A stretch of DNA of 64,000 bases from Actinomycetota bacterium (GCA_030017835.1 JASEGU010000005.1:5593-69592); one strand, 5' to 3'. Positions 1 through 64,000 are shown, counted from the stretch's first letter. The notes: generated by a model not told the origin, from the sequence alone. Program-made: numbers and translations.

Positions 1-795
1 CCTTGGAGGCAGCCGGAGAGCTGCACCCTTATTTGTTCCTGCTGCTCAGCCGGAAAGACGTCTATTATACGGTTGATGCTCTGAGCGGCGTCTTGGGTGT
101 GGAGAGTGGCAAAGACCAAGTGGCCGGTCTCGGCGGCCGTTAGGGCTATCTTTATCGTCTCTAAATCTCTCATCTCACCGATCAGAATGACGTCTGGGTC
201 TTGGCGAAGGACGTGCTTTAAAGCGTTGGCAAAAGATTTGGTATCTGAGCCGACCTCTCTCTGGTTGACCATGCACCTCTTGTGTTGGTGCAAGAATTCT
301 ATGGGGTCTTCTACCGTCATAATATGATCTGTCCGGGTGTCGTTGATGATATTGATGAGTGAGGTCAAGGTGGTCGTCTTGCCGCTTCCGGTCGGCCCGG
401 TAACCAGTATGAAACCTTTTCGCCTCTTGGCAAGCTCGGCCAAGTGGGCGGGAAGACCAAGCTGCTCTAAGGTCAACGCCTCATGGGAGATCATCCTGAA
501 GGCCGCGCCCAAGCTGTCCCGTTGATAGTAGGCATTTACCCTAAAGCGGGCCTTGCCCGGAATTCCGTGGGAGAAATCGAGCTCCCATTGGGATTCCAAG
601 ATCATCCTCTGTTTGTCGGTGATGATGCCATAGATCATCTCCTTGATGGCATCCGGAGTCAACTTCCCGCTCCCCTCTAGGGGCGTCAAATTGCCGTTTA
701 TCCGGGTGGCCGGAGGAAATCCGGCGCTTAAATGGAGATCGGAAGCATTGGTTTCAATAAGTTTTACAAGCAATGAAGTCAGTTGGTCCGCTATT
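1..795 (-). CDS. pilT: Type IV pilus retraction ATPase PilT (partial; 3' end runs off the window)
   Basis: Minus-strand translation reads ADQLTSLLVKLIETNASDLHLSAGFPPATRING...GFILVTGPTGSGKTTT...DPDVILIGEMRDLETI...ETGHLVFATLHT, with Walker A, Asp box and His box. It is absent from the ORF track because there is no stop in the window and no ATG/GTG/TTG start. The only start candidate at good spacing from the GGGGTGA SD is ATA at 793-795. Confidence 0.85.
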
Positions 796-824
796 TCTTA
801 TCACCCCTTCAAATTCAAATAAAA

Positions 825-2479
825 TTATATTATAACCCTCATTACCTCTTCTATCGAGGTTAAGCCCAGCTTCACCTTCTCGAGGCCATCCTCCTTTAAG
901 GTCATCATGCCTTCGCTTACGGCCACCTTCTTTATCTCTTCGGAGCTTGTCCTCATCACGGCGAGCCTTTGGACCTCCTCGCTCATGATCATGAACTCAA
1001 AAAGACCGATGCGCCCCCTATAACCCATGTTGTTGCACTTGTTGCAACCGATAGCCTTATATGCCTTGAGCTTGGTCTTGGCCGAAAGCCCAAAGTATTT
1101 TTTGAGCTTGCTGTCGACCGTATACTCCTTTTTGCAGGCATCGCAGAGACGGCGGGTCAAACGCTGGGCGAGGACGCTGTCCAGAGCCGATGTTATAAGA
1201 AAGGGCTCGATGCCCATCTCGATTAGGCGGGTGACAGCCGAGGGGGCATCGTTGGTGTGCAGGGTGGATAAGACCAGGTGGCCGGTGAGGGCCGATTCGG
1301 TGCTTATCAGAGCCGTCTCGCGATCGCGGATCTCGCCGACCATAATAATGTCGGGGTCGGCTCGAAGGATGGAGCGCAGACCGCTTGCGAAGGTCAAGCC
1401 CGCTTTGACGTTGATCTGCATCTGATTTATCCGGTTGAAACGGTATTCTACCGGATCCTCGATGGTCACGATGTTCTTTTCAGGCGTGTTTAAGATGTTC
1501 AAGACGGCATAAAGGGTGGTCGATTTACCAGAGCCGGTTGGACCTGTAACCAGGATCTCGCCGTATGGTTTGGAGAATGACTGGGTGAATTTGGCGAGAG
1601 TATCTGGAAGGAAACCGAGGTCGGGCAGGGTTATGACGTTGCCTTCCTTTCGCAAGATCCTAAGGATCATGTTTTCACCGAAGGCCGATGGGATGGTTAC
1701 GGCCCTAAAATCTACTTTGGCGTCGCCGACCGTAAGTTCAAAGCGGCCGTCCTGCGGCTTTCTCGTCTCGGCGATGTCCATGGAAGACATAATCTTTAGG
1801 CGTGAAATGAGAGCCGATTGAAGATTTTTGGGCGAGCGCATCGTCTCGACCATTATGCCATCTATGCGCGTCCTTGTCCTAAGATCGTCCTCCATCGGCT
1901 CGAAGTGGACGTCGCTCGCCCCATCATTTACCGCCTGATTCAAGACGAGGTTTATCAGTTTTACGACCGGAGCCTCTTTGGCGATCTCTTTGAGTTCGCT
2001 TAAGGCCGCGCCCTTATCCTTATCCTCCTCTTCGGCGCCGAACTTGCCCAAGTGATAATACTTGCTTATGGCCGAGAAGAGGTCTTGCTCCCTAACCAAT
2101 ATGGTCTTTATATTGTAGCCGGTAAGTATCCTGATATCATCTAAGGCAAATACATTATCCGCATCCGAAACGGCGACAACCAGCCCGCCGGTGCCATCAA
2201 AGGCTACGGGCAGAGCCATGTACTTCCTGGCCATGTCTTCACCGATGGTCATGGCTGCTGCGGTATCGACCTTAAAATCGCTAAGGTCCACCAAGGCTTC
2301 GCCGTTTTCATCCAAAGAACCTCTTGGGGCGCTCCTTCTTTCCAAAAGGCCCCTCTCGACCATGACTATTTCTAGACCCACGCCTCGCTCCAGGCTCTCC
2401 GCTCTTATCTCCTTGGCCTCATCTTCACCGATAACGTTCTGGAAGACGAGAGAATCAAGAAAGGTATCTTCTTGAGCCA

Positions 2480-2480
<1 letters not shown>
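825..2480 (-). CDS. pilB: Type IV pilus assembly ATPase PilB/GspE family, paralogue 2 (551 aa)
   Basis: Carries PQDGRF, Walker A GPTGSGKSTT, ADPDIIMVGEIRD, LTGHLVLSTLHTND and the C-terminal tetracysteine CDACK...CNKCNNMGYRGR. Its ATG overlaps the upstream pilB stop (ATGA at 2478-2482). Confidence 0.9.
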
Positions 2481-4165
<1,685 letters not shown>

Positions 4166-4168
4166 GGG

Positions 4169-5035
4169 TTAAACTCCCTTTTTCTTCAAAGAATCCATCA
4201 AAGCCCTCTTCATCACGCTCACCGGTGGATCCAAGTGAGCCCATATCTCAAAGGCCGCGGCCCCTTGATATAATAGCATGCCTATGCCATCGATGCCGCT
4301 CGCTCCCTTGGATTTCGCCAGACTCAAAAGCTTTGGCTCCTTTGGCGAATAGGTCAGATCATAAACGAAGTTCTTCTCCGTTACGTGCTCAAAAAATTGG
4401 GGAACTTCATTGGTGAGCATCCCTAAGGGCGTGGCGTTCACAATCAATTCGCTCGCTTGGACTCTCTCTTTTAGATCATCGGAGAAATCAAAGCCGAAGG
4501 CCGGGCAATTGAAGCTCTTGGCTACCAGTTCTGCCAGCCTACCCGCTTTGTCTTTTGTTCTGTTTACAATGAATATCTCCTTAGCCCCGGCGATGGCCAG
4601 ACTTATGGCGACCGATTTGGCGGCTCCTCCGGCCCCGATCACCAGGGCGCGTTTGCCGGAAGGATCCCTTCGGCCATCCTTCTTTAGGCTGACCAGAAAA
4701 CCCCGACCATCGGTGTTGTGACCTATCAGTCTTCCTTCTTGAAAATGTATGGTATTGACCGCCCCCAGTATCTCCGCCTGAGGAGTCAGTTCATCCAAGA
4801 GCGGCTTTACTTTCTCCTTATACGGCATGGTCACATTGAGCCCGACCAAGTTCTCTATGGTCGTGGCCCATTTTATGAAGTCGTTAAAACCATCCTCCTC
4901 GACATGGAAGGGAAGATAAGACCAGTTGAGATCGAGTGCCTGAAAAGCGGCGTTATGCATGACAGGAGATAGGGTGTGAGCAACCGGATCGCCCACTATG
5001 CCCACCAGTTTGGTCCTGCCGTTGATCTTGACCAT
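4169..5035 (-). CDS. aroE: Shikimate dehydrogenase
   Basis: Motifs GIVGDPVAHTLSPVMHNAAF, NVTMPYK, NTDG and GAGGAAKSV. I chose the start at the internal Met (MVKINGRTKLVG) so that it abuts the upstream gene's stop at 5037. Confidence 0.9.
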   Translation of the reverse strand: MVKINGRTKLVGIVGDPVAHTLSPVMHNAAFQALDLNWSYLPFHVEEDGFNDFIKWATTIENLVGLNVTMPYKEKVKPLLDELTPQAEILGAVNTIHFQEGRLIGHNTDGRGFLVSLKKDGRRDPSGKRALVIGAGGAAKSVAISLAIAGAKEIFIVNRTKDKAGRLAELVAKSFNCPAFGFDFSDDLKERVQASELIVNATPLGMLTNEVPQFFEHVTEKNFVYDLTYSPKEPKLLSLAKSKGASGIDGIGMLLYQGAAAFEIWAHLDPPVSVMKRALMDSLKKKGV

Positions 5036-5036
5036 C

Positions 5037-5552
5037 TTAACTTGCCTCTTTCTGGAATCTCTGCAAAATGAATCCTTCAATCCGCCTAAGTATTTTAGTG
5101 TGAAAGAGCTCATGTCCGCTTAAGGGGACGACCAAAATGGTGTATAGACCCAGACGGTTCCCTCCATAAATATCGGTAAAAATCTGGTCTCCGATAACCG
5201 CCGTCTGGCAGGGAACGGTTCCAAGCGCCTTCATGCCACGCAAAAAGGCCGCCTTGGAAGGCTTTGTGGCCCTTGCGACCAGAGGGAGGCTCAGTTCATC
5301 TGCTATACGGCTTACCCTAAGCTTCCAATTGTTAGAGACGATGCAGACCAAGAACCCTCTCTCTTTCAGACCGATGAGCCAGTCTTTTAGCTCTTTTGAG
5401 GTGCCGTTCTCGTTTCTGGCCACCATAGTATTATCTAAATCTATGAGAAGGCCTTTTTTGCCGGCCTCCTTTAGCCTCAAGGTATCTATCTCAAATATCG
5501 AATTGTGGTACTCATCCGGAAAGAATCTTCTAATAAAAAATGCTCCCTTCAA
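5037..5552 (-). CDS. HAD-IIIA family phosphatase, YqeG-like
   Basis: Motifs LLIDLDNTMV, IVSNN and GDQIFTDIYGGNRLG. The position next to aroE matches the Bacillus yqeG cluster. Confidence 0.8.
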   Translation of the reverse strand: MKGAFFIRRFFPDEYHNSIFEIDTLRLKEAGKKGLLIDLDNTMVARNENGTSKELKDWLIGLKERGFLVCIVSNNWKLRVSRIADELSLPLVARATKPSKAAFLRGMKALGTVPCQTAVIGDQIFTDIYGGNRLGLYTILVVPLSGHELFHTKILRRIEGFILQRFQKEAS

Positions 5553-5630
5553 ATCTCATCCTTAACGCAAGAATTTAGCCCATCGATAGGGACTTCTGTC
5601 AGAGAAAACATTATAGAATAAATCGGCCTA

Positions 5631-6896
5631 TTAAGTCAGACCGATTACCCTCCTTCTTAAAATAGCGTATGGGCTTAGAGCATAACCAAAGTCTATATCT
5701 ACAATCTGGTTGGGATTGGCGACCTGCATCTGGCCGCCCGCTGAAGCGTCAAACATCGACTGCAAACTGAATTCGAAGAGGGAGCTTGGAGTCATAACCT
5801 CTACCCTGTCCCCAATTTCGAATCGGTTCTTGACCGAGATCCTGGTCAGTTGGTCGGTTGAGCCGATAACGACTCCCAGAAAATCGTGAGTCTTAATATA
5901 ACTCGAGCTAGATGTCTTCTCCATTACGGGAGCGACCGGAAAAGACATCTCATCCGACAGAAAACCCTCGGTGTAGCCCCGATGACTGACCTTGGCCAAT
6001 TCCTTCTCCCAAGCCTCATTAAAGACGAAATCCTCGCCCATTTTTAAGCATTCATCGATGATGGTGCGATAGACCTTGGTGACGGTCGCTACATAGTGGA
6101 GACTCTTCATCCGCCCCTCAATTTTGAAGCTATCGACGCCGGCCGAAATAAGGCTATCGATTCGGCGGGCCAGAGAGAGATCCTTGGAGTTGAAGAGGTA
6201 TGTCCCCCGCTCATCCTCAAAGACGGGCAGAAACTCGCCCGGCCTCTCCTCTTCCATCATATGATACTTCCACCTGCAGCTCTGGGCGCACTCGCCCCTA
6301 TTGGCTTCCCTTCCCGCAAGATAAGCGCTTATCAAGCAGCGCCCCGAATGGGCGATACACATGGCCCCATGGACAAATACCTCGATCTCAGCCTTTATTT
6401 CTTTCTTTATCTTTTCGATCTCCAAGAGTGAAAGCTCGCGGGCTAGAACAATTCTCTTCACTCCAAGGTCTTCGAAGAATCTTGCGGCCATAAAATTGGT
6501 CACATTTGCCTGGGTGCTTAAATGGACGCAGAGAGGCAGATTTTTCTCCTTGATAAGGAGAAGAAGCCCCGGATCGGCCACTATGACGGCATCGACCTCA
6601 GCCTGGGCCAGATCATAAAGATAGGCGGCAAGGGGGATAATGTCGTCGTTTCTCAGAAAGATGTTTGCGGCCACGTAGACCCTCTTGCCGCGCTTATGAG
6701 CGAACTCAACCGCTTCTTTAATCTTAGAAATATCGAAATTCGAGGCGGAGCTGCGCAATCCAAACTTGGGTCCTCCGACATAGACGGCGTCGGCTCCGTA
6801 GGCTATGACATATTTTAGAGTCTCTAGGTCCTTGGCCGGAGCGAGAAGCTCCGGTCTTTTGAGGGGCGCCGTCTTGGCCGTCCTACTAGAAACCAT
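5631..6896 (-). CDS. Peptidase U32 family protein (collagenase-like / RNA hydroxylation family)
   Basis: N-terminus PELLAPAKDLETLKYVIAYGADAVYVGG, plus a cysteine cluster CIAHSGRCLISAY...ECAQSCRW. The position downstream of mltG matches the Bacillus yrrN/O cluster. Confidence 0.85.
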   Translation of the reverse strand: MVSSRTAKTAPLKRPELLAPAKDLETLKYVIAYGADAVYVGGPKFGLRSSASNFDISKIKEAVEFAHKRGKRVYVAANIFLRNDDIIPLAAYLYDLAQAEVDAVIVADPGLLLLIKEKNLPLCVHLSTQANVTNFMAARFFEDLGVKRIVLARELSLLEIEKIKKEIKAEIEVFVHGAMCIAHSGRCLISAYLAGREANRGECAQSCRWKYHMMEEERPGEFLPVFEDERGTYLFNSKDLSLARRIDSLISAGVDSFKIEGRMKSLHYVATVTKVYRTIIDECLKMGEDFVFNEAWEKELAKVSHRGYTEGFLSDEMSFPVAPVMEKTSSSSYIKTHDFLGVVIGSTDQLTRISVKNRFEIGDRVEVMTPSSLFEFSLQSMFDASAGGQMQVANPNQIVDIDFGYALSPYAILRRRVIGLT

Positions 6897-7944
6897 TCTT
6901 CGCCTTGGCTTTGGCGGCCTGAAACTCTTCGTAGGACGAGGTGAAGGTATGGTTTCCGGCCGAATCAGTCAAAACATAGTAGAGATAATCGACCGAGGCC
7001 GGGTTCAAAGCGGCCTTTATGGAGCTCAGGCCGGGATTGCAAATCGGACCAGGAGGAAAACCGGGGTGAAGATAGGTATTGTAGGGCGAATCGAACTTTA
7101 GATCGGCCAAGGTTAGCTCCTCTTTTCTCTCGGGGAGGACATATTGGACCGTGGCGCATATCTGCAAAGCCATTCCCTTTTTTAAGCGATTGTGGATGAC
7201 GGCCGAGACCAACTCGCGTTCGCTTTCGACCTTTACCTCTTTTTCGATGAGGGAGGCGATGGTAAGTATCTCGTGGAGGCTGTACTCCTTGCCCATCACC
7301 TTTTTTAAGCGGACACTTGAAACCTCCCGGTTGAATTGAGAAAGAATCTCTTGGACCACGGACGATTCATCATCACCCTCGGTGAAGAGGTAGGTCTTGG
7401 GAAAGAGATAGCCCTCAAGCGATCCTGTGGGCCTCTCATTGACGACCGTCGGGACGCCGAAATCCAATGACTCCCCATCGAGCAGCATATTCTCCAGCTT
7501 CAATCGATCAAGATCCATGATATTCTCGAATCTCGCCGCTATCTGTTTTGCGGTAAACCCTTCGGGAATGACGACTGTAAAGAGTTTTTTATCGCTCATC
7601 TTGGGACCCTTGACAAGTCGATCTATTACATCGAAATAGGACATCTCCTCGCTCATGATATAGTTTCCCGACTTCAAATTGGCCCCCTGACCGCCAAGCA
7701 GCGTAAAGAGGGTAAATTTGAAGCGGCTGGGAATGACGCCGCCTTTGGCCAGCTTTTCGGCTATCTCTGTAACTCCGCTACCAGAAGGGGCCTCTATCAA
7801 AACCAACCTATCCAAATCGGATGAGTTGAGCCCGACTATCTTTATTGGAATTATGCTTATAAGGAGAGAGAAGATGAATAGGGAGACCAGGAAGAGAGAT
7901 GTCGTTCTCCTTTTTCGATAAATATCTTCATTCAGTCTCTTCAC
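6886..7944 (-). CDS. mltG: Endolytic murein transglycosylase MltG (YceG-like)
   Basis: N-terminal TM helix, EGYLFPKTY motif, ASLIEKE and SPYNTY motifs. Confidence 0.9.
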   Translation of the reverse strand: MKRLNEDIYRKRRTTSLFLVSLFIFSLLISIIPIKIVGLNSSDLDRLVLIEAPSGSGVTEIAEKLAKGGVIPSRFKFTLFTLLGGQGANLKSGNYIMSEEMSYFDVIDRLVKGPKMSDKKLFTVVIPEGFTAKQIAARFENIMDLDRLKLENMLLDGESLDFGVPTVVNERPTGSLEGYLFPKTYLFTEGDDESSVVQEILSQFNREVSSVRLKKVMGKEYSLHEILTIASLIEKEVKVESERELVSAVIHNRLKKGMALQICATVQYVLPERKEELTLADLKFDSPYNTYLHPGFPPGPICNPGLSSIKAALNPASVDYLYYVLTDSAGNHTFTSSYEEFQAAKAKAKNGF

Positions 7945-8368
7945 AAAAGGCCTCTCTATCTCTTATGCTATCCAGATAGCTCTGTAATATGAAGACGGCG
8001 GCCACCCTATCGACCAGTCCCCTCCTCTTCTTGCGGCCGACGTCAGCTTCGATGAGCAGACGGGTCGCCATGGAGGTCGTAAATCTCTCATCCCATGTGA
8101 TGACGGGTACCTTCAGCTTATCTTCGAGCTTCTTGACGTAAGCAATGGTCTCTTCGGCCTGGGGACCAAGTGAGCCGTTCATGCTGGTAGGAAGGCCGAC
8201 AACCACCTTATCCACCTCGTTCTCCTCTACCAAACCCTTTATCTCAAGAATCTCCTCATCATGATCACCCCGGTTGATGGTCTTCAGGGGGGTGGCCGCA
8301 AGGAGAAGGGGATCGGAAAGGGCGATGCCTATCCTCTTCTGGCCGACATCGAGACCTAGCCGTCTCAC
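7928..8368 (-). CDS. ruvX: Putative pre-16S rRNA nuclease / Holliday junction resolvase-like RuvX (YqgF)
   Basis: Motifs LGLDVGQKRIGIALSD and DERFTT. Lies directly downstream of alaS. Confidence 0.9.
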   Translation of the reverse strand: MRRLGLDVGQKRIGIALSDPLLLAATPLKTINRGDHDEEILEIKGLVEENEVDKVVVGLPTSMNGSLGPQAEETIAYVKKLEDKLKVPVITWDERFTTSMATRLLIEADVGRKKRRGLVDRVAAVFILQSYLDSIRDREAFCEETE

Positions 8369-8405
8369 CTAAAGCTCCTCCGCAAATTGAATCACAAAAT
8401 CCATC

Positions 8406-11048
8406 TCATGAACTTCCTTCGTCCTTTTTTCGCACATATTGGACAGCCCGTTCGATGGCGGCTTCAAGACCGCCGGGATTCTTGCCACCCGCTTGAGCCA
8501 TCTCCTTTCGACCGCCGCCTCCCCCCCCGATAAGCGGGGATATCTCCTTTATGATTTCGCCGGCATCAAAACCCTTTTCAATCAGTTTTAAGGGAACATG
8601 AGCAAGAAGAAAAGCGCGATCATCCTTGGAGGCGCCGAGAACGACGAGTGCGCCCGCGGCCTTCTCCTTTAAAATGTCCACGAATGAACGGAGCCCATCG
8701 ATATCATCTGCCTGAACTATTTGGGCGATTAGCTCAACTCCTCTAAGGGACTGAGTGCTTGAAATTAGGCCGTCGATGTCGGCGCCGGCCAAGCGTCTCT
8801 TCAGATCGGCCGCCCTCTTTTCAGCCGCTTTCAAGGCCTCCTGCAAGGCTTGTGTCCGCTTGGCGACCTCAAAATCGCCGCACCTTAAGATGGCCGCTGC
8901 CGCCTTTAACTCATCCTCTTCAAGGTAGAATTCATTCAAGGCTAACAGAGCGGTCGTCGCCTCGACCCTTCTGGTATTTGCGGCGATGCTACTTTCAGCG
9001 GCTATCTTGAAGAGACCGATGTCGGAGGTGGCCGAGACATGGGTGCCCCCACAAAGTTCGCGGCTGAAATCGCCGACTTCAAGAACACGCACCGTTTCGC
9101 CGTATTTTTCTCCAAAAAGGGCGATGACGCCGGCCGCTTTGGCCGCCTCCAATGAAGTCTCATGGAAACTTACGGTCAGGTTGGCCATTATCTTTTCGTT
9201 GACCATTTTCTCCACCTTCCGAAGCGTCGAAGGCGGTATCGCTTCGAAATGCGTGAAATCGAACCTTAATTTTTCCTCATCAACTGAGGAGCCCGCTTGC
9301 TTTATGTGCCTGCCCAGGGCATTTGAAAGCGCCCAGTGAAGGATGTGGGTTGCCGTGTGGTTGCGGCAGATCGAAGCCCTTCTGCTGATATCTATCGATG
9401 CGGTCGCCCTCTGGCCTTCCTCTATGTGCCCACTTAGCACCCTAGCCTTATGAACGATTAGGTCTGGGGCCGGATAGAAGGCGTGGTTTACCAAAAGCCG
9501 TCCGGTCTCCGTCTCGATAACTCCATGATCTGCAACCTGGCCGCCCTTTTCAGCATAGATGGGCGTCTCTTTGAGAATGATCTCGACTTCGTCTCCTTCG
9601 CCGGCCCGCTCTATAAAGTCATTATCCTTTATTATGCCCAAGACGACCGTCTCTTGGGAGGCTGAATTATAACCTGTAAATTCGGTCTTTCCGAAACTAT
9701 CCAGGGCCGTAAGATGGACTTGACCTGCTGACTCAAAAGCTGAATCTACCCTGGCCGCCTTGGCCTTGGCCCTTTGGCCGGCCATCAGTTCTTTAAAGAG
9801 TTTGTCATCGACACTAAACCCATTCTCTTGGGCAATTTCGCGCGTGAGCTCAATGGGAAAACCGTAGGTATCATAGAGTTGAAAGGCAAGATCGCCCGAG
9901 ATCATAGCGCTCTCCTTGCTCCGCTCGACCGAAATGATGTTATCCAAAATCCCCAAGCCCTGCTTTAGGGTGCTTAAAAATCTCTCCTCCTCGCTGACCA
10001 TGATCCGCTTTACGTAGTCGAGGTTATCCTTGAGATCGGGATAGGTCTGTCGCATGAGATCAATGACGACCGAGGCCACCTCGAAAGCGAACCCCTCGTC
10101 TATGCCAAGGAGGCGGCCATGTCTGATGGCCCTTCTCAAAAGCCTCCTTAAGACATAGCCCCTGCCCTCATTTGAGGGGATAACCCCGTCGTTTATCAAA
10201 AAGGTTACCGCCCTTATGTGGTCGGCGATTATCTTAAGCGAAATGTCGCTCTTTTCTGCGGCTCCATAGTTGACCCCGCTTAAAGCGGATATCTTGTCTA
10301 TTATGGGCCCTATGAGGTCCGTCTCGAAATTGGTTTTTACCCCCTGAAGTATCGAGGCGGCCCGTTCGACGCCAAATCCGGTATCGATATTCTTGGCCGG
10401 GAGATCGGTCAATTTTCCGTCTTCGCTCCTGTAATATTGCATGAATACCAGGTTCCAGATCTCTAAAAAACGGTCGCAATCGCAGCCGACCGTGCAATCT
10501 TCGTTTTTGCAGCCCCTCTCCTTACCAAAATCGTAATGGATCTCAGAACAGGGGCCACAGGGTCCGACGGGACCGGCCGACCAGAAGTTGCTATCCTCAC
10601 CAAGCCTTACTATCCTTTTTGGATCGACGCCCACATCATCCTTCCAGATTTTGAAAGCCTCATCATCGTCGGTGAATACGCTGACCCAAAGATGGTTTGG
10701 ATCCAGACCCAAATCCTTGGTCAAAAACTCCCATGCCCAGGGGATCATCTCCTTCTTGTAATAATCGCCAAAAGAAAAGTTTCCGAGCATCTCGAAGAAG
10801 GTCAAGTGGCGGGCAGTGTGACCGACTTTTTCTATGTCGGTCGTCCTGCAGCACTTCTGGACGGTAGTAATCCTGGTAAATTCGGGCTTTATGTCGCCCT
10901 GAAATATTGGCTTGAATTGGACCATGCCGGCCGTCGTAAGAAGGAGGGTGGGGTCGTCCGGAACCAGGGACGAACTTGGTAGAACCTTGTGTCCCCTCTT
11001 TTCGAAGAATGAGAGAAAACTCTTTTTTATTTCAGAACTCTTCATCAA
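8406..11048 (-). CDS. alaS: Alanine--tRNA ligase
   Basis: 880 aa. Carries the class II AlaRS N-terminus FLSFFEKRGHKVLPSSSLVP, the editing-domain HTATHILH motif, and a C-terminal DHHA1-type GGGGG. Confidence 0.97.
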   Translation of the reverse strand: MMKSSEIKKSFLSFFEKRGHKVLPSSSLVPDDPTLLLTTAGMVQFKPIFQGDIKPEFTRITTVQKCCRTTDIEKVGHTARHLTFFEMLGNFSFGDYYKKEMIPWAWEFLTKDLGLDPNHLWVSVFTDDDEAFKIWKDDVGVDPKRIVRLGEDSNFWSAGPVGPCGPCSEIHYDFGKERGCKNEDCTVGCDCDRFLEIWNLVFMQYYRSEDGKLTDLPAKNIDTGFGVERAASILQGVKTNFETDLIGPIIDKISALSGVNYGAAEKSDISLKIIADHIRAVTFLINDGVIPSNEGRGYVLRRLLRRAIRHGRLLGIDEGFAFEVASVVIDLMRQTYPDLKDNLDYVKRIMVSEEERFLSTLKQGLGILDNIISVERSKESAMISGDLAFQLYDTYGFPIELTREIAQENGFSVDDKLFKELMAGQRAKAKAARVDSAFESAGQVHLTALDSFGKTEFTGYNSASQETVVLGIIKDNDFIERAGEGDEVEIILKETPIYAEKGGQVADHGVIETETGRLLVNHAFYPAPDLIVHKARVLSGHIEEGQRATASIDISRRASICRNHTATHILHWALSNALGRHIKQAGSSVDEEKLRFDFTHFEAIPPSTLRKVEKMVNEKIMANLTVSFHETSLEAAKAAGVIALFGEKYGETVRVLEVGDFSRELCGGTHVSATSDIGLFKIAAESSIAANTRRVEATTALLALNEFYLEEDELKAAAAILRCGDFEVAKRTQALQEALKAAEKRAADLKRRLAGADIDGLISSTQSLRGVELIAQIVQADDIDGLRSFVDILKEKAAGALVVLGASKDDRAFLLAHVPLKLIEKGFDAGEIIKEISPLIGGGGGGRKEMAQAGGKNPGGLEAAIERAVQYVRKKDEGSS

Positions 11049-11066
11049 TAATGACTCTCCAGTTGG

Positions 11067-12179
11067 TTAGCTTAAGGGGATAGTCTCCCCTCTTTTCTTT
11101 AAGAAGTAGAAGTAGAGCCCCTTGACAGTTGCCGCAACCGGGGTGGCCAAAAGGATGCCGAGCGGTCCCAAGAGACTGCCCCCGATAAGGATGGCTACTA
11201 GAACGGCCAGGGGGTGGAGGTCTACTTGCTTGCCCATGACGTTTGGCGATATTAAGAAGGCCTCGATCTGCTGAATCGCAACCATGGCAACGATCACCCA
11301 GAAGGCCGTCATGGGCGACTGAAAGAAGGCAACAATGACGGCGAGCCCGCCGCCGATTATGGGACCAAGGTATGGGATGATATCGAATAATCCTATTATG
11401 AAGGCGAGGGCGAATGCGTATTCGACCTTAAGGAGAGAGAGTGATATCCAGCTCAAAATGGCAACGGCCAAAATGACCAGGGCTTGTCCCTTCAAGAAAC
11501 CCTTCAGTGATACGTTGACCATCCTTAAGGCCTCGTTGAAGTTTTGCAGATGAGACTTGGGCACAAGCCCTAAAAAGAAACCGGATATCGTCTCATAATC
11601 CATCAGGATATAGAAGGATATGATCAGAGCAAAAAAGGGTTTTAATACGGCCGAAACGATGAAGGATAGAGCGCCGACAGTGTGGCCGGGCAAAAGAGAG
11701 AATGCCTCGAGCATATATTCGCCGAATGATACGGCGGCACTGCTTAGGTAATCCAGAGCCTCTGGAGGTAATTTTAAGGCTGCAAATTGGGTCCGATAGT
11801 CGCTTACCACCTTTTCCAGCTCAAAAAAGTAGCCGGGGAGTTTTTCGATCAAGCCGCTTATCTGAGAAATGAATATGGGGGCGACCGCCAACACAATTAG
11901 ACCGAGAGCAATAGCAAGGACCAGATAGCTTAAAATGACCGCCAAAAACCTTGGCGCTCTCTTCTTCTCAAAGAAATTTACTACGGGTTTCAAGATGTAA
12001 ACGATGATGAGAGCGTATAGGAAGAGGGTTATAACGTCGCTTATTTTGGACATGGCTATCATCAGGAAGTAGGCGAGCATCAAGAGGCCCACAACTGACC
12101 AGGAGATGAAGAAGAGCTTTTTGAAATCGTCCATATTAAACTTTGAGCTTCTATTCACAGCTTCACCTGGAAGAATCAT
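11067..12179 (-). CDS. AI-2E family transporter (PerM/UPF0118)
   Basis: Polytopic membrane protein with a conserved C-terminal LLGPLGILLATPVAA-type segment. Confidence 0.8.
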   Translation of the reverse strand: MILPGEAVNRSSKFNMDDFKKLFFISWSVVGLLMLAYFLMIAMSKISDVITLFLYALIIVYILKPVVNFFEKKRAPRFLAVILSYLVLAIALGLIVLAVAPIFISQISGLIEKLPGYFFELEKVVSDYRTQFAALKLPPEALDYLSSAAVSFGEYMLEAFSLLPGHTVGALSFIVSAVLKPFFALIISFYILMDYETISGFFLGLVPKSHLQNFNEALRMVNVSLKGFLKGQALVILAVAILSWISLSLLKVEYAFALAFIIGLFDIIPYLGPIIGGGLAVIVAFFQSPMTAFWVIVAMVAIQQIEAFLISPNVMGKQVDLHPLAVLVAILIGGSLLGPLGILLATPVAATVKGLYFYFLKKRGETIPLS

Positions 12180-12191
12180 TGAAGTGACTTC

Positions 12192-12542
12192 TTAGACTAT
12201 GTAATCCAAGGGCTCCTCAACCTCTTGGGAATCCTTGAGCTTAGACCCCAAAAGATCGGCTTCGGCCTGGACGGCCGCCAATTTGGCCTCATCCAATATT
12301 TTGATCAAACCGCCCATCGCCTCTATCAGATGCGGCTTCGAATTATCCATCGCCTCTTCGAGCCGATCCTTCACAAGCTCGCGAAGGGTCGGGCTGAGGG
12401 CGCAGACCATGCCAAGCCCAGCCAGGAGTCCGAGTAAAAACTTTGCATTTCTGGTATCTTCTCTTCCCATTAAACCTTCTTTTAAGTTCGAGTCGGGGTC
12501 GTCGCCTTGAAAAAGAGGGCTCAGATTCTTTTCAAACACCAT
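12192..12542 (-). CDS. Hypothetical small membrane-anchored coiled-coil protein
   Basis: One hydrophobic helix (FLLGLLAGLGMVCAL) followed by a charged helical tail. No family recognised and the start is uncertain. Confidence 0.45.
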   Translation of the reverse strand: MVFEKNLSPLFQGDDPDSNLKEGLMGREDTRNAKFLLGLLAGLGMVCALSPTLRELVKDRLEEAMDNSKPHLIEAMGGLIKILDEAKLAAVQAEADLLGSKLKDSQEVEEPLDYIV

Positions 12543-12613
12543 CGTTTAAGACTTTTACCTGTTAAACCTGGTCAGAAGCCAAGACAAAGTTTATCATAAC
12601 CAAAAAATGAAAT

Positions 12614-13684
12614 CTAGCTTGCTTTTTCTATCACTCCACCGCCGATAAGGACGTCGCCTTGATAACAGACAACAGACTGTCCTGGGGTTATTGCCCTTTC
12701 AGTTTCATCGAATATGACTTCCATCCTCGCCCCATCAATCGACCTCATGAGAGCCGCCTTGGCCTCCATATTGTACCTTATCTTGGCCTCGACCTTCATC
12801 TCGGTATTGAGTTCATCGAAGGCGATGAAGTTCAAGTCCTTGGCGATCAGGCTCTTTTTGTAAAGCTCTTCGTTTTCACCGACAACAACTCGGTTTTTCA
12901 CCGGATCGAGCTCAATGACGTAGAGGGGCTTGTCGTGAGATATGCCGATGCCCTTGCGTTGACCGATGGTGAAGTTGAAGAGACCCGAATGCTTCTTCAA
13001 AAACCGCTTATCGGTGGTCACGATATCACCCTCTTTAGGCGAAAGACCGCCTTTTTCTTGTAAGAATTTGACATACTCGTTTCCGGCGACAAAGCAGATC
13101 TCTTGGCTCTCCTCAGTTGAGGTCGGAAGCTTCAAATCGCTTGCGATCTTCTTGACCTCACTTTTTAGATATCCGCCCAGGGGTGTCAGGATATCTTTGA
13201 GCTGGCTTTGGCCCAGCCTCCAGAGCATGTATGATTGATCCTTCATCTTATCTCGGCCCTTCAAGATGAGACGGCGCCCGCTCTTCTGGTCGGTTTCGAG
13301 ATTAACATAATGGCCGGTCGCAAGCTTATCGGCCCCAAAGGATTTGGCGGCTTTGAGAAGATGGCCCATCTTTATCATCTTGTTGCAATTGACACAGGGA
13401 TTGGGAGTGAGACCATTGGAGTAATCTTGAATGAAGGACTCGATTACGAACTTTGCGAACTCATCGGTCAGATCGACCACCTTGTGATCTATCTTGAGCG
13501 CGGCGGCGACCCGGCTGGCCGGCTCCAACGCTTCGCCCCAACCAAATAACTTCATGGTGATGGCGATGACATCGTACCCCCGTTCAAGCAGGAGAGCAGC
13601 AACAACGGCGCTATCGACTCCACCGCTCAAGCCCACGGCCACGGTCTCCTTCAACTTGCTACCTCCAAAAAGGATAGATTTCAT
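12614..13684 (-). CDS. mnmA: tRNA 2-thiouridine(34) synthase MnmA
   Basis: PP-loop AVGLSGGVDSAV, PNPCVNCN motif, and a C-terminal barrel region. Confidence 0.93.
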   Translation of the reverse strand: MKSILFGGSKLKETVAVGLSGGVDSAVVAALLLERGYDVIAITMKLFGWGEALEPASRVAAALKIDHKVVDLTDEFAKFVIESFIQDYSNGLTPNPCVNCNKMIKMGHLLKAAKSFGADKLATGHYVNLETDQKSGRRLILKGRDKMKDQSYMLWRLGQSQLKDILTPLGGYLKSEVKKIASDLKLPTSTEESQEICFVAGNEYVKFLQEKGGLSPKEGDIVTTDKRFLKKHSGLFNFTIGQRKGIGISHDKPLYVIELDPVKNRVVVGENEELYKKSLIAKDLNFIAFDELNTEMKVEAKIRYNMEAKAALMRSIDGARMEVIFDETERAITPGQSVVCYQGDVLIGGGVIEKAS

Positions 13685-13699
13685 GCAAGAATTTTAACA

Positions 13700-15022
13700 T
13701 CATTTGCCGCGCCTCTGGCCGTCACGTCTCTTTAACCAATCGGCATATAGGCGCCCCTCCAGTCCAGAGCTTGACGGATGATAGTATTTTACCTCCTTCA
13801 GCTCATCGGGCATATAATTTTGATCGACAAAATTATTCGGATAATTGTGCGGATACTTATAGCCCTGACCAAATTTCATCTCTTTGGCTCCAGAGTAACC
13901 CGCCTCTTTAAGGTGATTTGGCACATCCAGAGCTCCGTATCTCTCCTGAGCCCTCTCGCCTTCCATCAGAGCCAGAGTCACCGAATTGCTCTTAGGAGAA
14001 AGGGATAGATAGAGAGCGGCGTGGGCCAGATTGAGTTTGGCCTCGGGGAGACCAACCACGTTTAGCGCATCAAAGGCCGAGACGGCCACTTCAAGAGCGC
14101 GCGAGTTAGCAAGCCCGATATCTTCGGATGCTAGTATTATCATCCTTCTTGCGATAAATTTGGGATCTTCTCCGGCCTTGAGCATCGCGGTAAGCCAATG
14201 AATGGCGGCGTCTGGATCAGAGCCCCTGATGCTCTTGATGAAGGCCGATATGTTATCGTAGTGGACATCAAGGCCTTTGCCGTAGTAGCTCTTCCTTTCG
14301 GGAATCAGGCTGAGGATTAAGTCCTTACCCACCACCACCTTACCCTTTGCGCCCTTTTCGGCCAGAAGAATGGCCGCCTCGAGAAGATTTAGGGCAGTCC
14401 GGCCGTCGCCACCCGCCATATCGGCTATTGTCTCGATGGCTTCGCCCTCAAAGCTTACATCGCCCTCTCCTCCTTCCAATTTGAGGGCCCTTCTTAGAAT
14501 CGCCCCCACGGCCTGGCTGGAGAGAGGCTCGAAGCGAAAGACCCAGGAGCGCGAGATCAAGGGAGGATTGACTTCAAAATAGGGATTTTCGGTCGTCGCC
14601 CCGATCAAGGCGATGGTTCCGTCCTCGATGACGGGAAGGAGGATGTCCTGTTGAGCCTTGTTGAACCTATGGATCTCATCGATGAAGAGGATCGTCCTCT
14701 TCGACTCAGCCTCAGCAAGAGCTCTGGCCTCATCGATTATCTTTCTCATCTCAGCGACGCCTGCGCTGACTGCGCTTATCTTCCTGAAATGGGATTTGGT
14801 GATATTTGAGATGATCTCAGCAAGCGTGGTCTTGCCTGTGCCAGGCGGTCCCCAGAATACGACGGACCTTATGCCGTCCTCGGCTATCATCGTTGCGAGC
14901 GGCGCGCCTTTGGATATGATCTTCTCTTGACCGAAGAAGTCGTCTAGTCTCCTTGGGCGCATTCTGCTCGCAAGCGGTTCAAGGGCGAACGAATTGAGGT
15001 GAGAGGTTTTATCTTGATCCAT
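13700..15022 (-). CDS. rarA: Replication-associated recombination protein A (RarA/MgsA AAA+ ATPase)
   Basis: Motifs MRPRRLDDFFGQEKI, GPPGTGKTTLA and IDEIHRFNKAQQD, plus the MgsA C-terminal domain. The ORF track extends it to 15160, but the 46-aa extension has no RarA-like sequence, so I chose the start at MDQDK. Confidence 0.85.
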   Translation of the reverse strand: MDQDKTSHLNSFALEPLASRMRPRRLDDFFGQEKIISKGAPLATMIAEDGIRSVVFWGPPGTGKTTLAEIISNITKSHFRKISAVSAGVAEMRKIIDEARALAEAESKRTILFIDEIHRFNKAQQDILLPVIEDGTIALIGATTENPYFEVNPPLISRSWVFRFEPLSSQAVGAILRRALKLEGGEGDVSFEGEAIETIADMAGGDGRTALNLLEAAILLAEKGAKGKVVVGKDLILSLIPERKSYYGKGLDVHYDNISAFIKSIRGSDPDAAIHWLTAMLKAGEDPKFIARRMIILASEDIGLANSRALEVAVSAFDALNVVGLPEAKLNLAHAALYLSLSPKSNSVTLALMEGERAQERYGALDVPNHLKEAGYSGAKEMKFGQGYKYPHNYPNNFVDQNYMPDELKEVKYYHPSSSGLEGRLYADWLKRRDGQRRGK

Positions 15023-15249
15023 AAGAGACTCATACTGGTGGAGAATAGAGGAGGAGGCTCCGCCATGCCGTTTGAAACGACCCTTTTTGAACCCGAGGCC
15101 CAAAAAGGTGGGTGCCCTGCCAAGCACCTTGAAAGTCCTCAAGCATTGAGGCATGTTCAACGTACCCGGACCTAAGGCTCCCTACTGTGAGTGTTGGTTC
15201 AAATTAAGCGTCGCATCCACGCACATCGCAGAACCCCCATACTAGATTA

Positions 15250-15258
15250 AATATACCA
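15250..15258 (-). promoter_or_regulatory. Candidate extended -10 element TGGTATATT (minus strand)
   Basis: TGnTATATT sits 9 nt upstream of an ATG at 15240, in the 270-nt aspS-rarA spacer. A weak TTGCTT -35 lies 15 nt upstream. Confidence 0.35.
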
Positions 15259-15293
15259 TAACTTAAAAGAAAGCAACATCTGACCCTTCAGTA

Positions 15294-17069
<1,776 letters not shown>

Positions 17070-18350
17070 CTATGCCTCTTTGTTCCGATTAAGATTTTTT
17101 ATAAGCCAGCCCGCTGCATCAGCCAGCAAGACTTCTGTCTGCTCTCCGGCCGCCATGGACTTTATCGAGACCATCCCCCTTGCCAACTCCTGCTCGCCAA
17201 GGATGATAACGAAGGTGGCGCCCATCTTTCCAGCAAGCTTCATCTGCCCCTTAAATGTCCTTAAGCCGTAGTCCATCTCAGCCGATAACCCGGCTTTGCG
17301 TAGGTTCATAAGCAGCTTGAACGCCTCTCGCCTGGCCTCATCGGTTGAGATAATGAAGAGATCTAGGGATGGGGTGGCCGAGGGGGGGATGTCCAAAGCT
17401 TGAAGGGCCAGCAAGACCCGCTCGGTCCCGATGGCAAAACCGATCGATGGAATGTGCGGGCCTCCAAGCTCCTCTGAGAGCCCATCATAGCGGCCGCCGC
17501 CGCCAAGGGCATTCTGGGCTCCAAGCGCGCCCGACCTCACTTCAAAGGTCGTCTTGGTATAGTAATCGAAACCGCGAACCAGTGAGGAATCGACGATAAA
17601 ATCGATCCCAAGATCACCGAGCGCCTCTCTGACCGCATCGAAATGATCATTGCAGTCTTTGCATAGGTAGTCGCCTATCTTGGGCGCAGTCTTAAGGCTC
17701 TCGATACAATTTGGATTCTTGCAATCAAAGACTCTCAAGGGATTGGACGCCGCCCTTAAGCGGCAATCATCACAGAGATCGCGAGCCCTCTCTTTGAGGT
17801 CTTTCTTGAGTGAGGCGGCAAAGTCTTTGCGGCATCCCTTGCAGCCCATGCTGTTTAGGTGAAGGGCGAGTTCGCTCAGACCGAGTTCGGTCAAGGCGTA
17901 GTGAAGGAGGGTGATATTCTCGGCATCGATGAGAGGATCGCTTGAGCCGATTGCCTCCACCCCGATCTGGTAGAACTCGCGGTATCGTCCGGCCTGTGGC
18001 CTCTCATAACGAAACATCTGCCCGCTATAGTAGAGCTTGACCGGCATCGGCATCGATGTTAGCCCATGCTCCAAAAAGGCCCTGATTACCGGGGCCGTCC
18101 CTTCGGGACGCAAAGTCAGGCTGCGGCCTCCCTTATCTTTGAATGTATACATCTCCTTGCTGACAATATCGGTCGCCTCACCTATGGTGCGCGTGAAGAG
18201 CTCGGTATGTTCGAAGGTTGGGGTGATAATGGGTGAGTAGCCGAATCTCTCAAAGATTTCCATGATCCTTCGTTCGACATGCGACTTCTTGACCGCCTTA
18301 TCTAAGAGTATGTCTGATGTGCCGCGTGCCGCTTTGATGATAGCCTCCAA
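17070..18350 (-). CDS. hisS: Histidine--tRNA ligase
   Basis: 426 aa. Motifs RGTSDILL, LRPEGTAPV, YRYERPQAGRYREFYQ and GGGRYDGL. Confidence 0.96.
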   Translation of the reverse strand: MEAIIKAARGTSDILLDKAVKKSHVERRIMEIFERFGYSPIITPTFEHTELFTRTIGEATDIVSKEMYTFKDKGGRSLTLRPEGTAPVIRAFLEHGLTSMPMPVKLYYSGQMFRYERPQAGRYREFYQIGVEAIGSSDPLIDAENITLLHYALTELGLSELALHLNSMGCKGCRKDFAASLKKDLKERARDLCDDCRLRAASNPLRVFDCKNPNCIESLKTAPKIGDYLCKDCNDHFDAVREALGDLGIDFIVDSSLVRGFDYYTKTTFEVRSGALGAQNALGGGGRYDGLSEELGGPHIPSIGFAIGTERVLLALQALDIPPSATPSLDLFIISTDEARREAFKLLMNLRKAGLSAEMDYGLRTFKGQMKLAGKMGATFVIILGEQELARGMVSIKSMAAGEQTEVLLADAAGWLIKNLNRNKEA

Positions 18351-18353
18351 AAA

Positions 18354-19013
18354 TCAGCCAAAAATTTCGAGCAAAAAGGGATTGCTTATCTTCTCTCGTC
18401 CGATGGTCGACGGATCGCCGTGACCGGGAAGAACTTTGACCTCATCAGGCAGAGAAGCGACCCTCTCTAGTGACTCCTTTAAGACCTCGTAAGAGCCGTA
18501 GGGAAAATCAGTCCGCCCGACCGAACCGGCAAAGAGGAGATCGCCGGTGAACAACAAATCATCCAGCTTAAGGGAGATGCTGCCCGGCGTATGTCCGGGA
18601 GTGTGGATCACCTCGAAGCTGAGATCGCCAAGCTCAATCACATCTCCATCATCGACCTCTCTTATCTCAAAATCGAAGGTAGCCGCCCGTCCAAATAGGG
18701 TCGAGAGATTGCCGCCCGGTTTGGCCAATAATATTCCATCTTGACCATGAAGACAAACCTTGGCGCAAGTCTTCTCGACCAGGTCCTTGACCGCCCCGAT
18801 ATGATCATAGTGTCCATGAGTCAAGATGATCGTTTTGGCTTTAAGGCCCTCCTCTTTTAAGGCGGCCATTATAAGGTCAGCATTTGCTCCTGGATCGATG
18901 ACGGCTGCCTCTTTGGAGCTTGAGCCGACTATGTAACAATTGGTCCCGATACCTCCAACGACTACTCTCTTTACGACCAAACTCTCCTCCAAGGGGGACA
19001 ATAAATCTTCCAT
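18354..19013 (-). CDS. MBL-fold metallo-hydrolase (glyoxalase II-like)
   Basis: THGHYDH motif, HTPGHTPGS, and GDLLFAGSVGRTD. Confidence 0.85.
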   Translation of the reverse strand: MEDLLSPLEESLVVKRVVVGGIGTNCYIVGSSSKEAAVIDPGANADLIMAALKEEGLKAKTIILTHGHYDHIGAVKDLVEKTCAKVCLHGQDGILLAKPGGNLSTLFGRAATFDFEIREVDDGDVIELGDLSFEVIHTPGHTPGSISLKLDDLLFTGDLLFAGSVGRTDFPYGSYEVLKESLERVASLPDEVKVLPGHGDPSTIGREKISNPFLLEIFG

Positions 19014-19039
19014 AAACCTCTAAATATTAACACAAACCG

Positions 19040-19489
19040 CTAGATATTCTTTGCGCTGTCCAAAATTATGGTCACCGGACCGTCTCCGATCATCCCAACT
19101 TCCATCATCGCCCCAAAGACCCCGCTCTGTATCTTAAGGCCCCCGCGGCCAAACATCTCGATCGCCGCTTTGTAGAGCTCTTTGGCGAGCGTGGAAGGGG
19201 CGGCGTCGGTAAAGCTTGGACGCCGCCCCTTCTGCACATTCGCAAGCAAGGTAAATTGGGAGACGATCAGGATCTCACCGCCGATCTCTCTGACCGAAAC
19301 GTCCATATTCTTCTCGTTTGATGGAAATATGCGCATATTTAAGATCTTGTCGACCATATAATCGAGATCCGCCCTTGAGTCTGATGAAGAGATTCCGAGG
19401 AGGACAAGGAGGCCAGCTCCAATGGATCCGACAACCTCTCCCTCCACTTTAACCTCAGCCGATTTTACCCTCTGAATTACTCCTTTCAG
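19040..19489 (-). CDS. dtd: D-aminoacyl-tRNA deacylase
   Basis: Dtd motifs GLLVLLGI, SQFTL and NDGPVT-type GDGPVT. The conserved N-terminus (L)KGVIQRVKSAEVKV lies upstream of the tracked GTG (19447). It can only be included via CTG at 19487-19489, behind the AAGGGGGA SD. Confidence 0.85.
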   Translation of the reverse strand: MKGVIQRVKSAEVKVEGEVVGSIGAGLLVLLGISSSDSRADLDYMVDKILNMRIFPSNEKNMDVSVREIGGEILIVSQFTLLANVQKGRRPSFTDAAPSTLAKELYKAAIEMFGRGGLKIQSGVFGAMMEVGMIGDGPVTIILDSAKNI

Positions 19490-19504
19490 CGAAGGTCCCC
19501 CTTT

Positions 19505-21661
19505 TTAAGCCGACACTCGATAGGCATCGTAGACGCTGTCTATCTTTTTGACGTTGGCCAGGATGTGATCGAGATGGGATAGGCTGCTTATATCGAAAAC
19601 GAACTTGAAGATGGCCACATTATTTTTGTCGGTCAGAAGGGAGGCTGATTTTATATTGACGCCCATCTCGCTGATGGCCGAGCTGATATCGCGAAGGAGC
19701 TTGGTCCGGTCAATCGCCTCGACTTGTATCTCGGCCTGGAAGAGATCGCCTCCGCTTGTATCCCAATGGACATCGATCAAGCGGGCCGAGTGTTTCTCCC
19801 GAATGCTTCTCATGTTAGAACAGTCTTTTCTGTGAATCGTCACTCCCCGGCCGACGGTTATGAAGCCAACTATGTCATCCATCGGGACCGGGTCGCAGCA
19901 GCGGGCAAGACGGGTCAGCATCCCTTCCGAACCGGCCACCCTAACTCCTTTCGCCTTTTTGATCTCCTTTTTTGGAACTTGAGAAAACTTCAGCTCCACC
20001 TCTTCCTGAGTCTCCTCTTCCAGGCTTAAGAGATTCATAAGCTTGGTCACAAGTTGACGGGCAGAGATGTTGCCGCTTCCCATGTTGGCAAAGAGAGTCT
20101 CTTGATCGCTCGCGTTCATCGATTTGGCCGCGGCCGTCAGGGTTTCAGCCGGGATTGAAGCGAGGCTCATCCCCTTCTTTTTGAGCTCCTTGGCCAGGGC
20201 TTCCTTGCCCGCATGCTCCATGCCCTCGCGGCTCTCCTTGCTGAACCACTGCCTTATCTTGGTCCTGGCCCGAGAAGTCTTGACGATCTTTAACCAGTCG
20301 CGGCTGGGATTGGACGATTTAGAGGTCAAGATCTCAACTATATCGCCGCTTCTCAGCTCATAGCCCAAAGGAACGATCTTGCCGCCCACCTTGGCCCCGA
20401 TGCACCTGTGGCCGACATCGGTATGAATGGTGTAGGCGAAATCGAGCGGAGTCGAGCCCATTGGCAGGCTGATCACCTTGCCTTTTGGGGTGAAGACGAA
20501 GACCTCGCTCTCGAAGAGATCCGTCTTTAGGGTCTCCAAAAAGTCTTTGGGATCCTTGGTCTCGCTTTCCCACTCCAGCATCTGCCTAAGCCAGGAGAGA
20601 CGCTCTTCAAATCTGTCCATCTTACCGCCCTCTTTATAGCGCCAATGGGCGGCGATGCCATAATCAGCAGTCTTGTGCATCTCATATGTCCTGATTTGAA
20701 GCTCTAAGGGTTTGCCATTGGGCCCGATGACCACGGTGTGGAGGGAGCGGTACATATTGAATTTGGGCATGGCGATATAATCTTTGAATTTGCCAGGTAT
20801 CGGTTTCCAGAGGGAATGGACGACGCCAAGGGTTGCGTAGCAGTCTCTTACCGAACCCACCAGAATGCGCAGACCGGAGAGATCATAGATCTCGTTGAAT
20901 TCCTTCCCTCGCCTTATCATCTTCTGATCGATGCTGTAATAGTGCTTGACCCGGCCGATTATCTCATGCTTTATCCTCATCTTCTTGAGTTCAGCGGCAA
21001 GTTGGCCTGTCGCCTCCTCGAGATAGGCCTCTCTCTGCCGCCTCGTCTCTGAGACGGTCTTTGCGATCTGAGCATACTTCTTGGGCTCCAGAGCCTTAAA
21101 TGAAAGATCCTCCAACTCCCACTTAGCCTTGAAGATTCCCAGACGATGAGCAAGGGGGGCGTAAATATCAAGAGTCTCCTTGGCTTTTTGCCGCTGTTTC
21201 TCCGGGCTCAAGTGTTCGATGGTCCTCATGTTGTCGAGGCGGTCGGCTATCTTTATCAGGATGACCCTGATGTCCTTGGCCATCGAAATCAGCATCTTGC
21301 GCAGGTTCTCGGCCTGCTCCTCTTCCCTGCTAACAAACTCTATTTTGCCAAGTTTTGTCAGACCATCGATCAGCTCGGCCACTTCGCTTCCGAACTCGCT
21401 CTCGATCTCTTCCAAGGTTATCGCGGTATCCTCGACAACATCGTGAAGAAGGGCGGCCGCAATGCTGGTTGAGTCGAGTTCCATTTCAGCCAAGATATTT
21501 GCCACGCCGAGCGGATGAAAGATGTAGAGATCGCCTGACTTCCTATACTGATCTAGGTGAGCCTTCTTGGCCAGCGTATATGCCTTCTTAATCAGAGTAA
21601 GATCGGCCTCGGGGCTGTAGCTATTTATCTTTTCGATTAACTGCTTGATGTATCTTTCCAT
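19505..21661 (-). CDS. relA: Bifunctional (p)ppGpp synthetase/hydrolase RelA/SpoT (Rel)
   Basis: 718 aa. HD domain HDVVEDT, synthetase region DYIAMPKFNMYRSLHT, and TGS and ACT C-terminal regions. Confidence 0.96.
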   Translation of the reverse strand: MERYIKQLIEKINSYSPEADLTLIKKAYTLAKKAHLDQYRKSGDLYIFHPLGVANILAEMELDSTSIAAALLHDVVEDTAITLEEIESEFGSEVAELIDGLTKLGKIEFVSREEEQAENLRKMLISMAKDIRVILIKIADRLDNMRTIEHLSPEKQRQKAKETLDIYAPLAHRLGIFKAKWELEDLSFKALEPKKYAQIAKTVSETRRQREAYLEEATGQLAAELKKMRIKHEIIGRVKHYYSIDQKMIRRGKEFNEIYDLSGLRILVGSVRDCYATLGVVHSLWKPIPGKFKDYIAMPKFNMYRSLHTVVIGPNGKPLELQIRTYEMHKTADYGIAAHWRYKEGGKMDRFEERLSWLRQMLEWESETKDPKDFLETLKTDLFESEVFVFTPKGKVISLPMGSTPLDFAYTIHTDVGHRCIGAKVGGKIVPLGYELRSGDIVEILTSKSSNPSRDWLKIVKTSRARTKIRQWFSKESREGMEHAGKEALAKELKKKGMSLASIPAETLTAAAKSMNASDQETLFANMGSGNISARQLVTKLMNLLSLEEETQEEVELKFSQVPKKEIKKAKGVRVAGSEGMLTRLARCCDPVPMDDIVGFITVGRGVTIHRKDCSNMRSIREKHSARLIDVHWDTSGGDLFQAEIQVEAIDRTKLLRDISSAISEMGVNIKSASLLTDKNNVAIFKFVFDISSLSHLDHILANVKKIDSVYDAYRVSA

Positions 21662-21670
21662 GATAGGGAT

Positions 21671-21679
21671 ATTTTAACA
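21671..21679 (-). promoter_or_regulatory. Candidate extended -10 element TGTTAAAAT, 9 nt upstream of the relA ATG (near-leaderless layout)
   Basis: Minus strand reads TGTTAAAAT-atccctatc-ATG. There is no SD between the element and the start codon. Confidence 0.4.
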
Positions 21680-22020
21680 AATATTTGCAGGTTGAAATAG
21701 GAATGCCGGTCTAAGTGACAAGATAGGCCTCGATCCCCTGGAGTTTGAGTAATAGAGGGAGCAACTATCGCCCTTTTCGATTTGGAAGATGACCTCCTTG
21801 GACTTTCCAAGGAGCAAGAATTCGGTCGATATTGAGCGGGCCGCCATATTAGATATAAAACAACTATTATTGCGAAGGCAAAAATCCGTCATAGAAGAAC
21901 ATTGGCCCCTCCTGATTAATCCGCCAAAATTTATTCCTTGCGTAAAACCGTTTATTTATTATTGGTACAGCAGTTGAAGATTTTATTCAAGACAAAAATG
22001 GTTTCTGAACTTTGGCTGGA

Positions 22021-25000
22021 TTATTCGACTTTGAGCAGACCTTTGGGGTAGATGGGCTGATTTATCATCGAGAGGAGTTCGTCTTCACCACTCATCATAA
22101 CCCAGTCCTTAAAGCTGGCAAAGAGGTCCTTTTCGTCAACGCCCTCTTCGAACCTTACCGAATCCGAGAGAGAGAGTTTCATCGAGTGATTCTTGAGTCT
22201 TATGACCCTGTCGCCCCGGCTTCCAACGATCTCAAGGAGACCGATCTCTTCGAATATCTTAAGCCCTGCATATATCCCCGATTCGCTCAAAAATTTGCTG
22301 CCGGTCGCCTCCAGCTCGCTCAAGATATCGCAGTTTCCTGCCTCGATACTTCCTGAAGTAGAAGATAGGTTCTTTAGGGTCAGATAGAGATCGGTAAGAC
22401 TCTTTCTGGAAGGGGCCATCGACTCCAAGATGAAGCGATTGATCTTGGCGTCATCCTCGCCGAACAGGAGGTGGATGTCGGCCCGCTCGCCGTCCCTGCC
22501 CGCTCGGCCACTCTCCTGATTGTACTCGATGAAACTGAAGGGCATATGATAGATGAAGATGTCGCTTATGTCCGGGATGTTGACTCCTTCACCGAAAGCG
22601 CTGGTGGAGACGACCACCGAAATGTCCCCCCGCTTGAATCTGGCCTCGATTTCATGCCTGGTTGCGGCATCAAGCCCCGCGTTATAGTAGGCCGTTCGAT
22701 CCTTTAAAGCTGGAAGGTTATCTCTCAGAAAGGAGGCTATTTTAACGCTCTGCTCCCGGCTGTTGACATAAATTATGGACTTATTGCCTCCGGTCCTCTT
22801 TGAAAGAAAATTCCTGATATAATCGTCCTTCTTCTTTATTCCCCTCTTGTCCACCAGCTTTAAGTTTTCCCTTATGAAGGGATCTATTACCAAACGCTCA
22901 ATCCCCAGAGTGTCGATTATCTCCCTTGCCACTTTTTCGCCGGCCGTAGCCGTCAAGGCCAAGATTAGAGGATCTTTTAAATTTTTGGCCATCTGCTTGA
23001 GGCGGGAGTAGAGCGGACGATGAAGCTCGGATGAGGTGCTTACGTGGTGAGCCTCATCGACAACAAAAAAACCGATCTTCTTTGAGAGCACTTGAAACTG
23101 ATCCATATTGTGATGGAGGAACTCTGGAGTCGTCAGGGCGATGTGGGCCGCTCCGGCAAAAAGCGCCGAAAATATCGCCTCCCTCTCCTCGAAATCGATG
23201 TCACCAGAGAGACGAACGACCCCGAGCCCTATCTTTGAGAACTCCTCTTGAAGATAGTTTAATTGGTCGTTTATGAGCGAACGCAAGGGGTAGAGGATTA
23301 TGGATATCTTGTCCTCCTTAATAGCTCGAAGAGCCGAGAATATGTGGAAGATGGCTGATTTTCCCCGCCCCGTTCCCATGATGACCAGGGTATTTTTGCC
23401 CTCTTTTAGCAGGCTGATGGCCTCCCTCTGTTTGGCAAATAGCTCCTTTCCGCTAAGCAAGATTTCTGCAAGTGATTTAATGAGCTCATCTTCGCTTAAA
23501 TCTGCAAGACCAGCAAAGGTGAGCCCGTGCTTAAGTGCTCCTTCTTTCCTTAAGGGTGCATCCTTTTTGACCAGGATGTTTACTCCAAGATTCTTGTCCC
23601 CGCCTCCGGTTACCTCGGTTATCTTTACCTTGTAAGGCACCCCCGAATCTATAGCGGCGGCCAAATGCTTGGAGATGGCCGCCTTAAGAAAGCCGATTTG
23701 GGCTCCCCGCCCGTCCACAATCTTGATGGCGCTGGGGTCGAAGGAATTATTCTCATCCCTAATCAACTTGAGATCTTCGCCCGGAGTGAGCGCTTTGATG
23801 GTCTCCTGGCGACCCTCGAATGTCACCCCAACCGCCTTGGTATAGAATGAATCGGAGTCGATGATGTTTCGATGGGGATCATCCTCGAGCACTTCGGACG
23901 AGCGCAAAAAAAGCTCTTTTAGAAAATTATCGCCTAAAGTCTCTTTTTTGAGATAATCGACCAGATGAAGTTGGGGGGAAACGTTTTCGTTCCATTCATT
24001 TTTGACGAGCCCGCAGACTAAGTCGGCCCCGGCCAAACTATCGGAGTTGAACGAATCGAACTTATCCTTGTGATTGAACGATATCCCGGAAAGTGACGGG
24101 CTTCTCCCACCCCCCCCACTTGGGTGAGCGGCTATCTTGAATGATAGATGCCTCTTATCGCTTCCAACATAACTTGACCCCTCTAGAGATGCGGCCCTCA
24201 ACCGAAAAATGGGCGGGGGATTGCCCACGCCAAATGGGGAGAGCATTTCAAGTTCCTCAAGGAGCTCAAGCGATATATCTGAAGAATCTATCCTTAGATC
24301 GATAGCGAGGCGAGGGATGAGATCGTCTTGACTCAGCCTCTCTTTGGCTATCCGGTTGATCCGCTCCTTAAAATCCTCAATCAGCTCCTCTTTGATCTTT
24401 AAGCCGGCGGCTCCGGCGTGCCCGCCGAAAGTCTCCAGGATATCCTCGCAGCCTGTCAAAGCTTCGAAAAGGTTGAAGGAGGGGATGCTGCGGCCGCTGC
24501 CAACAGCCAGACCGTCCTTTAGGGTTAGAAGAAAGGTGGGACGCTTATATCGATTGGCAAGGCGTGAGGCGACTATCCCCTTGACCCCCTCGTGCCAATC
24601 GGCTGAGGCGAGAACTATCACCAATTCTTTATCCAAATCCAGCTCTTTGGCCATGGAGAAGACCTCGGCCGTGATCGTCTCCTCTATCTTACGCCTCTCT
24701 TTATTCCTTCCATCGATTCGCTTTGCAAGCTCAATCGATTCGTCCAAGTCGCTTGAGAGAAGGAGTTTTACGCATTTGGTGGCATCGGCCACCCTTCCGG
24801 CTGCATTTAAGCGGGGGACAAGAAAATAGGCGGCGTCTTCGGCCGAGACCTTATCCGCCTTGAGCGAGGCGATCTGCATAAGAGCCCTAAGGCCGGGTTT
24901 GCCGCTAGGCTTAAGTCTATTAAGCCCCTCTTTGACCATGACCCTGTTCTCCCCAAGGAGGGGGACCATATCTGCCACCGTCCCCAGAGCCACCAGGTCA

Positions 25001-25713
25001 AGATGGTTTAAGATATCATAATCTTTCTCTGGGAGCTTCTGGGCCAGAGCCGAAAGGAGTTTGAAGACGACGCCGACGCCGGCAAGATTTCGCATTGGAT
25101 GATCTGGGCCATCCTTTTTGGGATTTATGACGGCATAGGCTTTGGGGAGGCTTATCCCGGGCTCGTGATGATCGGTGATTATTACCGAAAGACCAAGATC
25201 ATTAGCGTAATCAACCTCCTCTATGGCCGAAATGCCGGTATCGACCGTCAAGATTATTGAGACGCCCGACTCCTTCAAACGCTTTAGAGCGGACGCGCTC
25301 AGCCCATAGCCCTCTTTAAAGCGGCTTGGAATATAGAAGTTGACCTCGGCCCCAAGGTCACGAAGGACCCTTACGGCCAGAGCCGCGGCGGTTATGCCAT
25401 CGACGTCAAAATCTCCAAAGACGGCTATGGGCTCGCCCTTGGAGATGGCTTCAGCTAAACGGGTGGCCGCGGCCTGGACGCCTTCTAACAGAAAGGGATC
25501 AAGAAGGGATGAGAGGCTGGGAGATAAAAAGCCAAAGGCCGCACCGGCTGAGGTGATTCCCCTTGCCGCAAGAAGGCTGGCAAGATGGATGGATACGGAG
25601 AGTTCTTTAGAGAGCTTTAGAGCAACGGTTTCATCGAAACCCTTAAATGACCATATGTAACCACCCGCAGATTGAGCGGTCCGGTCATCATCGAAGGATT
25701 CTTGCAAGGACAA
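22021..25713 (-). CDS. recJ: RecJ exonuclease - HIRAN-like - RecQ-family helicase fusion protein (1230 aa)
   Basis: aa 1-590 is RecJ (DFDVDG, ITDHHEP, GGHAGAAG, OB-fold region). aa ~620-716 is a HIRAN-like module (AVGVTFEGRQ...LIRDENNSFDPSAIKIV...IGFL). aa ~755-1095 is an SF2 helicase with GTGRGKS, DEAH, LTATA and the RecQ-type QESGRAGRDG. aa 1096-1230 is a wHTH-like tail. The reading frame is uninterrupted. Confidence 0.85.
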   Translation of the reverse strand: MSLQESFDDDRTAQSAGGYIWSFKGFDETVALKLSKELSVSIHLASLLAARGITSAGAAFGFLSPSLSSLLDPFLLEGVQAAATRLAEAISKGEPIAVFGDFDVDGITAAALAVRVLRDLGAEVNFYIPSRFKEGYGLSASALKRLKESGVSIILTVDTGISAIEEVDYANDLGLSVIITDHHEPGISLPKAYAVINPKKDGPDHPMRNLAGVGVVFKLLSALAQKLPEKDYDILNHLDLVALGTVADMVPLLGENRVMVKEGLNRLKPSGKPGLRALMQIASLKADKVSAEDAAYFLVPRLNAAGRVADATKCVKLLLSSDLDESIELAKRIDGRNKERRKIEETITAEVFSMAKELDLDKELVIVLASADWHEGVKGIVASRLANRYKRPTFLLTLKDGLAVGSGRSIPSFNLFEALTGCEDILETFGGHAGAAGLKIKEELIEDFKERINRIAKERLSQDDLIPRLAIDLRIDSSDISLELLEELEMLSPFGVGNPPPIFRLRAASLEGSSYVGSDKRHLSFKIAAHPSGGGGRSPSLSGISFNHKDKFDSFNSDSLAGADLVCGLVKNEWNENVSPQLHLVDYLKKETLGDNFLKELFLRSSEVLEDDPHRNIIDSDSFYTKAVGVTFEGRQETIKALTPGEDLKLIRDENNSFDPSAIKIVDGRGAQIGFLKAAISKHLAAAIDSGVPYKVKITEVTGGGDKNLGVNILVKKDAPLRKEGALKHGLTFAGLADLSEDELIKSLAEILLSGKELFAKQREAISLLKEGKNTLVIMGTGRGKSAIFHIFSALRAIKEDKISIILYPLRSLINDQLNYLQEEFSKIGLGVVRLSGDIDFEEREAIFSALFAGAAHIALTTPEFLHHNMDQFQVLSKKIGFFVVDEAHHVSTSSELHRPLYSRLKQMAKNLKDPLILALTATAGEKVAREIIDTLGIERLVIDPFIRENLKLVDKRGIKKKDDYIRNFLSKRTGGNKSIIYVNSREQSVKIASFLRDNLPALKDRTAYYNAGLDAATRHEIEARFKRGDISVVVSTSAFGEGVNIPDISDIFIYHMPFSFIEYNQESGRAGRDGERADIHLLFGEDDAKINRFILESMAPSRKSLTDLYLTLKNLSSTSGSIEAGNCDILSELEATGSKFLSESGIYAGLKIFEEIGLLEIVGSRGDRVIRLKNHSMKLSLSDSVRFEEGVDEKDLFASFKDWVMMSGEDELLSMINQPIYPKGLLKVE

Positions 25714-25752
25714 CTTGGGTCTCCAGACTAACCGCCATTGTTGGAAGGGGTC

Positions 25753-26106
25753 TTAAGATTTCTCGGTCTCCACTTTAGGCGCCGGCGCCGGCGCCGGCTC
25801 CGGCGGACAGGCCTCTATAAGTTTTGCGGCGTATTCCTTCTCTTTTGCCCGCAGAAGGGCTCTCTCTTTCTCTTCTTGCCTCTTTTTCGTCCTCTTTTTG
25901 GTCTTGATGAGAGCGGTTATGCCGGCCAGCATCCCCATCGCCCCTCCGACCATAACCGAGATGACGATGACCAGGGCCAAAGAGACCTCTACGCTGCCCA
26001 GACCATAGGATATTGTGACGGCGGCGGCGTTCTCTATGGCCAAGATGGTTACAAAAAGGATCAAGACAAGGATCAAAGCTAGTGAAATGAGCACCTTTTC
26101 CTCCAA
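25753..26106 (-). CDS. LapA-domain (DUF1049) small membrane protein
   Basis: Two TM helices followed by a K/R/E-rich tail and a PAPAPAP stretch. Confidence 0.6.
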   Translation of the reverse strand: MEEKVLISLALILVLILFVTILAIENAAAVTISYGLGSVEVSLALVIVISVMVGGAMGMLAGITALIKTKKRTKKRQEEKERALLRAKEKEYAAKLIEACPPEPAPAPAPKVETEKS

Positions 26107-26151
26107 ATAGTTTTGGTTAACGATTCAATTTTAACCCTAAATCGGTACGCT

Positions 26152-27027
26152 TTAAACCTCGCTCGGAGCATATCTCGGCTCGGTCTCCTTCCAGATGGCA
26201 AAGAGCGGGCTCGCTATGAAGATGGACGAATAGGTACCGGCAATTATGCCAACCACCAAAACCAGGGCAAAGTCCCTGAGCGTCTCTCCGCCGAAAAGGA
26301 GGAGGATGAAGACAGGTATTATGGTGGTGAGCGAGGTATTTATAGATCTTGCCAGGACCTGATTGAGAGAATCGCTCACCATATCGAGATATCTTCTCTT
26401 ACCCAGCGCCCGGGTATTCTCCAAGATGCGGTGGAAGACTACGATGGTGTCGTAGAGCGAGTATCCAAGGATGGTTAGAAGGCCTGCTATCATATTCGGC
26501 GTAACCTCGCGCCCCAAAAGCGCATAGACACCGACCGTAATGACCACGTCGTGCAAGAGGGCGGCCACAGCCGAAAAGGCCATCTTGTACTCGAACCTTA
26601 AAGTGATGTAGATAAGGATGGTGGCCAGCGACGCCGCCAAAGCGAGGAGCGCGCCCCTTGTAACCTGCTCTCCCCAGCCGGGGCCGACATCCTGGATGTA
26701 ACGTATCTCCTCTATTTTGGCCTTGGTCTCAAATGCGGCCAAGATCTCTTTCTGAGTCGCCTGATCCAGCTTCTTGGACCTTATCAAGAACTCTTTGGTC
26801 TCAACCTGTTGAATGGTGCTGTTAGAGAGATCGAACTCCCTGAGCACGTCCCTGACATCGGCGGCGGTTATTTCGTTCTTGAAGGCGAGATCCAAAAGGG
26901 TCCCACCCTTAAAGTCTATGCCGGGTCTGATCCCTTTAAAGAGCATGGCCAGAGCGGCCATGGTTATCAGGACGGCCGAGATTATAAACCAGGTATTCTT
27001 TCTCCCCATGAAATCGAACTTTCTCAA
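26152..27027 (-). CDS. secF: Protein translocase subunit SecF
   Basis: 291 aa, six TM helices, SecF motifs GIDFKGGT and YDTIVVFHRI. Overlaps the secD stop. Confidence 0.93.
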   Translation of the reverse strand: MRKFDFMGRKNTWFIISAVLITMAALAMLFKGIRPGIDFKGGTLLDLAFKNEITAADVRDVLREFDLSNSTIQQVETKEFLIRSKKLDQATQKEILAAFETKAKIEEIRYIQDVGPGWGEQVTRGALLALAASLATILIYITLRFEYKMAFSAVAALLHDVVITVGVYALLGREVTPNMIAGLLTILGYSLYDTIVVFHRILENTRALGKRRYLDMVSDSLNQVLARSINTSLTTIIPVFILLLFGGETLRDFALVLVVGIIAGTYSSIFIASPLFAIWKETEPRYAPSEV

Positions 27028-28286
27028 TTTTGGACCCCCTTAACCCCGATGAACAGGTGATTGTTGAATAATTTGACTTGAGCCATCAAGGCCAGCATCG
27101 GCCTGGTGAAGAAGAAGGCCGTAAAGAGGTCTATGAAGACGCCGAGTATGAGGGTAAAGGCGAATCCCCTGACCGGACCGACGGCCAGAAAGAAGAGGAA
27201 AATTACGGCCGACAGGGTGACGAAGTTGGCGTCAACCATGGTCTTGATGGCATTTCTGAAGCCGACATCCGCCGCTGTGCGGATACTCTTGCCCCCTCTC
27301 ACCTCTTCCTTGAATCTTTCAAAGATAACGATGGATGAATCTGCCGCCATGCCGATGCTAAGGATCATTCCGGCGATTCCTGGCAGGGTCAGCGTCCAGG
27401 ACTGATAGCGCCCTATGAAGGCTATGATCCCCCAGAAGATGGTGGCAAAAACGATGAGGGCCATGCTGGTTATGAGGCCGAGACCGCGATAGTAGGCGAT
27501 CATGAAGAGAACAACTAATATAAGGCCGATGCCTCCGGCCACAAGGCCTTCTCTTAAGGAATCCTTGCCCAGGGTCGGGCCGACCATCCGGTTCTCATCG
27601 ATTTCGAGGTTTACGGGGAGCGAGCCGGTCTTAAGGACGAGAGCCAGTTGTTTGGCTTCTTCAATCGTGAATTTTCCTGTTATGTTGGCGTTGCCGTCGC
27701 TTATCTTCTCTTGAACGAGCGGGGCCGACATCACCTGACCGTCCAAGACTATGGCAAGCTGCTTGCCAACCATCCTTCCCGTAACGTCGGCAAAAATTTG
27801 CGTTCCCTCTGAGGTGAATTCGATATCGATCTTGGCGTTGTTGAACTGGTCGAACGAGACTAAGGCGTTCTTGAGCTTATCTCCGGTGAGAAGGGTTTCG
27901 CCCAGACTATAGTTCTCACCGTCGAGACCTAGCACCTCTTTGAATTCGAGCTGAGCGGTTTTGCCGATTATCTCCAAAGCCATCTGTGGGTCTTCGATTC
28001 CGGGAAGCTGGATGGAGATGCTGGATAGACCCTGCCGCTGGATCTGAGGCTCGGCGACGCCGAGACCATCGACCCTTTTTCTGATGACCAGCATCGCCTG
28101 CTCCATTGACTCCTCTGTGATCGGAGCCTCCTTGGTCCCCTGAGCGGTCAAGAGAACGCTAAGGCCACCCTTGAGATCAAGACCGAGTTTTGTCGATTTG
28201 GACGGCGGAACGATCAAGTAGACGGCCGTCAAGATGATGACGAGTACCAATGATAGCGAGATAAGATTCTTTGTATTCTGTCGCAA
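27024..28286 (-). CDS. secD: Protein translocase subunit SecD
   Basis: 420 aa. Motifs LGLDLKGG, periplasmic P1 domain, and GIAGMILSIGMAADSSIVIFER. Confidence 0.93.
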   Translation of the reverse strand: MRQNTKNLISLSLVLVIILTAVYLIVPPSKSTKLGLDLKGGLSVLLTAQGTKEAPITEESMEQAMLVIRKRVDGLGVAEPQIQRQGLSSISIQLPGIEDPQMALEIIGKTAQLEFKEVLGLDGENYSLGETLLTGDKLKNALVSFDQFNNAKIDIEFTSEGTQIFADVTGRMVGKQLAIVLDGQVMSAPLVQEKISDGNANITGKFTIEEAKQLALVLKTGSLPVNLEIDENRMVGPTLGKDSLREGLVAGGIGLILVVLFMIAYYRGLGLITSMALIVFATIFWGIIAFIGRYQSWTLTLPGIAGMILSIGMAADSSIVIFERFKEEVRGGKSIRTAADVGFRNAIKTMVDANFVTLSAVIFLFFLAVGPVRGFAFTLILGVFIDLFTAFFFTRPMLALMAQVKLFNNHLFIGVKGVQN

Positions 28287-28307
28287 ACTGAAAAACCTCC
28301 TTAAAAT

Positions 28308-29030
28308 TTATAGTAATTGAACGTCGTTTATGACCAGACTGAAGCTGCAACCCAAAACTTCGGCCGCCTGACGGCACATGACCATGCGGGTCAAGAATAT
28401 CTCAAAATAGTCCATAACCTTACTGATGGTGGTATCTATCTGTATCTCGAGCGATATCTTCTTGGCCGCGTCATCGACGCGGAGGAAGGATTTCTGGGCG
28501 GCATAGTTGACACGATCGTGGATGTCATTTTTCTGGTGCGACATGGAACGGGCCTGTTGGCGCACCCGGCTCCGGTGGACGTCGGCTTTATCGGCCAGGA
28601 CCAGAGCGGCCGTGATGTGATGGGTGGCCCAGCCATACTCCTCTTCGTGATTACCGATGGCGTTCATGACCAGGGCAATCTCTATTTCGGCCATACCCAT
28701 ATCCTTTAGAATGCTGCGAGCGAGCAAGGCGCCCGAAAGACCGTGTTCCTGGCGGCTGATGGTGTTGCCGATATCGTGCAGATAACCTGCTATGGCCGCA
28801 AGTTCAGCCTCTCTCTTGGGATATCTTAGCCTATCCAAGACGTTGTGGGCTATGTGGGCGACCAGGGCGGCGTGTCTTGGGCCGTGCTCGGTGAATCCTA
28901 TGGCCCCAATGTACTTGTCGGCCATATCAAGGTATATGGGGACCGTTTCGTTCTTGGTCAAAACATCTAAGGTTACTCTATCTTCTTTTAATTCTTCCTC
29001 TTCGAACATCGGCTTCAGCGTCTCGCTCAT
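28308..29030 (-). CDS. HD-domain phosphohydrolase
   Basis: Motifs HGPRHAALVAH...GYLHDIGN. I chose the start at MSETLK, just downstream of the yajC stop (29044). Confidence 0.75.
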   Translation of the reverse strand: MSETLKPMFEEEELKEDRVTLDVLTKNETVPIYLDMADKYIGAIGFTEHGPRHAALVAHIAHNVLDRLRYPKREAELAAIAGYLHDIGNTISRQEHGLSGALLARSILKDMGMAEIEIALVMNAIGNHEEEYGWATHHITAALVLADKADVHRSRVRQQARSMSHQKNDIHDRVNYAAQKSFLRVDDAAKKISLEIQIDTTISKVMDYFEIFLTRMVMCRQAAEVLGCSFSLVINDVQLL

Positions 29031-29043
29031 ATGGATGGATTCT

Positions 29044-29304
29044 TTACTTTTTGGCCAGAATGGAATTTTTGGCAAACACAACTACCACATTATCGGCCAA
29101 CTCTAGTTCGACGGTCTCCTCGCCCACCGATTTCACTTTGCCGTGGACGCCGCCCATGGTGATGACCTCGTCTCCGGAGGCTAGCTCGCTGACCAGTTGT
29201 TTGTGAGCCTTAACCCTGGCTTGCTGCGGTTTGACCAGGAGCAAATAGAATAGGCCGATCAAAAAGACCAGATAGATAAGACTTAAGTAAGACAAGTAAA
29301 TCAC
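29044..29304 (-). CDS. yajC: Preprotein translocase subunit YajC
   Basis: 86 aa, a single TM helix, then GDEVITMGGVHGKV. Confidence 0.9.
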   Translation of the reverse strand: MIYLSYLSLIYLVFLIGLFYLLLVKPQQARVKAHKQLVSELASGDEVITMGGVHGKVKSVGEETVELELADNVVVVFAKNSILAKK

Positions 29305-29326
29305 CCTTTCAAATTCTTGCGGCTTC

Positions 29327-30490
<1,164 letters not shown>

Positions 30491-30527
30491 TTATATCCAG
30501 GCTCCCGTAAGGGCAATCTTGGGCGGC

Positions 30528-31598
30528 CTAGATTATGAGCATGGCATCCCCAAAGCTGAAGAAGCGGTATCTCTCGCTTATGGCCTCCTCGTAAGCCCTC
30601 TTTATCAAATCCGTCCCAGCAAAGGCTGAGACCATGAGGAGGAGGCTCGATTTGGGCAGATGAAAGTTGGTAATCAGGGCGTCCACGATTCTGAAACGAT
30701 AGCCGGGGTAAATGAAAAGCGATGTAAGGCCATCCTTTGGGCTCACTTGGTTGCCGTCCTTTCCTTCGCCTGCGGCCGTCTCCAGCACCCTGACGGAAGT
30801 CGTCCCAACCGCGATGATCCGGCCTTTCTCTTTACGGCTTAAGTTGATCGCATCCGCAGCCGCCTGGCTAAGCGAGAAGCGTTCGGTATGGATCTTATGG
30901 TCCCTCGGATCCTCCATCTTGATCGGCCGAAAGGTATCCAAACCGACGTCCAGAGTAACGTGGGCAAATCTTACGCCCACCTCTTTGAGCTCGGATATCA
31001 AATCTTTTGTGAAATGAAGGCCGGCCGTCGGGGCGGCAACCGATCCTTGCGCCCTGGAATAGACGGTCTGATAACGCTCTGGGTCGCTGAGTTCTTCAGT
31101 TATGTAGGGAGGAAGCGGAAGGATGCCGACCTCTTTTAGGGCTCCGTCGAAATCTTTAGCAGTCTCGAAATCCACCAGCCTCTTTCCCTCTCCAAGTTCA
31201 TCCAGAATGGTCGCGCTCAAGCCCACCTTGGGCGGGCCGAATAAGACCCTGCTTCCAGGCTTAAGACGGCGGCTTGGTCTAACCAGGGCCTCCCAGAGAT
31301 TATCGCCCCTTCTTTTGAGAAGTAGCAGCTCGACCTGGCCTTTAGTCCCCTTCCGCTCTCCAATCAGCCTTGCAGCAATGACCCGGGTGTCGTTTAAAAC
31401 CAAGCAATCGGATGGGTTTAAGTAGCCCTTGATATCCGAAAAGGCGGCGTGGGTTATTTTGCCCCCTCTTTTTGAATCCTCCCAGTCAATGGGCCGCTTT
31501 CGCTCGACAATCATCAGGCGGGAGGCATCCCTTGGCTCGATGGGAGTCTGGGCTATTAGCTCCTTGGGAAGATGATAATCAAAATCGGATATCTTCAT
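30528..31598 (-). CDS. queA: S-adenosylmethionine:tRNA ribosyltransferase-isomerase
   Basis: Motifs MKISDFDYHLPKELIAQ, PLPPYI and VAAPTAGLHFT. Confidence 0.96.
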   Translation of the reverse strand: MKISDFDYHLPKELIAQTPIEPRDASRLMIVERKRPIDWEDSKRGGKITHAAFSDIKGYLNPSDCLVLNDTRVIAARLIGERKGTKGQVELLLLKRRGDNLWEALVRPSRRLKPGSRVLFGPPKVGLSATILDELGEGKRLVDFETAKDFDGALKEVGILPLPPYITEELSDPERYQTVYSRAQGSVAAPTAGLHFTKDLISELKEVGVRFAHVTLDVGLDTFRPIKMEDPRDHKIHTERFSLSQAAADAINLSRKEKGRIIAVGTTSVRVLETAAGEGKDGNQVSPKDGLTSLFIYPGYRFRIVDALITNFHLPKSSLLLMVSAFAGTDLIKRAYEEAISERYRFFSFGDAMLII

Positions 31599-31599
31599 A

Positions 31600-31827
31600 T
31601 CAGCGTCTAAAGAGATGGAGAATGAGGTTGATGAGGATGGTCAAAACCAGGCTGACCACTATAGAGGTAACCCAGGGAAAGTGGAGGCTAAAGCCATCCC
31701 GCTTGATGAAGATGTCGCCGGGCAAGCCTTTGAAACCAAGGTGGCCAAGGGCAAAAAATAGGGCGCCGACTATCAAGATGACAAGGCCAAACGTTATCAG
31801 CATCCGGCCAAGCGATTCGAAGTTCAT
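31600..31827 (-). CDS. DUF2905 small membrane protein
   Basis: 75 aa with GLPGDIFIKRDGFSLHFP between two TM helices. Confidence 0.7.
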   Translation of the reverse strand: MNFESLGRMLITFGLVILIVGALFFALGHLGFKGLPGDIFIKRDGFSLHFPWVTSIVVSLVLTILINLILHLFRR

Positions 31828-32360
31828 TTCTTGCTCCTTCTTATGCGACTCTCCTCTTTGCTATAGGCGCAGCCGCAGTAATTTTGGATGTAGAGACCGA
31901 GCTCCCTGGCTTCATTCTGAGCGCTCCTAAAGCCCTGCCTAAAATCTATGAAGATGAATTCGACATTCGATTCAAATGCCGTCCGCCAGCCGGCCTCCCC
32001 TATCTCATCCTGATCTTGATGGAGACTGACCAGAAGCGTCGTGCTAAACGCATCGAAGCGCCCTGCTTTGGCAAACTGGGCCACCCCACTTAAACGGATA
32101 TCATAACAGAGGCGGCAGCGTTCCTTCAAACCCGCCCTGACCTTATCCTCAAAGATGGTGGGATCAAAGGAGACGACCTCGAGCGAAAGGCCTTCTTTAA
32201 GTGCGTAATCTCTAACCTGATCGCACCTTCTATCAAACTCCCCCCTAGAATCGATATTTGAATTGAAGAAGAAGAGGGTCACCTCAAAGCCCTTATCCTT
32301 TAGAACCTTAAGCGGATATATCAGACAAGGCGCACAGCAGACGTGAAGCAAAAGTCTCAT
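31824..32360 (-). CDS. queH: Epoxyqueuosine reductase QueH (DUF208)
   Basis: N-terminus LLHVCCAPC plus a C-terminal CGC motif. Clustered with queA and tgt. Confidence 0.85.
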   Translation of the reverse strand: MRLLLHVCCAPCLIYPLKVLKDKGFEVTLFFFNSNIDSRGEFDRRCDQVRDYALKEGLSLEVVSFDPTIFEDKVRAGLKERCRLCYDIRLSGVAQFAKAGRFDAFSTTLLVSLHQDQDEIGEAGWRTAFESNVEFIFIDFRQGFRSAQNEARELGLYIQNYCGCAYSKEESRIRRSKK

Positions 32361-32389
32361 TCAAATCACTCTCAAGAAATTAGGCAAAT

Positions 32390-32611
32390 CTATTCGGACG
32401 CCCCAATCGAGCAGTAATACATCTTGTTAAGCATATATTCACCAGAGAGAGGACACTCCCCACAGATGCAGCCGAGCTTTTTAAAGCCGCAGCCGCTTTT
32501 GCCCCACGCGCAGAAGAAGCCTTCGCTTTTTCCCTTCATACATTCGTCGTAAGTTGGGCAGCTCATGCAAATGCACCTCTCCATGTTCTCCTTTGTGTCG
32601 TCAACTTTCAT
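32390..32611 (-). CDS. DUF2769 cysteine-rich small protein
   Basis: Cysteine pattern CICMSCPTYDEC...FCAWGKSGC...CICGECP...YYC. Confidence 0.7.
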   Translation of the reverse strand: MKVDDTKENMERCICMSCPTYDECMKGKSEGFFCAWGKSGCGFKKLGCICGECPLSGEYMLNKMYYCSIGASE

Positions 32612-32632
32612 CTTGATCGCTCCTTTCCTTCT

Positions 32633-33621
32633 TTAAAATCTGGGTTTTACCCTATATACGCTGCCGCTTCCCTTGCCGGATCCGTTTGGATCGTCACCGT
32701 GAAGGTCGGTGAAATATAGCCCGCCCGGCCCGAAGGCGAGTCCACAGATGCTGGCCGGTCCCTCTCCAACATACTCCACAAAAGTATCGTAAGTCAAAAT
32801 GGAGCGACCATCATCGCCCTGGCGAATCTTGACAACCTTCTTCCCTTTGACCGCTCTCCCCTTTGCATGGGCGGCGCCAAAAAGGGCCACGAAGAGTTCG
32901 TCGTCGTATCCGGCCGGAAACTCACCATATTGGGAAAAATCGAGGGCGGTCGGAGCTTGGCAGAACTCCCAAACAAAGAGGGAGTTTTTGCGCATATCGT
33001 AGGGCCAACCGTAGTCGCCTTTCGCTTTCACTTTTGCCAGCCGGTCATCATTATGGGGACCATTATCGGAGATGTAGAGGTGGCCGTCACTCTTTCGGAA
33101 AACCGCCCCAAAGGGGGTTGCGGAAGCCCTTGGCAAAGACATAGCTCCCCTTAATCGGATTGTCGGGCGGAACGGAGCCGTCAAGCTCCATGCGCAGAAT
33201 CTTACCGCGAAGATCGCTCTCATCCTGTGCAACTTCAGGATCTATCATGCCGTCGCCCACATTTACATAGAGTTTTTTGTCGGGTCCGACCGTAACGGCC
33301 TGGATCTGGTGAGCCGCCTTAACCGATGGGGTGGAATCGATTATGGCGACATGCGAGTCCATTTTTAAACCATCCGAAGAGGAGGCCCCGATGACCATGT
33401 TGAGCTTGTCGAGCCGGGCCACCTTTTCGCGGTGGCTAAGGAGCTCGTTAACAACCAAGGTGACGAGGAGAACTTCCAGGGGAATGAAGGCGATGTCGCC
33501 CAAAAGATAGATGGCGATATGGTAAGAGTCCTGAAATATCGAGAAATAGAGTAGATACAAAAGCAGAGAGGCTATTACCAGGGGTCAGTCCAAGTATTAT
33601 CTGCCAACGAAATCGTTTCAC
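32633..33621 (-). pseudogene. Decayed chimeric gene: a membrane-protein N-terminus joined to the C-terminal ~250 aa of a PQQ-dependent sugar (glucose/sorbosone) dehydrogenase, with two frameshifts
   Basis: Beta-propeller motifs are split over two frames: GKILRMELDGSVPPDNP...GFRNP, then FGAVFRKSDGHLYISDNGP...GDYGWPY. The break is at a G5 run (33113-33117). An upstream GTG at 33621 has a GAGGTG SD, but its frame breaks at a G4 run (33581-33584). The N-terminal propeller blades are missing. Confidence 0.6.
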
Positions 33622-33688
33622 GACTTCACCTCAAGTTTGGAATGATAATAACTTTCTTAACCCCAACATTAAACTACATTTGCCATAT

Positions 33689-36409
33689 CTAATCCACCTC
33701 ATCGGATTTGACGTAGATGCGGGCGTCCACGACCGCGCAGCCTCTCCCCTTATCGAAGACCATGACCGGATTCATCTCGGCCTGATCTATCTCGGGAAAA
33801 TCTGAGATCATGACCGAAAAACGAAGAATGATGTCGCAAAAGGAAATGATATCCCTCTCCTTCGAGCCGCGCCAGCCGGTAAGGAGCCGGCTCCCTTTAA
33901 GCTGAGCGAGCATCTTCTTCGGATCTATATCGGTCAAGGGATGGATGGCAAAGGCCACATCCTTTATGAGTTCGACGTAGGTTCCGCCAAGACCCAGCAT
34001 TATGAGAGGCCCAAAGGTTGGATCAAGCGACATCCCAACTATCACCTCTTGACCATCGGCCAGCATGGGCTGGATTATCACTCCCATCATCTCATCCAGT
34101 TGACCCAGAGACTTCATCTTTTCTCTTATCTTCTTGAAGGCCTCTTTGACCTCCTTTTCGTTCTTCAGGTTCAAGACTATCCCGCCGACATCGGTCTTAT
34201 GGGTTATGGTATCGGAACGGATCTTCATGACGACCGGAAAACCGATCTCTTTGGCTAAGGTGGCGGCCTCCTCCTCGGAGGCCGCCACACCAGTTTTGGC
34301 TATAGGTATGCCATAGGCCTCAAGTAACTCTGCGGCGACTTCTGGCATGAGCCAATTGCCTTCCTTGGAGGAGACAGCCATCTTCTCCAAAAAGCGGGCT
34401 CTTATCCCTTCCGCGTTGATATCATCGAATTTGACGACCTTGCCCTCTTCGGCCTCCTTATACTTGGCATATTGATATGCTCTGGCCAGGGCCCCGACCG
34501 CATTTTCCGGAAAGATGAAGGAGGGTACGTAGCGCGCTTCATCGATCTTGAGATCGACTGAAGGGGAACGGGACATCATGAAGCAGGCGATGACAGGTTT
34601 TTCCCCTTTATACCCCTCCATAGCCGCCTTTACTTCGGCCGCCACCTCTTCGGGGTGGGTCACAAGCGGGGGTATATAGATCATGATGACGGAATCTATC
34701 CCCTTGTCTTCAAGGATGACCTTTAAGGCCTTCCTGTATGAAGCGGGCTCGGCCGAGGCGATCATGTCGACCGGATTGGTTACGGCCGCCTCCTTGGGCA
34801 AGAACTCCCTGAGTTTCTTTTGTGTCTCTTGGCTCAAGGGCGGGGCCACCAGACCCCAGCCCTCACAGGCGTCGGCGGCCAAAACCCCCGGCCCGCCCGC
34901 GTTGGTCAAGACGGCCACCCGCGGCCCCTTGGGAAGCGGTTGATTTACCAGAACTTCGGCCACGTTAAACATGTTTTCGATGGTGCTCACCCTGATGACG
35001 CCCGACTTTTTGAACATGGCCTCGACAGCTACTTCAGAGGCGGCCAGCGCCCCGGTATGTGAGGAGGCGGCCCTAGCCCCCACGGCCGAGCGGCCAGATT
35101 TAACCGCGATGATCGGTTTTTTGCGCGAGACGCGCCTTGCGATCTGGCTAAACCTTCTGGAATTACCGAATGACTCCAGATAGAGCAGGATGACATCGGT
35201 CTCCTCGTCATCCTCGAAGAACTCGATCAGATCATTGCTGGATATGTCGAGGCGGTTTCCGATGCTGACAAACTTTGAGATGCCAAGGTTCATGTCCTTG
35301 GAATAATCGAGAAGAGCAAGGCCGAGCGCCCCACTCTGAGAGCCGATACTAAGACGTCCTTTGGGCGGTCTTATCGGTGAAAAGGTGGCGTTTATCTGGA
35401 CATCGGCATCACCGTTAAAGATGCCCAAACAGTTCGGCCCAATGACCCGCATGCCGTAGGAGAGGACCTTCTCTTTGAGGAGGCGCTCCCTCTCTTTGCC
35501 CTCACCATCCGACTCGCCGAAGCCGGCCGAGATTATGACCAGTCCCGCCACGCCCTTTTTGCCGCATTCATCTACCACATCGATGACGCGTTTGGCCGGA
35601 ACGACTATCACAGCAAGATCGATGTTGCTGGGGATCTCGGTGACAGAGGGATATGATAAGACGCCGGCAACTGATGAGGCGTTGGGGTTGACCGGAAAGA
35701 CCGGGCCGTTAAAAGGATACTCCAAGAGGTTGCGAAAGACGGCTCCCCCGACGCTTTCCGGATCGCGCGAAGCTCCGATGACGGCCACGCTCCTTGGATA
35801 GAGGAGCCTTTTAACCCCGGCCGACCTTGCCATGTGCTCCCTAATTAGCTGTCTCTTTTCGAACTCCTCCTGCTCTTCTAAGTCTATCTCTATTACGTAG
35901 ACGCCTTCATGGAAGTTCTTGTCAAGCTTAAACCCGCTCTCGTCGAATATCTTGAGCATCCTGGTATTTTCGGGCAGAACATTTGCGACGAACTTCTTGA
36001 TTTTGAATTTATTTGCGGCCCCTGCCAACTGCTCGATGAGGGCGGTTCCGACCCCGCGGACCTGGAGCCTATCTTCGACCACGAAGGAAATCTCGGCCGT
36101 TTTGCCATCGCCTATTATGTCCCACCTGCCGACTCCAACTATCCGTTCGGCCTCACCTTCGCCGATGGTGGCCACGAAAGCCACCCTCTTTGGGGGATTG
36201 ACCTCGGTAAAATAGGCGAGCTCCTCGGCGGTTATCTTTTCTTTGGCGTAATGAAAGCGGAAATATCTGGTCTGAGGACTCAAACGATAGAAGAATTCTT
36301 CCAGCTTTCTTTTGTCTTCCGGTGCAATTGCTCTGATGCGGAGGCTCTTGCCGTCCTGAAGTATGACCTCAAAGCCCATGTTCTCTTTGGGGGTTGCATA
36401 GACCGCCAT
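33689..36409 (-). CDS. GNAT acetyltransferase fused to an NDP-forming acyl-CoA synthetase-like region (Pat-type protein acetyltransferase, GNAT-first order)
   Basis: N-terminal GNAT (VEDRLQVRGVGTALIE), then CoA-binding and ligase-CoA domains (SVAVIGAS..., GPNCLGI) and a C-terminal ATP-grasp. I chose the start at the ATG behind the GGGAGAGGGAG SD. Confidence 0.8.
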   Translation of the reverse strand: MAVYATPKENMGFEVILQDGKSLRIRAIAPEDKRKLEEFFYRLSPQTRYFRFHYAKEKITAEELAYFTEVNPPKRVAFVATIGEGEAERIVGVGRWDIIGDGKTAEISFVVEDRLQVRGVGTALIEQLAGAANKFKIKKFVANVLPENTRMLKIFDESGFKLDKNFHEGVYVIEIDLEEQEEFEKRQLIREHMARSAGVKRLLYPRSVAVIGASRDPESVGGAVFRNLLEYPFNGPVFPVNPNASSVAGVLSYPSVTEIPSNIDLAVIVVPAKRVIDVVDECGKKGVAGLVIISAGFGESDGEGKERERLLKEKVLSYGMRVIGPNCLGIFNGDADVQINATFSPIRPPKGRLSIGSQSGALGLALLDYSKDMNLGISKFVSIGNRLDISSNDLIEFFEDDEETDVILLYLESFGNSRRFSQIARRVSRKKPIIAVKSGRSAVGARAASSHTGALAASEVAVEAMFKKSGVIRVSTIENMFNVAEVLVNQPLPKGPRVAVLTNAGGPGVLAADACEGWGLVAPPLSQETQKKLREFLPKEAAVTNPVDMIASAEPASYRKALKVILEDKGIDSVIMIYIPPLVTHPEEVAAEVKAAMEGYKGEKPVIACFMMSRSPSVDLKIDEARYVPSFIFPENAVGALARAYQYAKYKEAEEGKVVKFDDINAEGIRARFLEKMAVSSKEGNWLMPEVAAELLEAYGIPIAKTGVAASEEEAATLAKEIGFPVVMKIRSDTITHKTDVGGIVLNLKNEKEVKEAFKKIREKMKSLGQLDEMMGVIIQPMLADGQEVIVGMSLDPTFGPLIMLGLGGTYVELIKDVAFAIHPLTDIDPKKMLAQLKGSRLLTGWRGSKERDIISFCDIILRFSVMISDFPEIDQAEMNPVMVFDKGRGCAVVDARIYVKSDEVD

Positions 36410-36528
36410 ATCGTCTCCCTCTCCCTTTGTCTGCCTATCGCCTCGATAATTAATGGCCCAAACGGGCATCTATCTTTATATCGGCAAATATGAAAGAAAT
36501 GTGACTTACAAAAAGATTTGGGCTCTTT

Positions 36529-36927
36529 TTAAGGATTCTTGGAAGCCTGCTTCTGATATTCGAAAAAGGAGTAGGGGATTGAGTAGATGGAGACAAGGGT
36601 GACCGGGATGATGACTATGAAGAAGGCAAAATCTTTGAAGAGAACGCCAAAAGCCGAGATCAGGCCGGCCACCTTGGATAGCCTTCCTCCAAGCTTATGC
36701 GTCTTTTCCCAGACCTCGTCGCTACTCAGAGTCCAAGGGGTTCTTATGCCGATAAACCAATTCGGTTTGGCGTGCTCGATCAGAACGCTTGAGTAAAATA
36801 TCAGAAGACCGATGGCGACGGGCATCAAGATATTTATGTCAATTTCGATCCCGATGTTCCAGAGGAGCGAGTAGGCATAGACCAAGAAGAGGAAGGCAAA
36901 GATCAGGGTGATGAACCAATCCGTCAA
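36529..36927 (-). CDS. SdpI/YhfL-family membrane protein
   Basis: Four TM helices with an IGIRTPWTLSSDEVWEKTH motif. Confidence 0.65.
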   Translation of the reverse strand: MTDWFITLIFAFLFLVYAYSLLWNIGIEIDINILMPVAIGLLIFYSSVLIEHAKPNWFIGIRTPWTLSSDEVWEKTHKLGGRLSKVAGLISAFGVLFKDFAFFIVIIPVTLVSIYSIPYSFFEYQKQASKNP

Positions 36928-36969
36928 ACGGGATTGACCTTGAAGTCGAACTTCTTTTTAATGGTCTAT

Positions 36970-37626
36970 ATGTATCTGATGGTCTGCCCGACCCACTTGG
37001 AATCGAAGACGATAACTGGATCCCTTTACGGCGGGAGCTCAAGGTCGAGCTTTATGATCTCAGGCTTTGGTATGGTCGAAAGCGCAATCTCTTTGACAAG
37101 AAGGCTCGAAACCGACAATTTCGATGGTGTCATCCTCTTTGGCACTGCCGGAGCCTACCAGGGTGGTGGAGCAAATCTTTTGGACATCTGCCTTGCGATC
37201 AGGGAATCATTCGGGGATTTAGGGCTGGCCAAGGGCAATGAGATACTCCCTTTTGACCTGGCAGAATTGAACAAAAAGATCACTTTTAGCCTGCAAAATG
37301 ATCTCTTGCACAAGGTTGAGAGGAGCATGAAAAGACTTGATATCCCCTATGAGAGAGGAAATTTCGTCACCGTAAATTCGTCTAGCGGCTCCAAAGAGAG
37401 AGGGGCGAGCCTTGCTAAAAGATTTGACGCCATCTGTGAAAACATGGAAGGTGCGGCCCTGGCCAGGGTCTGTCAGATTTATCACACCCCCTTAGTCGAG
37501 ATCAGGTGCGTAAGCAACATGGTCGGGGTGAGAGATAGAGCGGCCTGGAAGCTCGAAGAGGCGGCGGCCAAGATCTCATCCATCGTGGATAACCTAGCCC
37601 TGGAGGCCCTCCTTGAAACGGATTAG
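36970..37626 (+). CDS. mqnB: Futalosine hydrolase (MqnB; nucleosidase fold)
   Basis: Motifs FGTAGAY and ENMEGAALARVC...VEIRCVSNMVG. The start is uncertain (ATGs at 36961, 36970 and 36979). TTGACC-17nt-TTTAAT lies just upstream. Confidence 0.75.
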   Translation: MYLMVCPTHLESKTITGSLYGGSSRSSFMISGFGMVESAISLTRRLETDNFDGVILFGTAGAYQGGGANLLDICLAIRESFGDLGLAKGNEILPFDLAELNKKITFSLQNDLLHKVERSMKRLDIPYERGNFVTVNSSSGSKERGASLAKRFDAICENMEGAALARVCQIYHTPLVEIRCVSNMVGVRDRAAWKLEEAAAKISSIVDNLALEALLETD

Positions 37627-38446
37627 CCTGGGCTTCTCCCCCTGTCCCAACGATACCTTCATCTTCTACGCCTTGGTAAACGGCCTTCTTAAGCAAAATG
37701 GTCCCTCCTTCGACCCACATATCGAAGATGTTCAGAAGCTGAACGAGATGGCCTTTGAGGGGGAGCTTGATGTCAGTAAGCTCTCGTTTGCCGCCTTCGG
37801 CCATCTGCTCGATGATTATGTCCTCTTAAACAGCGGGGCGGCCATCGGTCGAGACTCCGGCCCCCTGATTATCGCCAAAAAGCCCCTGAAAAAGAGAGAT
37901 CTCCCAAGCAAGAGGATGGCCGCCCCGGGAGAATTTACGACTGCAAGTCTCCTCCTAAAGCTCTATTGCCCGACTTTGGGTAGGCCGATTCAGATGCGTT
38001 TTGATGAGATAATTCCATCCATCCTGAGTGGACGGGTCGATGCGGGGGTAATAATCCATGAGAGCAGGTTCATCTTTGCCGAAAAGGGCCTCTTCCAAGT
38101 GGCCGATTTGGGTGAGTGGTGGCAGGATGAGACCGGCCTACCCCTGCCCTTGGGCGCAATCTTTGCCAAAAAGAGCCTTGGGCGGGAGATGATTAAGACG
38201 ATCGAACGCCTAATCAAAATGAGTTTGGAGTTTGCCCTAGCCGATCCGGATGGACCGATGGATTACGTTCGGAGGTATGCCAGCGAATTGAATGATGACG
38301 TCATAAAGAGCCACATCACTCTCTACGTGAACGATTTTTCTCTAAGCCTCAAAGGCGAAGGCGTAAGGGCCGTGAGCCGTCTGCTCGAAATGGGGTCGAA
38401 AGCTGGCCTCTTCCCTCGTTGCAGTGGCGACTTTATGTTGGACTGA
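37613..38446 (+). CDS. mqnD: Menaquinone (futalosine pathway) VitK2-biosynthesis family protein, most like 1,4-dihydroxy-6-naphthoate synthase MqnD
   Basis: N-terminal LGFSPCPNDTFIFYALVNG motif. Overlaps mqnB by 14 nt. The MqnA versus MqnD assignment is made from memory of this motif only. Confidence 0.7.
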   Translation: MKRISLGFSPCPNDTFIFYALVNGLLKQNGPSFDPHIEDVQKLNEMAFEGELDVSKLSFAAFGHLLDDYVLLNSGAAIGRDSGPLIIAKKPLKKRDLPSKRMAAPGEFTTASLLLKLYCPTLGRPIQMRFDEIIPSILSGRVDAGVIIHESRFIFAEKGLFQVADLGEWWQDETGLPLPLGAIFAKKSLGREMIKTIERLIKMSLEFALADPDGPMDYVRRYASELNDDVIKSHITLYVNDFSLSLKGEGVRAVSRLLEMGSKAGLFPRCSGDFMLD

Positions 38447-38460
38447 ATCGTTTTACTATC

Positions 38461-39072
38461 CTAGCCGAAATAGGCCGAGTATAGCCAGTATTTCCTGTCG
38501 CTGCTGACATAATCTAGATAATTCCGGCTATACTCCTTGCCATCCCAGGGATCATGGTAGATGACCGCCCCTTTTGCCCTATCGTAGCCGACAATGAGTT
38601 CGGCGTGAGAGAAATTGAGACCCTTGTGGCAGGCGACAACGATTATGGGAAACCCCGAATCTATCTGGTATTCTACCGCCTTGAAGCTCAAGGGTTCCCG
38701 CTTGATCTTGGCCCGATGGGCGGCCAATCGGTCGATCCCCTCGACGATATCCTCAATGAAGAGGGGCCGGTCGAAATCATCCTTTCCAAAGAGCCCTTTA
38801 GCTATCTCGGTATCCCTATCGATCTCGTCGCCCAAAAGATAGGCCGATGTCATCGAGGCGACGGTCGCACCGCAAAGATGACTGTAGGGAGCTTGGCAGA
38901 ATTTGGGGACGCTCAAAACCTTTCTTCTTCCCGCTGTGGGCTGGTTAAAAAAGAGCGGGATCATGAAGGGGAGGATCAGGGCCAGCGCGATCACGGCAAG
39001 GAGAACGCCTCTCTCTTTGCGTCCGGAGCCCAAGTTGAGTGAATCAAAGGCCCTTTTTAAACTTTTTAACAT
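38461..39072 (-). CDS. Membrane-anchored papain-like cysteine peptidase (C39-like domain)
   Basis: N-terminal TM helix. Putative catalytic residues are Gln/Cys (CQAPYSHLCGATVASM), His (SHAELIVGYD) and Asp (HDPWDG). Overlaps the 3' end of the upstream gene by about 29 nt. Confidence 0.6.
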   Translation of the reverse strand: MLKSLKRAFDSLNLGSGRKERGVLLAVIALALILPFMIPLFFNQPTAGRRKVLSVPKFCQAPYSHLCGATVASMTSAYLLGDEIDRDTEIAKGLFGKDDFDRPLFIEDIVEGIDRLAAHRAKIKREPLSFKAVEYQIDSGFPIIVVACHKGLNFSHAELIVGYDRAKGAVIYHDPWDGKEYSRNYLDYVSSDRKYWLYSAYFG

Positions 39073-40903
39073 ACTCTTCAACCTCGATCATCGGAGGCCT
39101 CATTATGTCTGCTATCTCTTTGACCTCGAGAAAGAAATTCTTGGGATCTTGATGTATCAACTTCATCGACTTATTGGTCTCTTGAAGGAGATGGACCCTC
39201 TTCTCCCGTTCAAGATGATCGATAACCACCCCGATTATGCCAAAGGACATCTTGCTCAAAGCGGCAAGGTTTTGGTTGCGGTGGATCCTTTTTATCAGGT
39301 CGACTTGACCGAAAGCCTGCAAGCCGAACTTCTCTAAGATGTTTATCAGAAGACCTATCTCGACCCCGTAGCCGGAGTAGAAGCCGACCTGCTCCAAGAC
39401 CCCCCGGCGGCCAGCGTATTCGCCGGACAGGGGCTGAACCATCCCGGAGAGCTCGGGAAAGAATAGATTGATTATGGGCCGGGCGACGAGCTCGGTCACC
39501 CGGCCGCCGCCGGCTTCCTTATATTTACCCCCCTCTTTGATGGGACGGTGATAAAATCCTTTGACGTACTTGATTTTGTTATATTTTAGAAGCGGGCCGA
39601 CCAGACCGTAGACGAAACCGGGATTCATGTTCTTTATGTCGCTATCGACCCAGACGATTATGTCGCCATTTAGAGCATAGAGGCTCTTCCAGAGCGACTC
39701 ACCCTTGCCGGGAAAGCTTCCGTGAGAGGCAAGGACCTCATCATCGGTGATTATCTTCACCCCAAGCTCTTTGGCGATCTCTCTGGTCCCGTCGATAGAT
39801 TTGCTGTCCAAGATGGCTATCTCGTCGAGAAGAGGATACTTCTCGACGAGCTCACCCTTTAGAATTGAGAGAATATTTCCGATCGTCTCGGCCTCGTTCA
39901 AAGTGGGAAGACCGAGGCTGATGGTCAACTTCTGCTTGACTTTAAGCTCGAGAAGTTCATCTATGTCGTCGAATTCACTCACATGAAAGGTGTTTTCAGC
40001 AAACCATCTATCCACGATGGTGGAGATGTCCGGCTTGACCTTAGCCCCCTCTTTTGACTCCTTTTCCGATTCGAAGATTTTGGTTCTAGAGGAAGAGGAG
40101 GATCTGGCAATTATCAGGGTATTCTCCAGCTTTCTTGCGATATTTTCCGAAATGGGACCGATTAGGGCTCCCTTTTCGGCCTCGGCAGTGGCCCCCATGA
40201 TCACCACATCATACCCGGAAGCAAACTCAAGGGTTGTTTTAGTCACGTCTTCGGAGGCAATTGATATGATCTCCACATCCCTGGCTAGGGCCGAATCCTT
40301 CTTAAGATAGGTCTCTAGATCTCTTTTGTCCTTTTCGGCCTGGCCAAAGGCCAGGCTTGCCACGTGAAGCAGAGAAATCTTTGACCCATGCTCTTTGGCG
40401 ATAGAGTTAGCTATGTTCAGCACAAGTTTGGCGTGAATCCCGCCCCTGATGAGGAGAAGTATGCTATCCATCCGGTCGGTCTTGCCCGGCTTGACGAGAA
40501 GAATGTCACCCAAGTAGCCATCGGCAACCTCATCGATCAAGGAGAGGTTCCTGTCTTGCGCTTTCGGCCTTCTCCCGTTCCACTCCAGAAATATTAAGTT
40601 GCAATCCTCTCTTCTGGCCGTCTCGATTATCTCCGGACCGGCCACGCGAGCCACTCCGACCAGGGTCTTCATTTCAACCGTCTCGCTTCTGCCCATTTCG
40701 AAAAAGTTCTTTATCGCAAACCGGAATCTGCGAGCGGGGATGGCTCCATAACTTAGGGAGAGGTCTTCGGGCACTTCCACAAGACCTAAGGCTATCAATT
40801 TGCTGGACGGACCCCCTATCATCTGGGAGGCTATCTTTATCAAGATCCCGCTCGGACTAGATTTGGTGAAGGGAAGAAGGATCCTATTTGCTTTTCTAGT
40901 CAA
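39044..40903 (-). CDS. gpgS: Tandem USP-like domains fused to glucosyl-3-phosphoglycerate synthase (GT81, GpgS)
   Basis: The C-terminal half carries LPTLNEAETIG, VWVDSDI and GGGRVTELVARPIINLFFPELSGMVQPLSGEYAGRR, which is a GpgS signature. The N-terminal ~280 aa is two USP-like alpha/beta units. TTG start behind an AAGGAGGT SD. Confidence 0.8.
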   Translation of the reverse strand: MTRKANRILLPFTKSSPSGILIKIASQMIGGPSSKLIALGLVEVPEDLSLSYGAIPARRFRFAIKNFFEMGRSETVEMKTLVGVARVAGPEIIETARREDCNLIFLEWNGRRPKAQDRNLSLIDEVADGYLGDILLVKPGKTDRMDSILLLIRGGIHAKLVLNIANSIAKEHGSKISLLHVASLAFGQAEKDKRDLETYLKKDSALARDVEIISIASEDVTKTTLEFASGYDVVIMGATAEAEKGALIGPISENIARKLENTLIIARSSSSSRTKIFESEKESKEGAKVKPDISTIVDRWFAENTFHVSEFDDIDELLELKVKQKLTISLGLPTLNEAETIGNILSILKGELVEKYPLLDEIAILDSKSIDGTREIAKELGVKIITDDEVLASHGSFPGKGESLWKSLYALNGDIIVWVDSDIKNMNPGFVYGLVGPLLKYNKIKYVKGFYHRPIKEGGKYKEAGGGRVTELVARPIINLFFPELSGMVQPLSGEYAGRRGVLEQVGFYSGYGVEIGLLINILEKFGLQAFGQVDLIKRIHRNQNLAALSKMSFGIIGVVIDHLEREKRVHLLQETNKSMKLIHQDPKNFFLEVKEIADIMRPPMIEVEEYVKKFKKGL

Positions 40904-40947
40904 ATGACTACCTCCTTGGGCGAAGAGTACGCTCCGGGCAGAATGGG

Positions 40948-41976
40948 TTAGAATAGGGACTCGTTGCTGGCTGAATATCCGATTCCCAGGTGGTCATAGG
41001 CTTTCTCGGTGGCTACCCGGCCACGCGGCGTACGCATCAAAAAACCCAGTTGCAGAAGATAGGGCTCGTAGACATCCTCGATCGTACCAGGCTCTTCGCC
41101 CAGAGCGGTTGCCAGAGTCGTCAGACCGACGGGCCTTCCCTTGAACTTCTCGATCAGAACCAGAAGCAGCTTCTGGTCCAGCTTGTCCAGCCCCTCCTTG
41201 TCCACCTCGAAGAAGGAGAGAGCTTCGGTGGCGACCACCTGGTCTATGGTGCCGTCGCATTTGACTTGAGCGTAATCACGAACCCTCTTTAGGAGCCTAT
41301 TTGCTATCCTGGGCGTTCCGCGCGAACGTTTGGCGATCTCTTCGGCCCCACCGTCATCTATCCCTATGCAGAGTATGGAAGCGGAGCGGATGATTATCTC
41401 CTTCAGTTCGGAGGCCGCATAGTGATCAAGCCTGGCTTGGACGCCGAAGCGGTCGCGTAGTGGTGAGGTTATAAGGCCGGTTCTTGTCGTCGCTCCGACC
41501 AGAGTGAAATGTGGGATATCGAGGCGCAGTGATCTTGCGCTCGGCCCCTTTCCGATGATTATATCGAGCTCGAAGTCCTCCATGGCTGGGTAGAGAATCT
41601 CCTCGACCGACCTGTTTAAGCGATGTATCTCATCGATGAAGAGGGCGTCGAAGGGCTCAAGATTGGTCAAAATGGCCGCCAGATCTCCCGCCCGCTCCAA
41701 GGCCGGGCCCGAGGTTATCTTGATGTTTGTGCCCATCTCATTTGCGATAATGGTGGCCAGGGTCGTCTTGCCGAGTCCCGGCGGGCCCGATAGAAGGACG
41801 TGATCTAGAGCCTCTTTTCTATTTCTGGCAGCCTCAATATAGATGCTAAGCTGTTTTTTTGCGCTCTCCTGGCCGATGAATTCGCTAAGAAGCTTAGGGC
41901 GCAGGCTTCTGTCATACTCTATCTCTTCTTCGGTCAGGTGACCGCCCAGCATCCTATCTTCCAAACCGTTCTCCAA
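40948..41976 (-). CDS. ruvB: Holliday junction branch migration ATPase RuvB
   Basis: Motifs [19 protein letters not shown] and [11 protein letters not shown]. Confidence 0.97.
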
Positions 41977-42008
41977 TCCGGCTCAATGGATCTTTTAAGC
42001 CTCGGCGG

Positions 42009-42596
42009 CTAGCTCTTGGCAAGCCTCTTTAGCGCCGCCTTTATCATATCCTCGACCGAAGCATCCTTGCGCACTTCGTTCTTGAGCGCAATGGATGCTT
42101 CGGTCTGAGAGTAGCCCAGATTAACCAATGCCTCTTTTGCCTTCAGGTAATCGGAGTCTTCGTAAATCCCGCTCTCTCCAATGAAAGATGCGGGCACCTC
42201 TACCCTCTCCTTCATCTCCAAAATCAGCCGCTCGGCCACCTTCTTGCCGATGCCTGGAATGCTGACGATGAGGTCAATATCGCCTAAAATTATGGCCCCT
42301 GTAAGATCAGCCAGAGAGAGGCTGCTCAATATGGATAGGGCAAGTTTTGGCCCAACCTTTGACACCGAGATGAGTTTCATAAACATCTCTTTTTCAACCC
42401 GGCTCGAAAAGCCAAAGAGCTGCATGATGTCTTCTCTGATGTGAAGGTGGACAAATAGGGAGGCTTGGGCGCCGACATCTTTTAGGTCCCCATGGGTGGC
42501 CCCCGATATGAAGAGCTCATAGCCGACCCCGCCGGTCAATAAGACGACCCTGTCCAAGGACTTCTCTTTTATGATCCCTTCCAGATAGGAGATCAT
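42009..42596 (-). CDS. ruvA: Holliday junction DNA helicase subunit RuvA
   Basis: N-terminus MISYLEGII...GGVGYEL, with HhH motifs IPGIGKKVAERL. I chose the start at the internal Met. Confidence 0.93.
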   Translation of the reverse strand: MISYLEGIIKEKSLDRVVLLTGGVGYELFISGATHGDLKDVGAQASLFVHLHIREDIMQLFGFSSRVEKEMFMKLISVSKVGPKLALSILSSLSLADLTGAIILGDIDLIVSIPGIGKKVAERLILEMKERVEVPASFIGESGIYEDSDYLKAKEALVNLGYSQTEASIALKNEVRKDASVEDMIKAALKRLAKS

Positions 42597-42640
42597 CTTC
42601 CTCCCGATCTTAATCTCCACCCATGTGGGGGTTTTAAGGA

Positions 42641-43126
42641 TTACTTAAGCGATTTCATCTTCCTTGAGTGAAAATGGCATATTGCGACCGCCAGGGCATC
42701 CGAAGCGTCATCGGGCCTTGGCGTAACGCTTAAGTTTAGTATGGTCTTGACCATCTCTTGGACCTGTCTCTTCTCAGCCCGGCCATAACCGACAACCGAT
42801 TGCTTGACCTCAAGCGGAGTATAGTCGGCGATGACAAGATTCGATCTTGCCATGGCCAAAAGAACAACCCCTCTCGCCTGGCCGACCGAAAAGGCGGTCT
42901 TTGCGTTGGAATTGAAGAAGAGGCGCTCGATGGCCACCTCTTCTGGAGCATACCTCTCTATCAGCTCCTCGGTCTGAAGAAAGATTTCACTTAGGCGCAG
43001 AGCCAGACTTAAGTCCGCCTCGGTCCTGATGCACCCGAAGTCTATCGGACTTATCTTGTTGCCTATGCAATCGATCACGCCATAACCGGTTGTGGCAAGA
43101 CCGGGGTCTATCCCTAAGATTATCAA
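42641..43126 (-). CDS. ruvC: Crossover junction endodeoxyribonuclease RuvC
   Basis: Motifs ILGIDPGLATTGYGVI and DASDALAVAICH. Confidence 0.95.
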   Translation of the reverse strand: MIILGIDPGLATTGYGVIDCIGNKISPIDFGCIRTEADLSLALRLSEIFLQTEELIERYAPEEVAIERLFFNSNAKTAFSVGQARGVVLLAMARSNLVIADYTPLEVKQSVVGYGRAEKRQVQEMVKTILNLSVTPRPDDASDALAVAICHFHSRKMKSLK

Positions 43127-43166
43127 AAGGTTAACCTCTTAAGAGATTGTTGAACCTGTGCGAATA

Positions 43167-43916
43167 TCAGGAGAGCTCCTCCATGATCTCGTCTAAGATA
43201 TCGAAATTAGAATAGACTTCCTGAATGTCGTCGTGATCCTCCAAGGCGTCCATGAACCTTAGGACCTTCTTGGCGTCGTCCTTGGACAGCTCTACCGTCT
43301 CTTTGGCCAGCCAGCTGATGCCAGCCGAATTATTTGCGATACCGGCCGCCTCTAGCGCCTCGAGAACGCTTTTGAGATCGGCTGGATCAGAAATTATCTC
43401 AAAACGGTCGCCTTCATCGACAATATCCTCGGCCCCCGCCTCTAAAACGATGGCAAGTATGGAGTCCTCCGTCAACGAGCCGTCCTTATCGACCGAGACC
43501 ACCCCTTTGCGATCAAACATCCAGGCCACGCAGCCGGTGGTGCCCAGATTGCCATTGTGCTTGGAGAATATGTTTCTAACGTCGGCGGCCGTCCGGTTAC
43601 GGTTATCGGTCATGGCGTAAGCCATGACCGCGACCCCGGCCGGGCCATATCCCTCATAGACGATGGTTTCATAGGACTCGCCGCTCAGTTCGCCGGTCCC
43701 CTTCTTGATGGCCTTATCGATATTTACAGCTGGCATATTGTATTCCTTGGCCTTGGCCACGGCCAAGGCCAAGGGGGAGTTGCCCTCGACCTTGCCACCG
43801 CCCTCTTTGACAGCAACCGTTATGGCCCTTGAGAGCTTGCTGAATATCTTGCCCTTTTTTACGTCGGCCGCAGCCTTCTTATGCTTGATCGAACTCCACT
43901 TGGAATGTCCCGACAT
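43167..43916 (-). CDS. yebC: YebC/PmpR family DNA-binding transcriptional regulator
   Basis: N-terminus MSGHSKWSSIKHKKA. 249 aa. Confidence 0.93.
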   Translation of the reverse strand: MSGHSKWSSIKHKKAAADVKKGKIFSKLSRAITVAVKEGGGKVEGNSPLALAVAKAKEYNMPAVNIDKAIKKGTGELSGESYETIVYEGYGPAGVAVMAYAMTDNRNRTAADVRNIFSKHNGNLGTTGCVAWMFDRKGVVSVDKDGSLTEDSILAIVLEAGAEDIVDEGDRFEIISDPADLKSVLEALEAAGIANNSAGISWLAKETVELSKDDAKKVLRFMDALEDHDDIQEVYSNFDILDEIMEELS

Positions 43917-43994
43917 CTAACAGATTGCCCCTTTTGTTAACCTTTAGGATATCTTAACAAATCTTTAAATGTTTGGCTAAAGCTTAAAAACGAT

Positions 43995-44031
43995 GGCCAA
44001 AAAGAAAATCCCCAAACAAGTTGGGGATTTT
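43995..44031 (-). terminator. Rho-independent terminator after clpX
   Basis: An 11-bp stem AAAATCCCCAA/TTGGGGATTTT with a 5-nt loop, followed on the minus strand by CTTTTT. Confidence 0.75.
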
Positions 44032-44061
44032 GAGCTTATCGACAGCCTTTAAGAGATTCTC

Positions 44062-45336
44062 TTAAGCCGTTATCTCCTCATCGACTAGATTTGGATCTTC
44101 ACCCTCGGCGACCAAGGTCGGCTCCATCTCTTTGACCACCGTATCCTTGGTGACAACGCACTTGGAGATGGATGAGGTCGAAGGAACCTCGTACATGGGA
44201 CCGAGCAGAATCTTCTCCAGAACGGCCCTAAGACCCCTTGCTCCGCTCGCCCTCTGAAGCGCCTTCTCAGAGATGGCCAGAAGCGCCCCCTCGGTGAAGA
44301 CGAGATCGACTCCGTCATATGAGAGCATCTTTTTGAACTGCTTGACCAGGGCATTTTTCGGCTCGACGAGTATCTTTATCAGGTCATCCTTGGTCAGATT
44401 ATTGACTGCCGCAATCATCGGCAGACGTCCGACGAACTCGGGGATGAGTCCGTATTTGACCAGATCTTCGGGGAGAACGTACTCCAAGATATGACTGATG
44501 TCCTCGTCATCTTTGGGTTTAAGGTCGGCCCCAAAACCGAGGCCCTTCTTACCCACCCGAGAGCTCACTATCTTGTCTAAACCATTAAAGGCTCCGCCGC
44601 AAATGAAGAGGACGTTGGTGGTGTCTATCTGAATGAACTCCTGATGCGGATGCTTGCGGCCGCCTTGGGGCGGAACGCTGGCCACCGTCCCCTCGAGTAT
44701 CTTGAGAAGTGCCTGCTGAACGCCCTCGCCGGAGACGTCCCGGGTGATCGAGGGATTCTCCGATTTCCTGGCTATTTTGTCGATCTCATCAATGTAGACG
44801 ATGCCGGTCTCGGCCTTCTTGACGTCGAAATCGGCCGCCTGTATCAACTTGAGCAGTATGTTCTCAACATCCTCACCGACGTAGCCGGCCTCGGTCAAAG
44901 CGGTGGCGTCGGCGATGGCGAAGGGAACGTTTAATATCTTGGCCAGAGTCTGGGCGAGCAGTGTTTTTCCGCAACCGGTTGGCCCGATGATTAAGATGTT
45001 GCTCTTCTGGAGCTCGATATCATCCTCTTTGACCTTGCCCATCTTGGCCCGCTTGTAGTGGTTGTAGACGGCAACCGATAGGGTCTTTTTGGCCGATTCC
45101 TGACCGACCACATAATCGCCCAAGATACTAAAGATCTCCTTGGGCTTGGGCAGCTCGTCCACGCTGAATTCGGTCTCGGGCTCCAACTCTTCATCGATGA
45201 TGTCGTTGCAGAGATCGATACACTCATCGCAGATATAGACGCCGGGACCGGCTATCAGTTTTTTGACCTGCCTCTGGCCTTTGCCGCAAAAAGAGCATTT
45301 CAGATGTTCAGGAGGGGTATCTGAGAATTTTGCCAT
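44062..45336 (-). CDS. clpX: ATP-dependent Clp protease ATP-binding subunit ClpX
   Basis: Zinc finger CSFCGK...CDEC, Walker [12 protein letters not shown], and IGF-type loop region. Confidence 0.97.
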
Positions 45337-45346
45337 TTAAAGCTCC

Positions 45347-45934
45347 CTATTTTTTCCTCTCAGCAACTACCTCATCGACCACGCCGTAATTCTTGGCCTC
45401 CTCGGCAGTCATTATGTAATCGCGATCGGTGTCTGAGGATATCTTCTCTATGCTTTGGCCAGTATGCTTGGCTATTATCTCATCGAGTAATCGACGCATC
45501 CTAAGTATTTCTTTAGCTTGGATGTCTATATCAACAGCCTGGCCACTGGCCCCGCCGTGCGGTTGATGTAGAAGCACTCGCGAATTTGGCAGAGCGAACC
45601 TCTTGCCAACCGCTCCCGAAAGAAGTAGAACGGCTGCGCCGCTTGCCGCCTGACCGATGCAGTGGGTCGAAACGTCCGGTTTTATGTACTGCATCGTGTC
45701 ATAGATGGCCAAGGTGTCGGTTATCAGCCCGCCTGGGCTATTGATATAGAGCTGGATGTCCTTCTCGGGATCATCAGACTCGAGATGAAGGAGCTGGGCG
45801 ATGATCACGTTGGCCACATTGTCATCTATCTCACTGCCCAAAAAGACTATCCTCTCGTTTAAGAGACGGGAGTATATATCAAATGATCTCTCGCCTCGAT
45901 TGGTCTGCTCTATTACTATCGGTATCAGACTCAT
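45347..45934 (-). CDS. clpP: ATP-dependent Clp protease proteolytic subunit ClpP
   Basis: Motifs [19 protein letters not shown] and [11 protein letters not shown], with catalytic His in LLHQP. Confidence 0.96.
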
Positions 45935-47256
45935 TTACCCGTTTCCTCCTCTTTATTGTCCTTCTTATCCGCCTTGGCTTTAACCATTTCGACCAGGCGT
46001 TCCATCGCCTTTCTCATCAATAAATCGTCCTCGATATCTGATATGACGCCCCTCTCTTGCAATGTCTTCTTGAGGTCTTCCTTCTCCTCGCCTATCCCGT
46101 CGGCCAGCTCACCAATCTCCTTGTCGACCTCTTCGAAAGAGACTTCTATCTTCTCTTTTTTGGCCAGCGCCTCAAGAACGAGTGACTCCTTTACGGTCCC
46201 GGCCGCCCTCTCTTTGAAAGACTCCTTGAGAATATCGGGACTTGACCCTGTAGCCTTGAAATACTCGTCGCTCCCGACACCACGGGACTTCATGCCGACC
46301 ATAAATTGACTCACCATATCATCTACCCTCCTATCAACCATTATAGCGGGTATATCAACCTTTGACTCTTCGGCTAGTTTAATCAGTATCTCCCTATGAA
46401 AGTCCTCCTCAGCTTTGGCTGCCTTGATATCGGTCAACTTCTTTTTGATATCGGCCTTATACTCGGCCATATCTTTGCAGCCGGCCGCCATATCGGCAAA
46501 TTCGTCGTTTGGCTCGGGAAGGTTTTTGACCTTTATCTCCTTGACGATTACCTTGAAATCTACTTTTTTGCCCGCAATCTCGACAGCATCGAAATCGGCC
46601 GTTGCGTCTATGGAAAAGCTCAATTCGTCTCCGACGCCGGCTCCGATCAGGTTCTTGTCAAATCCGGGAAGGAGCATCTGGCCTCCGATCTCGATCATTG
46701 AGTCGATCCCTGAGCCACCCTCAAACTCTTTGCCGTCCAAAAGACCCTCGAAGTCGATCATGACAAAATCGCCCTCTCTTACCAGCCTATCATCGGCTAC
46801 GCTCAAGGTTGCCTTCCGGTTTCTAGCCGACTCAATCTGGGCCTTGACCTCGTCGTCGGTCACCTTAACTTCAGCCTTCTTGACCGATATCTTCTTGTAG
46901 TCGCCAAGGATCACTTCGGGTTTGACCTCGACTTCAGCCTGATAGACCAGATGATCTGCCCCGGCTTCCTTGACGTCGATCTTGGGAAGATCTATCGGCT
47001 CCACATTCGATTCGGCCACAGCCCGTTCGTAGGAGCCCGGAACGACCTCTTTGATCATCTCATCGATGACCAATCCCTCTCCAAAATGGGAGTCTATGAC
47101 CTTTTTGGGAACCTTTCCTTTGCGAAAACCGGGGACATTGACCTTCTTGGATATCTTGGCATAAGCGGCCACCATCCCCTTTGCCACATCCTCCTTGGGG
47201 ACCTCCACCTTCAAGATGACCTTATTCTTTTCGCCGCGCTCTACTTCTACCTTCAA
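45931..47256 (-). CDS. tig: Trigger factor
   Basis: 441 aa. N-terminal ribosome-binding motif PGFRKGKVP, a central FKBP-like domain, and an acidic tail. Confidence 0.95.
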
Positions 47257-47286
47257 GGATTCGTCTCCAAACGGTTTTTATGATGA

Positions 47287-47370
47287 TGGTGCGGGTGAGA
47301 GGAGTTGAACCTCCACGCCTTGCGGCACATGCTCCTAAGGCATGCGTGTCTGCCATTCCACCACACCCGC
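47287..47370 (-). tRNA. tRNA-Leu (anticodon TAG), long variable arm, CCA encoded
   Basis: Hand-folded: acceptor GCGGGTG/CACCCGC, anticodon stem CATGC/GCATG with loop CTTAGGA, T-loop GGTTCAACTCC. Confidence 0.9.
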
Positions 47371-47398
47371 AAATCTGATCGACGGTGATAAAGATAAG

Positions 47399-47474
47399 TG
47401 GTGGGCCGTACAGGATTCGAACCTGTGACCTTGGGATTAAGAGTCCCCTGCTCTACCAACTAAGCTAACGGCCC
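47399..47474 (-). tRNA. tRNA-Lys (anticodon CTT), CCA encoded
   Basis: Hand-folded: acceptor GGGCCGT/ACGGCCC, anticodon loop CTCTTAA, T-arm ACAGG-TTCGAAT-CCTGT. Confidence 0.9.
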
Positions 47475-47510
47475 GCATTTATATGCATGGATCATCTTTA
47501 GCTAAAACTC

Positions 47511-47587
47511 TGGCGCGCCTGGAGGGATTCGAACCCCCGACCTGCGGATTAGAAGTCCGATGCTCTATCCAGCTGAGCTACAGGCGC
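47511..47587 (-). tRNA. tRNA-Arg (anticodon TCT), CCA encoded
   Basis: Hand-folded: acceptor GCGCCTG/CAGGCGC, anticodon loop CTTCTAA, T-loop TTCGAAT. Confidence 0.88.
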
Positions 47588-47662
47588 ATCTGGTCAAACT
47601 TTTGCTGGTTGAAATTTACCCAACCAAGCGCTTTCAGCACTCACCCATCGCTTCGGCGATGT

Positions 47663-47737
47663 TGGAGCGGGAGACGGGACTCGAACCCGCGACCAACAGC
47701 TTGGAAGGCTGTGACTCTACCACTGAGTTACTCCCGC
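47663..47737 (-). tRNA. tRNA-Gly (anticodon TCC), CCA encoded
   Basis: Hand-folded: acceptor GCGGGAG/CTCCCGC, anticodon stem ACAGC/GCTGT with loop CTTCCAA. Confidence 0.9.
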
Positions 47738-47749
47738 TTAAAAAGATGA

Positions 47750-47827
47750 TGGGGTGGCTGAGGGGACTCGAACCCCCGGCCTTTGGAGCCACAGTCCAAC
47801 GCTCTAACCAACTGAGCTACAGCCACC
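47750..47827 (-). tRNA. tRNA-His (anticodon GTG) with encoded G-1 and CCA
   Basis: Hand-folded: an extra 5' G opposite discriminator C, acceptor GTGGCTG/CAGCCAC, anticodon loop CTGTGGC. Confidence 0.9.
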
Positions 47828-47867
47828 ATCTAAGAGTCAATCTCTGAAATCTGGCCAGGTTTATTCC

Positions 47868-47946
47868 TGGTCGGGGTGGAGGGATTCGAACCCCCGGCCT
47901 CCTGCTCCCAAAGCAGGCGCGCTAAACCAAGCTGCGCTACACCCCG
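47868..47946 (-). tRNA. tRNA-Pro (anticodon TGG), CCA encoded
   Basis: Hand-folded: acceptor CGGGGTG/CACCCCG, anticodon stem CCTGC/GCAGG with loop TTTGGGA. Confidence 0.9.
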
Positions 47947-48200
47947 CGTGATCTATAAAAGATCGCTCAAAACAAATGATAAGGTTTTCAAAGAATATTT
48001 TTGCCCCGCAATATTTGCGGGGCATACCTTGCAAAAGACCAGTAGTAGTATAAGAAAAATATCTTAAGCAGTCAAATGAGCGAGGCCCGTTTCGTGGCGT
48101 GCAAATCGATTAAGGGATCGCGTCAACCTTAAAGAGTTGAGTATCGCTTTTGTGCAACATCTTGCCCTAAAAATCGTCTGTAGCCTCATGGGGGCTCAAA

Positions 48201-48794
48201 TCAATCTCTTAGGACCTCTATTATCTCCTTCATCTGCCGAAAAGCCTTGCCTCGATGACTAAGCTCATTTTTGAATTCTGGTTCAAGTTCAGCCATGGTT
48301 TTATTATAGCCATCCGGGACGAAGACCGGGTCGTAACCAAAGCCTTTAAGGCCCCTTGGTTCGGTTGCGATCGCTCCTTTGCAGTCGCCGCAGGTAGAAT
48401 AGTTCTTGCCGCCTGGAAGCGTAAGGACGGCCAAGCAGACGAATCTAGCCGATCTTCCGTCTTCCGGCACGCCCTCCATCTCCTTGAGCAGCTTTGCAAC
48501 GTTGGCGTTATCGTCACCTTGAACTCCGGCGTATCTTGCCGATAAGACCCCGGGCTTGCCGCCCAAATGATCGACCTGAAGACCGGAGTCGTCGGCCAAG
48601 GCGGCCATATCATGGCACTCCGTCAAGGCCTGAGCCTTTATTCTCGCATTCTCTTCAAAGGTGGCCCCTGTCTCTTCGATATCAGGCCAGTCAGAAAAGT
48701 CCTTGTAGGTCAAGACTTGAGACGGTTTTAAGCCCAGTATCTCGACGATCTCCCTTATCTTTCCGTCGTTCTTGCTGGCTATTATGATCTTCAT
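48201..48794 (-). CDS. rdgB: Non-canonical purine NTP pyrophosphatase (XTP/dITP diphosphatase, RdgB/HAM1)
   Basis: Motifs IIIASKNDGKIREI, DDSGLQVD and FGYDPVF. Lies directly downstream of rph. Confidence 0.93.
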   Translation of the reverse strand: MKIIIASKNDGKIREIVEILGLKPSQVLTYKDFSDWPDIEETGATFEENARIKAQALTECHDMAALADDSGLQVDHLGGKPGVLSARYAGVQGDDNANVAKLLKEMEGVPEDGRSARFVCLAVLTLPGGKNYSTCGDCKGAIATEPRGLKGFGYDPVFVPDGYNKTMAELEPEFKNELSHRGKAFRQMKEIIEVLRD

Positions 48795-48795
48795 C

Positions 48796-49557
48796 CTACC
48801 CCGTCCCGGAAAACGGAATGAACCTCTCGAAATCTTCTCCGATCAATGCCTTTTGAGCTTCGATCAGCTCCAGGAGGCCGACCTCGGCCAGGTTCAAGAG
48901 CTCATCGAACTCTGCCCTGTTGAAGGGCTTAGACTCGGCCGTTCCCTGCACCTCGATAAACTCCATGGCCGTCGTCATGACAACATTCATGTCGACCTCG
49001 GCCGCCGAGTCCTCCACGAAGGAGAGATCAAGATGGGGCCTTCCTCCCACTATACCGACGCTGGTTGCGGCCACCCCGGCCCCGATCGGAAATGAGTCGA
49101 ACTTATCCTGATCATAAAGGTATTTCACGGCATCAAACAGAGCTACGAAGGAGCCGGTTATTGCGGCCGTCCTGGTACCGCCGTCGGCTTGGATGACATC
49201 TGCATCTATCCAAATGGTCAACTCGCCAAGCTTTTTCAGATCGATAACCGAACGAAGAGACCGTCCGATCAGGCGTTGTATCTCATGGGTCCTTCCCCCC
49301 ACCCGGCCAAGCGACGATTCGCGGCTACTTCTTATGGTTGTAGATCTGGGAAGCATCGAGTATTCGGCCGTGACCCAGCCCTGGCCGCTCCCCCGAAGGA
49401 ATGGCGGTACCTTGCCCTCCTCTACGGTGGCCGTGCAGATGACCCTGGTGCCTCCGAGCTCAATTAAGACCGAGCCTTCGGCGTGAGCGATATAGTTCCT
49501 ATGAATAGCGATCTTTCTAAGCTCGTCGTAAGCCCTGCCGTCAACCCTAAAAGACAT
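48796..49557 (-). CDS. rph: Ribonuclease PH
   Basis: Motifs [25 protein letters not shown] and [14 protein letters not shown]. Confidence 0.95.
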
Positions 49558-49590
49558 CTTCCCTCCATCGAATAGAACTGATTTTAGACT

Positions 49591-50337
49591 CTAAAACTGA
49601 AATATCTGGCCTTCTTCGGCCGACTCGACCCCTTTAAAACCGATCCCTTTGGCCTCAGCAAGTGAGACCGCCTTGTCGTAAGTCGGCCAGATGTGGGTCA
49701 AAATCAGCCTCTTTGCGCCCGCCTCCTTGGCAAGGTGAGCCGCCTCCTCGGCCGCAAGATGATCTTCGGTCATGCCCAAATGAGCTTGTTGTAATGTAGC
49801 CTCTGAGAGCAGAAGGTCTGCGCCGGCCGCAATCCTTACCATCCCCTCGAAATACCCGGTGTCGGCCGTATAGACGAATCTCTTATCTCCGCTGACAGTA
49901 ACGGCAAAAGTCTCTATGGAGTGCCGGGTCCTGTCGAATTTCAGCTTGAGAGTGGAGATGCCCAGGCTCATGCCATCAACTATATCATTGAAATCAAAGA
50001 TACGGGACATCTCTGCCCCGGCACCTTCGGGCAGTATCGATCCGATCAGCTCAAAAGCCCCGGTTGGAGCGAAGGTTTTCAGTCTGAAATCCGGCCTAGA
50101 GGCGTCGAATTGATAATGATATCTTAAGGGATAGATATCAAGAAAGTGATCGGGATGGAGATGGGTTATTATCAAGGCATCGAGATCAGAGGGATCGATC
50201 CACCTCAACAGGTTGCTCAATGATCCCGTCCCGATATCTATCAGAAGCCTTGTCTCTCCATCTTCAAGCAGATAACCACTGCAAGCCTGGCCGACGCCGG
50301 GGTAGGCGGCCGAGGCTCCAAGGATAGTCAGCTTCAC
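49591..50337 (-). CDS. MBL-fold metallo-hydrolase
   Basis: THLHPDH motif and a downstream TADTGY. 248 aa. Confidence 0.8.
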   Translation of the reverse strand: MKLTILGASAAYPGVGQACSGYLLEDGETRLLIDIGTGSLSNLLRWIDPSDLDALIITHLHPDHFLDIYPLRYHYQFDASRPDFRLKTFAPTGAFELIGSILPEGAGAEMSRIFDFNDIVDGMSLGISTLKLKFDRTRHSIETFAVTVSGDKRFVYTADTGYFEGMVRIAAGADLLLSEATLQQAHLGMTEDHLAAEEAAHLAKEAGAKRLILTHIWPTYDKAVSLAEAKGIGFKGVESAEEGQIFQF

Positions 50338-50868
50338 TTAAGACCCGTCCTTTGGAACGCCTCCCCGCTTAAGGAGAAAGAGCAGAAGTGGATAGCCGAG
50401 GCCGTAGACGGAGACCGCCTCACCAAGACCGACGTATACGACGCTCAACCAGTAAGGCAGGCCAAGGACCATCTTCAGGATCAGGGCAACTCCGAAGGCG
50501 TTGAATAATACGGGCGGCGTAAGGCCCAAAAGTGCTCCGATGTGGGGGTGGCCTTTAGTCGGTCTCTTCAAAAAGTGCGCGCCTATGCGCCATGTCATGA
50601 TGGCCGCAGCGAGGGTGAGAAAGGAACCGAAGAAGATATCCCAAGGACCCAGACCTCCGTATATGTTGGCTATCATGCAGCCGATGAATAGACCGGGTAC
50701 CACCGCCGGCTCAAAAAAGGCTAAAGCGGTCAGGGCCTCCGATATCCTGAGTTGGACCTGCCCATAGCTTATGGGGGCAAAAGCGACCGTTAAGCCAGCG
50801 TAGAGGGCGGCTATCAGGGCCGCTCTGGTTATGAAATTTATCTTGATATCTCGATATTTAGTCATCAT
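50338..50868 (-). CDS. queT: Queuosine precursor transporter QueT (ECF S-component-like)
   Basis: Motifs TRAALIAALYAGLTVAFAPISYGQVQLRISEAL and a polytopic topology. The GAGGTGG SD favours the MMTKY Met pair over the tracked ATG at 50880. Confidence 0.8.
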   Translation of the reverse strand: MMTKYRDIKINFITRAALIAALYAGLTVAFAPISYGQVQLRISEALTALAFFEPAVVPGLFIGCMIANIYGGLGPWDIFFGSFLTLAAAIMTWRIGAHFLKRPTKGHPHIGALLGLTPPVLFNAFGVALILKMVLGLPYWLSVVYVGLGEAVSVYGLGYPLLLFLLKRGGVPKDGS

Positions 50869-50876
50869 ATTCCACC

Positions 50877-51713
50877 TCATCCTAGTATTGTCTGTTCTAC
50901 CGTCCCTATTTCTCCACCCAGAAAGCGGCTGCCGAGCCTCAAAAACTTATCTGAATCGCCGCTCGATATGAACCTGCATCTTTTCAGATTGCTGCCGGAA
51001 TTAATAAAACCCTTCCTCTGCAATATCTCCCCTATCTCCATGGCCGTCTCTTTGGCCGAGTTTATGAGGCTTATGCCGTTCCCCGCCACCTTCTCTATGG
51101 TCTTACCGAGAAGAGGGTAATGGGTACAGCCCAAAATGAGGGTATCTATCCCTCCGTCTAATAGTGGTTTTAAATAACCCTTCAATTTTATCTCGACCTC
51201 TTCTCCGCTCAGCTTGCCCTCTTCAACGAAGTCGGCCAATTCGGGGGTTACTTGATCGAAAATTTCCGCTCCCATATCGAAGGCGTGGACCGCCCTCCGA
51301 TAAGCACCGCTCGAGATGGTCGCCTGAGTCCCGATGACTCCGATTTTGCGGCTCACGGTCGCTTGGGCGGCGGCCCTGGCCCCCGGTTCGACCACCCCGA
51401 TTATCGGAATGGAAAAGTGCCTCTGGGCCTCTTCTAGGGCCGCCGCCGAGGCGCTATTGCAGGCGATGACGATCATCTTGACGCCCTGACCCTGCAAAAA
51501 ATCGGCTATCTGAAAGACGAATCTCTTCAGCTCCTCGGCCGGACGCAGGCCATAGGGGAAACGGGCCGTATCGCCAAAATATATCAGGCTTTCGCCTTCA
51601 AGCTGCCTTAAGACTTCGCCGACCACGGTCAGCCCACCGACGCCCGAGTCGAAGATGCCTATCGGTTTCTCATTCAAATTGCGCCTCGAATCCTTGAAAA
51701 ATGACTGATACAT
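50877..51713 (-). CDS. murI: Glutamate racemase
   Basis: Motifs GIFDSGVGGLTV, IACNSASA and LGCTHYP. Confidence 0.95.
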   Translation of the reverse strand: MYQSFFKDSRRNLNEKPIGIFDSGVGGLTVVGEVLRQLEGESLIYFGDTARFPYGLRPAEELKRFVFQIADFLQGQGVKMIVIACNSASAAALEEAQRHFSIPIIGVVEPGARAAAQATVSRKIGVIGTQATISSGAYRRAVHAFDMGAEIFDQVTPELADFVEEGKLSGEEVEIKLKGYLKPLLDGGIDTLILGCTHYPLLGKTIEKVAGNGISLINSAKETAMEIGEILQRKGFINSGSNLKRCRFISSGDSDKFLRLGSRFLGGEIGTVEQTILG

Positions 51714-51780
51714 TATAGATGGAATTTAAGGGAAATTAAATGGGAGCGGATGATTTGCGGCTTCTTGATTTTCAAAAACT

Positions 51781-51809
51781 AAAGCCTTACCACGGGTGAG
51801 CAAGGCTTT
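51781..51809 (-). terminator. Hairpin downstream of ssrA (candidate terminator)
   Basis: An 8-bp stem AAAGCCTT/AAGGCTTT lies immediately 3' of the tmRNA CCA end. The downstream T-tract is only partial. Confidence 0.5.
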
Positions 51810-51815
51810 AAATAT

Positions 51816-52161
51816 TGGTGGAGGTGCGGAGAATCGAACTCCGGTCCTAGAGCAACTCAGGTCAAGCCTTCTACGAGCGTATCCGATCTAATTTTTCGCT
51901 CCAAAGGCCCCGGTCGGCAAAGATCCTTTGGAGTTATCCCGTAAATTTCCCCTTAAGCCTACGGGAGTCGGCTTAAAAGTAGCTCACTTGCGACGTCCAT
52001 TTAAGACCGTGAGCTTTTCTTAAAGGACGTGGTTGCTATTTAAGCAGCCAGTGCGTAGTTATTATCGGCGTTTGGTTTAAACGCTTTGGCGGTTTAACGA
52101 GGAACCAAAACCTCGGCTCGCTTCCCTCATCCCGTCACTTCAGTCGAATCCATTCACCCCC
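51816..52161 (-). ncRNA. ssrA: tmRNA (SsrA)
   Basis: The 5' end is GGGGGTGAATGGATTCGAC. The 3' tRNA-like end is GGACCGGAGTTCGATTCTCCGCACCTCCACCA. An internal tag frame ends GCC GAT AAT AAC TAC GCA CTG GCT GCT TAA (..ADNNYALAA stop). It is adjacent to smpB. Confidence 0.93.
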
Positions 52162-52198
52162 AAATGATCTCGCCAACCAAGTTGGCCGGCCGTGCGCG

Positions 52199-52687
52199 CT
52201 AGTTGGACTTTTTCGCTCTGGTCCCCTTGCTTCTCTCTTTAAGAGCTCTCTCCAACTCACGCTTTGAAGTCCTTTCGGCAATGACAGCCCTTTTATCATA
52301 GAGCTTCTTGCCCCTTGCGAGTCCCAACTCTATTTTAACAAGATTGTGGGAAAAGTAAACCTTGAGGGGAACGAGAGCGAGCCCCTTCTCTTTGAGCTTT
52401 CCGGCCAGCCTATCTATTTCATACCTCTTCAAGAGGAGCTTTCTCGGCCTGGTGGCGTCCTGTTCCTCGGAGCGGCCGAAATTATAGGGACTGATGTGCA
52501 TGTTGTGGAGAAAGACTTCATTCCCCTTTAGGCGCGCGAAACTATCTTTAAGATTAACCCTGCCCATGCGGACCGATTTTACTTCGTTTCCGGTTAAAAC
52601 GATGCCAGCCTCATAGGTGTCGTCTATAAAATAGTCGTGATATGCTTTTTTATTGGTGGCAACTATCTTATGCTCGCTCAAATTCAT
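52199..52687 (-). CDS. smpB: SsrA-binding protein SmpB
   Basis: 162 aa. Motifs [10 protein letters not shown] and GNEVKS, with a basic C-terminal tail. Confidence 0.95.
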
Positions 52688-52854
52688 CCCTCTGCAATTT
52701 GGGGCTTTAGCCGAAAATTATATCATAACCACGCCTCTTTGGCGGCGTCGCAAAAAATCTCGCCGCAAAAAAGACTTCTTAAACAAAGACAGAATTTAAT
52801 TAATTGTATACCTGTTTTAAGGGAAACAGCCTAAAGAGAAGGGAGGGAAGACAT

Positions 52855-53781
52855 TTGAATAAAACGAGATATTTTGTGGCGATCCTCTTGGTCACCATGC
52901 TTGTTTTGTCGGGATGCGCCGGAGCCACCCAAAGGGTGAGCGGTAACGAAATCATTATAGCCGTTCACACCAGCCTTACGGGAGGACTAGCCGACTATGG
53001 TTACGCGGCCAACGAGGCGATAAAGCTGGCCAACAAGGACATGCCGACCGTCACCGTGGGAGGGACCGAGTATGCGATCAAGGTCGTAACCTACGATGAT
53101 AAGGGCGAGGGGGCCGAGGCGGCTGTGGTTGCCCAGCGGGCGATCGATGAGGGTGCAGTTGGAGTTATAGGCTGTCTTACAAGCGGTAACACCAATGCTT
53201 CCATGCCGATCTACGCCAAAGTGAGCATCCCCATGATCTCCGGCTCAGCTACAAATCCAGATTTGACCGAAGGTGAGAACACTAACTTCTTTAGAACTTG
53301 CCTCCGAGATGACCTCCAAGGTCAAGCCATCGGCGAGTGGGTGGCTGAGATGGGTTACAAGAAGGTCGTCGTCATGGATGACAAGGGAGACTATGCCGTC
53401 GGACTCGGCAATGAGGTCGAGAAGACCTTGAAAGCTGAGGGCATCGAGACCCACCGTGAACAATGCCAAGAGGGTGATACTGACTTTGCGGCTCAAATCA
53501 ATAACATCAAGAACTTTGCTGCTGATTTGGTCATCTTCACAGGTTATCACCGCGAGGCTAGTCTCTTGAAGAAGCAAATGGTTGAGGCCGGTATGATCAC
53601 TGTCGCCTTCATGGGAGGCGACGGCATCAAGAGCGAAGAGATCTTCACCGAGGCTGGTGGAGCCGCCAACGCAGAAGGAATCATGGCGACTTTCGGTTCT
53701 CTTTCTCAAGACGAGATGCCCGGTTATGAAAAGTTCAAAGAGGCCTTCAAGGCGGCAACGACCAAGGATCCCGGTCCTTAA
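52855..53781 (+). pseudogene. Branched-chain amino acid ABC transporter substrate-binding lipoprotein (LivJ/K type), 3'-truncated
   Basis: TTG start behind a GGGAGGG SD, lipobox LVLSGCAG, and a Peripla_BP_6-like body. It ends abruptly at ...KDPGP, roughly 70-80 aa short of the usual length, directly at the junction with a livG tail. Confidence 0.65.
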
Positions 53782-53783
53782 GG

Positions 53784-53963
53784 GATATGGGCAACACCAT
53801 CCTCCTCATAGAGCACGACATGAAGGTGGTCATGGGGGCATCAGATCGGGTGGTGGCCATGGACCACGGCGAAAAGATAGCCGAAGGCCGACCCGAAGAG
53901 GTGGCCAAGAACCCCTACGTGATTGAGGCCTACCTTGGAAAAAAGGGAGCAAAACTTGCTTAA
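53784..53963 (+). pseudogene. Remnant: last ~59 codons of the ABC ATPase LivG
   Basis: Reads DMGNTILLIEHDMKVVMGASDRVVAMDHGEKIAEGRPEEVAKNPYVIEAYLG. There is no Walker A/B region and no upstream permease genes. Its stop overlaps the livF start as in intact livG-livF junctions. Confidence 0.7.
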
Positions 53964-54660
53964 GTTGGAAAACGTCCAGACCCATTACGGGCGGATAGAG
54001 ATACTCAAACGCATCAACATAGAGGTAAAGAAGGGTGAGATCGTCTGTCTGCTCGGAGGAAACGCTTCCGGCAAGTCGACCACCATGAAGACGATTTTGG
54101 GGATAGTCAGGCCTACTAAGGGTAAGGTCTTCTTCGAGGATAAGTTCATTAACGATCTGGCCACCACCGAGCGGATAAAGCTCGGCATCACCCCCGTGCC
54201 AGAGAATAGGCGCCTCTTCCCCCGCTTGACCGTTCTGGAAAACCTTGAGATGGGCGCCTATGTTAGAGTTGACGGCGAGATAAATGACGATCTGGAGAAA
54301 GTATATACTCTCTTTCCGAGAATCAAGGAGCGCCTCAGTCAGCTTGCAGGAACCCTTTCGGGCGGAGAGCAACAGATGGTCGCCTTGGGCCGGGCCATGA
54401 GCGCCCGTCCCAAGCTCATCGTCATGGATGAGCCGTCGATGGGCCTCTCTCCGGCTCTGGTCGATCAGTCCTTCGAGATTATCAAGAATATAAATAAGCA
54501 AGGCGTCACCATATTTATGGTCGAACAGAACGCCCACGCCGCCCTATCGATCGCTGATCGAGGCTACGTCCTTCAAACCGGAAAAATAGTCATATCCGGC
54601 GAGGCGAAAGAGCTCCTAAAGAGCGACGAGATAAGAAAGGCTTATCTCGGGGAGGTTTAG
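53956..54660 (+). CDS. livF: Branched-chain amino acid ABC transporter ATP-binding protein LivF
   Basis: N-terminus (M)LKLENVQTHYG, Walker A GGNASGKSTT, signature LSGGEQQM, Walker B LIVMDEPS. TTG start behind a GGGAG SD. Confidence 0.88.
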   Translation: MLKLENVQTHYGRIEILKRINIEVKKGEIVCLLGGNASGKSTTMKTILGIVRPTKGKVFFEDKFINDLATTERIKLGITPVPENRRLFPRLTVLENLEMGAYVRVDGEINDDLEKVYTLFPRIKERLSQLAGTLSGGEQQMVALGRAMSARPKLIVMDEPSMGLSPALVDQSFEIIKNINKQGVTIFMVEQNAHAALSIADRGYVLQTGKIVISGEAKELLKSDEIRKAYLGEV

Positions 54661-54782
54661 GTTGACTCAGATCCCATCAAAGCCCCGCTTCACTCGGAAA
54701 TCAGACCGTCTTTAAGAATCCTCTCTAAGTCCAAACCGAATTGATTGCCCCCCTTGGGCTTTTTTTAAATATCTTAAAGAGC

Positions 54783-54811
54783 TTGCAGTAATCGAACATA
54801 TGTTCTATATT
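54783..54811 (+). promoter_or_regulatory. Candidate promoter TTGCAG-17 nt-TATATT
   Basis: The -35 is at 54783-54788 and the -10 at 54806-54811. The next ATG (54821) is 9 nt downstream with no SD, giving a near-leaderless layout. Confidence 0.55.
54793..54806 (+). promoter_or_regulatory. LexA operator (Cheo/SOS box) CGAACATATGTTCT
   Basis: Matches 13 of 14 positions of the Gram-positive SOS-box consensus CGAACATATGTTCG. It sits in the promoter spacer immediately upstream of a dinB operon. Confidence 0.8.
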
Positions 54812-54820
54812 ATCCTTATC

Positions 54821-55069
54821 ATGTTGGATATCAGTGAGCCCGTAGACGTAGCCGCCATATTCAAAAACGGCCTGGTCAGCCCCCGCAAAATTGGTTGGCG
54901 GGGACGCTCTTTGCGCGTCGAGAAGGTGACTGGACGTTGGATGAGTTCGATTGGAAGCACCAATATCTTGCACTTGAGTCTGATAATCGAAAGCGGGGAC
55001 TACTTTGAGCTCTCTTTCAACCCCAAAACCTATATTTGGCGTCTCGAAAAGCTGGAAACAGCCTGCTAG
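54821..55069 (+). CDS. Small protein resembling DUF6504 (partner of Y-family / ImuB-type polymerases)
   Basis: The pattern IGWRGRSLRVEKVTGRW...GDYFELSFNPKTYIWRLEKLE matches my recollection of the WRGR...V..V..W...W.L motif layout. The tracked ATG at 54800 lies inside the SOS box and upstream of the -10, so the start is moved to 54821. Confidence 0.55.
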   Translation: MLDISEPVDVAAIFKNGLVSPRKIGWRGRSLRVEKVTGRWMSSIGSTNILHLSLIIESGDYFELSFNPKTYIWRLEKLETAC

Positions 55070-56270
55070 CCGGATAGTCCTTCACGTCGATATGAACTCC
55101 TACTTCGCCTCGGTCGAGCAGAGCCACAGGCCTCACCTTAAGGGCAAGCCGGTTCTGGTCCTCTCTGATCCTTACGGCAAGGCCAAAGGGGTCCGCTCGG
55201 TGGTGGCTGCGGCGAGCTATGAGGCAAAAGCCTTTGGGGTTAAGGCCGGCATGCCCTCATTTGAAGCTTTAAAACTGGTACCGGACGCCATTATGATCGG
55301 CGGCGACCATCACAAATACTCCACCCTCTCCAAGCAATTTCTGAAAATCTTCGAAAGATATACCGATCTAGTCGAGCCCTACTCAATCGACGAAGCCTTC
55401 CTAGACATCACAAGATCGATGCACCTCTTTGGGGGCGCTTTGAAGGTGGGAGGAATGATAAAGGCCGACGTCTCCTCCGAGATCGGCATCACCTGTTCGG
55501 TTGGGATCGGCCCAAACAAGCTGGTCGCCAAGATGGCAAGCGACCTTCAAAAGCCGGACGGTCTGGTGAAGGTCGAAGCGAATGAGATCAAGGAGCGCCT
55601 CTGGGGTTTAATGGTTGAGGAGATACCGGGCGTTGGAAGAAAGAATAAGATCAAGTTGAATCTTATGGGTATAAGAAGTATAGAGGAGCTGGCCAAAAGC
55701 TCGCCCTCCCTCTTAAGAAAGCGCTTTGGCATCATCGGAGACTACTTTCACAGCGCCGCCTGGGGGCTAGATGATGGGCCGGTCTTGCCAGCCGAAGCGG
55801 AGAATGCGCCCAAATCAATCTCCCGCTCGATAACCTTCTCCAAAAATAGCAGAGATTTGGCCGTGCTCAAAGGGGTGCTCTTAAGGCTCACCGACGAAGT
55901 TGCCGTAAGCCTTAGAGAAAAAGGGTTAAAGGCAAAGACCCTATCTTTGGTGGTTCGCTTCAGCGATTTAAGTTTCGTCCAAAAACAGAAGCGCGCACGC
56001 CACCCCACCTCAAGCACTAAGGTCATCTTTAGCGAGGCGGCCATCCTTCTTCAAGCTTTCTTACCCGCCCGTTTGCCGATTCGCCTTCTTGGAGTCTGTG
56101 CCTCAGAGATCACAAAGAGCGGCCACTTCCAACCCTCTCTATTCGATTCTTTAGACGAGCGGACTCTTATCTATGAGGTAATGGATGAGATTCGAGATAA
56201 GTTCGGAAGCGAGAGCCTCTTTTATGGAAGGACTCTGGATATCGGGGATCACCTGGATCATAGGATTTGA
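55005..56270 (+). CDS. dinB: DNA polymerase IV (Y-family, DinB)
   Basis: Catalytic motifs VLHVDMNSYFASVEQ and YSIDEAFLDIT are intact, and the little-finger region is present. The only canonical in-frame start is TTG at 55005, which overlaps the upstream ORF by 65 nt. Confidence 0.9.
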   Translation: MSSLSTPKPIFGVSKSWKQPASRIVLHVDMNSYFASVEQSHRPHLKGKPVLVLSDPYGKAKGVRSVVAAASYEAKAFGVKAGMPSFEALKLVPDAIMIGGDHHKYSTLSKQFLKIFERYTDLVEPYSIDEAFLDITRSMHLFGGALKVGGMIKADVSSEIGITCSVGIGPNKLVAKMASDLQKPDGLVKVEANEIKERLWGLMVEEIPGVGRKNKIKLNLMGIRSIEELAKSSPSLLRKRFGIIGDYFHSAAWGLDDGPVLPAEAENAPKSISRSITFSKNSRDLAVLKGVLLRLTDEVAVSLREKGLKAKTLSLVVRFSDLSFVQKQKRARHPTSSTKVIFSEAAILLQAFLPARLPIRLLGVCASEITKSGHFQPSLFDSLDERTLIYEVMDEIRDKFGSESLFYGRTLDIGDHLDHRI

Positions 56271-56746
56271 GAATAGCCTTATGAGGCAAGTTGAGAATAG
56301 AAAAAATCTTTGAAAAATTCTCCCAAACCTCTTGACAAGAGAGAGAGAGTAATAATGTATTAATAACGATAAATAATAGTCGGAACGAGCTCTCTCTTTA
56401 GTGATTAAAGAGAGCCAAGGACGTTTAGTGAGAAATCAAATGAGGGAGGAGGTGAAAATGAGAACTCAAAGCCCGTCTTGGCGGGAAAAAGAAAAAGCTA
56501 CCCCAGAATAGCGAAAGCCCGAAAACTTAAAACTATACTAAGGGTAGCAGATTTAGTTTAACAGATAATGCTTACTGAAGCCAAATTGGTTTATAACAGA
56601 AGAAGATCTGGTTACTTTGGGAAACTTGAGGTGTAATGATATGGGAAGGGCTTCTTTTGAAAGTGAAGCGAGTGCTTGTTTTGATTTGAGAGAAACAACA
56701 AACATTGCGTTTCAGGACCTGATCCTATCATAGGGAGGATGAAGCA

Positions 56747-57112
56747 ATGAAACAGATTTTGTATAAGGCTACTGTTGCCTCTGCTCTTTCGGTGCTGATG
56801 ATATTCACCATTGTCGTGTCGGCACTAGCGGGAACTGCCAGCAGTAGCTATTCGAACTTCACTTGCGGAAGTTATGGTTATCGAAACAAGGCGGAAATCA
56901 CGACTGTCTCACCCGGTGGCGCTGCGGCCGCCACTTACATTGGTTCATGGCCCTCTACGACTCGACCAACCGGTTGGTTCGGCGCCCTCGCCCGGTTGTA
57001 CACTGACGCGGGTGTTCTTAAAAAGCAGGAAGGTTATAATTACACCGGCTCGCCTTGCGTAGGCTATTTTGTCTATACGCCGTTCTACAACGTGAGAGGT
57101 AGCTACTTATAG
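56747..57112 (+). CDS. Small secreted Tyr/Gly/Ser-rich protein, family unknown; the frame apparently continues in +1 to 57191
   Basis: GGGAGGA SD and a signal peptide (ALSVLMIFTIVVSALAGTA). The mature part has two Cys. After TAG at 57110 the +1 frame reads YSYGVSKSWTGSGYHNHATFTSPRQTY-stop with the same composition. Confidence 0.6.
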   Translation: MKQILYKATVASALSVLMIFTIVVSALAGTASSSYSNFTCGSYGYRNKAEITTVSPGGAAAATYIGSWPSTTRPTGWFGALARLYTDAGVLKKQEGYNYTGSPCVGYFVYTPFYNVRGSYL

Positions 57113-57207
57113 CTATGGGGTCAGCAAATCGTGGACAGGCAGCGGGTATCACAATCATGCGACTTTTACGAGTCCGCGTCAGACCTATTAAAATGGAGGC
57201 GGGTTAC

Positions 57208-57609
57208 ATGAAGAAGAAGCACGTACTATTTATCGGGGTTCTAGCGATCACGGCGATGGTTTCGTTCATGGTCGTTGTGAACACCAATCTGATAACGCGT
57301 TCTGAGAGCAAGGGCACCGCATGGCCTAAAAACAACCTTGGCGTGACCTACGGCTCGGGACTAGATGCCGTATCGCCCGAAGATGAGCCCGATTTGATTA
57401 AAGTTGAGGCCACGAACGGCAAAGTGGGATATGCGTACCGAGCTGACTTAGAGGGTCCAGAGCCCAGTTCACCGGCTGCGGCGATCGCGCAACAGAAGGC
57501 TAAAAAGGGTAAGCCAGATATTATTCCCGTATACGAGGTAGATGGGGTTACACAGATAGGTGTTTTCTTTTGCGAGCATAATACCGGAAATGCCAAGCTA
57601 ATAAAGTAA
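57208..57609 (+). CDS. Small membrane-anchored extracytoplasmic protein, family unknown
   Basis: GGAGG SD 8 nt upstream of ATG, and N-terminal MKKKHVLFIGVLAITAMVSFMVVV. The motif layout is NNLGVTYGS...EPDLIKVEATNGKVGYAY..DL...IPVYEVDGVTQIGVF. The tracked 57115 start adds an implausible 31-aa extension. Confidence 0.65.
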   Translation: MKKKHVLFIGVLAITAMVSFMVVVNTNLITRSESKGTAWPKNNLGVTYGSGLDAVSPEDEPDLIKVEATNGKVGYAYRADLEGPEPSSPAAAIAQQKAKKGKPDIIPVYEVDGVTQIGVFFCEHNTGNAKLIK

Positions 57610-57633
57610 CATTCTAGCTCGATCTACTGTTCT

Positions 57634-57664
57634 GATGCCCGGTGTACACCGGGCATCGTTTTTT
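57634..57664 (+). terminator. Rho-independent terminator of the two-gene island operon
   Basis: Stem GATGCCCGGTG/CACCGGGCATC, followed by GTTTTTT. Confidence 0.85.
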
Positions 57665-57772
57665 ATAGCATCACGCGAACGTTACTGTTTCCATATAATG
57701 ACCTGCCCCAAATTGTACAGGTTCACCTTTTACTGACATTTCCGTGGTAGTGCTCTATACCGCAAGCATACT

Positions 57773-57802
57773 AAAATCTTCGCCTTAAAGGCGAAGATTT
57801 TT
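57773..57802. terminator. Bidirectional hairpin terminator (serves the minus-strand FAH/leu operon end)
   Basis: A 13-bp stem AAAATCTTCGCCT/AGGCGAAGATTTT with a 3-nt loop, and A/T tracts on both sides. It lies 48 nt past the stop at 57850. Confidence 0.75.
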
Positions 57803-57849
57803 CTCCCATTCCCTGAATGAGACAACGAAGAGGACAAGACGGGTTCGGT

Positions 57850-58602
57850 TTAAACCAACCTATTCCTCAAACTCCCTATCCCCTCTATCTTAACCTCCAC
57901 CGTATCGCCCTTATTCATCGGGCCGACGCCGGGCGGGGTGCCGGTGATTATTAGATCGCCGGGATAGAGGGTCATTATTTGAGAGACGAAGGAGACCAAA
58001 AAATAGGGGTCAAATATCATATTCTTAGTGCTGGAAGACTGCTTTATTTCACCGTTTAATAGGAGTTCTATCTTAAGATCGCTCACGTCAAGCTCGGTCT
58101 CGATATGGGGGCCGAGCGGGCAGAAGGTGTCGAAGCTCTTGGCCCGCGTCCACTGGCCATCCTTCCTTTGAAGGTCTCTGGCCGTTACATCGTTTGCGCA
58201 AGTAAAGCCGAGTATGTGAAGCGGAGCCTCATCTTGGGAGACGTCTTTTATCTTGTCCTTGATGACGATGGCAAGCTCGGCCTCATAGTCGACCTCTCCA
58301 GACATCTTGGGGTAGATGATATCTTCACCCGGGCCGATGACCGAGGTAGCCGGCTTTATGAAGATGACCGGCTCATCTGCCGCCTCCATATTGAGCTCTT
58401 TGGCGTGATCGATATAGTTGAGGCCCACGGCCACAACCTTGCTTGGGAGAGTTGGAGGGAGCAACATAACATCGCCAATGAGAAATTCATCGCCGGTTAA
58501 ACCAAAATCTTCAAATGGGCTGCCGAAGGCCGCTTTGACGACCTCGCCCTCGAGAGCACCGTAATGGACTTTAGAGCCGAATGAGAAGCGAATTATCTTC
58601 AA
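57850..58602 (-). CDS. Fumarylacetoacetate hydrolase (FAH) family protein
   Basis: Motifs VGLNYIDHAKE, DYEAELAIVI and PGDLIITGTPPGVG. Confidence 0.88.
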   Translation of the reverse strand: MKIIRFSFGSKVHYGALEGEVVKAAFGSPFEDFGLTGDEFLIGDVMLLPPTLPSKVVAVGLNYIDHAKELNMEAADEPVIFIKPATSVIGPGEDIIYPKMSGEVDYEAELAIVIKDKIKDVSQDEAPLHILGFTCANDVTARDLQRKDGQWTRAKSFDTFCPLGPHIETELDVSDLKIELLLNGEIKQSSSTKNMIFDPYFLVSFVSQIMTLYPGDLIITGTPPGVGPMNKGDTVEVKIEGIGSLRNRLV

Positions 58603-58662
58603 GAGATCACCCCGCCATGAGTGGCTTTGCTGTGGAGGATTGAGCCATAACTACCTAGATTC

Positions 58663-60237
58663 TTAAGACTTCTTCCTTCTGGCCAGCCCATGCTCGATGC
58701 TATCTACCAGGGCTTCCCAACTGGCCTCGATCATGTTCTCGTGAACGCCAACCGTTCCCCAGCTATTCTCGCCGTCGGTCGATTCGATGAGAACGCGCAC
58801 GACCGCCGCCGTCCCCTTTCTGGCATTTATTATCCTGACCTTATAGTCTGTCAGAGATATCTCGGCCAGAGCCGGAAAAATGCGGGCTATCGCCTTGCGC
58901 AGGGCGTTATCAAGCGCGTTAACCGGGCCGTTGCCCTCGGCAAATTCGACCAGGCGTTGATTCTCCACCATGATTTTGACGACCGCCTCCGTCTTGGGTC
59001 TGCTCTTTCCGGAGCGGCTCACGGTGACCTTGTAGTCCTCCAGCTTAAATAGAGGCCGGTAAGATCCGGTATTCTTGCGAAGAAGTATCTCAAAGGAGCC
59101 GTCAGCCGCCTCGAAGTGATAGCCGATGTGCTCTAGTTTTTTCAGTTTTTTCAAGATGGCCAGGGCCTGGTCGGGCTTGCTGGAGAGATCCATCCCAAAT
59201 TCCTTGGCCTTATGGATGATGGCCGCCGCTCCGGCTTGATCGGAGACGAGTACCCGCTGCAGGTTACCGACCAGACTTGGGTCGATATGCTCGTAGGCCC
59301 CCTTCTGGCGGCTGGTCGCGCTGATGTGGATACCTCCTTTGTGGGCAAAGGCGCTCTCGCCGACGTACGGTTGGTGGGGATCGGCCACCACGTTGGCTAT
59401 CTCATTGACATGGTGAGAGACCTCGGTCAGCATGGAGAGCCTCTCTTTGGGTATGCATTCCACGTCCATCTTGAGGATGAGATTCGGTATTATCGAGACC
59501 AGGTTGGCATTGCCGCAGCGCTCTCCGAAGCCATTCATCGTCCCCTGAACCTGGGCCGCCCCCTCGCTGGCGGCAGCCAGACTATTGGCCACGGCGCAAT
59601 CGGAATCGTTGTGAGCGTGGATACCGATCGGAATCGATATCTCCTTCTTTACAGCCGCAACCACCTCGGCCACCTGGATCGGTATGGAGCCTCCATTGCT
59701 GTCGCAGAGGACCACGGAGTCGGCTCCAGCAGCTTCAGCCGCCTTGATGGTCGAGAGGGCATAGGCGGGATTATTCTTATAGCCGTCAAAGAAGTGTTCG
59801 GCGTCGAAGAAGACTTCTAGGCCCTTCTTCTTAAAGTAGGCTATGGTATCTGAGATCATCTTAATATTGTCTTCAAGGGTAGTAACAAGGACATGGGTTA
59901 CATGGACATCCCAACTCTTGCCGACTATACAGACGGCTTTAGTGCCCGCTTTGATCAGGGCTTGAACGTTGTTATCCTCTGAAGCCGTGACCCCTTTGCG
60001 CCTAGTGCTGCCGAAGGCGACGACCGTGGCATGTTTTAAATCCAGCTCTTTGACCCGCTTGAAATATTCTATGTCTTTAGGATTGGCCCCCGGCCAGCCC
60101 CCTTCAATATAGTCGACACCGAGCTCATCCAGTTTGGCTGTGATCTTGAGCTTGTCGTCGACCGAGAGCGAGAGACCTTCCCTCTGAGCCCCATCCCTTA
60201 AGGTAGTATCGTATATCTTTATCTTTGATTTAACCAC
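58663..60237 (-). CDS. cimA: (R)-citramalate synthase (CimA; LeuA-family)
   Basis: [15 protein letters not shown]-like TIM barrel, HAHND, a C-terminal LeuA-dimer regulatory domain, and a 524-aa length typical of CimA. The CimA versus LeuA call is by length and context only. Confidence 0.75.
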
Positions 60238-60271
60238 AATTAAACACCTTTTCCCTTTTAGAGGGCCTTGC

Positions 60272-61186
60272 TTAGACCAGTTCCAGCCAGTCCATATACT
60301 CCTCGTCCTCTCCGCGCAAGATCGAGAAGAACTTATCTTGAAGTTTCTTGGTTATGGGGCCGGGCTCGCCAATCACCCGCCCATCAACCTCTCGGATGGG
60401 CACGAGCTCGGCCGCGGTTCCGGTGAAAAAGGCCTCATCGGCCAGGTATAGGTCGGAGCGAACCAGGTCGGCCTCGACGACCGGATACTCCATATCCCAG
60501 GCTATCTGCATCACCGAATCTCTGGTTATCCCCTCCAGGACGCTCGTCGAAGTCGGCGGAGTGGTGATGACCTCATCTCTGACGACGAAGATGTTTTCGC
60601 CCGGCCCCTCCGAGATAAAGCCGCGGTGATCGAGCATTATCGCCTCGGCGTGGCCGTTATCGACCGCTTCCAGCTTTGCTAGAATCGAATTTATGTACTG
60701 GCCAGTTGCCTTAGCCGCCGAGGGCAGGGCATTTGGCGAGGGGCGCTCGAAGGAAGAGATGCACGTCTTGACGCCGTGCTTTAGCCCGTCTTCGCCAAGG
60801 TAAGTTCCCCAAGGCCAGACGGCGATGGAGACATCGACCGGTGCCTTCATTGGATAGAGCCCCATCTCTCCATAGCCGCGAAAGGCTATGGGCCGTATGT
60901 AGCAGCTCTTTAATTTATTGACCCTGATGATGTCTTTAACCGCTTTGACCAGCTCTTCGACTGAATACGGTATCTCCATCCGGTATATTTTGGCCGAGCG
61001 GAAGAGGCGCTCGATGTGCTCGGTCAGGCGAAAGACGGCCGCTCCCTTCGGGGTCTCGTAGGCCCTGATCCCCTCAAAGACGCCCGAACCGTAATGGAGG
61101 GCGTGGGTGAGCACGTGGACCTTGGCATCCTTCCAATCGACGAGCTTTCCGTTCATCCATATCTTTTCAACCTCTGGTATCGGCAT
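60272..61186 (-). CDS. ilvE: Branched-chain amino acid aminotransferase
   Basis: 304 aa, class IV aminotransferase. Motifs [24 protein letters not shown] and GITRDS. Confidence 0.92.
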
Positions 61187-61222
61187 CTTAAACCATCCCT
61201 TCCTTATTCTGTTCGCTTCAGT

Positions 61223-62290
61223 TTAACCGGCCACGACCTTGGCTACCATATCCCCAACCTCTGATGTGGAGTAACCCATCTGCCCGGCCGAAAGACTCTT
61301 CAGCTTCTTGCTGGTAACTTCGACTATACCCGCTTCAATGGCCAAGGCCGCCGCATCTTCACCCAAAAAATCGAGCATCATCTGAGCCGCCGCGATGGCC
61401 GCAAGCGGATTGATCACATTTTGACCGGTATATTTAGGGGCGCTTCCGCCAATCGGCTCAAACATCGAGACCCCTTCCGGGTTGATGTTGCCGCCGGCCG
61501 CAACCCCCATACCGCCCTGGATCATCGCCCCAAGATCGGTGATGATATCGCCGAACATGTTGTCGGTCACAATGACGTCAAACCACTCGGGATTCTTGAC
61601 GAACCACATACAGATGGCATCGACATGGGCGTAATCGCAGCTGATGTCGGGATACTCCGCCCCGACCTCATCGAAGGCCCGCTGCCAAAGATCGAAAGCA
61701 TAGGTTAAGACGTTTGTCTTACCGCAGAGGGTCAGGTTCTTCTCCTTATTCCTCTTCTTGCAATATTCAAAAGCGTAGCGGATGGCCCGCTCGACGCCCT
61801 TTCTGGTGTTGACGCTGAGCTGCGTGGCCACTTCATCTGGAGTCCCCCTCTTTAAGAAACCGCCAGCTCCAGTGTAGATACCTTCGGTATTTTCGCGGAC
61901 GACCACAAAATCTATATCCTCCGGCCCCTTATCCTTTATCGGGGTATGGACTCCCGGATAGAGTTTGACCGGACGCAAGTTTATATATTGATCGAGTTCA
62001 AAGCGGGTGCGAAGCAGAATTCCCTTCTCCAGGATGCCCGGCTTGACGTCAGGATGACCGATGGCGCCAAGAAAGATGGCATCAACCTTCTTGAAATCAT
62101 CGATAGCCGAGTCGGGCAGAACCTCGCCGGTCTTAAGGTAACGCTCCCCGCCAAAATCGAAATGGGTAAGCTCATATTTGAAACCGAATTTGGCCGCCGC
62201 CGCCTCCAAAACCTTCAGACCTTCGGCTATGACTTCGGGGCCGGTCCCGTCTCCGCCCATTACTCCCAGCTTATAAGATTTACCAGCCAT
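61223..62290 (-). CDS. leuB: 3-isopropylmalate dehydrogenase
   Basis: Motifs [26 protein letters not shown] and GSAPKYTG. Confidence 0.93.
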
Positions 62291-62291
62291 A

Positions 62292-62792
62292 TTATCTCCT
62301 CGCCTTAAGCGTTTTTTTGGTGTAGTTTATCAGCCCGCCGCTCGTGATGATATCTTGGATAAATGGCGGGAAGGGAGCCGCCTTGAAGGTGAGGCCCTTG
62401 GTAAGATTGGTTATCTCGCCAGTATCGGTATCGACCTTGACCTCATCCCCAGTCTCGATCGCATCGACCGCTTCGGCCGACTCCAATATCGGAAGTCCCA
62501 TGTTGATGGCGTTGCGATAGAAGATGCGGGCAAACGATTTGGCCAGCACAACTGAGACTCCGGCCGCCTTGATGGCGATTGGGGCATGCTCGCGGGAGGA
62601 GCCGCAGCCAAAATTCTCCTCAGCGGCCAAAATATCTCCCGCCTTAACCTTATTAACAAACTCGCCGTCTAAGTCCTCCATGGCGTGCTTGCCGAGTTCG
62701 ATCGGGTCGGAAGTATTCAAATATCTGGCCGGTATGATGACGTCGGTATCGATATCTCGTCCATATTTATGAGCGTGGCCTTGATATATCAC
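62292..62792 (-). CDS. leuD: 3-isopropylmalate dehydratase small subunit
   Basis: 166 aa. Motifs [13 protein letters not shown] and GCGSSREHA. Confidence 0.92.
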
Positions 62793-62816
62793 TTACCCAA
62801 CTCCTTTGAATTTAAC

Positions 62817-64000
62817 TTAAGCTACCTCACTTGGGGACGCTATCCTGCCCATGATGGCCGAAGCGGCCGCAACGGACGGATTGGAGAGATAGACCTCACT
62901 CTCGGGATGACCCATGCGCCCGACAAAATTACGGTTGGTGGTAGCGACGGCCCGCTCCCCTTTGGCCAGGATCCCCATATGCCCGCCGAGACACGGCCCG
63001 CAAGTCGGAGTGGAGACGGCCGCCTCGCTATCCAAAAAGATATCGAAGAGTCCCTCGGCCATCGCCTGGCGGTAGATGGCCTGGGTGGCCGGGATGACGA
63101 TCAAGCGAACGTCTCTGTGGACCTTGTTGCCCTTCAAGACCTTGGCCGCTTCGGCCATATCCTCGATCCGGCCGTTGGTGCAAGAGCCGATAACGACCTG
63201 GTCTATTTTGACCTCTCCTACCTCACTTATGCCGCGGGTATTGGAGGGAAGATGCGGAAAGGCCACCTGGGGCTCGATGCTTGAAGCGTCGAATTTAAAG
63301 ACCTCTTCATACTCGGCGTCATCATCGCTCTCATAGACCTTGTAATCCCGCTCGGCCCGCTCTTTCACGTAACTTAAGGTGATATCGTCGGGGGCGATTA
63401 TGCCGTTCTTTCCGCCAGCCTCGATGGCCATATTGGCCATGGCAAAGCGGCCGTCCATCGAGAGGTTGCATATGGCGCTGCCGCTAAATTCCATCGCCTT
63501 ATAGAGGGCTCCATCGACACCTATCTTTCCTATTAGGTAGAGGATGAGATCCTTGCCCCCCACCCACTGGCCAAGCTCGCCGTCGAAGATGAACTTCATG
63601 GTTGGAGGAACCTTTAGCCAGACCTTGCCCGTAGCCATAGCGGCGGCAACGTCTGTGCTGCCAACTCCGGTCGAAAAGGCCCCAAGCGCCCCGTAGGTGC
63701 AGGTATGAGAGTCGGCCCCGATGATCGCGTCTCCCGGCAAGACCAGACCGAGCTCGGGCAAGAGAGCATGCTCAACGCCCATCCGGCCGATCTCAAAATA
63801 ATTGGTTATCTTCTGGGCTCTAGCGAAACCCCGCATGATTTTGGCCTGCTCGGCCGATTTGATGTCCTTGTTGGGGGTATAGTGGTCGGGAACCAGGGCT
63901 ACCTTATCCTTGTCGAATACCCGATCCACCCCGATCTTTTCAAACTCTTTTATGGCGATGGGCGCGGTCACATCGTTGCTTAGGACCAGATCCAGCGAGA
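62817..64000 (-). CDS. leuC: 3-isopropylmalate dehydratase large subunit (partial; 5' end beyond the window)
   Basis: Aconitase-family motifs [21 protein letters not shown] and PTCGPCLGG. The frame stays open upstream of the tracked Met (..[17 protein letters not shown]). Confidence 0.92.

Follow-up and report, generated by a model that had tools for sequence, protein, structure and literature searches.

A RecJ-HIRAN-RecQ-like helicase fusion protein encoded at the recJ locus of an Actinomycetota bacterium

The window analyzed in this study is a stretch of 64,000 nucleotides from an Actinomycetota bacterium. As shown in Table 1, a single ORF encodes a 1230-amino-acid protein in which RecJ, a HIRAN domain, a helicase, and a winged-helix (WH) tail are fused. 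The uninterrupted 3.7-kb ORF of the original prediction, which had been given no strand, is borne out by the ORF listing and the translation as one unbroken minus-strand frame, and the plus-strand translation of the same interval is riddled with stops. No in-frame ATG was found upstream of the DHH motif in the translation. A TTG start preceded by a Shine-Dalgarno sequence is present, and the homologue P0002 (69% identity) starts at the same position in an alignment. The gene order in the window is tgt, HD, secD, secF, a LapA-like gene, the fusion gene, relA/spoT, dtd, an MBL hydrolase gene, hisS, and aspS, which agrees with the predicted canonical recJ position downstream of secDF. Among four related loci examined, two have the gene directly after secD-secF and two have it directly upstream of apt-relA or relA. 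By synteny, the fusion gene is an orthologue of recJ and represents the housekeeping recJ of this lineage, and its locus is a conserved housekeeping block. The rarA and ruvAB genes also lie within the same chromosomal block, an arrangement that is generic in Firmicutes. In databases, the fusion proteins are simply labeled "RecJ".

Table 1. Features of the fusion gene and its product (nucleotide positions are those of the window).
Feature	Residues (aa)	Nucleotides	Strand	Basis or remark
Whole ORF		22021..25713	-	1230 codons and a stop at 22021-22023; RecJ-HIRAN-helicase-WH fusion
GGAGA Shine-Dalgarno		25720..25724	-	6 nt 5′ of the TTG start (25711-25713)
RecJ 5′-3′ ssDNA exonuclease (predicted)	44-585	23959..25584	-	TIGR00644, Pfam, mapping onto D. 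radiodurans RecJ 5f54
DHH	96-245			Pfam
DHHA1	365-458			Pfam
RecJ_OB (PF17768)	471-586			Pfam, 76.6 bits
Helical linker, conserved	596-621	23851..23928	-	Pattern F..LF....E.L...Y..I.D..SF.TK
HIRAN domain	622-716	23566..23850	-	PF08797 profile match at aa 622-696
Flexible linker, then N-terminal helicase helices	717-754	23452..23565	-	Linker pLDDT about 42
RecQ-like SF2 helicase core	755-1095	22429..23451	-	Pfam, NCBIfam, PDB matches, alignments
DEAD	761-928			Pfam
Helicase_C	962-1075			Pfam
C-terminal tail	1096-1230	22024..22428	-	Helical hairpin end, winged-helix domain, long helix
C-terminal motif LLxxIN(Q/R/K)PIYP	1214-1223	22045..22074	-	Conserved

The RecJ part matches the NCBIfam recJ model TIGR00644 with 544 bits (cut-off, 396.9), and its span in Table 1 corresponds to model positions 5 to 544 of 546. 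Together with the DHH, DHHA1, and RecJ_OB domains, this makes a complete RecJ with an OB region, as predicted, and the predicted motifs DFDVDG (aa 101-106), ITDHHEP (179-185), and GGHAGAAG (430-437) are all in place. In alignments of 23 and 50 homologues, the residues of DHH motifs I-IV and of the DHHA1 GGH motif, which carry the metal ligands, are invariant (D101, D103, D105, D158, D181-H182-H183, D248, and G430-G431-H432). D101, D103, D158, H182, H183, and H432 are catalytic residues. When mapped onto the D. radiodurans RecJ structure 5f54, the metal-ligand residues correspond to Asp79, Asp135, His159, and His160, while R131, R307, S406, and R408 align with Arg109, Arg280, Ser371, and Arg373 of the 5′-phosphate pocket; the roles of these D. 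radiodurans residues are described in PMC4846377. All four pocket residues are invariant in 23 sequences, and it is this pocket for the terminal 5′-phosphate that determines the 5′-3′ polarity of RecJ (PMC4846377). The best Foldseek matches of the RecJ part are 8y30, 5f55, and 2zxo, with alignments of 565 to 588 columns. Judging from its sequence, the RecJ part is a DHH-family nuclease with every catalytic motif intact, for which 5′-3′ ssDNA exonuclease activity is predicted. It stops at the OB domain, the part of RecJ that closes the ring around ssDNA, without the C-terminal SSB-binding domain found in D. radiodurans RecJ (PMC4846377).

The segment of about 95 residues that had been proposed to be a HIRAN domain is indeed one: PF08797 matches it with 39.4 bits when the whole protein is searched and 43.6 bits when the segment is searched alone (gathering cut-off, 24.7), and a phmmer search matches it by sequence to the HLTF HIRAN structures 2mzn, 4xzf, 5bnh, and 4s0n (E = 4e-4). 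PF08797 is present in all of the 120 best homologues. The AF2 model predicts a fold of beta strands and two helices. In 23 sequences, G629, V630, F632, R635, Q636, N656, D659, A662, and G674 are invariant. N656 and D659 align with N91 and D94 of the HLTF NNPYD pocket, and F658 aligns with Y93 at a position that varies across the family (F, H, Y, C, or V). Y72 and Y93 border the cavity in which the HLTF HIRAN domain binds single strands, and fork remodeling by HLTF is HIRAN-dependent (PMC4666394). The invariant F632 is probably the counterpart of HLTF Y72, by motif position only. Recognition of 3′-OH DNA ends is a putative role of the domain. Since the preceding helical linker is retained in RecJ-less relatives, it belongs to the HIRAN-helicase module.

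The helicase core carries all of the SF2 motifs in RecQ-type form: 0 (Q762), I (TGRGKS, 781-786), Ia (PLRxLxxDQ), Ib (TTPE), II (DExH; DEAHH, 886-890), III (ATA), IV, V (TSAFGEG), and VI (NQxxGRxGR, 1065-1073). They are invariant in the 23 and 50 homologues, down to 39% identity, and the strings singled out originally were all found (GTGRGKS, 780-786; DEAH, 886-889; LTATA, 920-924; QESGRAGRDG, 1066-1075). The 36 best PDB sequence matches are all RecQ, WRN, BLM, RECQ1, RECQ4, or RECQ5, and by sequence and Foldseek the closest solved structures of the motor are exclusively RecQ-family cores. The assignment to the RecQ family holds for the motifs and the structural kin, but the core scores just below the cut-off of TIGR00614 recQ_fam (205.7 against 219.8 bits, with model positions 14 to 347 of 470 matched), lacks a Zn subdomain, and carries a degenerate aromatic-rich loop. 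After motif II, the window protein reads DEAHHVSTSSELHRPLY, against DEAHCxSxWGHDFRxxY in the aromatic-rich loop of RecQ; the W and F positions are replaced, and H, R, P, and Y alone are retained. In E. coli RecQ, this W and F link ATP hydrolysis to unwinding. Past motif VI, neither the 23 nor the 50 sequences have a conserved Cys; thus, the Zn subdomain is absent, and a helical hairpin occupies its position in the AF2 model. Neither Pfam nor NCBIfam detects HRDC, which is found in many but not all RecQs, and the chain ends after the winged helix and a long helix. The original prediction of no recognizable Zn, RQC, or HRDC region therefore stands for Zn, HRDC, and canonical RQC features. The helicase is RecQ-like and non-canonical. 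Since the Zn subdomain, HRDC, and the W and F of the loop are missing, its polarity and its unwinding activity are extrapolated.

The tail had been described as wHTH-like and about 135 residues long, and its AF2 model contains a winged helix and, after it, a long helix (pLDDT 84.7). No Pfam match was found for the tail, and its best Foldseek matches in isolation are generic wHTH proteins (PadR, Fur, MarR; E of about 0.03). The winged helix is predicted at the RQC-equivalent position; alignments of the full model to bacterial RecQ cores extend over about 520 columns, although the isolated tail retrieves only generic wHTH proteins. All domains are confident in the full-length AF2 model (pLDDT 88, pTM 0.62). 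In the C-terminal motif, L1214, N1218, P1220, I1221, and P1223 are invariant in 23 sequences, and the pLDDT falls from about 91 in the full-length model to 50-64 when the tail is modeled alone. The motif is retained in RecJ-less forms. The tail itself travels with the helicase in RecJ-less genes, which argues against it being part of the RecJ module. PF10141, the RecJ C-terminal domain, matches 7 of 17 tails weakly (best E, 0.0014; 27.8 bits for P0166), and a tail profile gave no match to S. aureus RecJ 8y30. The tail of the window protein has no PF10141 match. On all of these grounds, a long Bacillus-type RecJ with a PF10141 C-terminal domain and a HIRAN-helicase insertion was considered but rejected.

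Is this fusion common, and has it been characterized already? The full architecture is common to at least 120 protein clusters of 39-69% identity in Coriobacteriia, other Actinomycetota, Peptococcaceae, and Clostridia, and occurs in 55 of the best 150 representatives at 50% identity. However, no published description of a RecJ-HIRAN-helicase fusion was found in a full-text literature search. The fusion is conserved and, it seems, unstudied. No catalytic residue of any module varies in the alignments of 23 and 50 homologues. Many orthologues without HIRAN retain the RecJ-helicase pair. RecJ-less orthologous forms occur in Eremiobacterota-type contigs, and an Anoxybacter protein is also named as one. 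A pseudo-helicase sister clade (P0239, P0243, P0248, P0253, P0258, and P0267) has kept RecJ, but its Walker A, DEAH, and motif VI are gone. These orthologous variants, with no HIRAN, no RecJ, or a dead ATPase, occupy the same slot. The HIRAN-helicase-WH module is an autonomous unit, persisting intact without RecJ, and the loss of the ATPase motifs in the sister clade means that it can be retained without motor activity. Since some orthologues lack HIRAN or RecJ, the RecJ-helicase coupling is not obligatory family-wide.

It is fairly probable that the protein is a single-chain helicase-nuclease that resects the 5′ strand at DNA ends, gaps, and stalled forks, where I infer the activities, their polarities, their coupling, and the role of HIRAN. 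One chain would do the RecF-pathway job of separate RecQ and RecJ. HIRAN would dock on a free 3′-OH end, either the 3′ tail left at a break or the terminus of a primer in a gap or at a fork, and thereby place the enzyme. The RecQ-like motor would then load on the HIRAN-bound strand and move 3′ to 5′ into the duplex, and the winged-helix tail may aid duplex binding or strand separation. The displaced complementary strand would offer its 5′ end to the 5′-phosphate pocket of RecJ, which would degrade it processively in the 5′ to 3′ direction. Since the predicted polarities of the helicase and RecJ run the same way along the duplex, both could travel in one polypeptide. According to the account in PMC4846377 of Morimatsu and Kowalczykowski (2014), RecJ requires RecQ to begin resection on blunt and 3′-tailed ends; the covalent RecQ-like link would abolish this need for a separate RecQ. 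A more elaborate version, which I regard as doubtful, is an autonomous single-chain resection motor in which HIRAN would grip the 3′-OH end as the helicase departs, the recombinogenic 3′ strand would be both looped out and protected, and RecJ would remove the 5′ strand.

The long ORF might instead be spurious, the product of a chimeric assembly or of a frameshift error merging adjacent recJ and helicase genes. No support for this was found, and it is a worry only since the window probably comes from a metagenome assembly. A stop or frameshift between the recJ and helicase parts was looked for and is absent, and the same continuous frame is found in more than 100 homologues. The linker is conserved across the junctions, and independent related contigs carry the gene in the same neighborhood. 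Because at least 120 independent clusters, drawn from numerous samples and sources, preserve the full architecture, chance or chimera is excluded; the conservation data refute a spurious ORF, leaving it a negligible probability. An anti-phage defense or mobile-element helicase-nuclease akin to DpdF, PsyrT/RqlH, or Cas3-like proteins is also very improbable. The PADLOC models DpdF and PsyrT match the helicase core with 214-228 bits, and the RecJ-less relative P0137 adjoins small HTH genes. However, these matches are confined to the generic RecQ-like core, the NCBIfam DpdF model (cut-off, 550 bits) gives 97.9 bits, and the gene sits in a conserved housekeeping block that has no partner genes. 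No relative was found in viral contigs, nor any full-length match in phage records.

Two further readings concern the helicase. The HLTF/Rad5 layout has HIRAN N-terminal to the SF2 motor. The same order in the fusion is consistent with an HLTF-type fork remodeler whose main targets would be stalled forks, not DNA ends or gaps: the 3′ end of the nascent leading strand would be captured by HIRAN, and the motor would either drive fork regression or peel off the nascent lagging strand, which RecJ would trim. In E. coli, RecQ and RecJ act on forks stalled by UV and degrade the nascent lagging strand there (Courcelle and Hanawalt 1999, as cited in PMC4846377), and rarA and ruvAB lie in the chromosomal block of the fusion gene, though this is generic in Firmicutes. 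I consider this reading unlikely: the HLTF motor is a SNF2 dsDNA translocase while that of the fusion is RecQ-like, and many orthologues without HIRAN keep the RecJ-helicase pair. Sequence cannot tell fork from end or gap substrates, so that fork remodeling overlaps with resection more than it excludes it. Less likely still is that RecJ is the sole working enzyme. HIRAN-helicase-WH would then be an accessory that binds DNA or a partner without acting as a motor; it would take the place of the C-terminal SSB-binding domain present in long RecJs and would tether or regulate the nuclease. The pseudo-helicase clade, which keeps the module despite its lost ATPase motifs, the end of the RecJ part at the OB domain, where D. 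radiodurans RecJ continues into its SSB-binding domain (PMC4846377), and the recurrent weak PF10141 matches of the tails speak for it. In contrast, the ATPase and helicase motifs are all invariant in the window protein and more than 100 relatives, which implies selection on catalysis, and HIRAN-helicase-WH survives as an intact predicted enzyme without RecJ.

How does the proposed single-chain helicase-nuclease compare with known systems? It shares both predicted activities, the canonical recJ locus, and the expected 5′-strand resection at ends, gaps, and forks with RecQ and RecJ of the RecF pathway (E. coli, D. radiodurans, and RecQ/RecS with RecJ in B. subtilis). However, the link is covalent with HIRAN in between, and the helicase lacks the Zn subdomain, HRDC, and an intact aromatic-rich loop. 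RqlH retains a tetracysteine Zn domain. The RqlH/PsyrT clade of bacterial RecQ-like helicases (Ordonez et al. 2012, as cited in PMC5512222) resembles the fusion in its RecQ-like core without HRDC and in the PADLOC PsyrT match; RqlH is set apart by having no RecJ or HIRAN. With HLTF and Rad5, eukaryotic HIRAN-SNF2-RING fork remodelers, the fusion shares the domain order and the conserved NNxxD pocket motif, but it is bacterial and has a RecQ-like motor, a nuclease, and no RING. Human WRN also has a RecQ-type helicase and an exonuclease on one chain, and WRN helicase cores feature in the top structural matches. The WRN exonuclease is N-terminal, DnaQ-like, and 3′-5′, in contrast to the DHH-family, 5′-3′ RecJ of the fusion. 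Because of this polarity, it acts on the strand tracked by the helicase, while RecJ of the fusion would act on the displaced strand. DNA2 (with BLM/Sgs1/WRN), AddAB, RecBCD, AdnAB, and HerA-NurA likewise pair a motor with a nuclease to yield 3′ ssDNA for recombination, but belong to unrelated families (SF1 with PD-(D/E)XK nucleases, or HerA-NurA), and none has RecJ, RecQ-like, or HIRAN modules. In archaeal HAN-Hef and GAN-CMG (PMC5717133) and eukaryotic Cdc45-MCM, a DHH/RecJ-fold protein is partnered with a helicase, but non-covalently and with other helicase families, and Cdc45 is catalytically dead.

The fusion would thus put a whole DNA-end-resection kit on one chain. If the more elaborate version, with HIRAN gripping the 3′-OH end, is true, such HIRAN-guided end and gap processing in bacteria would have no described counterpart, and the variants without HIRAN, without RecJ, or with a dead motor would be natural separation-of-function alleles. 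The protein might then be the main presynaptic nuclease-helicase of Coriobacteriia and related anaerobes.

It was found that a single open frame of 1230 codons encodes the RecJ-HIRAN-helicase-winged-helix fusion on the minus strand, and translation of the plus strand over the same interval gives stops throughout. The earliest possible start is a TTG at 25713 with GGAGA 6 nt upstream; no in-frame ATG was found in the translation ahead of the first RecJ catalytic motif, and the closest homologue, P0002 (69% identity), has the same start position in the alignment. All the motifs quoted in the original prediction, which had proposed a RecJ joined to a HIRAN-like segment, a RecQ-family helicase and a wHTH-like tail, were recovered with unchanged residue numbering. 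The RecJ part (aa 44-585) is assigned at the equivalog level (NCBIfam TIGR00644, with 544 bits where the cut-off is 397). The nearest NCBIfam model of the helicase is recQ_fam, whose score of 205.7 bits lies just under the 219.8 cut-off and covers model positions 14-347 of 470. In searches against solved structures, the N-terminal half resembles the RecJ proteins of S. aureus, D. radiodurans, and T. thermophilus, and every match of the helicase is a RecQ-family core (bacterial RecQ, WRN, BLM, RECQ1, RECQ4, and RECQ5). The HIRAN segment directly matches the HLTF HIRAN structures (E = 4e-4), with HLTF RDPNNPYDKNAIKV pairing with RDENNSFDPSAIKI of the window protein.

Domains of the fusion protein and neighbouring features in the window
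Feature	Protein (aa)	Window (strand)	Basis
Fusion ORF	1-1230	22021-25713 (-)	ORF listing and translation
DHH	96-245		Pfam
DHHA1	365-458		Pfam
RecJ_OB	471-586		Pfam
Gly/Ser-rich OB insertion	~529-548	~24070-24130	
HIRAN	622-696		Pfam; 39.4 bits in whole protein, 43.6 bits for segment alone; gathering cut-off 24.7
DEAD	761-928		Pfam
Helicase_C	962-1075		Pfam
C-terminal motif LLxxIN(Q/R/K)PIYP	1214-1223	22045-22074	
Tandem T2SSE/MshEN ATPases		825-4165 (-)	
rarA/mgsA (MgsA_C, AAA)		13700-15160 (-)	
LapA-type membrane-domain ORF (117 aa)		25753-26106 (-)	PF06305, 47.7 bits
GNAT/ATP-grasp protein (926 aa)		33689-36469 (-)	
ruvA-ruvB		40948-42620 (-)	
tRNA cluster and tmRNA gene		47287-47946 (-), 51816-52161 (-)	

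Are the catalytic residues conserved? Two alignments, one with 23 and one with 50 full-length relatives whose identity reaches as low as 39%, were used to judge invariance. In the RecJ part, D101, D103, D105, D158, D181-H182-H183, D248, and G430-G431-H432 are invariant, and this group pairs with Asp79, Asp135, His159, and His160 of D. radiodurans RecJ, which are metal ligands (PMC4846377). R131, R307, S406, and R408 are also invariant and pair with Arg109, Arg280, Ser371, and Arg373, which form the 5'-phosphate pocket of that enzyme (PMC4846377). The invariant HIRAN residues are G629, V630, F632, R635, Q636, N656, D659, A662, and G674; those of the helicase are Q762, TGRGKS, PLRxLxxDQ, TTPE, DExHH, ATA, TSAFGEG, and NQxxGRxGR. 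The helicase nevertheless departs from canonical RecQ. Where RecQ has the aromatic-rich loop DEAHCxSxWGHDFRPEY, the window protein has DEAHHVSTSSELHRPLY, and the HRDC domain is lacking. No conserved Cys was found past motif VI in either alignment, and thus the helicase has no Zn subdomain.

Fifty aligned sequences were used for an AlphaFold2 model of aa 31-1230; its mean pLDDT is 88 and its pTM 0.62, and only two OB-domain loops and the HIRAN-helicase linker are of low confidence. The OB domain carries a Gly/Ser-rich insertion, AAHPSGGGGRSPSLSG (pLDDT <50), whose full length is shared only by the window protein and P0002 among the 23 aligned homologues and which is shorter in P0006. The top Foldseek matches in the PDB are RecJ structures (8y30, 5f55, and 2zxo; E 1e-46 to 1e-38), followed by RecQ-family cores. 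Since the alignments to bacterial RecQ catalytic cores are about 520 columns long, they extend through the RQC region. The tail (aa 1096-1230), modelled alone with a pLDDT of 85, shows a winged helix and then a long helix, and in the PDB it is closest to generic wHTH proteins (PadR, Fur, and MarR), at E ~0.03. Thus, the proposed wHTH-like tail was right at the level of the fold; the tail is modelled as a winged helix to which no specific RQC assignment can be given. The C-terminal motif LLxxIN(Q/R/K)PIYP is invariant. Its pLDDT is about 91 in the full-length model but 50-64 in the isolated tail, which suggests that the motif packs against another domain. RecJ-less relatives keep the motif, so it probably contacts the helicase or HIRAN and not RecJ.

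Searching 5.8 billion proteins yielded at least 120 clusters of 1130-1282 aa, each with all seven Pfam families, at 39-69% identity and 96-100% coverage; an assembly or frameshift artefact is excluded for this ORF. The fusions come from Coriobacteriia, Actinomycetota (including Ca. Oleimmundimicrobium), Peptococcaceae, Clostridia, and Bacillota, with fragments from Eggerthellales, Atopobiaceae, and Olsenella, and where clusters are named, 'single-stranded-DNA-specific exonuclease RecJ' is the sole annotation. The C-terminal half was also used in an exhaustive phmmer search of 1.84 billion representatives at 50% identity, and the best 150 were scored with module HMMs built here. Among these 150, RecJ, HIRAN, helicase, and tail occur together in 55; HIRAN is missing from the set in 31 and RecJ in 7, while 57 have shorter combinations. 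Many of the shorter entries match from mid-model only, as contig-end fragments would. P0129, P0166, and P0176 were rejected as stand-alone forms since they start 33 bases or less from a contig end and are probably fragments; only P0137 and those on long contigs were accepted as genuine. A tail-profile search of the 5.8-billion-protein set gave extra taxon names but only contig-end fragments of the same fusions and no new architecture. A peptide-pattern scan of genome contigs, with patterns that were too specific, returned one locus, in Eggerthellales UBA948.

The gene order in the window is tgt-HD-secD-secF-LapA-like-[fusion]-relA-dtd-MBL-hisS-aspS, and the order on a 2.8-Mb contig from Coriobacteriia is tgt-yajC-HD-secD-secF-[fusion]…relA-hisS. 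Because this synteny is conserved, the fusion gene is the recJ orthologue of the lineages that carry it. The window ORFs that were scanned include no separate recQ or recJ. The LapA-type ORF separates secF from the fusion gene and is 40 nt upstream of the fusion start. The recombination and replication-rescue genes rarA/mgsA and ruvA-ruvB belong to the same co-oriented housekeeping block. Elsewhere in the window, the 926-aa protein (N-terminal GNAT acetyltransferase, CoA-binding, succinyl-CoA-ligase-like, and ATP-grasp parts) is built like a Pat-type protein lysine acetyltransferase. The tRNA cluster comprises six genes (Leu, Lys, Arg, Gly, His, and Pro), the tmRNA gene encodes the tag peptide ADNNYALAA, and the secretion ATPases are tandem paralogues of 551 and 561 aa.

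Several kinds of natural variants were found. P0180 (L010:4570-7845, directly upstream of relA), P0184, P0201, and P0224 are RecJ-helicase-WH fusions with an intact helicase and no HIRAN at all, the type that makes up 31 of the best 150 representatives. In P0179 (1215 aa), about 170 residues without an identified domain lie where HIRAN would be. The RecJ-less relatives retain the linker helix, HIRAN, every motif of the helicase, and the tail with INRPIYP at its C-terminal end. Two of them, P0470 (L007:7001-9043, on a 3.4-Mb contig) and P0437 (L008:7001-8902, on a 0.76-Mb contig, before apt-relA), directly follow secD-secF, which is the recJ slot, and look like losses of the RecJ half in situ. 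P0137 (L005:265-2193) encodes HIRAN-helicase-WH alone; the gene has an RBS of its own, and the region upstream of it is AT-rich. Downstream of it are many small ORFs, including those for an HTH_3 protein and a DUF6075 protein, and these surroundings look like a mobile element; its HIRAN region matches the PADLOC candidate PDC-M03B (42 bits). The RecJ-less relatives carry names from Eremiobacterota, Vulcanimicrobiaceae, Baltobacteraceae, and the cultured Anoxybacter fermentans (P0396); P0461 and P0466, which with P0396 carry names from Anoxybacter and Eremiobacterota-type genomes, are also RecJ-less. Several such proteins are labelled 'single-stranded-DNA-specific exonuclease' by JGI despite having no nuclease domain. 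Finally, P0239, P0243, P0248, P0253, P0258, and P0267 are full-length orthologues with all the RecJ catalytic motifs intact but are predicted to be ATPase-dead pseudo-helicases, since Walker A/motif I (GTGRGKS), motif II (DEAH), and motif VI are lost. P0239 and P0253 keep the HIRAN motifs, which are degenerate in the remaining members, and P0243 (L009:6001-9585) occupies the same secDF…apt-relA slot as the fusion. Thus, HIRAN-helicase-WH is an autonomous module, and the whole set of variants looks orthologous, with the module that was lost differing between lineages.

The tail of P0166 matches PF10141 (RecJ C-terminal domain), which prompted the reading that HIRAN and the helicase were inserted into a long Bacillus-type RecJ. 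This reading was rejected: the match is absent from the window tail and is weak in the 7 of 17 tails that have it, a PDB search with the tail profile gives no significant entry, S. aureus RecJ (8y30) included, and the tail stays with the helicase in RecJ-less genes. A phage or defence origin was also rejected, as the PADLOC matches of the fusion are generic only; no relatives were found in viral contigs and no full-length match in phage records.

RecJ degrades single-stranded DNA 5' to 3' from a 5'-phosphate end (PMC4846377), and its start on blunt or 3'-tailed ends depends on the 3'-5' helicase RecQ (Morimatsu and Kowalczykowski 2014, as cited in PMC4846377). A 3'-5' motor and a 5'-3' nuclease on complementary strands travel the same way along the duplex, so their covalent fusion is geometrically coherent. 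In the HLTF HIRAN domain, Y72 and Y93 border the cavity that binds single-stranded DNA (PMC4666394). N656 and D659 of the window protein are the equivalents of HLTF HIRAN pocket residues. HLTF HIRAN reportedly binds the 3'-OH end via a conserved Asp (Kile et al. 2015; Hishiki et al. 2015). Because N656 and D659 are invariant, I propose that HIRAN may position the motor by recognising the 3'-OH termini of breaks, gaps, or forks, and that RecJ would afterwards remove the displaced 5' strand. A main rival, that the fusion is a fork-specific remodelling enzyme, overlaps with this proposal. The other is that HIRAN-helicase-WH serves as a non-motor accessory; this is plausible for the pseudo-helicase clade but disfavoured for the window protein, around which the ATPase motifs are strictly conserved.

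All the parts of the fusion are from known families. Its helicase-plus-nuclease logic is common to RecQ with RecJ, DNA2-BLM, AddAB, and RecBCD, and HLTF and Rad5 share the HIRAN-before-motor layout. WRN is also a RecQ helicase bearing an exonuclease, but of opposite polarity and a different fold. What is new is the covalent RecJ-HIRAN-RecQ-like-WH combination as a conserved housekeeping enzyme. The literature retrieved on the topic covers only the two-protein RecQ-RecJ pathway or eukaryotic HLTF; no description of the fusion was found in the full texts searched, which is no proof of absence elsewhere, and the architecture is visible in domain databases. In current annotation, full fusions are called 'RecJ' only, and some RecJ-less helicases bear the name of an exonuclease. 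The hosts of the family, with its natural domain-loss variants, are Coriobacteriia (names including Eggerthellales, Atopobiaceae, and Olsenella) and anaerobic Firmicutes. RecQ and RecJ are a textbook helicase/nuclease pair that cooperates without a stable complex, and present views of their coupling are mostly inferences from genetics and mixing experiments. A natural fusion that is conserved is Rosetta-stone evidence that helicase and nuclease act simultaneously on one DNA molecule, and a single chain is suited to structural work and single-molecule experiments on coupled unwinding and degradation. HIRAN is not known experimentally outside eukaryotic fork remodellers. Here it is found in a bacterial housekeeping repair enzyme, adjoining a different motor family, and the fusion thus allows a direct test of whether motors are generally targeted to gaps and forks by 3'-OH-end capture.
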